Positions 1 to 64,000 of a stretch of 64,000 bases of DNA are shown here, piece by piece (the first letter of the stretch is position 1; every line of letters starts with the position of its first letter). Location: assembly GCA_009914755.4 (NCBI GenBank), contig CP086569.2, positions 27,168,001 to 27,232,000 on the forward strand, read 5' to 3'. The position numbers and the translations under genes are program-made. This stretch comes from the human T2T-CHM13v2.0 reference genome, Homo sapiens. The notes under the pieces are model-generated. The model worked only from the letters and a program-made list of their open reading frames with translations, had not been told where the DNA came from and did not search any database.

Positions 1-14060: not shown

Positions 14061-14369
14061 AAAGAAGTACTTCACACTTTGCAGATCATAGTCTCTTGCA
14101 AACATTCAACTCTGTCATTATAACCTAAAAGCAGCTATGGACAATACTAATACCAATGACTATAGCTGGGTTCCAGTAAAATTTTATGGACACTAAAAAT
14201 CTGAATTTCATATAAGTTGCACATATCACAAAATACTTTTTCAGCTAATTAAAAGTGCAAAACTATTTTTAGCTTATAGGTTGTACAAAAACAGGCAGTG
14301 GGCTGGATTTGGCCCATGAGCTGTAGTTTGCTGACTCCTGATTTAGTGCATTGGCCAGAAAGTTTGAAT

Positions 14370-14585
14370 TCAAATGTCAGCTGTGGAACTTAATAGCAAT
14401 AACACCTTGTATAAGTTACTTAACTTCTTTCTGCCTCAGTTACCCCATCTATAAAATGGGAATAACAGTACTATTTCTTTCTTAGTATTATTATGAAGAT
14501 TACATATCTTTATATGGACACAGCAGTTGGAACAGTGTCTGGCACAACTTAACTGCTCATGCATATTGCTGTTAGCTATTATAAA
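14370..14585 (+). mobile_element. MIR SINE relic
   Basis: ...TTACTTAACTTCTTTCTGCCTCAGTTACCCCATCTATAAAATGGGAATAACAGTACTATTTC...GGAACAGTGTCTGGCACAACTTAACTGCTCATGCATATTGCTGTTAGCTATTAT resembles the MIR consensus. Confidence 0.6.
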
Positions 14586-15019
14586 CCATTTCCATAACAA
14601 TCTCTAACAATTCTGCAAGTGTGCCACAGTTTCACATGCCCTCATATATTTACACATGCTGTTTCCTCTGTCTGGAATGCATTTTCCTGCTTAAAGCTTC
14701 TACATGGTCTGAAAGACTTAGTTTAAACATTACCTTCACTATGAAGCCTGCCTTGACTATTCTTCTCAACCTAGCAGATACTAGCCACTACCATCAGTTT
14801 CCCATTATCTATTGTAGTACATTGGATTTTATTGTAGTTATCTTTGATAGGTCAAATTCTCAGCAAGACGCCTTGTATGCAGAGTCTATGACTTACTAAT
14901 TGTATCCCCAGGGCCCAGAATAGTTCTCTACACACACAAAACATGTATTTGCTTAATGATATTAACAATACAGAAAGCAAGCTAATACATTAATAATGAG
15001 GATAGAAATCTCCTAGTTA

Positions 15020-15400
15020 TGTGCCATAAAAAGGAACAAAATCATGTGCTTTCCAGTAACATGGATGCAGCTGCAGGCCATTATCCTAAGTAAATTAACA
15101 CAGGAACAGAAAACAAATTCTGCATGTTCTCACTTATAAGTGTGAGCTAAACACTGGGTATTCATGGACATAAAGATGGCAACAGTAGACACTGGGGACT
15201 ACTAGAGCAGAGAGGGAGGGAGAGAGAAAGGGAGAGGGGCTAGGGATGAAAAACTAACTATTGGGTACTACACTTGCTAACTGGGTGATGGGATCAATCA
15301 TACCCCAAACTTCAGCATCACACGATATACCCATTAACAAACTTGTACATGTACCCCCTGAATCTAAAAGTTGAAATTATAAAAAATAAATGAAATGAGA
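15020..15400 (+). mobile_element. L1 3' end (ORF2 C-terminus plus 3'UTR), L1PA/L1PB-like
   Basis: ...GTGCTTTCCAGTAACATGGATGCAGCTGCAGGCCATTATCCTAAGTAAATTAACACAGGAACAGAAAACAAATTCTGCATGTTCTCACTTATAAGTGTGAGCTAAACACTGGGTATTCATGGACATAAAGATGGCAACAGTAGACACTGGGGACTACTAGAG... is the classic L1 3' end. Confidence 0.85.
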
Positions 15401-15435
15401 CCTTTTTAATCTATCATTAAGGAAAAAAAAATATC

Positions 15436-15732
15436 GGCCAGGTGCAGTGGCTCACGCCTGTAATCCCAGCACTTTGGGAGGCTGAGGCAAGCAAATCACG
15501 AGGTCAGGAGATCGAGACCAGCCTGGTTAACACGGTGAAACCCCATCTCTACTAAAAGCACAAAAAATTAGCCAGGCATGGTGGTAGGTGCCAGTAATCC
15601 CAGCTACTCAGGAGGCTGAGGCAGGAGAATGGCTTGAACACAGGAGGTGGAGCTTGCATTGAGCCAAGATCCCGCCATTGTACTCTAGCCTGGACGACAG
15701 AGCAAGACTCCGTTTCCAAAAAAAAAAAGAAA
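15436..15732 (+). mobile_element. Alu SINE, full-length
   Basis: GGCCAGGTGCAGTGGCTCACGCCTGTAATCCCAGCACTTTGGGAGGCTGAGGCAAGCAAATCACGAGGTCAGGAGATCGAGACC...; poly(A). Confidence 0.9.
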
Positions 15733-15735
15733 TCA

Positions 15736-16015
15736 GGCCAGGTGTGGTGGCTCACACCTATAATCCCAGCATTTTAGGAAGGTAAGGAGGGAGGATTTTT
15801 TGAGACCAGCTTGGACAACAAAATGAGACCTCATCTCTACAAAAAATTAAAAAGTTTGCTGGGCATGCTAACACATGCCTGTGGTCCAAGCTACACAGGA
15901 GGCTAAGGCAGGGGGATCGCTTAGGCCCAGAAAAATGAGGCTGCAGTAAGCCATGTATGCACCACTACACTCCAGCCCTAGGTGACAGAGCAAGACCCTG
16001 TCAAAAGAAAGAAAT
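15736..16015 (+). mobile_element. Alu SINE (older, diverged)
   Basis: GGCCAGGTGTGGTGGCTCACACCTATAATCCCAGCATTTTAGGAAGGTAAGGAGGGAGGATT... Confidence 0.85.
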
Positions 16016-17170
16016 CTCTTAGTTATATGACAAATGTGAATATAATTAAATATGAAAATAATTTCTAATATCCTATTTTGAGTAAAATTTACCATGTTAA
16101 TATCCATCCCCAGGCATATCCAGTGAGCATCCAGAGGTTTTCTTGGTGCTATTATTAGTTGGTAGCACATATCTTAGAATCCACACATTGATAATCACAA
16201 CACTAGGTTTTAGAGATTCAAAAGGTCATCTCCCACCTCAATTTACAAAAAATATATATATATATGTTTAGTACTGAGGGGAAAAGGAAATAAAATAATG
16301 AAATGTGAAATTTCCACCAATATAACAATGTACATAGCAAAAAGCAAGAAGTTAACAGAATGAAAGCCCTTTTCTGAGCCTTCTCTTAAACTCTTAAGGA
16401 AATAGTCAATCATCAAAAGGCTTCACCAAGGCCATTGAGAGAAGTATGCTTTTTCAGCTAGTCAGGATTCTAACTAAAACAGAGTTACTTGGGCAACATA
16501 AGACATTACCCTTCCCACTCTCAACTTGCCAAGAGTGTTGTGTCCCTTTGCTTAGACTTCTGCCAGGCAAGCTATGATACTGTGCCCAAATGATCCTGTG
16601 CCAGACACAACAATCCCTCTGACAGAAGGTTCCTTGTGTCTACTAATTCTAGGCTAACCAGCACGCCTGGCATACTGTCTCTTAAAAAAATCAAAGCTGT
16701 TTTGGGAGAACAGGTTAAAGGAGGAAGGGACTCCAACAACTGAATAGTGAATATTTTCCAAAAGGCAATTTAATATCATCAAAATCAATGAATGCAATAA
16801 TAATGAAGAGAGTTCAGTGAAGATTCAGATCACAACCCCCAGGTGACACTAACATGACAGTGAGGATGAAGTAGGAGCTTTCAATTTTCTAAGTTTTCTA
16901 AGTTAATGTCACATATGTAAAAATCCCAGCTGTTTGCTGTGGAAATAATGACATCAGAATCAGTTTGTCCTTGAGTTTTCGTTTTTGCTTCTTTTGTTTC
17001 TAATGTGTGTATGCATGTGTGTGTAATGCACTGGCTAAGAATTATCCATTTTTCCAGAGGTCTATTTCCCTCTTTCAGAGTATGAGATCATATACTATGA
17101 GAATCTGCCAAATTTAAGGAATTTGGCATATTGTCTCCTAAAAAAATCAAACATATAGAAAATACTTTTT

Positions 17171-17335
<165 letters not shown>

Positions 17336-18419
17336 ATTTATATTAGGACTATGCTGTATTCTTGCCAGTGCCATTGTTATTACTACTACCATTACTATCA
17401 TGATTTTCTTCAGTGCCAGAAAATAGCTGCATGTATAGTATTTAATTATTGCTGAATTTGGACATTCTCATAATTGCTAACTTATGGGATAGTAACTTTA
17501 GACACACTATTATCAAAAACTTTTTTTCTTCCAATATGTTATTTTAATATATCTGACTAAAAGGATTGGGTTTTCCTATATTTTAGATCTAGATTAATTT
17601 CAATGGAATAATATAAGTTATAATGCCATCCATTCTTCCAAAAAACTCAAATTTTAAATATATCCCCATGTGTCTTCCCAAAAGTCCTCTAAGGAAGGGA
17701 AAGGTTGAGGAATATCACAATACTGGTGATAGCAGCCAATATTTTTTCTGGTCTATTTGAAGCTGGGCATGTGGAAAAGACCTGGCAAGAGAGTAGTATG
17801 AAAAGACAGCCTACCACAAAGCTATGAGAAATTCTAGAATTTAAAAACTGTTTAGGAAAGGATGAGTGAGCAAAGGTGGTATAACCAGAGAAGAGAAAAG
17901 AAAAACAAATGTATCATGGAAGTCATAGGATGAAAGCGTTTCAAGAAAGAGTGGTTGATGTTGCTAACAGTCAAGTAAGCTGAAGAAAGGAAATGTCAGA
18001 ATTAGCAATGTAAAGGTCATGGAGGACCTGAGCTTGAAATGTTTCAGTGCAGTAATTGGGCAAGAGCAAGATTAAGAATGGAATGAAGAGTGAAAGGAAA
18101 TGAGAGCATTGATAAGTCTTGAAAAATATGGCTAAGAAAAGGAGGAAAGAGACAGAGTGATAGATGGAAGCCAGGAAGGGGCCATAAATTGTTGTTATTG
18201 TAAAATGAAAGAGACTTGAGCATGTTTAATTATATTTAGAAGCATTCACATGAAAAGAAAAGGTTGGCAAATAAGGTTGGATAGTGTGAGATTAAAGAGA
18301 AAGGCTCCAAAATAAAGACAGAAGGATTACCCTTAAATGGGAAAAACTCTCCACTGCAATAGGAGGGAAGGAAAAGAGAATGCCTCAGACATAGGTAGAG
18401 TGGTTTAGAGATAAAAATT

Positions 18420-18630
18420 GAGCCTGGGCAACATGGTGAAACCCCATCTCTACAAAAAATACAAAAATTAGCCAGGCATGATGGCACGCATCTATAGTCC
18501 CAGCTACTTGGGAGGCTGAGGTGGGAGGATCACTTGAGCCCCAAAGGCATTGCTTGCAGTGAGCCAAGCCTTACAGTGTGACACTGCACTTCAGTCTGAG
18601 TGACAAAGAGGGACCTTGTCTCAAAAAAGT
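18420..18630 (+). mobile_element. Alu SINE, 5'-truncated
   Basis: GAGCCTGGGCAACATGGTGAAACCCCATCTCTACAAAAAATACAAAAATTAGCCAGGCATGATGGCACGCATCTATAGTCCCAGCTACTTGGGAGGCTGAGGTGGGAGGATCACTTGAGCCCC... Confidence 0.75.
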
Positions 18631-18776
18631 AATAACAAATAAGAAATTCCCATCTGATTTCTCTGTTTTCTATCTTATCTGTGAAGCAGTAGTAATCACA
18701 GTAGTAACAGGGGTAGTGGTAGGAGCAATAATATCAATTAATATTTATTAAGGGCTTACTATACATGGGTGAAACA

Positions 18777-18868
18777 CTGCCCCATATATTGAATATTAAT
18801 GAATTAATATTCATTAAATACTGCCCCATATAATGAATGTTAATGAATTAATATTCATTAAATCCTCC
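18777..18868. repeat. Tandem duplication of ~46 bp with a near-palindromic AT-rich core
   Basis: CTGCCCCATATATTGAATATTAATGAATTAATATTCATTAAATA occurs twice in tandem. The core AATGAAT-TAAT-ATTCATT is an inverted repeat. Confidence 0.6.
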
Positions 18869-20121
18869 TGGCAAGCTAATAAGATAAATATTACTATTAT
18901 TACCATCATCATCATTTTTAGAAGATTAAGTAACATGCCCAAGGTCATATGGCTAAAAACTAAGGAGCCAGCATTCAAATCCAATCAGTCTGGCTCCAGG
19001 CATAATTCTGAACCATTTTATTAAACCAACTCTAAATTTAACAACCTACAGGGCACTAGAGACTTTCACAAGTCTCATGTTAAAGCACTTGTTAAAAGGG
19101 TTTTTTTGGTGCAGTGATAAACACAAAAGCCAGATCAGACAAGTTGTGGAGTAGGAAGCAAAGCAGGAGGAGGTGATATCAACTGTTCAGAAAAAGGAAG
19201 GAAGTAGAATGGTCAGAAGGGTGAGGATCATACAGAAGTATGAAATGATCATTCCAGAGAAATGAGTGAGTTGGCCAGGGACATACGATTGGGTTTCCAG
19301 ACAAGGGAAAGGATCTATTTGAATTTGGGGACCATGAATGTAAAGTAATAAAAACGTATACTATTTGGTGATTTTCATCCACTTAGGTGTAACCACAGAG
19401 AAATCAGAGTTAGGTTCATCCAGTTAGGACGTTGACAGATAAGTTCAAAAATTTCAGAGAGGTAAGGAGTTTAGGGTTTAGGGAAAGTGTTATTAAAGTA
19501 AACAGAATCTAAGCAAGACAAGAAGAAAAGCTGATGAATTATAAAGAAGTAAATGGGAAAAAGAATTGGAAGTCCCAATTAGAACTGGTTATAAAAGCAG
19601 TGATTGAATTAGCAATTCCACATTATGGCCAAAAAGCCAGATGCATTAGAGGAGGAGCAGATATAGGTGATATTTGTGTCACAGGTATAACTGTGGAAAT
19701 GGGTGACAGAGCAAGGTTGAGGGAAAAATCACCCAAAATGAGAAACATTTTCAGGAACAGTCACCCAAGTGAATGTTGGATGATTTGATAGAAAAATGAG
19801 ATGGAGAGTAAGTTGTGAGCTAAGTCTTTGATGAATGAGGGAGTTAAAAGGTGGCATGAGAATCAAAGGAGCAATGGTATTTTATTTTTATTAGACGGTA
19901 TAAGAAATAATGCTCAGGAAGTAACAATGGGGAACAACATGGTCCTAATACTGCTTCCTAACACCGAGTTATGTGAGACAAATGAAACCTAAACAACTTG
20001 AGAGGGCTTAAGTCTATGACAATAGCATAACTAATGCTGTGGGTTCCTAACTTCCAAACCAAAGCTCCATCCAATATCAGGTATACTATAGCTTTTTTCT
20101 TCAAATTGATTTTCTTTCTTT

Positions 20122-20430
20122 CTTTCTTCCTTTTTTTTTTTTTTTTTTGAGACAGAGTCTCACTTTGTTGCCCAGGCTGGAGTGAAGTGGCATCATCTTA
20201 ACTCAATACAAACTCTGCCTCCCAGGTCTAAGCGATTCTCATGCCTCAGCCTCCCAAGTACCTGGGGTTACAGCGCCCACTACCACATCCAGCTAATTTT
20301 TGTATTTTTAGTAGAGACAGGGTTTCACCATGTTGGCCAGGCTGGTCTTGAATTCCTGACCCCAAGTGATCTGCCCAGTCTCCCAAAGTGCTGGGATTGT
20401 AGGCATGAGCCACCAGGCCCAGCCCAAATT
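20122..20430 (-). mobile_element. Alu SINE (array unit 1)
   Basis: Poly(T) then GAGACAGAGTCTCACTTTGTTGCCCAGGCTGGAGTG ... GGCATGAGCCACCAGGCCCAGCCC. Confidence 0.85.
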
Positions 20431-20521
20431 GATTTTCTTTTCTTTTCTTTTCTCTTTTCTTTTATTTTCTTTTTTCTCCTTTCTCTTTTCTTTCCCCTTC
20501 CTTCCTTTTTTTTTTTTTTTT

Positions 20522-20808
20522 TCTGAGACAGAGTTTCACTCTTGCTGTCCAGGCTGGAGTGCAGTGGCATCATCTTAACTCAATACAAACTCTGCTTCCC
20601 AGGTCTAAGCGATTCTCATGCCTCAGCCTCCCAAGTACCTGGGGTTACAGCGCCCACTACCACATCCAGCTAATTTTTGTATTTTTAGTAGAGACAGGGT
20701 TTCACCACGTTGGCCAGGCTGGTCTTCAATTCCTGACCCCAGGTGATCTGCCCAGTCTCCCAAAGTGCTGGGATTGTAGGCATGAGCCACCAGGCCCAGC
20801 CCAAATTG
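20522..20808 (-). mobile_element. Alu SINE (array unit 2, near-identical to unit 1)
   Basis: About 98% identical to 20139-20430 by eye. Confidence 0.85.
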
Positions 20809-20888
20809 ATTTTCTTTTCTTTTCTCTTTTCTTTTATTTTCTTTTTTCTCTTTTCTCTTTTCTTTCCCCTTCCTTCCTTTTTTTTTCT

Positions 20889-21172
<284 letters not shown>

Positions 21173-21322
21173 CCAAATTGATTGTCTTAAAGTAATCTAG
21201 TAACACAGAGTATATTTTTATTGTTAAGAGAAAAAAAATTAAAATCTAACTACAATATATCCTGCTAAAATACTGTCCAGATACTTATGTGCTTACATGT
21301 ACTTTTCATATATCTTTCAGAA

Positions 21323-21587
21323 TTTTTTTTTCTTTTTTTGAGATGGAGTCTCGTTCTGTCGCCCAGGCTGGAGTGCAGTGGTATGATCTCAGCTGGGATC
21401 TCGGTTGGCGCGATCTCAGCAGTGGTGCGATCTCACTGCCACCATGCCTGGCTAATTTTTTGTATTTTTAGTAGAGATGGAGTTTCGCCGTGTTAGCCAG
21501 GATGGTCTCGATCTCCTGACCTCGTGATCTGCCTGCCTCAGCCTCCCAAAGTGGTGGGATTACAGGCGTGAACCACCACGCCCGGCC
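21323..21587 (-). mobile_element. Alu SINE, antisense, with an internal GATCTC(A)GC... micro-triplication; target-site duplication CAGAATTTTT
   Basis: Poly(T) then GAGATGGAGTCTCGTTCTGTCGCCCAGGCTGGAGTGCAGTGGTATGATCTCAGCTGGGATCTCGGTTGGCGCGATCTCAGCAGTGGTGCGATCTCACTGCC ... GGCGTGAACCACCACGCCCGGCC. The flanks repeat CAGAATTTTT. Confidence 0.9.
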
Positions 21588-21746
21588 ATCTTCCAGAATT
21601 TTTAAAAGTGTAAATGGGGACATATTATATGTACTTCAGTGAGTTTTTCTTTCTACTTACAATATTCTTATAGAATGTTCTTGCATAGTGTTAGTACAGG
21701 TTTATGTAGGTCTACCTCTTTTGTTTTTTATTTATTTATTTATTTT

Positions 21747-21868
21747 TTAGAGACAGGGTCTTGCTATGTTTCCCAGACTGGTCTCAAACTCCTGGCCTTA
21801 AGCAATCCTCCTGCCTTGGCCTCCTAAAGTGTTGGGATTACAGGAGTGAGCCATCATGCCCAGACCTG
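21747..21868 (-). mobile_element. Alu monomer fragment, antisense
   Basis: TTAGAGACAGGGTCTTGCTATGTTTCCCAGACTGGTCTCAAACTCCTGGCCTTAAGCAATCCTCCTGCCTTGGCCTCCTAAAGTGTTGGGATTACAGGAGTGAGCCATCATGCCCAGACC. Confidence 0.7.
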
Positions 21869-22385
21869 GGTCTACTTCTTTTGTTCATAACAGCAAAAGA
21901 TTTCCATACTGTGAATATCTAACCATTCCCCCATTTATATAAATTTAGGTTTTTCCTAATTTTTTTTACAAGGAATAAAAGAACATTTTTGTATATACAT
22001 CTTTCTGTACATATGCTAGAATAAGGAAAGAAATAAAACTTGGGAGCCAAATGATCTGCATATATTTTTATAAATTCTGCCAAACTGCCTTCTGAAAAGG
22101 CTTTGCCCATTTACAAGACAGTTAAGTGCACCCATTTCCCCAACTCCATATCAATATCCATGCTTGAAAGAACTAATTCTTTTGGTTCAAGGAAAAAAAA
22201 AGAACCAATTTTTAAATTTCTGTTAAAGAACTGGAAAAAAAAAACACTGTTTCGATTTGCATTTTGCTAATAATGAAATCTGAGAAGTTTCTCATGTGTT
22301 TTAAATTTTTTTTAATGTTAAAACAGCTATGCTGAGATACAATTCACATACAATACAATTTGTCCATTTAAAGTATATAATTTCA

Positions 22386-22690
22386 GGCTGGACACAGTGG
22401 CTCACTCTTGCAATCCCAGCACTTTGGGAGATCAAGGCAGGTAGATCACTTGAGGTCAGGAGTTCGAGACCACCCTGGCCAACATGGCAAAACCCTTTCT
22501 CTACTAAAAATACAAAAAAAATGGCCAGGCTTGGTGGTGTGTGCCTGTAGTCCCAGCCCCTGAGGAGGCTGAGGCACGAGAATCCCTTTAACCCGAAAGG
22601 TGGAGGTTGCAGTGAGTTGAGATCGCAGCAGTGCACTCCAGCCTGGGCAATAGAGAGAGATCCTGTCTTTGGAAAAATAAATTAATTAAT
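22386..22690 (+). mobile_element. Alu SINE inserted in the L1; target-site duplication AAAGTATA(C/T)AATTTCA
   Basis: GGCTGGACACAGTGGCTCACTCTTGCAATCCCAGCACTTTGGGAGATCAAGGCAGGTAGATCACTTGAGGTCAGGAGTTCGAGACC... The duplicated flank is AAAGTATATAATTTC / AAAGTATACAATTTCA. Confidence 0.9.
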
Positions 22691-22805
22691 TAAATTTAAA
22701 AGTATACAATTTCAAAGGTACTTTTTTAAAAAAATTATAGTCATAGATAAGTGAAACCATCACCACAGTCAATTTTAGAAAATTTCCATCATCTCAAAAA
22801 GAAGC

Positions 22806-23133
<328 letters not shown>

Positions 23134-24018
23134 CTAGCTATTGCTCCTCAACCTCTTACCCTCCCTCCTCCTATCCCTAAGCAACCACCAACCTACTTTC
23201 CCACTCCAGAGATTTCCCTATTCTGGACTTTCAAATAAACAGAATCATATAATATGTAGACTTCTGTGACTGACTTCTCTTAGCATCTGTTTTCAAGGCT
23301 CATCCAAACTGTAGCATGAATCAGTATTTCATTCATTTTTATGGCTAAATAATGTTCCATTGTATGGATACACATTTCGATTATCCATAAGCTGATGAAC
23401 ATTTGGGTTGTGTCCACCTTTGGTTATTATGAATAATACTGCCATTAACATTTTTGTGTAAGTGTTGTATGGACACATGTTTTCATTTATCTTCAGTACA
23501 CCTAGGAGTAGAATTGCTGGTATGGACATACGTTTTCATTTATGGGAGTAGAACTGCTGGATCATATGGTAACTCTATGCTTAATTGTTTGAGGAACTGC
23601 CAGACTGTTTTTCAGCGGCTGCCCCATCTTACATTTTTACCAGCAGTATATAAGAGCTCCAATTTCACCATACCCTCACCAATACTTGTCATTATTTTAC
23701 TTTTTGGTTCTAGTCATCCTAGTGGGTACAAAGTGGTGTCTCATTATGGTTTTCATTGCATTTCCCTGATGACAATTGATGTTGAATATCTTTTCAGGTG
23801 CTTATTGGTCATTTGTGTATCTTCCTTGGAGGCATGTCTATTTAGATTATTTGTCCATTTTTTAATTGAGATATTTTTTTCTTCTTATTATTATAAAGTT
23901 ATTTATTTATTATTAAAGTTCTTTATATATTCTAGATACAAGTCACTTACAAGATATATAATTTGCAAATATCTCTCACTCTGTGGGTTGTCTTATCACT
24001 TTCTTTTTTTGTTTGTTT

Positions 24019-24595
<577 letters not shown>

Positions 24596-24971
24596 TTAAT
24601 TTTTATGAATTCAAATTATTTTTTCTTTTGTTGCTCATGCTATGGTGACATATCTAAGAATCTTTTGCTAAATCCGAGGTCATGGATACAATCTGATAGC
24701 TCATCAGTAAAATTCAATCAATTAATCAATCGAGGTCATGGAAAACATTACTGCTATGTTTTCATCTAAGAGATTTTTAGCTTTAGCTTTTACATTTAGG
24801 TCTTTGATCTATTTTAACTTTTGTATGGTGTAAGACTCCAACTTCATTCTTTTGCATGTTATCCAGCTGCCCCCTATACCATTTGTTGAAAATACTATTC
24901 TTTCCCCAGTGAATGGTCTTGGCACCTTTGTCATATATCAGTTGACCATGGTTGCATGGGTTTATTTCTAG

Positions 24972-25445
<474 letters not shown>

Positions 25446-25539
25446 TCCATGTGGATATTATCTCATATGTTTATTAGCCACATAAACTACTCCCCATTCA
25501 TAGCCTTTCCTCATTTTTTAAAGATGGTTAAATTTTTTT

Positions 25540-25827
25540 TTTTTTTGAGACACAGTCTTATTCTGTTGCCCAGGTTGGAGTGCAGTGGCACCATCTCGGC
25601 TCACTGCAAGCTCCGCCTCCCGGGCACGCAGTTCTCCTGCCTCAGCCTCCCGAGTAGCTGGGACCACAGGCGCCCGCCACCACGCCTGGCTAATTTTTTG
25701 TATTTTTAGTTGAGACAGGGTTTCACCATGTTAGCCAGGATGGTCTCAATCTCCTGACCTTGTCATCCACCCACCTCGGGCTCCCAAAGTGCTGGGATTA
25801 CAGGCATGAGCCACTGTGCCCGGCTGG
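25540..25827 (-). mobile_element. Alu SINE, antisense; target-site duplication GGTTAAATTTTT
   Basis: Poly(T) then GAGACACAGTCTTATTCTGTTGCCCAGGTTGGAGTGCAGTGGCACCATCTCGGCTCACTGCAAGCTCCGCCTCCCGGGCACGC ... GGCATGAGCCACTGTGCCCGGC. Confidence 0.9.
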
Positions 25828-26454
25828 TTAAATTTTTAAAATTGTTTATATAAAGAGCTCGTTACTCTGGATATTAATCCTTGATCACAAAATCTTTTTC
25901 CTAGTCTGTCATTTGTCTTTCAACTCTTTTTAGGATGTTTTTTGTCATAGAAAAGTTCTGAGTTTCATTTTACTCAGGAAGCCTTCTCCCTCCCACCTCT
26001 TCCTTGCTTCCTAGTTATAAAAATATTCACCTATATTTCCTTCTAAAAATTATATTAACTATTTGATTCCTTGGAACTTACTTTTCAGATGGTGAGAGTT
26101 AGGCGGTATAATTTTTTTCCCCAAGTAGAGAGCCAACTCTCCTAACACAATTTTTACCCCATTAAATTGAAATGTTACCATTATCAAAATTAAATTCCTA
26201 TCTGTAATTGAGTCTGTTTCTGGAGTCTCTATTTCTTTCATTTATCTATTTATCTATTCCTCTATCAATACTATAGCATTTTAATTACTTAACTATATTT
26301 TGACATCTGGTAGGCCAAGACTCACCTTATTGAATTTTGAGGGATTTACTTGACTATTTCTGCATATTAATTCTTCCAGATGAAATTCAGGATGAGCTTG
26401 CCAAATTTTTCCATGGAAATTTTGACTAGAGTTACATGGATTTTATAATAAAAA

Positions 26455-26620
26455 CAATAATAGCAAACACTATGGAGCCTACTAAGTGTCAGAAACTGTT
26501 TTAAGATCTTTCATATATTAATTCTAACAATTCTATGAGGTAGTTACTATTGTAGTACTACTAGATCAATATTAAGAAAGAGAGATGATACAATACTATT
26601 TCTATCAGTAGCTCCACTTA
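26455..26620 (-). mobile_element. MIR SINE relic, antisense
   Basis: CACTATGGAGCCTACTAAGTGTCAGAAACTGTTTTAAGATCTTTCATATATTAATTCTAACAATTCTATGAGGTAGTTACTATTGTAG resembles the reverse complement of the MIR 3' region. Confidence 0.55.
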
Positions 26621-26645
26621 TTTAGGCCTTCTTTCATGTTCTTTA

Positions 26646-27034
<389 letters not shown>

Positions 27035-28563
27035 TTATTCCTAAGGATTTTGTGATTTTTTTCTTTTTATTTTTCTTTTTTTGCTGCTTCTATGAACAGG
27101 ATCCTCTTTCCCATTACATTCTTAAATGTATACTATTATATTCCAAATGATGGTTTGAAAAACTATTTTGTACTGATTCAAATTAAATTTATATAATTTT
27201 TTTCTGAAATTTCATTTACCTTAGAATTATTCTGCTTTTAAACAATGGCTAGTCTATCCCGTAATTATGTGTTAATCCCACAACTAATTTGCATATATTC
27301 TTATTGTGTGACACACGGCAATTCAAAGACTTGCTTTACAGGTAAAGTGACAACACTCCTATCTTTCCCAAATCTGCTATTCAGAATTACACTACGACAT
27401 TAGATTAAACTTCTAGTGCATCTATTACAGAAAACTGCCTTCTACCCAGTAGAATGTGACCTAGAAGATCACAACAGTCAAATCTGAAGGGATAGGCAGA
27501 AACAGATCAAATTGGGAGTTTGTTTTTGAATAGTCTAATGATTGATCTTTTAATAAATCATTAAATAATCCTTTTCTACCTTAAGGGAATCAGGAAAAAA
27601 AAAATCTTGTACCATTGAAACATTAAAATGAAGCCAAGTTTAAGGAGTAGCCAAATAGCTAGCTGACACATTTAAGTTGTCTTTTTGGAGTTACAGCTAT
27701 CTAGTTAACAACCTCAGAGATTAATTCAAATGAACCTGAAATAGCAGTATACCAACAGAGACCTCACTCCTTAGGCTTTTAGGGTGCCAAAGTCTACACT
27801 TAATTAAGACTAAGCCAAGATGATCCCCATATCTTTTTGAGACTAAGTTTCACCTTTCTTGCTCTGAAATTTTAGAACTCAATGAAACCTTCTACATAAC
27901 TGGTAGTAGCCCAGCCTATTTTCTGGAGCACAGTTAGTCTTATTAATATGCCACACTGACATTGTTGACAGAGTATCCCAATTTAAGGCTGAATGGCAAA
28001 AACTCAAAGGCTTACAATAATGTTAATACTTTGTTTTCAAAGGCTATAGTAAAGGCCAAGAGCAAAGTCATTCTTCCAGCTTAATAGCATTGGAAAGACC
28101 ACAGCAAGTACCAGAAGGCTTTCTGACACAAAATCAATAACTGCATGCAAATATGAACATCAATAGTCACATCTTCTTAGTCACTAGACTAAGTTAGGAC
28201 TAGCAATGATCAAAAGCGCTTCTAAAATGTTCTTATCCCCTAACCTCTCCATTCCTCTCTGTAAAAGAATAGGATGTCATGAAAAGTTGTGTAATTCCAT
28301 TCTTTTAATCGCAGTTTGGCAAAGTCCTTAGGCGAAAATATACCTAAATATATTCTCATGAAAATGGCCTTCATGAAGACTAGCATATTACAAAAATCAA
28401 ACAACAGTAGGATAAATATACTACCCACGGGGGAAAAAAAAAACAAAACTCTGTCAAAGTGTTAAATACAATAGTACTTCAGCTCTTTCACTGTTATTTA
28501 GCGCCTTAAATTTGCCAAATGTCAAAGAAAGTCAACAGAACATATTAAATACACAGAAATCCA

Positions 28564-29315
<752 letters not shown>

Positions 29316-30454
29316 TCATCCCTTGCAGTAAACCTTTTGAATAAAATCATTACTAAAAAAGCAAAACAAAACAAAACAAAAAACACAAAAACACAAAAAA
29401 AGAGCCTCTTGGACTAAACATTTAATCCTTAATAATAAGACAAAGGAAAATGTGACAGTTACTCTATGATTGAAATAGATTTAGCTGTGAACCCTTGCAC
29501 AAATCACTTCACGTTCCTGAACCTTAGGTTTTTTGATCTGTAAAAATGATAGGGTTGAGCTCTATAATCACTAGGGTAGCTTCCAGCTGTATTATTCTAT
29601 ACTGATCTCAGCCCCCAAAGAGTCTAGGACAATTTCCAATAGATTTTAATACCCTGAAAAACTTGAGAAACAACTAAAATGAATGTTTTTATTTTACTAA
29701 TGAGTTTATGTCAGTATTTTTATGGTGTTTGCTGGTGCCATTTGAATGAGCTTCTTTTTTCCAGATGTTGAATCTGAAGTTGAATTTAGACATTTCTTTT
29801 TAAAACATCTAGTACAGAACACAACACTTCCTCAACTAAGAAGAAGCCACTGGGAAAAAAGAACTGCTGCATGAAGAAGAAACTATTGAGAGGGATGGTA
29901 AAAGATGTAAACAGTCTAAATAATATACAAACGGAACAGTCTAAGCATAAATTGTTCAGATGTAATTGTCTGAGATGCTAAGGAAGATTTTCTGTAACAG
30001 ATCTGCTCAATCTTTGTCTGATTTTCATAAACCTTATATGAAGTTGATCATGCACAAACCCCAAATATAAACCAATAGGTTACTTGGGCCTTGATATTTT
30101 GCAGCTCATCACCAGGAAATCCACGCAGCAATAATCAAGAACCATTTGCAAATAGAATCGCACTCTTGGCATTTTTTGAGAATAATCAATTAAAGAATTA
30201 TTACCAGTTTTAATCTGAGAAATTAGTGATATAAAAATATGACAACAGCAATTGTAAGTGGAAATGTAGAGCTTTCCTACACAGTTGGAGGAAGTGTACA
30301 CTGGCATAGCCAGTCACTTTGAACATCACTTACCCAGTGAAGATGCACAAATGTTTAATCTTTCACATAAACCCTAGGAAAATTCTAACACATTTACACA
30401 TGAAACCATGTACAAGAATGCTCATAGTAGCACTATAAATTTTTAGTTGTCTCT

Positions 30455-31215
30455 TATAACATCTTCATTGAGATGTAATCAACATACCATAAAATTCACC
30501 TTCTGAAAGTGTACAATTCAATGGTTTTTAATACATTCATAGAATTGTGCAATCATCATCCTATGCAATTTCAGGACATTTTCATCTCTCCAAAGAGAAA
30601 GACTGTTCCATTAGCAATCACTTTCCACTCACCCCTTCCCCCAAGCCCTTAGCAACCATTAATTTACTTTCTATTTCTGTGGATTTGTCTTTTCTAGACA
30701 GTTCATATAAGTGAAATCATATAATATGCAGCCTATTGTGTCTGACTTCTTTCACTTAGCACAATGTTTTCATGGTCTATCCCAGTTGTAGCATATATCA
30801 GTACTTCAATTCCTTTTTATGGCTGAATAATATTTCATTTTATAGCTATACCACATTTTGCATATTCGTTCATCAGTTGATGGACATTTGGGCTGTTTCC
30901 ACCTTTTGGTTATTGTGAATAGTGCTGCCATGAACAATGATGTACAAGTTCTTATGTGGGCATATGTTTTCAATTATTTTGGATATATACCTGGGAGCAG
31001 AACTGATGGGTCAAATGTTAATTCTTATGCTTAACATTTTGAAGAACTGCTAGACTGTGTACCAAAGCGGTTGTACCATTTTACAATTCCATCAGCAATG
31101 TATGAGGCTCCAATTTTTTCATGCCCTCACCAATATTTGTTATTGTCCATCTTTTTATTAAAGCCATCCTAGTGGGTGTGAAGTAATATCACTTTGTGGT
31201 TTGGATTTTTATTGC
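30455..31215 (-). mobile_element. L1M fragment (3'UTR plus ORF2 C-terminus, antisense) nested inside the sense L1
   Basis: GTAATCAACATACCATAAAATTCACCTTCTGAAAGTGTACAATTCAATGGTTTTTAATACATTCATAGAATTGTGCAATCATCATCC ... TTTATGGCTGAATAATATTTCATTTTATAGCTATACCACATTTTGCATATTCGTTCATCAGTTGATGGACATTTGGGCTGTTTCCA is the reverse-complement L1M 3' end. Confidence 0.8.
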
Positions 31216-31437
31216 AATATTATGTATTAAAAGCAAACAGAAGAAAAGCAAACAAGCAACAACATCCTAGAAACAACTTACATGTCCATCAATAAGAAAA
31301 GAAATAGATTTTGGTATAATCATACACTGGGCTACCACATGACAATGTAAAAAATAAATTATTGTTACATGTATCAATGTGAAGATAAATGAATAGGTGC
31401 TGTGTATTACAAAAGAGATACATCTTAACAAATATAA

Positions 31438-31750
<313 letters not shown>

Positions 31751-32306
31751 CATATGGGAAATTTTAAAAAGCACATAGCAAAAGGATACATAGAATATGA
31801 TGTCATTTATAGGCCATAAAAATGTAAGACAATATTACAAAAGATTTAGGGATACATTCCTATGAGGTAAAGAATATGAAGATATATTCAACAGTATTGC
31901 TAATGGTCTATTTCTTAAGCTGATTTTCATAAACCTTATATGAAGTTGGTCAGCTGGGCAGAGTTAAACAGTATCTCATAAGACTTCTTAGTTTAATAAG
32001 ATGGGATTGTAAAAAGCATTAGGGCTTCCTCATATGAAAACTCCAAACCCTAAGGCGGTCAGACTATGCAGTTCTTAAAACATGAACAATTGGAAACTTT
32101 TTTTAATCGACTTGAAATTTTTTAGTTACTTGTCCTGGATGAACAGAATATAATGACAATTTCTTTTTGTTCTATAACTATCTCTATATAATGAAACCAG
32201 TCTAAAACATTTGATGGATCAACAAGATTTAAACTTTATTGATATCACTATTAAATAATAATATTACAAAGTACTCTTGGATTTTGGATACACATCTCAC
32301 AGTCAA

Positions 32307-32601
32307 CCTTTTTTTTTCTTTGAGACAGAATCTTACTCTGTCCCCAAGGCTGGAGGGCAGTGCCACAATCTCGGCTCACTGTAACCTCTGGCTCCAGGGT
32401 TCAAGATATTCTCCTGCCTCAGCCTCCCGAGCAGCTAGGATTACAGGTGCACACCACCAGCCCGGCTAATTTTTTTATTTTTAGTAGAGACAGGGTTTTG
32501 CCATGTTGCCCAGTCTGGTCTTCAACCCTTGGCTTCAAATGATCCACCCCCCTCAGCCTCCCAAAGTGCTGGGATTACAAGCGTGAGCCACCATGCCCAG
32601 C
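32307..32601 (-). mobile_element. Alu SINE, antisense; target-site duplication (G)CAGTCAA
   Basis: Poly(T) then GAGACAGAATCTTACTCTGTCCCCAAGGCTGGAGGGCAGTGCCACAATCTCGGCTCACTGTAACC ... GGCTGGGCATGGTGGCTCACGC. The flanks read ACAGTCAACC and GCAGTCAATT. Confidence 0.9.
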
Positions 32602-32767
32602 CGCAGTCAATTTTTTTAAAGCTCTCAAAGAAATTCATTTCCTCCAACATAACATGCTTTGTTTTCCAAACTTTCCAAGTTGGAGATTTGTTTCTTTTTT
32701 TTTTTTTTTTTTGCTTTTTTATTTTTATTTTTTAAATAAAGTGTTTTTTTTTCTTTTATATATATAT

Positions 32768-33300
32768 TTTATTATACTTTAAGTTCTAGGGTACATGTGC
32801 ACAATGTGCAGGTTTGTTACATATGTATACATGTGACATGTTGGTGTACTGCACCCATTAACTTGTCATTTCCATTAGGTGTATCTCCTAATGCTATCCC
32901 TCCCCTCTCCCCCCACCCCACAACAGGCCCCAGTGTGTGATGTCCCTCTTCCAGTTTCCAAGTGTTCTCATTGTTCAATTCCCACCTATGAGTGAGAACA
33001 TGTGATGTTTGGTTTTTTGTCCTTGTGATAGTTTGCTCAGAATGATGGTTTCCAGCTTCACCCATGTCCCTACAAAGGACATGAACTCATCATTTTTTAT
33101 GGCTGCATAGTATTCCATGGTGTATATGTGCCACGTTTTCTTAATCAAGTCTATCATTGTTGGACATTTGGGTTGGTTCCAAGTCTTTGCTATTGTGAAT
33201 ACTGATGCAATAAACATATGTGTGCATGTGTCTTTATAACAGCATGATTTATAATCCTTTGGGTATATACCCAGTAATGGGATGGCTGGGTCAATTGTTC
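32768..33300 (-). mobile_element. Young L1PA-type 3' end (ORF2 C-terminus plus 3'UTR), antisense
   Basis: The minus-strand ORF 32975-33217 encodes MFIASVFTIAKTWNQPKCPTMIDLIKKTWHIYTMEYYAAIKNDEFMSFVGTWVKLETIILSKLSQGQKTKHHMFSLIGGN, about 95% identical to L1PA ORF2p C-terminus. 32775-32960 is reverse-complement L1PA 3'UTR (TTTAAGTTCTAGGGTACATGTGCACAATGTGCAGGTTTGTTACATATG...). Confidence 0.9.
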
Positions 33301-33753
33301 TACAATTGTTGCTTTACAGATCCTTCCAGCCCTTTGTTTCTCTTACTAACTTACTGTGGCCCTAATAATTCTGGACTTTATGCTACTCACTAGTCCATGA
33401 GAAGGTTAGGAGATAGGACAAAGGTAAAATTATAATGTTAACAAGCTACATATTAACAGATATCATAAAGGAAGGATTTGGAATTATTCGTAGATATCCT
33501 TTCCTTAGGCCATTCCCAGAAGCCATGGAAAATGCAATACTGACTTTCCTTCTTGGACAGAGTCTTCAAGCTGGTCTAAAAGCTCTTAGAGTTGAATACG
33601 CCAGTACCTAGATGTGGCTCCCTATTAGCTTAGGAAAAACACTGATGGAAATTTTCCTATGTCAAAATTGAAAGCCAGGATGAGCAGCTACCTGTCTAGA
33701 AAGGACTGCTCCATAAGTAGTCTTGGCCTAGGCTGCAGGAGGCAGTTGAGGGA

Positions 33754-33812
33754 TGATACATACACACACACACACACACACACACAGACACACACACATA
33801 CACACACACACA
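33754..33812. repeat. (CA)n microsatellite, imperfect
   Basis: ACACACACACACACACACACACAGACACACACACATACACACACACACACC. Confidence 0.95.
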
Positions 33813-35209
33813 CCCCAAAGCTCATCAAAACCACTCCCATGCTCATTAATACAAAAGAACAATACTCAGATATCTATATCAGGTCAAACCATAAGGTTCT
33901 TTTTTTTCTTTTCCTTTTCTTCCTTTTTCTCTAAGGGTAAGATAGATGATCATTAGGGACTCTTGCCCCCACTGAAATTCAGAGAAGAAATACAGTTGTT
34001 GTTCTTACACTGAATAATTCCAAAAAACCTTGAGGTCCTTTGGGGATTTTAATAATCTGAAAAGTACGTATGTATGTACACATATGTATGTATGGAATGT
34101 GTGTGTGCAAGGGAATACAGATACATTTATATGAGAAATGTATATGTATAAAAATCCTGGAATGCTATTTAGATACAATTTATGTACACGTCAATAAGAG
34201 AGAGCATCTATGAAAAAGAAAGAGAAAATGGGTAGTCATTAGTAAAGGAAGTAATTGCTTTATAAATTCTAGCACTATCAGTGCAGTCTAACAACCGCAT
34301 GAACACTTGACCAAAAGACAGTGACTTTCAAAGACTATACCATAGATACTTGAGATTTTAATACTTTAAGTGTTAGAACAGAGCATGACTCAAATATGAA
34401 GAATTCAAAAGGCATATACACAATCATTTGTTTGGTACAAGTACAGGAGATCTTCAAAGGGATACACTCAAGTTCAGAGTAATAATTTACCAGAAAAGTC
34501 AGGAAAAGCTCTGGAATCAGTAACCAAAGCAGGCAACAGCGAAGAAGAGAGAAGGTATCTACTGACATTGAGAAGACAGAGCCAAGGAATGGGGTGGGGT
34601 GTTGAGAATATAAAGCTTCAGGGCTCTACTCTCAGGGGAAGGGGTGGGTATACAGCTTGAACATTCACTCTAAAATGGATAAGAAACAAATATAATAACC
34701 CAAAGTTCAAATCGTGTTCACAGAAATTGTTTCAAACACATTTTCTTCTTTACTCACAGGTCATATCAAAACCATTCTATAAATCTCTCCACTAGGGTAA
34801 CAGCAGCCCTGGGCTGGAAACTCCAGGTAAATAATGAAACTCCTTCACCTCCTGAGTCTTCTGCCTGCCACAGAACAACTTGTTTGTGTAAGATAATATC
34901 ACCTGTGGTTTGCTAAACCAGCAACAACGTATCATGAGAACAAGAAGGATGAATAAATTCTGACAGGGTAGAACTTCACAGAGGAGGTGACACCTGAGCC
35001 CAGCCTTGAAGTGATTAGGAGGGTTTTACCAGGCATAGAAGGGGAGCAGGAGCAGTTAAGCAAAGAGAACGGTATGAACAAAAAGTTCACGGAGTGCTCA
35101 GGAGATGGCAAATAATAAATGAGAAGGTATGTGAATGAGGTTGAGGAGTGGTAGGGAAAAAAACTGTTAAGACAGGTTGAAAGCATTTTAGATGCTTTTT
35201 TACTCTGCA

Positions 35210-35330
35210 TGTGAATGGCTTCAAAATGCAAAATTGCATCAGAATCTCTGGGATACCTGGTAAAAATACAGATTCCTGTGCTGTACTCCAGATCTACTAA
35301 ATTGAAATTTCCAGAGTTGAGGCTCAGGCA
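35210..35330 (+). mobile_element. Ancient LINE/L2-like relic (tentative)
   Basis: CAGAATCTCTGGGATACCTGGTAAAAATACAGATTCCTGTGCTGTACTCCAGATCTACTAAATTGAAATTTCCAGAGTTGAGGCTCAGGCATCTGTATTTTT resembles the widespread mammalian consensus (GTTAAAAATGCAGATTCCTGGGCCCCACCCC...AATCTGCATTTT). The family name is from memory and unverified. Confidence 0.4.
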
Positions 35331-36418
35331 TCTGTATTTTTCTTTAATTGTCCTCATTCTTAAACAGACAGAATCTGTATTTAATGAGTATTCTGATGTA
35401 TAACCAACCTTGAAAGCCAATGATGGATTGTTTTTTAAAGAAAAGTTATATCATTAGATTGGTATTTTAAAAATAACAAGGTACTATTAGAAATAGACTG
35501 TAAAGATGTGAAATTAGGGGAAAAAATAGACCTATGGCAGAGTATGGCAATGAGGCATTCATTTATTCAACAAGAATTTTAAAAATACCTACTATGTACC
35601 TACAAGTTCCCATAAAGATGACAGTCTCAATTAGAATACTAGCAGTGTAAATGGAGACAAGAAGACAGAGTTATGAGACATCACACAGATAGAACTGACA
35701 AGTCCTGGTAACTCAGTAGATGGTGGAGATGGGGACAGAGGGAGCAAATCAGTTTTCATCAGTGATTTCCAAACTTGGATGAGCATCAGAATAAAAGATT
35801 CCTGGGTCTTACCATAGACCTAATGAATCAAGCTCTTTGGAGGATACAATTCAGCAGCCTCTATTTTTAACATATGCCCCCAGGTGATTTTCATGCAGTC
35901 AATTGGGAATCAATGACTTAAATGACTGAGTGGCTGATGATATTTCTCTTCAAGAAGAGAAAACAGGAGGAGGAGCGACAAATTTTGTGATAGGATGAGA
36001 ACAATTTTGCTCTGGAAATACTGAGACCGAGAGAAACCTGTAAGACATCTACATCAAGATGTCTAATGGGCAGCTGGAAATGCAAATCTGGAGTCCAGGA
36101 AAAAAGTCAAGTCTAAACAGGTCAGGGTCAGACAGATCTCGACATCATTAGTACATAATGAGGGATGAGGCCATGGGAGTGGGTAAGGTTACAAAGAAAG
36201 AAAGAATATAGAGAAAGTGGGTTGGGGTAGAAATCTGGGCAAAGAGTGGGCAATGGAAGAGGAATTGTGAGCAGAAGAGTGATTCAGGAGGTAAGAAGAG
36301 GATCTGAGGGGAAAAAAAGCATTGTTTTGGAAGCCAAAGAATGAGAGTTTTAATTCATATGGAGATCAAGTAGACAAAATGTTATAAAATGCTCCAAAAG
36401 GATAAGAATTAGAAAAAT

Positions 36419-36700
36419 GGCCGGGCGCGATGGCTCATGCCTATAATCCCAGCACTTTGGGAAACCAAGGTGGGCGGATCAGGAGGTCAGGAGTTGGAGA
36501 CCAGCCTGGCCAACATGGTGAAACCCCATCTCTACCAAAAATACAAAAATTAGCCGGGTGTGGTGGCACATGCCTGTAATCCCAGCTACTCAGGAGGCTG
36601 AGGCAGGAGAATCGCTTGAGAGGCAGAGGTTGTAGTAAGCTGAGAACGGACCATTGCACTCCAACCTAGGTGACAGAGCAAGACTCTATCCCAAAACAAC
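36419..36700 (+). mobile_element. Alu SINE; target-site duplication GAATTAGAA
   Basis: GGCCGGGCGCGATGGCTCATGCCTATAATCCCAGCACTTTGGGAAACCAAGGTGGGCGGATCAGGAGGTCAGGAGTTGGAGACC ... (CAA)n tail. The flanks repeat GAATTAGAA. Confidence 0.9.
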
Positions 36701-37058
36701 AACAACAAACAGAATTAGAAGGATGATAAGGCGTGGCATTTAGGAAGTCTGTGATGACCTTTGAGAAAGCAGTTTCAGTATAATGGAGCAAAGAAGCAGA
36801 GTGGATTTACACTACCCCTTGAGGAGAATTTGAAGAGAAAGGGAAGAGATGGGTCAGTGGTTTGCAAGAAAGGTAAGACTGAAAGTAAGTTCTTTTGGTG
36901 GCCATTTTTATTTTTAAGAATAAAGACCAAAAAAAAAAAAAAAAAAAAGAATGAAGACAACTTGAGGCATCTTAAGGAAAAGAAGAAGAGAGCACAGAAC
37001 GGATGCTTAATAAATATTTGTGAAATATCAGTATTCGCAAAATCTTAAAACTGTCCTT

Positions 37059-37359
37059 GGCTGGGCGTGGTGGCTCACACCTGTAATCCCAGCACTTTGG
37101 GAGGCCGAGGCGGGCGGATCAAGATGTCGGGAGATCGAGACCATCCTGGCGAACACAGCGAAACCCCGTCTCTACTAAAAAAATACAAAAAATTAGCTGG
37201 GCGTGGTGGTGGGCGCTTGTAGTCCCAGCTGCTAGGGAGGCTGAGGCAGGAGAATGGCCTGAACCCAGGAGGCGGAGCTTGCAGTGAGCCCAGATCACAC
37301 CACTGAACTCCATGCTGGGCGACAGTTCGAGACTCCGTCTAAAAAAAAAAAAAAAAAAA
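37059..37359 (+). mobile_element. Alu SINE (AluY-like)
   Basis: GGCTGGGCGTGGTGGCTCACACCTGTAATCCCAGCACTTTGGGAGGCCGAGGCGGGCGGATCAAGATGTCGGGAGATCGAGACCATCCTGGCGAACACAGCGAAACCCCGTCTC ...; poly(A) at 37339-37359. Confidence 0.9.
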
Positions 37360-37599
37360 GATACTACCCTACTCACATTACTACTCCAAAATATTCAACC
37401 TGTTTATTTAATAAGCAGTTACGAGATACCCAACCTGCCAGGAACCATTCCTTTCCCAATTGAAAGTACCCTCTATCTTCTCAGAACATCTACACTAATT
37501 AGCCAGTCTATTCATTCCATAATTATCCCGCCTTAAACAGCTAGTTGTTACTGTTTTCATGTAACCATGTCTTAGCTCACCAAATGGTGTAACAGGGGT

Positions 37600-37850
37600 A
37601 TCCAATCTTTTGGCTTCCCTGGGCCACATTGGAAGAATTGTCCTGGGCTACACATAAAACACACTAATACTAATGATAGCTGATGAGCATGAACAAAACA
37701 AAAAAGCCAAAAAAATCTCTTTATGTTTTAAGAAAGTTTATGAATTTGTGTTGGGTCACATTCAAAGCTGTCCTGGGCCTCATGTGGCCTCAGGGGCCAT
37801 GGGTTGGACAAGCTTGGTGTAAAAGCTTCACCTCCCAACATTCAAAAAGA
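37600..37850 (+). mobile_element. Ancient interspersed repeat (MER-class; exact family not recalled)
   Basis: GGCTTCCCTGGGCCACATTGGAAGAATTGTCCTGGGCTACACATAAAACACACTAATACTAATGATAGCTGATGAGC...TTTAAGAAAGTTTATGAATTTGTGTTGGGTCACATTCAAAGCTGTCCTGGGCC...GGGTTGGACAAGCTTG matches a frequently seen human repeat consensus from memory. Confidence 0.4.
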
Positions 37851-38837
37851 ATAAAAAGGTATAAAGTTGAAAAAAAATTGTCTCTGATGAACTCTGGTTG
37901 GTCCACTATCCTATTATTTAATATTTATATTATATTGAAAAAAACTTTAATGATCCTTCCCATATTCCTTTACCATAAATAACAACTTCTAGGGTAATTT
38001 TTACATCAAATAAATGATTAAGACTAATTTTATTTAATCCACATACAACTTATCAAAGGATGCAATCTTTATATATAAGATTGTATTTACATACCAATCG
38101 CTAAACTGTTTTTAAAATTTAGTTTGTTTTATTCTTTCTACCACTAACATTTCTATCCATCCATTCAATTTATACTTTCAGTTTGCTTCCAGCTGATTCA
38201 ATACCTATGACACAGTAAATTGTCTAAATTTTGCATGAACTTTCAACATCCGAGGCACTTATTCCTAACAGTTGCACTGCTCACATTGACATACTCCCTG
38301 AAGGTCAATGATCTAAATTCTGTAATATTTTTAGCATCTAAAATCCTGGTTTATGCTCTCCTTCTAGTTCTCTTGGTCTTTAAAAGACATAAGAACATGC
38401 TATCAAATTCCTAATTCCCTGTTAAGCCCTAACCAACCAAAGTTTAACTAAAAAAAAAAACCTAAACCAAGAATCAATTGTTAAGAAAGAAAATCAAATA
38501 TTTTTAAGCAAAGGAAGTTATAAGGTTTGAAATACAAATTCTGATTATTCCAACTCTGATTATTCTTATTAAATTATCAACTGGAACACCTCACTGCTCT
38601 TTTCTTGCCACCACCCCCTTCCTCTGCTCAGTTCATTCACTGAACAAATCTTTATTCCCAATGCCTAAGACTTAACAGATACTGCGGTAGATGCAATTAA
38701 CATAATAGTGAATAAGTTAGGCACAGTCCCTCCCTTCCCAGAGCCTAAAGTGTATTGACCCTAAGAATATATGTCAAATTAAACTATAAGACTATATGAC
38801 AAGTGTTATGACAGGTAAGCTATAAGAAACAAAGTGG

Positions 38838-39110
38838 GGGCTGGATGCCATGGCTCACGCCAGCATTTTGGGAGTCTGAGGTAGGAAGGTTGCTTGAGGC
38901 CAGGCATTTGAGACCAGCCTGGGTGATACTGTGAGACCTTGTCTCTACAAAATAAAGATTAAAAAATTACTCGAGCATGGTGGTACACACCTGTAGTCCT
39001 ATCTACTTGGGAGGATCCCTTGAGCCCAGGAGTTTGAAGTTACAGTGAGCTATGATTACACCACTGCACAACATAGTGAGAACCCTATCTCTTAAAAAAA
39101 CAACAAAAAT
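38838..39110 (+). mobile_element. Alu SINE (old, with internal deletions)
   Basis: GGCTGGATGCCATGGCTCACGCCAGCATTTTGGGAGTCTGAGGTAGGAAGGTTGCTTGAGGCCAGGCATTTGAGACCAGCCTGGGTGATACTGTGAGACC... Confidence 0.8.
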
Positions 39111-39440
39111 ATATAAAGGGAAAACACAGTATGGGTTATGCCATGGGAGGCTCCTTAGATGCACTGATGTTGAACCTGAGACCTGTAAAATTGGTAGTCA
39201 AAGAAGAGAGACAATAAGGATTATGGAAGTAGGAGAAGGAAATATATTAAGACTAGGAGATGAGAAAATGACATAATTGAGAAAGTGAAAAATGATCAGT
39301 GTGGTTGAAGTACAGAATTCAAAAATGGGAACAACAAGAAGTGAGACTAGAGAATAGGGCAATGACAACCACTGAAAGATTTTAAGAAAGGTGTGACATA
39401 TTCAGGTTTTCCTGGCTGAAGCATAGAAAATAGTTTGAGA

Positions 39441-40187
<747 letters not shown>

Positions 40188-41379
40188 GAGAGAGAGAGAC
40201 AAATGAAAGCAGATGGATTTGACAGACATGCAGGAGGTATGATCCACAGGATTTGGTGACTACAACCTCATGAGAGGACCAGCACGAGAGGTCCATGTCT
40301 CTTTTATTCCTTACTATATTCACAGTGCTAGGTATCTAGCACATAGTTAACTGCTGTGTAAACATTCTTGAACAAATAAGAAAAACAAGGAATCACAGAT
40401 GTTACCTAGGTTTCTAGCATAATGACTGCATAAAAGGAGGTGCCCTTTACTGAGATAGGAAACAGAGGAGAAGCAGTTCATATAAAATATGGTGAGTCTG
40501 AGGTACCTGCAAGCCTTCAAGGAAAGATAATCAGAATCCAGTTGGATATATAGTTATAAAGCTCAGGAGAAAATGTAAAATAATGGCAGCTTCAGTTAAA
40601 GCTACAGCTGATAACTGTCACTTTTAAAGCATACTATGTGAGACATCATCCCAATAATCTTTTTAAATTTCCCAGGTTTCTTAACAGTTTTATAATCAAG
40701 GGTATCAAAAAATTAATATACCTTCTTGACCATTAGAAATAATATTTTATTTCTTGACCAAGGTGGTGGTAACTCAAACCTCTGCTTTATAAAAATCCAT
40801 TAAGTTATACATTTGTGTTTTATGTACACTTTTCTGTGTGTTAAATTTTGCAATAAAAAGGGGATTTTTTTAAACCTTCATAAACTAGAAATAAGAAAAT
40901 TCCTTAATCAAAGAAGCTACTGGAAACTAAACACCATATTTCTAGTAGAAACAATAGAGACATTCTCGTTAAAGGAAAAAACAAACAAACAAAGATATCT
41001 TCTGTCACAATTATTAATAGTGTTCTAAATGTTCTGGTTAAAAATGAAGACCTGAAAATAAAAAAAGGAAGGCATAAACATTGGGGTCTTTTCAATAATG
41101 GTGCTGGGACAACTGGATATCCACATGCAAAAGAATAAAGATGGACCCCCTAGCTCACACCATATATTAAAATTAACTCAAAATGTATCAAACACCCAAG
41201 TGTAAGAGCTAAAACTACACAACTCTAAGAGAAAACATAGGTGTAAATCTTTGTGACTTGGGAAGAGGCAATAGTTTCTTAGATATGACACTAAAAGTGT
41301 AAGCAACAAAATTCTCAAATTTTTCTCTGAAAAATTAGAGAAATTAGACATCATCGAAATTAAAAACGTTATAGTGTCA

Positions 41380-41726
<347 letters not shown>

Positions 41727-41867
41727 AGAAATTATCATCATGAGTAATAGATGCTAACATATAACTGAAAAATCCAGAATTTGAGAAAACTAATAACATA
41801 GTTCAGTAAGAAAATCAAATAAATACTACTACTTTTTAAAAACTGCTTTTCTTTTTTCTTTTATTTT

Positions 41868-42127
41868 TTATTTTTTTTTATTTTGAGACAGAGTCTCACT
41901 CTGTTGCCCAGGCTGAAGTGCAGCAGCACAATCACAGTTCACTGTAGACCTGAATTCCCAGGTCCAAGTGGCCCCCCTACCTCAGCCTCCCAAGTAGCTG
42001 GGACCACAGGCATCTGCCACCATGCCCAGCTACTCTTTTGTTTGTTTTTTTGTAGAGACGGGGTTTCTGTATGTTGCTCAGCCTCCCAAAGTGCTGAGAT
42101 TACAGGTGTGAGCCACCTTGTCCAGGC
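41868..42127 (-). mobile_element. Alu SINE, antisense, with an internal deletion
   Basis: GAGACAGAGTCTCACTCTGTTGCCCAGGCTGAAGTGCAGCAGCACAATCACAGTTCACTGTAGACC ... CTCAGCCTCCCAAAGTGCTGAGATTACAGGTGTGAGCCACCTTGTCCAGGC. Confidence 0.8.
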
Positions 42128-42138
42128 AAAATTGCTGT

Positions 42139-42427
42139 TTTTTTTTTTGAGACAGGGTCTCACTCTGTCGCCCAGGCTGAAGTTCAGTGTTGATCTCAGC
42201 TCACTACAGCCTCTGCCTCACAGGCTCAAGCCATCTTCCCTCCTCAGACTCCTGAGTAGCTGGAACTATCCGCACGCACCACCACACCTAGCTAATTTTT
42301 GTATTTTTTCTAGAGATGGAGTCTTGCTTTGTTGCCCAGGCTGGTCTTGAACTCCTGGATTCAAGCAATCCACCCACTTCAGCCTCCCAAAGTGCTAAGA
42401 TTACAGGTAAGAGCCACTGGACCCAGC
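42139..42427 (-). mobile_element. Alu SINE, antisense
   Basis: Poly(T) then GAGACAGGGTCTCACTCTGTCGCCCAGGCTGAAGTTCAGTGTTGATCTCAGCTCACTACAGCC ... GGCTGGGTCCAGTGGCTC. Confidence 0.85.
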
Positions 42428-42463
42428 CAAAAATTACTTTTCTAATATAAGAAAAACTGATTA

Positions 42464-42868
<405 letters not shown>

Positions 42869-43278
42869 TTATGTAAAATGTTAACATTCGGGAAAGCTGG
42901 GTGAAGGGTATACAAATACTCTCTCTCTAAACTATCTTGCAACTTTTTTGTAAATCTTAAATCACTTCAAAATAACAAGTTTATTCAAAACAAAACAAGA
43001 ATGTAAAGAAACAAGGCATAGACCGGGGTAAAATATCTATAATATATTTATCTGACCAAGGACTTATACCCAGAAAACATCAAGAATGCCTACAAATCAA
43101 TAATAAAAAACAAAAAGCAAATTTAATGTACAAAAGACTTAAATCAGACACACACATACATACACACACTCCAAATAATGAATAAATATGCGAAAAGGTG
43201 CTGAACATCACTGGTCATTGAGGAAGTGTAAATTAAAACCAAAATGAAATAACACTATACAAACAATGGCTAATATTA

Positions 43279-43655
<377 letters not shown>

Positions 43656-43814
43656 ATGTGGAGCAAATGGAACTCGTGTTCAAAAAAAATGACAATATCA
43701 AATATCAACAAAGATGTGGAGCAAACAGAATTCTAATTCATTTCTGGGGTAGTATAAAATGGTACAACCACATCAGAAAACAGCAAGTTGCTTAATAAAG
43801 CTAAAATTTTATAT

Positions 43815-44175
<361 letters not shown>

Positions 44176-44564
44176 TTATGTCTACAAAAAGATGTGTAGA
44201 CTACTCATAGCATCTTTATCATCTTTATTCATAATAGCAAAAAAAGGAAATAACTCAAATGTCAATAATCAGAAGAATAAACTAATTTTGGAATACTCAC
44301 ACAATGGAATACTACTCAGCCACAAAAAACAATAAACTATGGATACGTGAAAAATGAGTGAATTTCAAAAACGTTATGTTCAGTTGAAGAAACCAAACTT
44401 TAAAAGGTACATATTCTATATTCCTTTTAAAACAGCTAAAACTGGAAGAGTGGGATATCTGCCTTCTGAACAGGAAGTTCGTAGTACCAGTGATGAGAGA
44501 CAGAATTAAATATGGGTGATGTAGAGAAAGGCAAGAAGAGTTTTGTTCAGAAGTGTGTCCAAGG

Positions 44565-44862
44565 CCGGGCATGGTAGTTTACGCCTGTAGTCCCAGCACT
44601 TTGGGAGGCGAGGTGGGCAGATTAATTGGGTGCAGGAGTTCATGACCAGCCTGGGCAACATGGTGAAACCTTGTCTCGATAAAAATACAAAAATTAGCTG
44701 GGCATGGTGGTGCATGCCTGTAGTCCCAGCTACTCGGCTGGCTGAGGTGGGAGGATGGCTTGAGCCCAGGAGGCAGAGGTTGCAGTGAGCCAAGATTGTG
44801 CCACTGCACTCCAGCATGGATGATGGAGACAGAACTTGTCTTAAAAAAAAAAAAAAGTGTGC
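44565..44862 (+). mobile_element. Alu SINE inserted inside the CYCS pseudogene coding region; target-site duplication AAGTGTG(T/C)CCAA
   Basis: GGCCGGGCATGGTAGTTTACGCCTGTAGTCCCAGCACTTTGGGAGGCGAGGTGGGCAGATTAATTGGGTGCAGGAGTTCATGACC ...; poly(A) to 44860. Confidence 0.9.
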
Positions 44863-45639
44863 CCAATGCCACACCAAGGTAAAATGAGGCAAGCACAAGA
44901 GTGAGCCAAATCTCCATGCTCTATTTATGCAGAAGACAGGTCAGGCCACTGAATTCTCTCACAGACACCAATGAGAACAGAGGCATCACCTGAGGAGAGG
45001 AGACACTGATGGAGTATTTGCAGAATCCCAAAAAGTACATCCCTGGAACAAAAATGACCATTGCCAGCACTAAGAAGAAGGCAGAAAGGGCAGACTTGAT
45101 AGCTTATCTCAGAAAAGCTAATAATGAGTAATAATTGACCACATGACTTTTTTATGTGTACATAATTTAATAGCTCTCTAATATACATCAGAATTCAAAT
45201 CATGAATAACTCACAGAATATTTTTGTTGAGCAGTCCTGATTTAATTAAGACTCGCTTGTGGTTAAATGAATACATCCGGGTTTTTTAAAATTTTAATAG
45301 TAATTCTGATTCAGTAAATGATATCACTGTTTCCCCCTTCTAAAACTATGATTGGGCTTAACTCGTAGTGTTCAACTTTTCACAAAGATGGTGAATGCCA
45401 TCTTAAAACCTATTAGAGATTGGCTTTATATTTAGATTTATATAACTAGCTATATGAATATATTTAAATACTGGGGAAATGTCTTCACTGTCTCAGAACC
45501 AAGCAAGACACATCTGTGTTCTGTGTTCATGTGCCTCTTAAAGGCAAAGACTTAACATAAGGTAACAATGTCTACTTTATATTTCTGGTCTGAACTATGT
45601 CAATTTAATTAGAATTCTCTGTATGTAAAATGGTTCCTT

Positions 45640-45930
45640 GGCTGGGCATAGTGGCTCATGCCTGTAATCGCAGTACTTTTTTGGGGCTGAAGTGGGAGGA
45701 TTGCTTGAGGCCACAAGTTGGACCACATAGAGAGACCTCATCTGTACAAAAATTAAAAATAGCCAGGCATGGTGGTGCATTCCTGTAGTCGTAGCTACTC
45801 AGGAGGCTGAGGTGGAAGGACGGCTTGAGCCCAGGAGTCAAGGTTGCAGTGAGCCATGATCCTGCCATTGCACCCCAGCCTGTGTGACAGAGTAAGACCC
45901 CATCTCAAAATATAATGGTTCTTTTAACTT
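45640..45930 (+). mobile_element. Alu SINE (old, diverged)
   Basis: GGCTGGGCATAGTGGCTCATGCCTGTAATCGCAGTACTTTTTTGGGGCTGAAGTGGGAGGATTGCTTGAGGCCACAAGTTGGACC... Confidence 0.85.
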
Positions 45931-46344
45931 CTCAAAAGGCATTTTGTATGGCTTATATATAATATCAAATTAAGAACAGTTAATATTTCTTGAAAAAAAA
46001 AAGAAAAATACAGCCAAAACTAATTCTAGAATGATAGAAATTATAACAGTGGTAGCCTGGGGGAGGATGAAGGGGTGGTGGGTAGAACTTCCAAAGGAGG
46101 CAAAGATGTCCTATTTCTTGATTGGGTGATGGTTACTATATTAGGCTATTCTTGTGTTGCTATAAAGAAACACCTGAGTAACACCTGAGAAACATTTGAG
46201 TATATTTTCAAATACTAATAATTACATGGTTTATAATTTATAAGTCCAATTTCCGGTTATTTTCATTATTAATACTTTTCCAGTTATCTACCCTTTCTAA
46301 AAGAGAATACAAAATGCTTCTTTTCCTTTTTTTTTTGTTTTCAA

Positions 46345-49300
46345 GGCTAGAACCAAGACAGGCGCAAAGGTCAGGGCAGATCTAGGGCACAAGCAGGGCA
46401 GGCTAGGGCAGGGCAATGGCAAGACCAGGCCATGGCAGGGCCAGCCCAGGATAGAACAGGGTACAGGCAGGGCAGCACCAGGGCCACAGCTGGGGCAGGA
46501 CGAGGACCAGGACCGGGGTCCAGGCCAGGGCAAGGGTATGGCCAGGGCAGAGGTAGGGCCAGAGCCAGGGTGTGGGCAGGACCAAGGCAGGTCTATTGCA
46601 GGGCCAGGGTTCAGACCAGAGCCAGAGCAGGGCTGGGACAGGGCCAGGGCCAGGACCAGGAAAGGGCAATGTCAGGACAAGGGCCATGGCAGGACCAGCA
46701 ACGGGGCTAGGGCCAGGACAGGGACAGGGACAGGGACAGGGTCAGGGCTAGGGCCTGAATAGCATGCCAGGGTAGAGCCAGGCCACATTAGGGCCAGGAC
46801 AGGGTCAGGACAGGGCCATGGTAGGGCCAGGTTAAATCAGGGACAAGACACCTGCAAATCCACTTCAGGGCCAGGGTCAGGGCAGGGCCAGTTCAGGGCC
46901 AGGACCAAGACAGGTCCAGGGCCAGCGCTGTCGGGGTCATTGGCAGGGCCAGGGCCATGGCAGGAGCAGGGTCAGGAGCAGGGCTCAATGCCAGGCCAAT
47001 GCCACAGATAGGACCAGGTCTGTGCTAGGGCCAGTGTGAGGGCCAAGGTGGGGTCAGGGCAGGGCCAAAGGGAGGGCAGGGCCAAAGGGAGGGCAGGGCC
47101 AGGGCAGGGTGGAGCAGGCCCAGGGTAGCACAGGGTTAAGGTAGGACACAACCAACCAGGGCAGGTCTATGGCTGGGGCTGGGGCAGGGCCAGGGCTGGG
47201 GCAGGGCCAGAGCCAGGGCAGGGCCAAGACAGTGGCAGCTCCAGGGCAGGGCCAGGGTTAGGACCACGGACATGTCCAAGGCCAGTGCCAGGGCAAGGAC
47301 AAGGGCAGGGGCAGGGCCAGGTTCATCTAAGAACCAGGGACAAAGCCAGGCCCAGAGCAGGGCCAGGGCAGGTACCTGGCAGGGCTAGGGTCTGGGACAG
47401 GGCCATGGCAGGGCCAGGGCCACAACCAGGTCTGTGCTATGGCCAGGTCCAACACAGTGCCCAGGTAAGGCTAGGGTGAAGGCCAAGGTAGGGCCAGGGC
47501 AGGGTCAAAGCCAGGCTAGGGCCAAGGCAGGGCCAGGGCCGGCAAGGCAGGGCCAGGAAAGCATAGGGCCAAGGCAGGGCAGGGCCAGGCCAGTGCCAAG
47601 ACCTGGGCAGGGCCAGGGAACAGCCAGGGCAGGGCCAGGGCCAGAGCCAGGGCCAGGGCCTGGGCAGGACCAGGTTTGGGACAGGAGCAAAACAACGGCA
47701 AGGACAGTGCAGGATCTTGGCACAGCCAGGATCCAGGACAGTGTCAAGACAGGGCCAAGGCAGGGTCATGGCCATGGTAAGACCAGCAACAGGGCTGGTG
47801 CTAGGCCAGTGACAGGACCAGAGTCAGGGCAAGGACCAGAGCAGTGCAAGGCCAGGGTAGGGCCAGGCATTTCAGGGTCAGGGCCAGGGGAGAACCAGGG
47901 CAAGGTCTCAAGCAGGGAAGGGCCAGGACCAGGACAGGTCCAGGGCAGGGCCATGACAGGGCCAGGGGCTGTGTTAGGGCAAGGGCAGGGCCAGAGCAAG
48001 GTAAGGGTCAGGGCCAAGACCAGGGTAGGGACAGGGCAAGAAATATGGCAGGACCAGGGGCAATGCCAAGGCCAAGGCTGGGCCAGGGCTGAACCAGGGC
48101 TGAGTCAGGGCAGGGCAGGGCAGGACATGGTATGGCCAGTGCAGGACAGGACAAGAGCCGGTCCACAGAGAGAGCAGGGCTGATGCCAAGAAAGAGCCAG
48201 GCTAGTGCCAAGGCTGAGGCAGTGTCAGAGCATATCCGGGGAAGGGTCGGGGCCAGGGCCAGAACCGAGCCAGGGAACAGCCAAGGCAGGGTAGGGCAGG
48301 GAAATAGCATGGCTGGGTCAGTACTGGGACAGGGCAGAGCAGGGCAAGGCGATGGTAGGGGCAGGGCAGGGACAGGCCAATGCAGAGCCATGTTACACCA
48401 GGGCCAGGACACCTCCAAGTCCACTTCAGGGCCAGGGCTATGGCAGGACAAAGACCAGGGCCAGGGTCAGGGCCAGGTCTGTGCTAGGGCCAGCTCCAGA
48501 GCAGGGCCTAGTGAAGACTAGGGTGAGGGCCAAGGTAAGGCCAGGGCAGGGTCAAAGGCAGAGTAGGGCCAGGGCAGGGTGACGACACATCCAGAGCACA
48601 GCAGGCAGGGTGATGGCAAGACCAGGGGCAGACCACTGCCAGCTCAGGGCCAGGAAAAGGCCAGTGCAGAGCCAGGATAGGGTCTGGGTCTGGGTCAGGG
48701 CTAGGAACAAGGCAGAGCAGGGCCAGGGCCATGGCAGAGTCAGGGCAGGTCCTTGACAGGACCAGGTTCCAGGCCAGGGCCAGGGCAGCAGAAGGGGCAG
48801 GGCCTGGATAAGAGCACGGCCAGGGATATGGCAGGACCAGGGCTAGGGCCAGGGCCAGGCCATAGTGAGGGCAGGGCAAAAGCCCAGGTAGGGTCAGGGC
48901 AGGTCCAGGGAGTGACCAGCACCAAGAGGGGCCAAGGCACAACCAGCGCACGGTAAGGCAGAGCAATGGCACCACTGGGCCATGACAGGGCAAGGTCAGT
49001 GCCAGGAGAGGGCAGAACAGGCAGGCCCATGGTGGGGCCAGGCCAGGGATGGGCCAAAGCAGGTCCAGGACATGTCCAAGGCCAGGTCAGGGTCAGAACA
49101 GGAGCGGGACCATGACAATTGGCAGGGCCAGTGCCATGACAGGACCAGGGTCAGGACAAGGGGCAGGGCCAGAGCCAGGGCCAGAGTCAAGGTCAGGCCA
49201 GTGCAGGTTCAGGGAAGGGCCAGTGCCAGGGCAAGACCAGGGCAGGGACAGGGTAGCACAGGGCCAAGACAGGGTCAGGATGGGACCAGAGCAGGACGGG

Positions 49301-49395
49301 GCTGAGAGTCCAGGTAACAGTAGGGCAAGTACAGGGCAAGGCAGGGCAGTATAGGGCCAGATCCATGGCAGGGGCAGGGCAAAGCCAGGCCCACT
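46345..49395 (+). repeat. 3.05-kb G-rich hexamer-based minisatellite, (CAGGGC/CAGGGT/CAGGAC)n, with strong strand asymmetry (G/A-rich plus strand, few T)
   Basis: Near-continuous GGGCCAGGGCAGGGCCAGG-type units with period 6. They generate the low-complexity GQGQGQ, ARARAR and PGPGPG / PWPWP ORFs in all frames on both strands. GGG runs recur every ~6 nt. Confidence 0.9.
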
Positions 49396-50204
49396 GCCAA
49401 AGGACCAGCCCTCCCTACAAGGCTCCTACCACCTGGCTACTGGTGCAGCCCATCCATCGCTGTAAGCCTGACCCCCAACCCTGGCTGCAGGCACCTGCCC
49501 TCCTAGCGTGGCCGCTCTCCTACCGCTCTGGCGCACTGCAGTCTCCATTGCTACCACCCACCCGCGGCAAGGCAAGTCGTGGTGTCACAGGCTATAGGTG
49601 TCTCCTCCTCCTCCTGGCATGGAGCAGCTGGGCGGGCAAAGCCAGAAAAGCCTAGAGGAAGATGTGAGGGGTGGAAGGGTTAGAGCCTCAACTTGTCATG
49701 CCGGCCACTGGGTGGCAGGGGCCAGTTTCAGTTTCAGCAAAGGCACTCACACCTACCCTCCAATGTCCAGCCTCTCCTTTTGGCCCAAGCTGGCCAGGAA
49801 CTGGGGTCTGGGGTGGGTGCTGGAGACACCACAGCACCCAGCTCCCCACTCCACAGGAGCCATTGGGCCCACTGGGGCTGCACTCCTCGGGGAGCAGGAG
49901 AAGCAGAAAAATTCAGACCCAGCCAGCCCTCTGCACCCAGGTGCCAATTCCTGTTCCGGACGCCTCCACACACAGGGCCCTGTCCCCAGTGGTGTCCCCA
50001 GGGGTGCCTGGCAGCCTCCAAGGCACAGACCCAGAGCGCACAGGCCCAGGAACCACGGTGGGTGTGGGGGCTCTGCCGTGCTCAGGATTCCATGCAAACG
50101 CTGCGTGCCTGCCGCACTCCAGTATGACCAAGAGTGGGTCGCCCTCTGGAGTGTGGAGTCAGGGAGAGGAGAACCACTCCTTCCTTGGATGCCAACTCTG
50201 CTGA

Positions 50205-50515
50205 CTGCCGCCAGAAGTGCAGCCCCTGATAGCACTGAACTCGCCCCCCATCCACGGCTAGTCCTGCCCTCAATAGCTTCCCCCACGTCCGTCCCCCAAT
50301 GCAGCCAGTAGTGTATACCCAATAGTGCCCTAACCTGTCCTCCTCCATGGGCATTGCAGCCCCAGAAAGTGCCCATAACCCACCCTCCCTGCCATGGGCA
50401 GTGCAGCCCTGTACAGTGCTACCAACCAGTACCCCTAATGTAGGCAATGACACCCTGGATAGCGCCCCCAACCCACCCCACACTGCGAAAGGTGCAGCCC
50501 TGGTTAGCCCGTCCT
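50205..50515. repeat. ~45-50-bp GC-rich minisatellite, part A, upstream of the L1 insertion
   Basis: Recurring units (G)CAGTGCAGCCCC[T/G]GATAGC[A/G]C(C)CCCAACCCACCC at about 50217, 50350, 50397, 50440 and 50490. Confidence 0.7.
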
Positions 50516-50636
50516 ACCACTCTGGTCGTGCTGCAGTCTCTGTCACCGCCACCACCAACCACAGTGAGGCAAGCCAGTGGGTTGCAGGCTCTAGCACCCG
50601 GCAGCCAGGCACGGAGCAGCTCTCTCCAATGGTCTG

Positions 50637-51746
50637 CTCCTACCACTCTGACCACGCTGCTGTCTCCGTGGCCATCTTCTTTGACTACAAAGGAATAAAA
50701 CTAGGTATCAATAAGAAGAGTAATTCTGGAAACAATACAATCACATGGAAGTTAAACACTATCCTCCTGAATAAATGACTAGCGGGTCAATGAAGATACT
50801 AAGACAGAAATTCAAACATTTCATGAAACAAAGGGTAATGAAAACACAGTATACCGAAACTTGTTACACAGACAGCAGTACAAAGGCAGAGATTTACAGC
50901 TGTAAGTGCCTACCATCCAAACAAAAGAAAAACTTCAAATAAACAATACATCTTAAAGAACTAGTAAAGTAAGAACTAACTAAACCGAAAATAAGAAAAT
51001 GAATAAGATCGTAGCAGAAATAACATTGAAAAAAAAAAACACACAAGATTAAATGAAAAGTTGGTTTTCTGGAAAGCTAAACAAAATTGACAAACTTTTA
51101 ACCAAGCTAACTAAGAAAAAAGAGACAAGATTAAAATAAATAAAATCAACAGATTAAAAAAAGGAGACATTACAACTAATACTTCAGAAATTCAAAGGAT
51201 CATAACTGGCTATTATATGCCAATAAATCGGAAAGCCTAGTAGAAACTGGCAAATTCCTACATGCATACAGCCTACTTAGGTTGAACAATGAAAACATCC
51301 AAGACCAGAACAGATTGGTAACAAGAAATGAGATTGAAGCCATCAGAAAAAGTCTCCCAGTAAAGAAAAGCCCAGGAACTCATGTCTTCACTGCTGATGG
51401 CTTCACACAAAACAATTTAAAGACCTAGTACAAATCCTACTCAAACTATTTTGAAAAACAGGAGGGGGCCGGGCGCGGTGGCTCACGCCTGTAATCCCAG
51501 CACTTTGGGAGGCCGAGGCGGGCGGATCACGAGGTCAGGAGATCGAGACCATCCTGGCTAACACGGTGAAACCCCGTCTCTACTAAAAATACAAAAAATT
51601 AGCCGGGCGAGGTGGCGGGCGCCTGTAGTCCCAGCTACTCGGGAGGCTGAGGCAGGAGAATGGCGTGAACCCCAGGGGGCGGAGCCTGCAGTGAGCCGAG
51701 ATCGCGCCACTGCACTCCAGCCTGGGCGACAGCGAGACTCCGTCTC

Positions 51747-51777
<31 letters not shown>

Positions 51778-52300
51778 AAAACAGGAGGGAATACTTCCAA
51801 ACTTTTTCTATGAGACCATTATTACTGTGATACCAAAATCAGACAAAGGCATCAAAGAAGGAAACTACAGGCTAGTATCTCTAATATTGATGCGAAAATC
51901 CTCAACAAAATACCAGCGAATCCAATTCAGTAATACATTAAAAAGATAATTCATCATGATCAAGTGGAATGTATCCCTGGGATGCAAGGGTCACTCAACA
52001 TACAATGTGATACATCATATCAACCAAATAAACGACAAAAACAGTATGATCATGTCAACTGAAACTGAAAAAGCATTTGATGAAATTCAACATGGCTTCA
52101 TGCTATAAATCCTCAAAGAAACGGGTACAGAAGGAACATACCGCAACATAATAAAAGCTACAGGAAAGACACCCACAGCTAGAAGCATATGGAGTCGGTA
52201 AAAATGGAAAGCTTTTCCTCTAAGATCTGGAACATAATAAGGATGCCCCCTGTCACCACTGTTGTTTAACATAGTACCAGAAATCCTAGCTAAAGCAATC
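50637..52300 (+). mobile_element. L1 ORF2 fragment (3' end of the endonuclease domain through the reverse-transcriptase domain), sense, containing a nested AluY
   Basis: The translation reads AIFFDYKGIKLGINKKSNSGNNTITWKLNTILLNK ... INRLKKGDITTNTSEIQRIITGYYM... KKSPGTHVFTADGFTQ... then, after the Alu, [161 protein letters not shown]. Residues are transcribed as they appear in the window, and dots mark stops or unread positions. This corresponds to ORF2p ...SDHSAIKLELRIK...TWKLNNLLLND...[21 protein letters not shown]...KKSPGPDGFTAEFYQ...[161 protein letters not shown].AIRQ. Confidence 0.85.
51462..51775 (+). mobile_element. Young AluY-like SINE inserted into the L1; target-site duplication (G)AAAACAGGAGGG
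   Basis: GGCCGGGCGCGGTGGCTCACGCCTGTAATCCCAGCACTTTGGGAGGCCGAGGCGGGCGGATCACGAGGTCAGGAGATCGAGACCATCCTGGCTAACACGGTGAAACCCCGTCTCTACTAAAAATACAAAAAATTAGCCGGGCGAGGTGGCGGGCGCCTGTAGTCCCAGCTACTCGGGAGGCTGAGGCAGGAGAATGGCGTGAACC... is almost undecayed in CpG sites, with a 29-nt poly(A). The flanks repeat AAAACAGGAGGG. Confidence 0.9.
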
Positions 52301-52304
52301 AGTG

Positions 52305-52790
52305 CAGCCCCTGATATGGCCCCCAACCCACCCTGCCCCCTACCACCAGCAGTGTCGCCCCCCGCAATAGCACACCCAACACACCCAAACCGCCCCGCCT
52401 CCCCGCACCATGGGCATTACAGCACCCCATAGCGCCCTCAACTCGAAACCGCCACCCCCCCTCCAACAGCCGCGCAGTGCAGCCCCGGATAGCACACTTA
52501 GCCCACCTCACTGTTGCCAGCAATACAGTCTGGGATAGTGCCCCCAACCGGCTCCCCGCCAAGGCCAGTGCAGCCCCGGTTTGGGCCCCCAAAGCACCCC
52601 CCGGGGGCAGGCAGCACAGCCCCAGATAGCACACCCAACCAGCCACCCAAGGCGGGCAGTGACGCCTGAGATAGGGCCCCCAACCCGTCCCAGGCCACCC
52701 GCAGTGCAGCCTGGAAAGCGCACTTACCCTGACGCCTTTCTACACTCTGGCTGGCTGCAGCGTCCACCGCTGCCACCCACCTCAGAGCTG
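52305..52790. repeat. ~45-50-bp GC-rich minisatellite, part B, downstream of the L1 insertion (same family as 50205-50515)
   Basis: About 9 units, e.g. CAGTGCAGCCCCTGATATGGCCCCCAACCCACCC, GCGCAGTGCAGCCCCGGATAGCACACTTAGCCCACC, AGGCAGCACAGCCCCAGATAGCACACCCAACCAGCCACCC and GGCAGTGACGCCTGAGATAGGGCCCCCAACCCGTCCC. Confidence 0.7.
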
Positions 52791-52857
52791 CAAACAGGAA
52801 GTATTTTACTCACCGTTGATGCGGCCCCGAGTTGTCCCAAAGCGCGGCAGTGCCCCC

Positions 52858-53045
52858 AAGGTCTGTGCTGAGCAGAACGCAGCTCCGCCCTCGGGGTGCC
52901 ACCGGCCCGCCCGACCGGGTCCGTGCTGAGGAGAACACTGCTCTGCCTTCCCTGTATCTCCGAAGTCTGTGCAGAGGAGAACTCAGCTCCACCCTCGCGG
53001 TGCTCTCGGGGTCTGTGCTGAGGATAACTCAGCTCCGCCCTCGCA
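52858..53045. repeat. About four copies of a ~45-60-bp tandem repeat (GGTCTGTGCTGAGGAGAAC(T)CAGCTCCGCCCTCG...) in the promoter-proximal region
   Basis: GGTCTGTGCTGAGCAGAACGCAGCTCCGCCCTCGG / GGTCCGTGCTGAGGAGAACACTGCTCTGCC / GTCTGTGCAGAGGAGAACTCAGCTCCACCCTCGCGG / GGTCTGTGCTGAGGATAACTCAGCTCCGCCCTCGC. Confidence 0.6.
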
Positions 53046-53600
53046 AAGGCAGACAGCGCAGGCGCCGACAGCGACAGCTCAGACAGCGCTGGCGCGGCGG
53101 ACAGGCGCACAGAAGACCTCAGGCTCAGGTTCCACTCCCCAGCTGTGAAAGGGTAAGAACTGAGGGTGGCTGAGGCTGGGGGTTGTTCAGGGCGGGGTGG
53201 GCTCTGGACCCAGCAGGCCCTGCACCCAGGCCAGGGCTTCAGGGGAGGCCAGGTAAGGCCAAGATGGGGCCGGGGCTGGTCAGAAAGATCCGAGCGTTGG
53301 GAGCCGGTGGAAGAAAAGAGCGCGCGGGCGACAGTCAAACAGGCCTTGGGGCAGGGCACGCCTCGCGCTCCAGGCAGCCCTGCCAGCCCAGGGCACCTGA
53401 GCAGCAACCGCCGCCTGCACTGGGCGCGCCAGAGAGCTGCTACGGTGGTTTCTCCCCCTCGGGCCTGTTGGGCGGGGCCGTTATGGTGCACGTGCTCGCT
53501 GGTCCTAATGGTTCTCTTGGGCGTTTCTGCTGAGAGGCGGGAGGCGCTGAGAGTCTGTGCGAAGGTCCGTGGACAGACTGCATTGCTTGTTGTGCTTCAG

Positions 53601-53848
<248 letters not shown>

Positions 53849-53859
53849 TAATGGGGGCC

Positions 53860-54350
53860 GGGAGCCGGGGCTGCGGGAAGAGGCCCGTGGATGTGGAGAA
53901 GTACCCCCTTCCAGGCTGAGGGCTGTGGGGCGGATGGTCCGGGGCTCGGGGTATGGACAGGGGCTAGGAGGTGCCTGGCTGGGGTGGGAGTGAGTGGAGC
54001 GGAGCCCGGGGAGTGGGGGTATAGGGGTTGGCGGGGTGTGGAGTGAGTTGGGGGATGGCAGTGGGGAGTAGGGGGTGCATGGGGTGGGGGTGTGAATGGG
54101 CTGAGGTGGATGGAATGAAGGCTTTTGAGGTAGGGGTGTGGACGGTGTGGGGTGGGGAGATGGGGTGAGGGTTCAATAGGACAGAGGATTGGAGGTGGGG
54201 GTGAGGTGTGGGGGTGAATGGGGTGGGGGAAAGGGGTGCAGAGGTGAGGGGGCCGAGTCTTGTCACCAAAGGGGCTGGACTTTCTTTCCTGGCAAGCTCA
54301 GCCGCACCTGGGATGTGGAAACCTTGGGGGGGGGCGAGCACCCAGGCCAT
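53860..54350 (+). repeat. G-rich degenerate (GGGGTG/GGGGTGTGG)n tract in intron 1, on the non-template strand
   Basis: GGGGTGGGAGTGAGTGGAGCGGAGCCCGGGGAGTGGGGGTATAGGGGTTGGCGGGGTGTGGAGTGAGTTGGGGGATGGCAGTGGGGAGTAGGGGGTGCATGGGGTGGGGGTGTGAATGGG... It explains the proline/histidine-rich antisense ORF 53964-54365. Confidence 0.7.
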
Positions 54351-54965
54351 TTTCACGAGCAGCAAAACAAAAACAAAACTTCAGCTTGTTTCCAATCACT
54401 CACCATGCTTCTTGTTTATAAATCATTTTAAAGTGATTTCACTAATACAATTCAGCATGTACAGCGTTTTATTTTTAATGTACACATTTTAAAGCATAAT
54501 GTTACATACATTATGGAAAAGTGCATAATGACAGAAAGCATTTCCATAATATATCAACTTCCTGACTAAAAATTCTTTGGATAAAAATCCAATATTTATT
54601 TGATATCGGTGGACACCTATGTCAATGTGGTTTTCACTTAGAGGGAAACTTTGAAGTGGGAAGATTGTGTTCTTGAATAGAAAGACACATTTTTCTAAAG
54701 TTCTGAGCTCTTTCTGTGTTTATAAATTTTACATAATCCAAATAAAGTTATCAAAGTGTTAACATTTTTGAATTACTCATGCTGTCTTTTACTATTGTGA
54801 TGACATTAACAACACTTTTGAAATGGAGTCAAAAAAGGCTTGCCTTTCTAGATATGAAAATGTGCTGTTAATTTTCACAAGTTATTTGCTAACAGCTGAA
54901 ACAACAAATAAGTGAATGGAACAGGTTAGAAAATCCAGGAACACACCAATATGTGTAAGAATTTA

Positions 54966-55048
54966 TTAGCTTTGTGCAAAAACAATTGCGGTTTTTGCCG
55001 CAAGTACAAGTAATGGCAAAAACCGCAATTGCTTTTGCACCAATCTAA
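54966..55048. mobile_element. MADE1 (mariner-derived) MITE: an 80-bp palindromic element
   Basis: TTAGCTTTGTGCAAAAACAATTGCGGTTTTTGCC-GCAAGTACAAG-TAATGGCAAAAACCGCAATTGCTTTTGCACCAATCTAA resembles the MADE1 consensus TTAGGTTGGTGCAAAAGTAATTGCGGTTTTTGCCATTACTTTTAATGGCAAAAACCGCAATTACTTTTGCACCAACCTAA. It has a near-perfect inverted-repeat structure. Confidence 0.75.
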
Positions 55049-56188
55049 TAAAATTGGATAATGGTGACATTTCATATTAGTAGGAAAAGATGAATTACTC
55101 ATAAATGAAGTGCCTGCTAACTATTTGGAGAAATCTGGCTAGATTTTTATGTCACAGAAATAAGTTCGTTATGGAATGTAGATTAAAAATTTTAAATACA
55201 CAAAATAAGAAAGATAACAGAAAAAAACACAAATGCCTACTTATGTTGATACATGTTTATATTCCTACAAATATCACAAGCAGACATTCTGAAGGTCGAT
55301 TTAGCAAAATAAAAAAAAAATCCAGTTTATAAGAAAAAATTAACAAAAGACAATACGTGTATATACATATTAGATAAAAAAGTGATTTTCATTTTACAGA
55401 TAATTCTTCAAATAAACAAGAACTCTCATTTAAAATAGAGCAAAGCATTTTTTTTTCAGATATTAAAGCAACCTATACACATGGGAAAAAATATTTAGTG
55501 TTCCTGGGAGGAGAAGGTATTTAAGTTAAAAAAGGAATGAAATACTCTTTTCTATCCACAAGTTTGTGAGGGTAAAGAGTAGCAGTACATATACTGCTGT
55601 TTAAAGTTTACATTTCTGATGATTTTTCAAATAGACAATTTGTTGGTAAGTATCACACTTTAAAAATGTATGTGCCCTTCACCCATCAATTCCATTATAC
55701 TAAAATATCTCTGGGAAATAGAGATACATGCAATTTGTTTTTCTCAGCACTGCTTAAAATAGCAGTGTATTTGGAAAACCCCTTATAATGGATTTTATAA
55801 ATTTTATAAATTTATCAATAAATTTCGGTGCATCCATACAATGGGACAATATGGGACCTTCACAGATGTCAGTAGATACAGATGTATGTTGAGGTGTGAA
55901 GATGTACTCTGAAAAAAAGTTGGTTTGATTATACATGCACACAAACAGTCTATGGTGTTTATAAGCCAAGTATGTGTACAAAATATAACATTTCTTTTCT
56001 GGCAGGTGTATTGTGATATTTTTTCTTATCTGTGATGTATAAATGATCAGTATGTTTAAAACTTCTAGTACATGTGTTTTATTAATGAAATTATCATTGG
56101 GAAAAGAAGAAATATAAATCTTACAAAGAAAAAATAATTCTCACTTTCTATTTTATTTTATTATTTATTTCTTTGTTTGTTTGTTTAT

Positions 56189-56475
56189 TTTTGAGATGGA
56201 GTCTCGCCCTGTCGCCCAGCCTGGAGTGCAGTGGCATGATCTCAGCTCACTGCAGTCTGCCTCTCAGGTTCAAGTGACTCTCCCACCTCAGCCTCCTGAG
56301 TAGCTGGGATTACAGGTGTGCATCACCATGTCCAGCTAATTTTTGTATATTTTAGTAAAGACTGGGTTTCAGCATGTTGGCCAGGCTGGTCTCAAACTCC
56401 TGACCTCAGGTGATTCCCCCGCCTGGGCCTCCCAAAGTTCTGGTATTACAGGTGTGAGCCACTGTGCCTGGCCTT
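56189..56475 (-). mobile_element. Alu SINE, antisense (intron 1)
   Basis: GAGATGGAGTCTCGCCCTGTCGCCCAGCCTGGAGTGCAGTGGCATGATCTCAGCTCACTGCAGTCTGCC ... GGTGTGAGCCACTGTGCCTGGCC. Confidence 0.9.
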
Positions 56476-57902
56476 ATTTTTATTATTTTGTTTATTGGTA
56501 TCTTCTGTGAACTTTTAGCCTCTTCAGAGGCAGAGGGAATATTTTTATTTGTGCTTATTTTATTATGCATAGATTTTAGTATATAAATAGGTTTTTATTA
56601 TAGCTTTATTACATATATGCAAACAATTTTTAATTATTTTAGTTTATCAGTGTCCTCATGAAAATGAAAACGAGCAAATATAAGTGATTATCACTATTCC
56701 AAGAGCACTGCTTTAATTTGTAGTTTTTTTCGTAATAAACTCCCCAACTGTATGTATGCATTCTTTCAATCCAGTTATTTGTCAAGCATAACCTGAATAC
56801 CTATTATGTAGCAGACACATTCCACCATCTCTCAGGACTCTTCCACCCTTAACAACTTCATGTTTACCTGCCCAGCCTGAGCAAGTTGAGATTTAAAATG
56901 GAAGCATTACGACTGAATCCTAATTGGGTCTTTTATTCCTTTTTTTTTTAAATAAAAGCAATTCTGAAGTTAGAAAATAGTGAAAGATAACCTTTAACTG
57001 CCATTTCAAAAACTTATGACCATCTCAAATACTACTATTAATCATTGCAAATACCTAATTTACATAACATTCTGTAAGTATTGAAAAAAATGAGCGATAC
57101 CTATTCATATGAATCCTGAGTTTCCTTTGGATTTTTTTTTTTTTGGAAAATTGAAGTAAGAAGTACTTTGTTTTAAAAATTTGTTTTTTTATTTTTGCCT
57201 TCTTTTTCCACAGTACTTTATTTAGGTGCAAATTATATGAGTAGAACTGCCTGTTCTATGTACTGTATCCCACTTAATGTGAGGCATCATGGATTAGGTG
57301 ATGCCACATTACTTTATATATCGATAAGATAATGTTTAAAACATTGCCAGTTATAATTGTAATAAGTAATGAATTGTAAACAGTATTCCAATGTCAAGAG
57401 ATGTTAATATATAAGAGAATAGTAGCTTATATAAGAGAATAGTGAGAATATGAGCATCTGAGAATGACTGAAATACAATGATACATCTAATCTTTAATAG
57501 ATACCTCAATGTAGATATGATTGTATCATTTTACTTAATTAAAATGTCTTTGTAAGTAGTAATATCTAAAAATTATTGAGCTGTTATTTGTGTTAGAAAG
57601 TGTTCTAAATGCTGTGCATAGATTGTTATGTAAGCATCACAGCAGTGTTCTGTGGGATAGCTACTATTCTCATATATTTTATTGATAAGGAAATTGAAGC
57701 AAAGAAAGGCTAAATAACAACTAAGTGACAGAGATTACAGTAAATTTTAAGCCCCAATTAAACTGAATCCAGAAGCCAAGCCTTTTCTATTAAATAGCCT
57801 GCTCTTTCATTAATGTGGCGAGTAATAAGTGCTAACAAATGTTGTACCTTCTTCACAAGAAAATTACATATTTGTGTTGAAGACAGAGAAATAACATGCT
57901 AA

Positions 57903-58076
<174 letters not shown>

Positions 58077-58227
58077 TGAATCTTTGAGCATGAGATGGAT
58101 TTGGTTTAAATATGTAGGATAAAATGAATTTATCTCATTGGAATACCACTATATAACTAGTTAGTAAATCCTACGGAGTGTTTATTTTGATTTTTCAGTA
58201 TTTGCGTGTTTCTCAGTCTAATACTGA

Positions 58228-58437
<210 letters not shown>

Positions 58438-60284
58438 TGAAATGCATTTATTTTAACATTGACCCATGTAAGGGTCAATTTTTCATATTTGGAAACTCAA
58501 ACATTCCTTGAATGAAAATATTTTGAAATGCCTTAACTGTCAAAGATTTTACTTTAAATATTGGAACTTTTAAAGAAGCATTATAAGGTATGGCTTTTTT
58601 TCATGCACTTATGGTAAATAATTATAAAAACAAATGAGTTACAATAAATTTATAATTCATGACAACTGAATTTGGGAGGGGTAATAGTGAAGTGTTTTTC
58701 CACTAAATTACTTTTTTCTAATCAGTGTGAAGTGACACAGGAAAGTAAAATTGGCCCTTATAAATAGGCTTTATTTTAAATTTCAAAGAAAATTAAAGAA
58801 TTTCACAATAAATGTACATCTTGTTGCTGTTGACAAATATTGTATGTGAAGGTGATTTCATTTGAAAGTGATTCCTCTGTGGAAAGGCTTAAGGGGGAAA
58901 TATGAAGAAAAGGAGAGCAATCAGAAATGCACAAGCTAATTTGGAAATTAGGTAATGAGGGAAAATACTGTGGAGAGGGTTTTTGTGTGTTTTGTTGTTT
59001 GTTTTCAATTTATATGTTTAGACAAGGATCGTTTCAGTTTTGGGGATGATTATTCTTACTTTGGGAAAGAGTTTGTGAGTTGTAAAATTGCCCAGGGATC
59101 AATTTTGGTAGGACTCTGAGGAAACCAGGTTGGCAGTGAATAGTGGTGATGATGTGGCACACAGTTCAGCAGAGAGAAGAACACATAATTAATGGACATT
59201 ATTCAATTCTGGCAGAAAAAGCCACTTAGATAAGCATCTAAACTCTACTCTCAAGTCCAGAATGTCTTGATGGGCAGGTGGGAGATAAGGAGCTTATAAA
59301 TAGTAAAATCAAGTTGGATTTTGAGTTTACTGGTCTCTTTTCTACCCCTACCCAGGAAAAGTAAATGAAATTTTCAGTGAATGGCTCTATCTTTTGCTCT
59401 TTCCTCTTTTCGGCCAAATCCCAAATGATAAAGGGAATTTGCCACATGGGTGAGAGATGAGACTGAAGTGATTATCAACTGTGCTGGTTCGCAGTTAGAA
59501 TTGTGCATGGCAGTAACCTGGGGAAATTAAAAGCAAATCTCTTAAGTCTAGGATATCCCCTGAAGATTTTAATATAGTAAATCTAGTATTTACTATTAAA
59601 TATTACTGGACATGTATGTTTTAAAATATTTCCTTGAAGCTGGGCATGGTGGTGCCTCTAGCCAGAGCCACAGAATAAGACACTGTCTCTAACAACAACA
59701 ACAACACCAACAACAATAAACAATTTCTTGAGACACTGATACACTGCTGGTCAAGAACCACTGAATAGATAAGTGTAATATAAATTCCCATATCTCAAAC
59801 ACATAAAAAATCTCTAGAAGAGTTAGATGATAGGAGCTGCTTCCTTTGAATTTCTCCTTTCCAATAATAATGGCCTGACTTTTACCTGTCTCTACCTCTG
59901 TGGGTGGGAAGTTAAAAGAACTATTACTTGCAATATCTATCAGAGTAAGAATAACACCTTTTCTTTGCCACCATCACTTATGCACTGCCATTCATAGGGT
60001 CGTTAGAAATTTGCTATTGTGGACTCTTTTAATAAGTAGAGACTGACTCTTTCAGGACTCTGAGTCTCTTTGTTATCATTGTGGTGATTAGGTCAATACA
60101 TCATTATTAAAAGAAGGGTTCTCTCAATTACAAGAGTAAAAAATTCTAAACCTTTTTTTAAAGCTGAAGCTCTATTATGGACTGCCTCACTATGTCAGTT
60201 AAGTACACAGAACTATGGCATAATCAGGATAGCAGTTTTAAACACTTAAAACCATGAAGTTAGTAAGAATACAGAGAATACATT

Positions 60285-60395
60285 TAGGTCATTATTAGAG
60301 CTTTAATTGGTAAGCCATCGTATTTTTATTTCTGATTTATATTTTACCTAAAATAAAAAAATTAGGTTACAATATAGAAACTAGAATAATTTAAT
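60285..60395. repeat. ~110-bp segment, copy 1 of a local direct duplication (see 61601-61715)
   Basis: TAGGTCATTATTAGAGCTTTAATTGGTAAGCCATCGTATTTTTATTTCTGATTTATATTTTACCTAAAATAAAAAAATTAGG... matches 61601-61715 at about 90%. Confidence 0.65.
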
Positions 60396-61227
60396 ATTAT
60401 TTTAATAATTTAGTTGCAGCAGTCCTGTGAACTAATTATCCATTTGGTGAACAATCTGGGAAAATTAAACATAAATTATGAATTAATGAATGTTGTAAAA
60501 GTGCTCAAAGTGGGGATTATGACTCTTAGTAACAATTTTAATTGCATTCTTGAGGCTATTTTGGAAAATAAAATCTGAAACTAAAGAAAGGAAATATTTT
60601 ACACGAAAATACTTGTTTTATATAGAATCGCTTGGAGACATATCCACAGCAAATATAAAAATACAAGGTCTATAGTCTAAATGTGTCTCATAGATGTGTT
60701 TAGTTTGCCTCTATAAATTGTCTCACAATGGAAGGTTTAGGAGACTCGTGCACAGATCTGGATTCCAGGCTTCTCTTCAAGAATCCAATCTGGTGTCCCT
60801 TGAGCCTATCTCATGTTTAGGACGCTGTGCAGAGGTTGCCCCTTTCTATGAGGCATGTGGTCTACATTTTGCTACTGTACTTCACTTCCTCAGGTCATCT
60901 CCCTTGCCTCTGTAGGGATGACTTTACAAGCCCTGTTTTATAATATATTTTAGTAAATATTTCAAGGTTTTCAAGACATTTTATATTTATTTAAATATGG
61001 AGTCTATATTTTATATAAATCCCTTGGTAATTGGGTTGAACTTTTGAATTTAGATGGTGGTGTTTTATAAATTATTTTTCTTTATATATACCATAAATAG
61101 TCATCTTCCCATTAGAATGCATGGAAGCTTTTTAAGGTGAATCATGGTATAGTTGCATAGGTTACGCATATTGCAGACAACGTTATATTTTTCTCTTCAG
61201 CATTGCCTCCTAAAAATGCAAATAATT

Positions 61228-61576
<349 letters not shown>

Positions 61577-61600
61577 TCATTATTCTATAAATAATTCATA

Positions 61601-61715
61601 TAGGTCATTATTAGAGCTTTAATTGATAAGCCACTGTATTTTTATTTCTGATTTATATTTTACTTAAAATAAAAAAAGTAAGAATTCATATGGAAACTAG
61701 AATACAAATAAATTT
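61601..61715. repeat. ~110-bp segment, copy 2 of the local direct duplication
   Basis: TAGGTCATTATTAGAGCTTTAATTGATAAGCCACTGTATTTTTATTTCTGATTTATATTTTACTTAAAATAAAAAAAGTAAG... Confidence 0.65.
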
Positions 61716-61880
61716 TTAAAGGAGTTATATACCAGGGTCCTAAGATTATAATTACATAAATATTTGCATCAGGGTCCTAAGATTGTAATTGAGAATAATA
61801 TTTTATACAGAGCTTTCTGACAGCTAAGATAAAAATATTACTAGAGAAAACCCATGGACTATTTAATAATAAGCAGTGAA

Positions 61881-62029
61881 AGTTCATTTGAAGCCTATCT
61901 CTATTAATTCAGAGCCTGGCTCTTCAAATTAAAAAGAGAGAGGCTTCAAATGAACTGTCAATCGTGTCAGAATCTCAGATGACAATGTCAGGTGTGAGCA
62001 CCTGACATTGTCATCTGAGATTCTGACAC
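61881..62029. repeat. Nested inverted repeats: an outer 15-bp inverted repeat (AGTTCATTTGAAGCC ... GGCTTCAAATGAACT) followed by a perfect 31-bp inverted repeat with a 4-nt loop (61964-62029)
   Basis: GTGTCAGAATCTCAGATGACAATGTCAGGTG-TGAG-CACCTGACATTGTCATCTGAGATTCTGACAC. The arms are exact reverse complements, read directly from the sequence. Confidence 0.85.
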
Positions 62030-62745
62030 CATCAATAGAAGAGAATGAGGCACGTGTGTATCACCTTTACTGGCAAGCTCTCACAACTGTATCCCTGAAA
62101 CTCTCATTTCTTAAATGTTAACAGTCTCCAAAATAAGTATTTACAAATAGGGATTAGGTGAAGTTCAAAAGATTTCTCAAATACTAGACACATAATGCAC
62201 AGTTTTGTAACATTTTTCAAACATGGGTGATCATGAAGTCTTTCTTTTGGGGTATAATGTTGAACTTCTGGTAAAGTAAATATCCTTTGGAATATATTAA
62301 TAGTTTAAGAAACACCGCTCTATAGATAATAATTTAGATCATTTATAAAAATACCTGAAACATTTATTACTGTGTCTTAGAGTTTGAGGACATAGAGAAA
62401 AAAATACAGCTGCTGCCCTCAAGAAGCTCTTGGTTCAGGTGGGAAACAATAAAATCCTTGAAACATGCCATGGTAAATGCTGTGACAGAAGCAAAGATTC
62501 TTGGAACTGGGAAGTGTTTGAAGTGAGTTTTGGAGATGACCAGAGTTCTTGTGGTGAGGCAGAGGAGGTTGTTTCCAGCGGAAGGAGCAGAACGTAGAAA
62601 AGCACCGAGGAGTGAAAAGAAAGGGACTACCTCTTATGTCCTTTCAATTGTATATATTTAAGCTCACAGGATCTTACATAAGGTTTTCAGTTCAGTTGAT
62701 AAATACGTAATTATGTGATTATAAATTGTTGCTGTTGTTTTACAG

Positions 62746-62862
62746 ACTGAATGTCAACCACTTTTACTGGCTGTGCGTCTAAGAAAACTGATAATGGTGG
62801 AAGTTTTATTAAACAAAAATGCAAATATAAATGCAATTGATTGTCTTAGCAGATACAGACCT
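62746..62862 (+). CDS. Ankyrin-repeat exon 4 of the ANKRD36-family gene; 3' boundary undefined; the frame closes at TAG 62863-62865
   Basis: The acceptor is GTTGTTTTACAG|ACT. It encodes TECQPLLLAVRLRKLIMVEVLLNKNANINAIDCLSRYRP*, matching ANKRD36 (N/C)EYQPLL(L/F)[28 protein letters not shown]. No GT donor is found before the in-frame stop. Confidence 0.6.
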
Positions 62863-63329
62863 TAGTTCTTATTGTATTGTTTTTAAACCTGAGTGTCATT
62901 GTAGAGTGGTAGCAGTCACTCAAGTCACAAATATTACATTAATAAGAAGACTAACTTTTAATTATTGGGATATAGTGAGAAATATCAACACAGATCATCA
63001 CTTAGGTAGAAAAACAATTATTTGGACTGAGTAACATAAAGAACAGTGTATAGCAGGATTTGTCTCTCTATATAGACATTATACACATAAAAGGCTTCTA
63101 TATATAGAAAGCTCTGTATATTGATAGATGTTTGTTATTTGTAATATGATGTGTTATTTATAATGTAATAATGTGATGCTTTTGATTGTATGATTTTATG
63201 TTAGCGAAAGGGGTTTCATGTTAGTTTTTCATTTCTACTGTGTTTTGATGTTGTTTTTAATTGATATGGGGAGAGGGAGAAAAGATAGCTTTCAATGGAT
63301 AAAACTTTACTTTAATGAAAACAAGCTTT

Positions 63330-63475
63330 AGGTTCACACAGGACTGGATTTAATCCCTAGCTTTCCCACTTGCTAGATGTGTGACCTTGGTAACATTACT
63401 TATCACCAAGTATGTTTTCTTCTGTGAAAAGGAGGGTAATAATATATCCTTCAAGGATGGTTGTGTGTAAGTAAC

Positions 63476-63480
<5 letters not shown>
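63330..63480 (+). mobile_element. MIR SINE relic
   Basis: CCCTAGCTTTCCCACTTGCTAGATGTGTGACCTTGGTAACATTACTTATCACCAAGTATGTTTTCTTCTGTGAAAAGGAGGGTAATAATATATCCTTCAAGGATGGTTGTGTGTAAGTAAC matches the MIR core (CTAGCTGTGTGACCTTGGGCAAGTCACTTAACCTCTCTGAGCCTCAGTTTCCTCATCTGTAAAATGGGGATAATAATACCTACCTCACAGGGTTGTTGTGAGGATTAAATGAG). Confidence 0.6.
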
Positions 63481-63534
<54 letters not shown>

Positions 63535-63822
63535 TTAGAATGTCCAGCTAACAGAGCAAGGTGCTGATGTTTTGGAAACAATGGCTGAGCATATGCTTAT
63601 GTGCATATATATAATATATATATACACATATGTATGTAAGAATATAATGTAAGTAACATCATATATAGTATATAATATATACTATATATAGATAATATAT
63701 AATCTATAATGTATATTATATATTTTATAGATAACATATAATATACAATATATTATATATGTATGATGTTACTTAAGTTACTTATACACAACCACCCTTG
63801 AAGGATATATTATCCTCCATAT
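63432..63822. repeat. Palindromic AT-rich region: about 45-bp inverted arms (derived from the MIR 3' part) flanking (TA)26 and an AT-rich core
   Basis: Left arm GGAGGGTAATAATATATCCTTCAAGGATGGTTGTGTGTAAGTAACAT. Right arm ATGTTACTTAAGTTACTTATACACAACCACCCTTGAAGGATATATTATCCTCC, its reverse complement at about 90% identity. An additional inner copy TGTAAGTAACATCAT lies at 63645. Confidence 0.65.
63476..63530. repeat. (TA)26 dinucleotide microsatellite
   Basis: Uninterrupted ATATAT... of about 54 bp. Confidence 0.95.
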
Positions 63823-64000
63823 GTATATATTTATATATATATAGTGTTTAATTAAATGCCTAGCACATGCTTATCAGCATCGTTAACTGAAGCTATGACT
63901 ACTACTATTAGCATTCCTATTAATATTATTGTTTTAAGCCTGCAGATAGCTCTTATCTAACCCTTTAGCTGATTTGGCATTATAATGTATAGTATCAGAC

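What the first reader, a model, noticed from the sequence alone, without database searches (positions are those of the whole stretch)
61881..62029. Perfect 31-bp inverted repeat (66-bp hairpin, 4-nt loop) preceded by a second 15-bp-arm inverted repeat
GTGTCAGAATCTCAGATGACAATGTCAGGTG-TGAG-CACCTGACATTGTCATCTGAGATTCTGACAC has zero mismatches across 31 bp arms. This is unusual for neutrally evolving intronic DNA, implying recent origin or selection. Immediately 5' is AGTTCATTTGAAGCC...(46 bp)...GGCTTCAAATGAACT. Such stacked palindromes are typical of non-autonomous DNA-transposon (hAT/MITE) termini. They can also form cruciforms, behave as RNA hairpins when transcribed, or act as deletion hotspots. 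It lies in intron 3 of the ankyrin gene, about 700 bp upstream of exon 4.
Basis: seen in the sequence. Interest (0 to 1): 0.55.

Follow-up and report, generated by a model that had tools for sequence, protein, structure and literature searches.

The report
Twin intronic hairpins born by template switching
The two back-to-back palindromes in this primate ankyrin-gene intron are real, but they are not a transposon: they arose in an early monkey/ape ancestor when about 85-90 bases of the neighbouring sequence were copied backwards, and the centre of the second palindrome has been breaking and shrinking ever since.

Summary
There is a perfect 31-bp inverted repeat with a 4-nt loop at 61964-62029. 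An imperfect palindrome with arms of about 42 nt sits next to it at 61877-60. Both lie in intron 3 of an ANKRD36-family gene, 717 bp before exon 4.

The MITE/hAT reading and the "recent origin or selection" reading are not supported. I recovered 15 homologous copies: orangutan x2, two gibbons, colobus, macaque, two New World monkeys, five probably human paralogs from metagenome contigs, a lemur and a cat.
- Lemur and cat carry only the left arm of P1 (A) and the right arm of P2 (B), as A-j-s-B, and that segment has no unusual fold.
- All anthropoids carry A-j-A'-B'-s'-B. The extra ~89 nt is the reverse complement of the flanks, and the spacer is inverted.
- This is the signature of replication or repair template switching, dated to the anthropoid stem.

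There is no target-site duplication, no foreign DNA and no dispersed copy. The arms do not covary and evolve at about the neutral rate. The window's perfection is the lucky tail of that process: both arms lost a CpG in a complementary way. One unproven arm-to-arm correction could also explain it.

The P2 centre is an indel and breakpoint hotspot. It is a good example of a known kind of mutation.

The parts
61877..61916 (+). A: left arm of palindrome P1. This is ancestral sequence, present in lemur and cat.
   Evidence: Aligns to lemur L024 and cat L025 in forward orientation. Pairs with 61926-61960.
61917..61925 (+). j: loop and centre of P1 (TGGCTCTTC). It is an ancestral remnant in forward orientation (cat CATCTCC, colobus CAGCTCTCC).
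   Evidence: Forward match to the outgroups directly after A.
61926..61960 (+). A': right arm of P1. It is a derived reverse-complement copy of A and is absent from lemur and cat.
   Evidence: Missing in L024 and L025. It matches the reverse complement of outgroup A.
61961..61994 (+). B': left arm of P2 (perfect part 61964-61994). It is a derived reverse-complement copy of B plus its right flank and is absent from lemur and cat. It joins A' through a TCA microhomology.
   Evidence: Missing in L024 and L025. The reverse complement of the outgroup s+B aligns here. Arms.
61995..61998 (+). Loop TGAG of P2. It is what remained after a 20-nt central deletion shared with orangutan L001 (CGAG there). 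That deletion removed the inverted 14-nt spacer s' and the innermost arm bases.
   Evidence: Colobus keeps ...GCTCCTG-TTCCAAATGGGT-CAGGAGC...; the window and L001 have GGTG[T/C]GAGCACC.
61999..62032 (+). B: right arm of P2 (perfect part 61999-62029). This is ancestral sequence, present in lemur and cat.
   Evidence: Forward alignment of lemur CAGGAGTGCCTGCTGTTGGCACCTGGGTTCCTCACACCAT and of the cat equivalent.
58405..62746 (+). Host intron 3 of the ANKRD36-family gene or pseudogene. The hairpins would be transcribed as part of it.
   Evidence: Exon mapping by tblastn and homology search.

Best explanation
P1 and P2 are a pair of hairpin-forming inverted repeats created de novo by template switching. 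The nascent DNA strand briefly copied the opposite or its own strand, during replication or break repair, in the common ancestor of monkeys and apes.

Origin. The ancestral intron read A-j-s-B and had no unusual structure. At the j|s junction about 85-90 nt were added: a reverse-complement copy of A (A'), directly followed by a reverse-complement copy of s+B (B'-s'). The result is A-j-A' (P1) and B'-s'-B (P2, originally ~44-nt arms around an inverted 14-nt spacer).

Fit to the published model. P1 matches the '3-2-1-4' event type and P2 the '1-3-4-2' type (inverted repeat with inverted spacer) of the four-point template-switch model. Because both start at the same junction, I infer either one serial three-switch event or two events, with the second triggered at the first hairpin.

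Later history.
- P1 is interrupted by bulges and has been stable.
- The centre of P2 has been repeatedly deleted, duplicated or broken in different lineages.
- In the lineage of this window and its orangutan counterpart, a 20-nt central deletion left 31/32-bp arms and a 4/2-nt loop.

Why the arms are perfect here. No unpaired substitution happened to occur, and the one CpG in each arm decayed in the complementary direction (C>T on the left, G>A on the right).

Function. The element has no demonstrated function. Its expected behaviour is that of a short cruciform or hairpin-prone palindrome, that is, a local fragile or indel site, and of a 31-bp dsRNA stem inside the pre-mRNA intron.

Shown: the derived status of A' and B', the reverse-complement origin, the spacer inversion, the age bracket, the central instability and the lack of covariation. 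Inferred: the enzymology (replicative switch versus repair synthesis), one event versus two, and the reason for perfection.
For: 1. Polarity. Lemur L024 and cat L025 are collinear with the window's intron 3 (about 70% and 67% identity). Both contain only A + j + s + B. Their segment folds no better than shuffles (z = 0.0 and -1.2), against -8.9 to -12.8 for the anthropoid copies.

2. Templated origin. The 89-nt extra segment of the most complete copy (colobus) aligns to rc(A)+rc(s+B) built from the cat alone at 69/89 matches and from the lemur alone at 68/89. Forward controls give 52-53.

3. Spacer inversion. Colobus TCCAAATGGGTCA is a 13/13 match to the reverse complement of the cat spacer TGACCCATTTGGA. 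In forward orientation the match is 8/13.

4. Age. Both palindromes are present in Aotus and Plecturocebus, in colobus and macaque, in gibbons, in orangutan and in the window. Flank distances from the window are 3.4% to orangutan L001, 6.2% to colobus and 9.6-9.9% to New World monkeys.

5. Known mechanism. The four-point model lists an event type that creates an inverted repeat and one that creates an inverted repeat with an inverted spacer (PMC5453318). Template switching creates perfect hairpins in one step in primates (PMC10710096) and can also correct existing stems (PMC8794818).

6. Central instability. Six of 32 distinct gap classes fall in about 40 columns at the P2 centre of a 1,211-column alignment, where about 0.9 would be expected. 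In addition, homology in macaque ends at the centre and is followed by an L1 fragment.

7. No constraint. The covariation test on the 31 pairs was not significant: 2 pairs changed on both sides (174/500 shuffles reach this), and 10 pairs are simply broken in some copies. Parsimony changes per column are 0.58-0.61 in the arms against 0.27-0.29 in the flanks.

8. The window differs from orangutan L001 in the arms only by the complementary CpG pair AATGTC/GACATT versus AACGTC/GACGTT.
Against: - A single four-point event cannot produce the observed order A-A'-B'-B; the 3-1-4-2 type would give A-B'-Y'-A'-B. The model therefore needs two events at one junction or a three-switch event, and I could not tell these apart.
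- No tarsier or further outgroup was available, so the event is only bracketed between the strepsirrhine split and the platyrrhine split.
- A neutral simulation gives only 0.7% (since the anthropoid ancestor) to 2.5% (since the catarrhine ancestor) probability that 31-bp arms stay perfect. Pure luck is therefore somewhat strained, and an unseen arm-to-arm correction may have occurred.
- Orthology versus paralogy of the compared copies is not fully resolved. The paralogs are mosaics: L008 combines two types.
- RepeatMasker/Dfam could not be run.
Confidence: 0.85

Rival explanations
1. Non-autonomous DNA transposon (hAT/MITE) whose terminal or subterminal inverted repeats are the palindromes.
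For: Only the stacked, almost fully palindromic ~70-85-bp units, which superficially resemble MITEs.
Against: - The outgroups keep one arm of each palindrome instead of showing an empty site, and the added DNA is the reverse complement of local flanks.
- There is no target-site duplication. The 5-nt TCAAT repeat in the window is a window-specific CpG decay and is not present in other copies.
- No second copy exists in the 64-kb window or in the fetched loci.
- A 20-mer scan of 241 million metagenome records found only the five ANKRD36-intron copies plus ten 20-22-nt chance matches.
Confidence: 0.02
2. The double palindrome is ancestral in placental mammals, and lemur and cat each lost the inner arms (A'...B') by a deletion running from the centre of one hairpin to the centre of the other.
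For: Hairpin tips are known break sites. The centre of P2 is demonstrably unstable in primates.
Against: - It needs two independent deletions, in lemur and in cat, with the same end points and homologous junction sequence (j + s). It also needs the spacer to be in the opposite orientation in both.
- Both palindromes were nearly perfect in the reconstructed anthropoid ancestor, which is not expected after more than 90 My of independent arm decay.
Confidence: 0.04
3. P2, or P1+P2, is a functional RNA hairpin, such as an intronic miRNA/endo-siRNA precursor or an ADAR substrate, and its perfect pairing is kept by selection.
For: - It is transcribed in sense with the host intron and is an extremely stable 31-bp stem.
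- There is one compensatory pair between the window and orangutan.
- Template-switch hairpins are a documented source of primate miRNAs (PMC10710096).
Against: - No Rfam family reaches its gathering score; there are only generic hairpin hits such as mir-1756 at 41.8 bits against a threshold of 100.
- No paper in the library contains the arm sequences.
- A 4-nt loop and a 31-bp stem do not fit the ~35-bp stem with an apical loop of at least 10 nt preferred for pri-miRNAs (as cited in PMC10710096).
- Covariation is not significant and 10 of 31 pairs are broken in some copies.
- The hairpin is half-deleted in gibbons and New World monkeys and interrupted in macaque.
Confidence: 0.05
4. This concerns only why the arms are perfect. 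One or more later template-switch or arm-to-arm conversion events 're-copied' one arm from the other in the hominid lineage, possibly in the same event that removed the spacer. On this view the perfection is not chance retention.
For: - The neutral probability of perfect arms is only 0.7-2.5% over the element's age but 11% since the window/orangutan split.
- The window and L001 both have perfect arms and share the central deletion.
- Paired changes occur at two arm positions (13-14 and 23-24) between lineages.
- The mechanism is documented (PMC5453318, PMC8794818).
Against: - Both paired changes sit at CpG sites, where two independent decays are complementary half of the time.
- The window and L001 share no derived non-CpG change present in both arms, which would be the positive footprint of a reset.
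- Other paralogs carry the 2-5 arm mismatches expected under neutrality.
Confidence: 0.3

Closest known systems
Template-switch mutations (TSMs) of the four-point model: type 3-2-1-4/1-4-3-2 (new inverted repeat) and type 1-3-4-2/3-1-2-4 (inverted repeat with inverted spacer). Löytynoja & Goldman 2017, PMC5453318.
   Same: - The derived segment is the reverse complement of directly adjacent ancestral sequence.
- It creates a perfect hairpin in one step.
- The spacer of P2 is inverted relative to the outgroups.
- The ancestral sequence had no structure.
   Different: - Two such copies (A' and B's') sit back to back at a single junction. One switch-and-return event cannot generate this.
- The copied tracts (~45 and ~58 nt) are at the long end of what that study examined.
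TSM-born primate miRNA hairpins, e.g. hsa-mir-4713. Mönttinen et al. 2023, PMC10710096.
   Same: - De novo inverted repeat in a transcribed (intronic) region, dated to a primate ancestor.
- Later remodelling of the loop.
   Different: - There is no evidence that this hairpin is processed.
- The loop is only 4 nt in the window.
- There is no Rfam or literature match.
- Pairing is not conserved among paralogs.
Quasipalindrome correction (Ripley-type templated mutation), as summarised in PMC5453318 and PMC8794818.
   Same: It would explain complementary changes in both arms without selection.
   Different: It is not demonstrated here. The only paired changes are at CpG sites and are compatible with two independent decays.
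Unstable genomic DNA palindromes and cruciform-forming inverted repeats (non-B DNA; PMC4057610 and PMC12887540, abstracts seen).
   Same: - Closely spaced inverted repeat with a very short spacer.
- Recurrent central deletions and breakpoints in evolution.
   Different: It is much shorter (31-44-bp arms, not AT-rich) than the palindromic AT-rich repeats associated with recurrent translocations. The instability is inferred from species comparison, not observed directly.
MITEs / non-autonomous hAT elements
   Same: Short, almost fully palindromic units.
   Different: There is no target-site duplication, no dispersed family and no foreign sequence, and the outgroups retain half of each 'element'.

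Membership tests
Template-switch mutation (four-point model) | The derived sequence contains a tract that is the reverse complement of nearby ancestral sequence. | tested here: met
   rc(A)+rc(s+B) predicted from cat or lemur matches the 89-nt extra segment at 69/89 and 68/89. Forward controls give 52-53.
Template-switch mutation (four-point model) | The ancestral (outgroup) state lacks the inverted repeat. | tested here: met
   Lemur and cat have A-j-s-B only. Their fold z-scores are 0.0 and -1.2, against -8.9 to -12.8 for anthropoid copies.
Template-switch mutation (four-point model) | For type 1-3-4-2: the spacer between the arms is inverted. | tested here: met
   The colobus spacer matches the reverse complement of the cat spacer 13/13, against 8/13 in forward orientation.
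Template-switch mutation (four-point model) | The whole change is explained by a single switch-and-return event. | tested here: not met
   The observed order A-A'-B'-B differs from the one-event 3-1-4-2 product A-B'-Y'-A'-B (reasoned from PMC5453318). It needs two events or three switches.
MITE / non-autonomous hAT transposon | The element is bounded by terminal inverted repeats and flanked by a target-site duplication. | tested here: not met
   No direct repeat flanks P1, P2 or P1+P2 in the family consensus.
MITE / non-autonomous hAT transposon | An empty site, with the whole element precisely absent, in species that predate the insertion. | tested here: not met
   The outgroups retain one arm of each palindrome.
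MITE / non-autonomous hAT transposon | Many dispersed copies in the genome. | tested here: inconclusive
   None in the window or the loci. The metagenome scan returned only the ANKRD36-intron copies. No primate genome-wide search was possible.
MITE / non-autonomous hAT transposon | Match to a curated repeat consensus (Dfam/Repbase). | not testable with these tools
   No repeat library is available.
miRNA precursor | Match to a curated miRNA family. | tested here: not met
   The best hits are far below the gathering scores: 41.8 vs 100 and 41 vs 84. miRBase itself is not available.
miRNA precursor | Stem of about 35 bp with an unstructured apical loop of at least 10 nt. | tested here: not met
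   The stem is 31 bp and the loop 4 nt. The criterion is as quoted in PMC10710096.
miRNA precursor | Base pairing conserved through compensatory change. | tested here: not met
   the covariation score is reached by 28/500 shuffles, pairs with double change by 174/500, and 10 pairs are broken.
miRNA precursor | Small RNA reads with defined ends. | not testable with these tools
   No expression data.
Unstable DNA palindrome (cruciform/hairpin-prone) | Near-perfect inverted repeat with a short spacer and excess structural change at the centre. | tested here: met
   The arms are 31/31 with a 4-nt spacer. Six of 32 indel classes lie in about 40 central columns, and gibbons carry a deletion and macaque a breakpoint there.
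Unstable DNA palindrome (cruciform/hairpin-prone) | Direct demonstration of extrusion or breakage. | not testable with these tools
   This needs an experiment or population long-read data.

The most novel reading that the evidence does not exclude
Both hairpins were made in one serial, three-switch template-switching episode at a single stalled fork or break: forward A-j, back along A, jump and back along s+B, then return. This would be a small-scale FoSTeS/MMBIR-like event that the standard four-point model does not cover. In the hominid lineage, P2 has since been kept perfect by hairpin-templated correction. Its centre serves as a recurrent breakpoint that shapes the ANKRD36 segmental-duplication family, as seen in the macaque copy boundary, the gibbon 264-bp deletion and the mosaic paralog.
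Probability: 0.25. Interest if true: 0.45.

Novelty: new member of a known kind. Interest (0 to 1): 0.3.

Why it matters
This locus is a clean worked example of three things:
- how a long, perfect hairpin can appear in a primate intron in one mutational step from unstructured sequence;
- why such a structure should not be read as a transposon or as evidence of selection;
- what happens to it afterwards, namely spacer loss, central deletions, breakpoints and CpG decay that can mimic compensatory evolution.

It is also a caution for annotation. "Perfect palindrome" does not mean "young" or "functional". Here the arms are older than the monkey-ape split, and neutrally evolving paralogs show the expected decay.

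If the two hairpins arose in one event, the locus documents a multi-switch class of short-range template switching that current detection models exclude.

Tried and rejected
- Rfam scan of 61000-63000 at E<=10. It returned only sub-threshold generic hairpin hits plus Alu/SRP matches.
- Full-text search for six arm-derived 17-18-mers, as RNA and DNA: 0 papers.
- Scan of bacterial and archaeal genome contigs for a P1 21-mer: 0 hits. This is uninformative, because even the known copies are not in that collection.
- Look-ups of the human ANKRD36C-like protein P0010 and of Pongo P0008: not on record. No confirmed human copy was therefore obtained; the five metagenome contigs are only presumed to be human.
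- The idea that the P2 arms are under purifying selection. It was prompted by the Aotus left arm being identical to the window's, and was rejected after the tree-wide parsimony count (arms 0.58-0.61 changes per column against 0.27-0.29 in the flanks). That count is itself inflated by mosaic paralogs; a hand count gives roughly the neutral rate.
- The idea that New World monkeys show the pre-palindrome state of P2. It was rejected once lemur and cat showed that the right arm B is ancestral. The 21 nt missing in New World monkeys is a deletion between GAG repeats.
- A double 'snap-back' repair model at one double-strand break. It predicts the spacer in its original orientation, which is not observed for P2, so it is disfavoured but not excluded for P1.
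- A single four-point 3-1-4-2 event. It gives the wrong block order.
- MAFFT alignment A4 misplaces the lemur and cat B segment, so I used anchored local alignments instead.
- Tandem Repeats Finder at score >=200 on 45.8-50 kb found nothing; at score >=50 it shows a degenerate array.

Full report
OBSERVATION

P2 has 31-nt arms at 61964-61994 and 61999-62029 with no mismatch, around the loop TGAG. The repeat finder extends the arms to 34 nt at 97%.

P1 is larger than reported. The quoted 15-nt arms are the core of an imperfect palindrome at 61877-61960, with 29-nt arms at 90%. It folds almost end to end around AGAGCC-T-GGCTCT.

The 171-nt region folds to -99.2 kcal/mol on the + strand (z = -14.5) and -103.2 kcal/mol on the - strand (z = -16.4) as RNA. 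As DNA, P2 gives z = -12.8 and P1 gives z = -9.7. No shuffle reached these values.

CONTEXT

The window is primate DNA; it is rich in Alu elements, which show up as SRP-like Rfam hits. tblastn and a protein search place an ANKRD36-family gene on the + strand, with exons at about 53726-53848, 57945-58067, 58228-58404 and 62747-62853. The best protein hits are 'ANKRD36B-like' proteins of gibbons and orangutan at 81-90% identity.

The palindromes lie in intron 3, 717 bp upstream of exon 4, as stated. The copy looks like a pseudogene: the exon 1 frame has an upstream stop and no ATG, and there is no GT where exon 4 homology ends.

COMPARATIVE DATA

I fetched genomic loci through the protein hits:
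- orangutan L001 and L004;
- siamang L002 and Nomascus L005;
- red colobus L003 and macaque L006;
- Aotus L022 and Plecturocebus L023;
- Lemur catta L024 and leopard cat L025.

A 20-mer scan of metagenome contigs gave five more copies (L007, L008, L010, L020, L021). These are host contamination and probably human paralogs. The other ten hits match only 20-22 nt, which is the number expected by chance.

Substitution-only distances of the flanks from the window are 3.4% (L001), 3.9% (L004), 2.5-3.7% (metagenome copies), 6.2% (colobus) and 9.6-9.9% (New World monkeys). The window therefore behaves like a hominine sequence. L001 shares its exact P2 centre, so it is the likely orangutan ortholog.

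ORIGIN

All anthropoid copies carry P1 and at least the outer parts of P2. Lemur and cat are collinear with the intron (about 70% and 67% identity). However, they contain only four blocks, in this order:
- the left arm of P1 (A);
- a short stretch j (cat CATCTCCTTGG);
- a 14-nt stretch s (cat TGACCCATTTGGAG);
- the right arm of P2 (B).

This is shown. Two independent outgroups share this junction, so A-j-s-B is ancestral. It folds no better than shuffled sequence (z = 0.0 and -1.2).

Anthropoids read A-j-A'-B'-s'-B. The 89-nt extra tract of the most complete copy (colobus) matches rc(A)+rc(s+B) built from the cat alone at 69/89 and from the lemur alone at 68/89. Forward controls give 52-53. 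The colobus spacer TCCAAATGGGTCA is a 13/13 match to the reverse complement of the cat spacer, against 8/13 in forward orientation.

The added DNA is therefore wholly templated from the flanks in reverse complement, with the spacer inverted. A' and B' are joined at a TCA microhomology (...GAACTGTCA|ATCGTGTCAG...).

This is the signature of template-switch mutation. In the four-point model, P1 corresponds to the type that creates an inverted repeat (3-2-1-4). [quoted passage not shown] Such events are known to create perfect hairpins in primates in one step (PMC10710096).

A single 3-1-4-2 event would give the block order A-B'-Y'-A'-B, which is not what is seen. So there were either two events at the same junction or one serial three-switch event. 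I could not distinguish these. The event is bracketed between the strepsirrhine split and the platyrrhine-catarrhine split.

This excludes the MITE/hAT reading for four reasons:
- there is no empty site in the outgroups;
- there is no foreign sequence;
- there is no target-site duplication (the window's TCAAT...TCAAT is a window-specific CpG decay);
- there are no other copies.

LATER HISTORY

P1 differs among copies only by substitutions and one 4-bp deletion. The centre of P2 differs in almost every lineage:
- Colobus keeps ~37-nt arms, the 12-14-nt spacer and 5 arm mismatches.
- New World monkeys lost the spacer and 21 nt of the ancestral right arm, between GAG repeats.
- Gibbons share a 264-bp deletion that starts 6 nt into the right arm (window 62005-62267).
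- In macaque, homology stops at the centre and an L1 fragment followed by unrelated sequence comes next.
- Orangutan L004 has an asymmetric 9-nt loss.
- L020, L007 and L008 duplicate CAGGTGCT.
- L021 and L010 have a 2-nt loop and four clustered substitutions in the left arm.
- L008 is a mosaic of two paralog types that switches at the palindrome.
- The window and L001 share a 20-nt central deletion, GGTGC[TCCTGTTCCAAATGGGTCAG]GAGCACC. It leaves 31/32-bp arms and a 4/2-nt loop.

Six of the 32 distinct gap classes in the 1,211-column alignment fall in about 40 central columns, where about 0.9 would be expected.

WHY THE ARMS ARE PERFECT

The window and L001 both have perfect arms. They differ only by AATGTC/GACATT (window) versus AACGTC/GACGTT (L001), and by TGAG versus CGAG in the loop. 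Several other paralogs retain the CpG, so the window lost it on both arms: C>T on the left and G>A on the right. Two independent CpG decays are complementary half of the time.

Across 12 copies the covariation test is not significant. Two pairs show double change (174/500 shuffles reach this), the covariation score is reached by 28/500 shuffles, and 10 pairs are simply broken in some copies. Parsimony counts show the arms change at least as fast as the flanks, and my hand count gives roughly the neutral number. Other complete copies carry 2-5 arm mismatches.

A neutral simulation with a 10-fold CpG rate gives these probabilities for perfect 31-bp arms:
- 0.11 since the window/orangutan split;
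- 0.025 since the catarrhine ancestor;
- 0.007 since the anthropoid ancestor.

The lower tail is therefore plausible. A later arm-to-arm correction by template switching (PMC8794818), perhaps the same event that removed the spacer, is a reasonable alternative. I rate it at about 0.3. It has no positive footprint here.

FUNCTION

No Rfam family reaches its threshold and no paper in the library contains the arm sequences. The 4-nt loop and 31-bp stem do not fit pri-miRNA preferences (PMC10710096). The hairpin is disrupted in many lineages.

I conclude that the element is a non-functional by-product of template switching. It now behaves as a short hairpin- or cruciform-prone palindrome at the DNA level and as a 31-bp dsRNA stem within the intron at the RNA level. 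A role as a small-RNA source or editing substrate is not excluded, but nothing supports it.

VERDICT

The transposon, recent-origin and selection interpretations are not supported; the instability remark is supported. The element is a new, well-resolved member of a known kind, the template-switch-born hairpin. Its one slightly unusual feature is that two hairpins were born at one junction. Interest is moderate to low (0.3).

Noticed in passing
window 60277-60388 and 61593-61704: A 112-bp direct repeat (87.5% identity) flanks a ~1.2-kb segment that contains an Alu. The segment is absent from orangutan L004 and siamang L002 but present in L001, Nomascus, colobus and macaque. This suggests recurrent deletion between the repeats, or an old duplication, just upstream of the palindromes.
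   Followed up: partly
window 63439-63475 / 63777-63813 (intron after exon 4): A second inverted repeat with 37-nt arms at 95% complementarity, separated by 301 nt of (TA)n-rich, itself palindromic AT-rich sequence. It could be another template-switch product or an AT-rich fragile palindrome.
   Followed up: no
window about 46490-49270: A degenerate G-rich array of GGGCCA/CAGGGC-like units with periods of 6, 11, 17 and 23. GC is 0.64-0.66 and GC skew is strong at +0.26. Long stop-free frames run on both strands. It lies upstream of the CpG-rich region (52-54 kb) that holds exon 1.
   Followed up: partly
window 53560-53850 and 62840-62860: The ANKRD36-like gene copy looks non-functional. The exon 1 reading frame is preceded by a stop with no in-frame ATG ([14 protein letters not shown]...). 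Exon 4 homology ends at ...CTTAGCAG|ATACAG, without a GT donor, and a stop follows 4 codons later. No identical protein exists in the 5.8-billion-protein collection; the best hit is 90% identical.
   Followed up: partly
window 62061|62062: A window-specific 17-bp deletion (CACCCAGAGGAAACCTC, present in all other anthropoid copies) lies between CACC direct repeats, about 30 nt downstream of P2.
   Followed up: no
L006 14100-16250 (macaque): Homology to all other copies ends at the centre of P2. An old 5'-truncated L1 ORF2 fragment with a poly-A tail follows, and then unrelated sequence. This is either a copy boundary or a rearrangement breakpoint at the palindrome.
   Followed up: partly
L008, L010, L021, L020, L007 (metagenome contigs): Five host-derived contigs in metagenome assemblies carry ANKRD36-family intron copies that are 1-2% apart from each other. 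L008 combines the left half of the L020/L007 type with the right half of the L010/L021 type, with the exchange at P2. L010 and L021 have four substitutions clustered within 14 nt of the left arm.
   Followed up: partly
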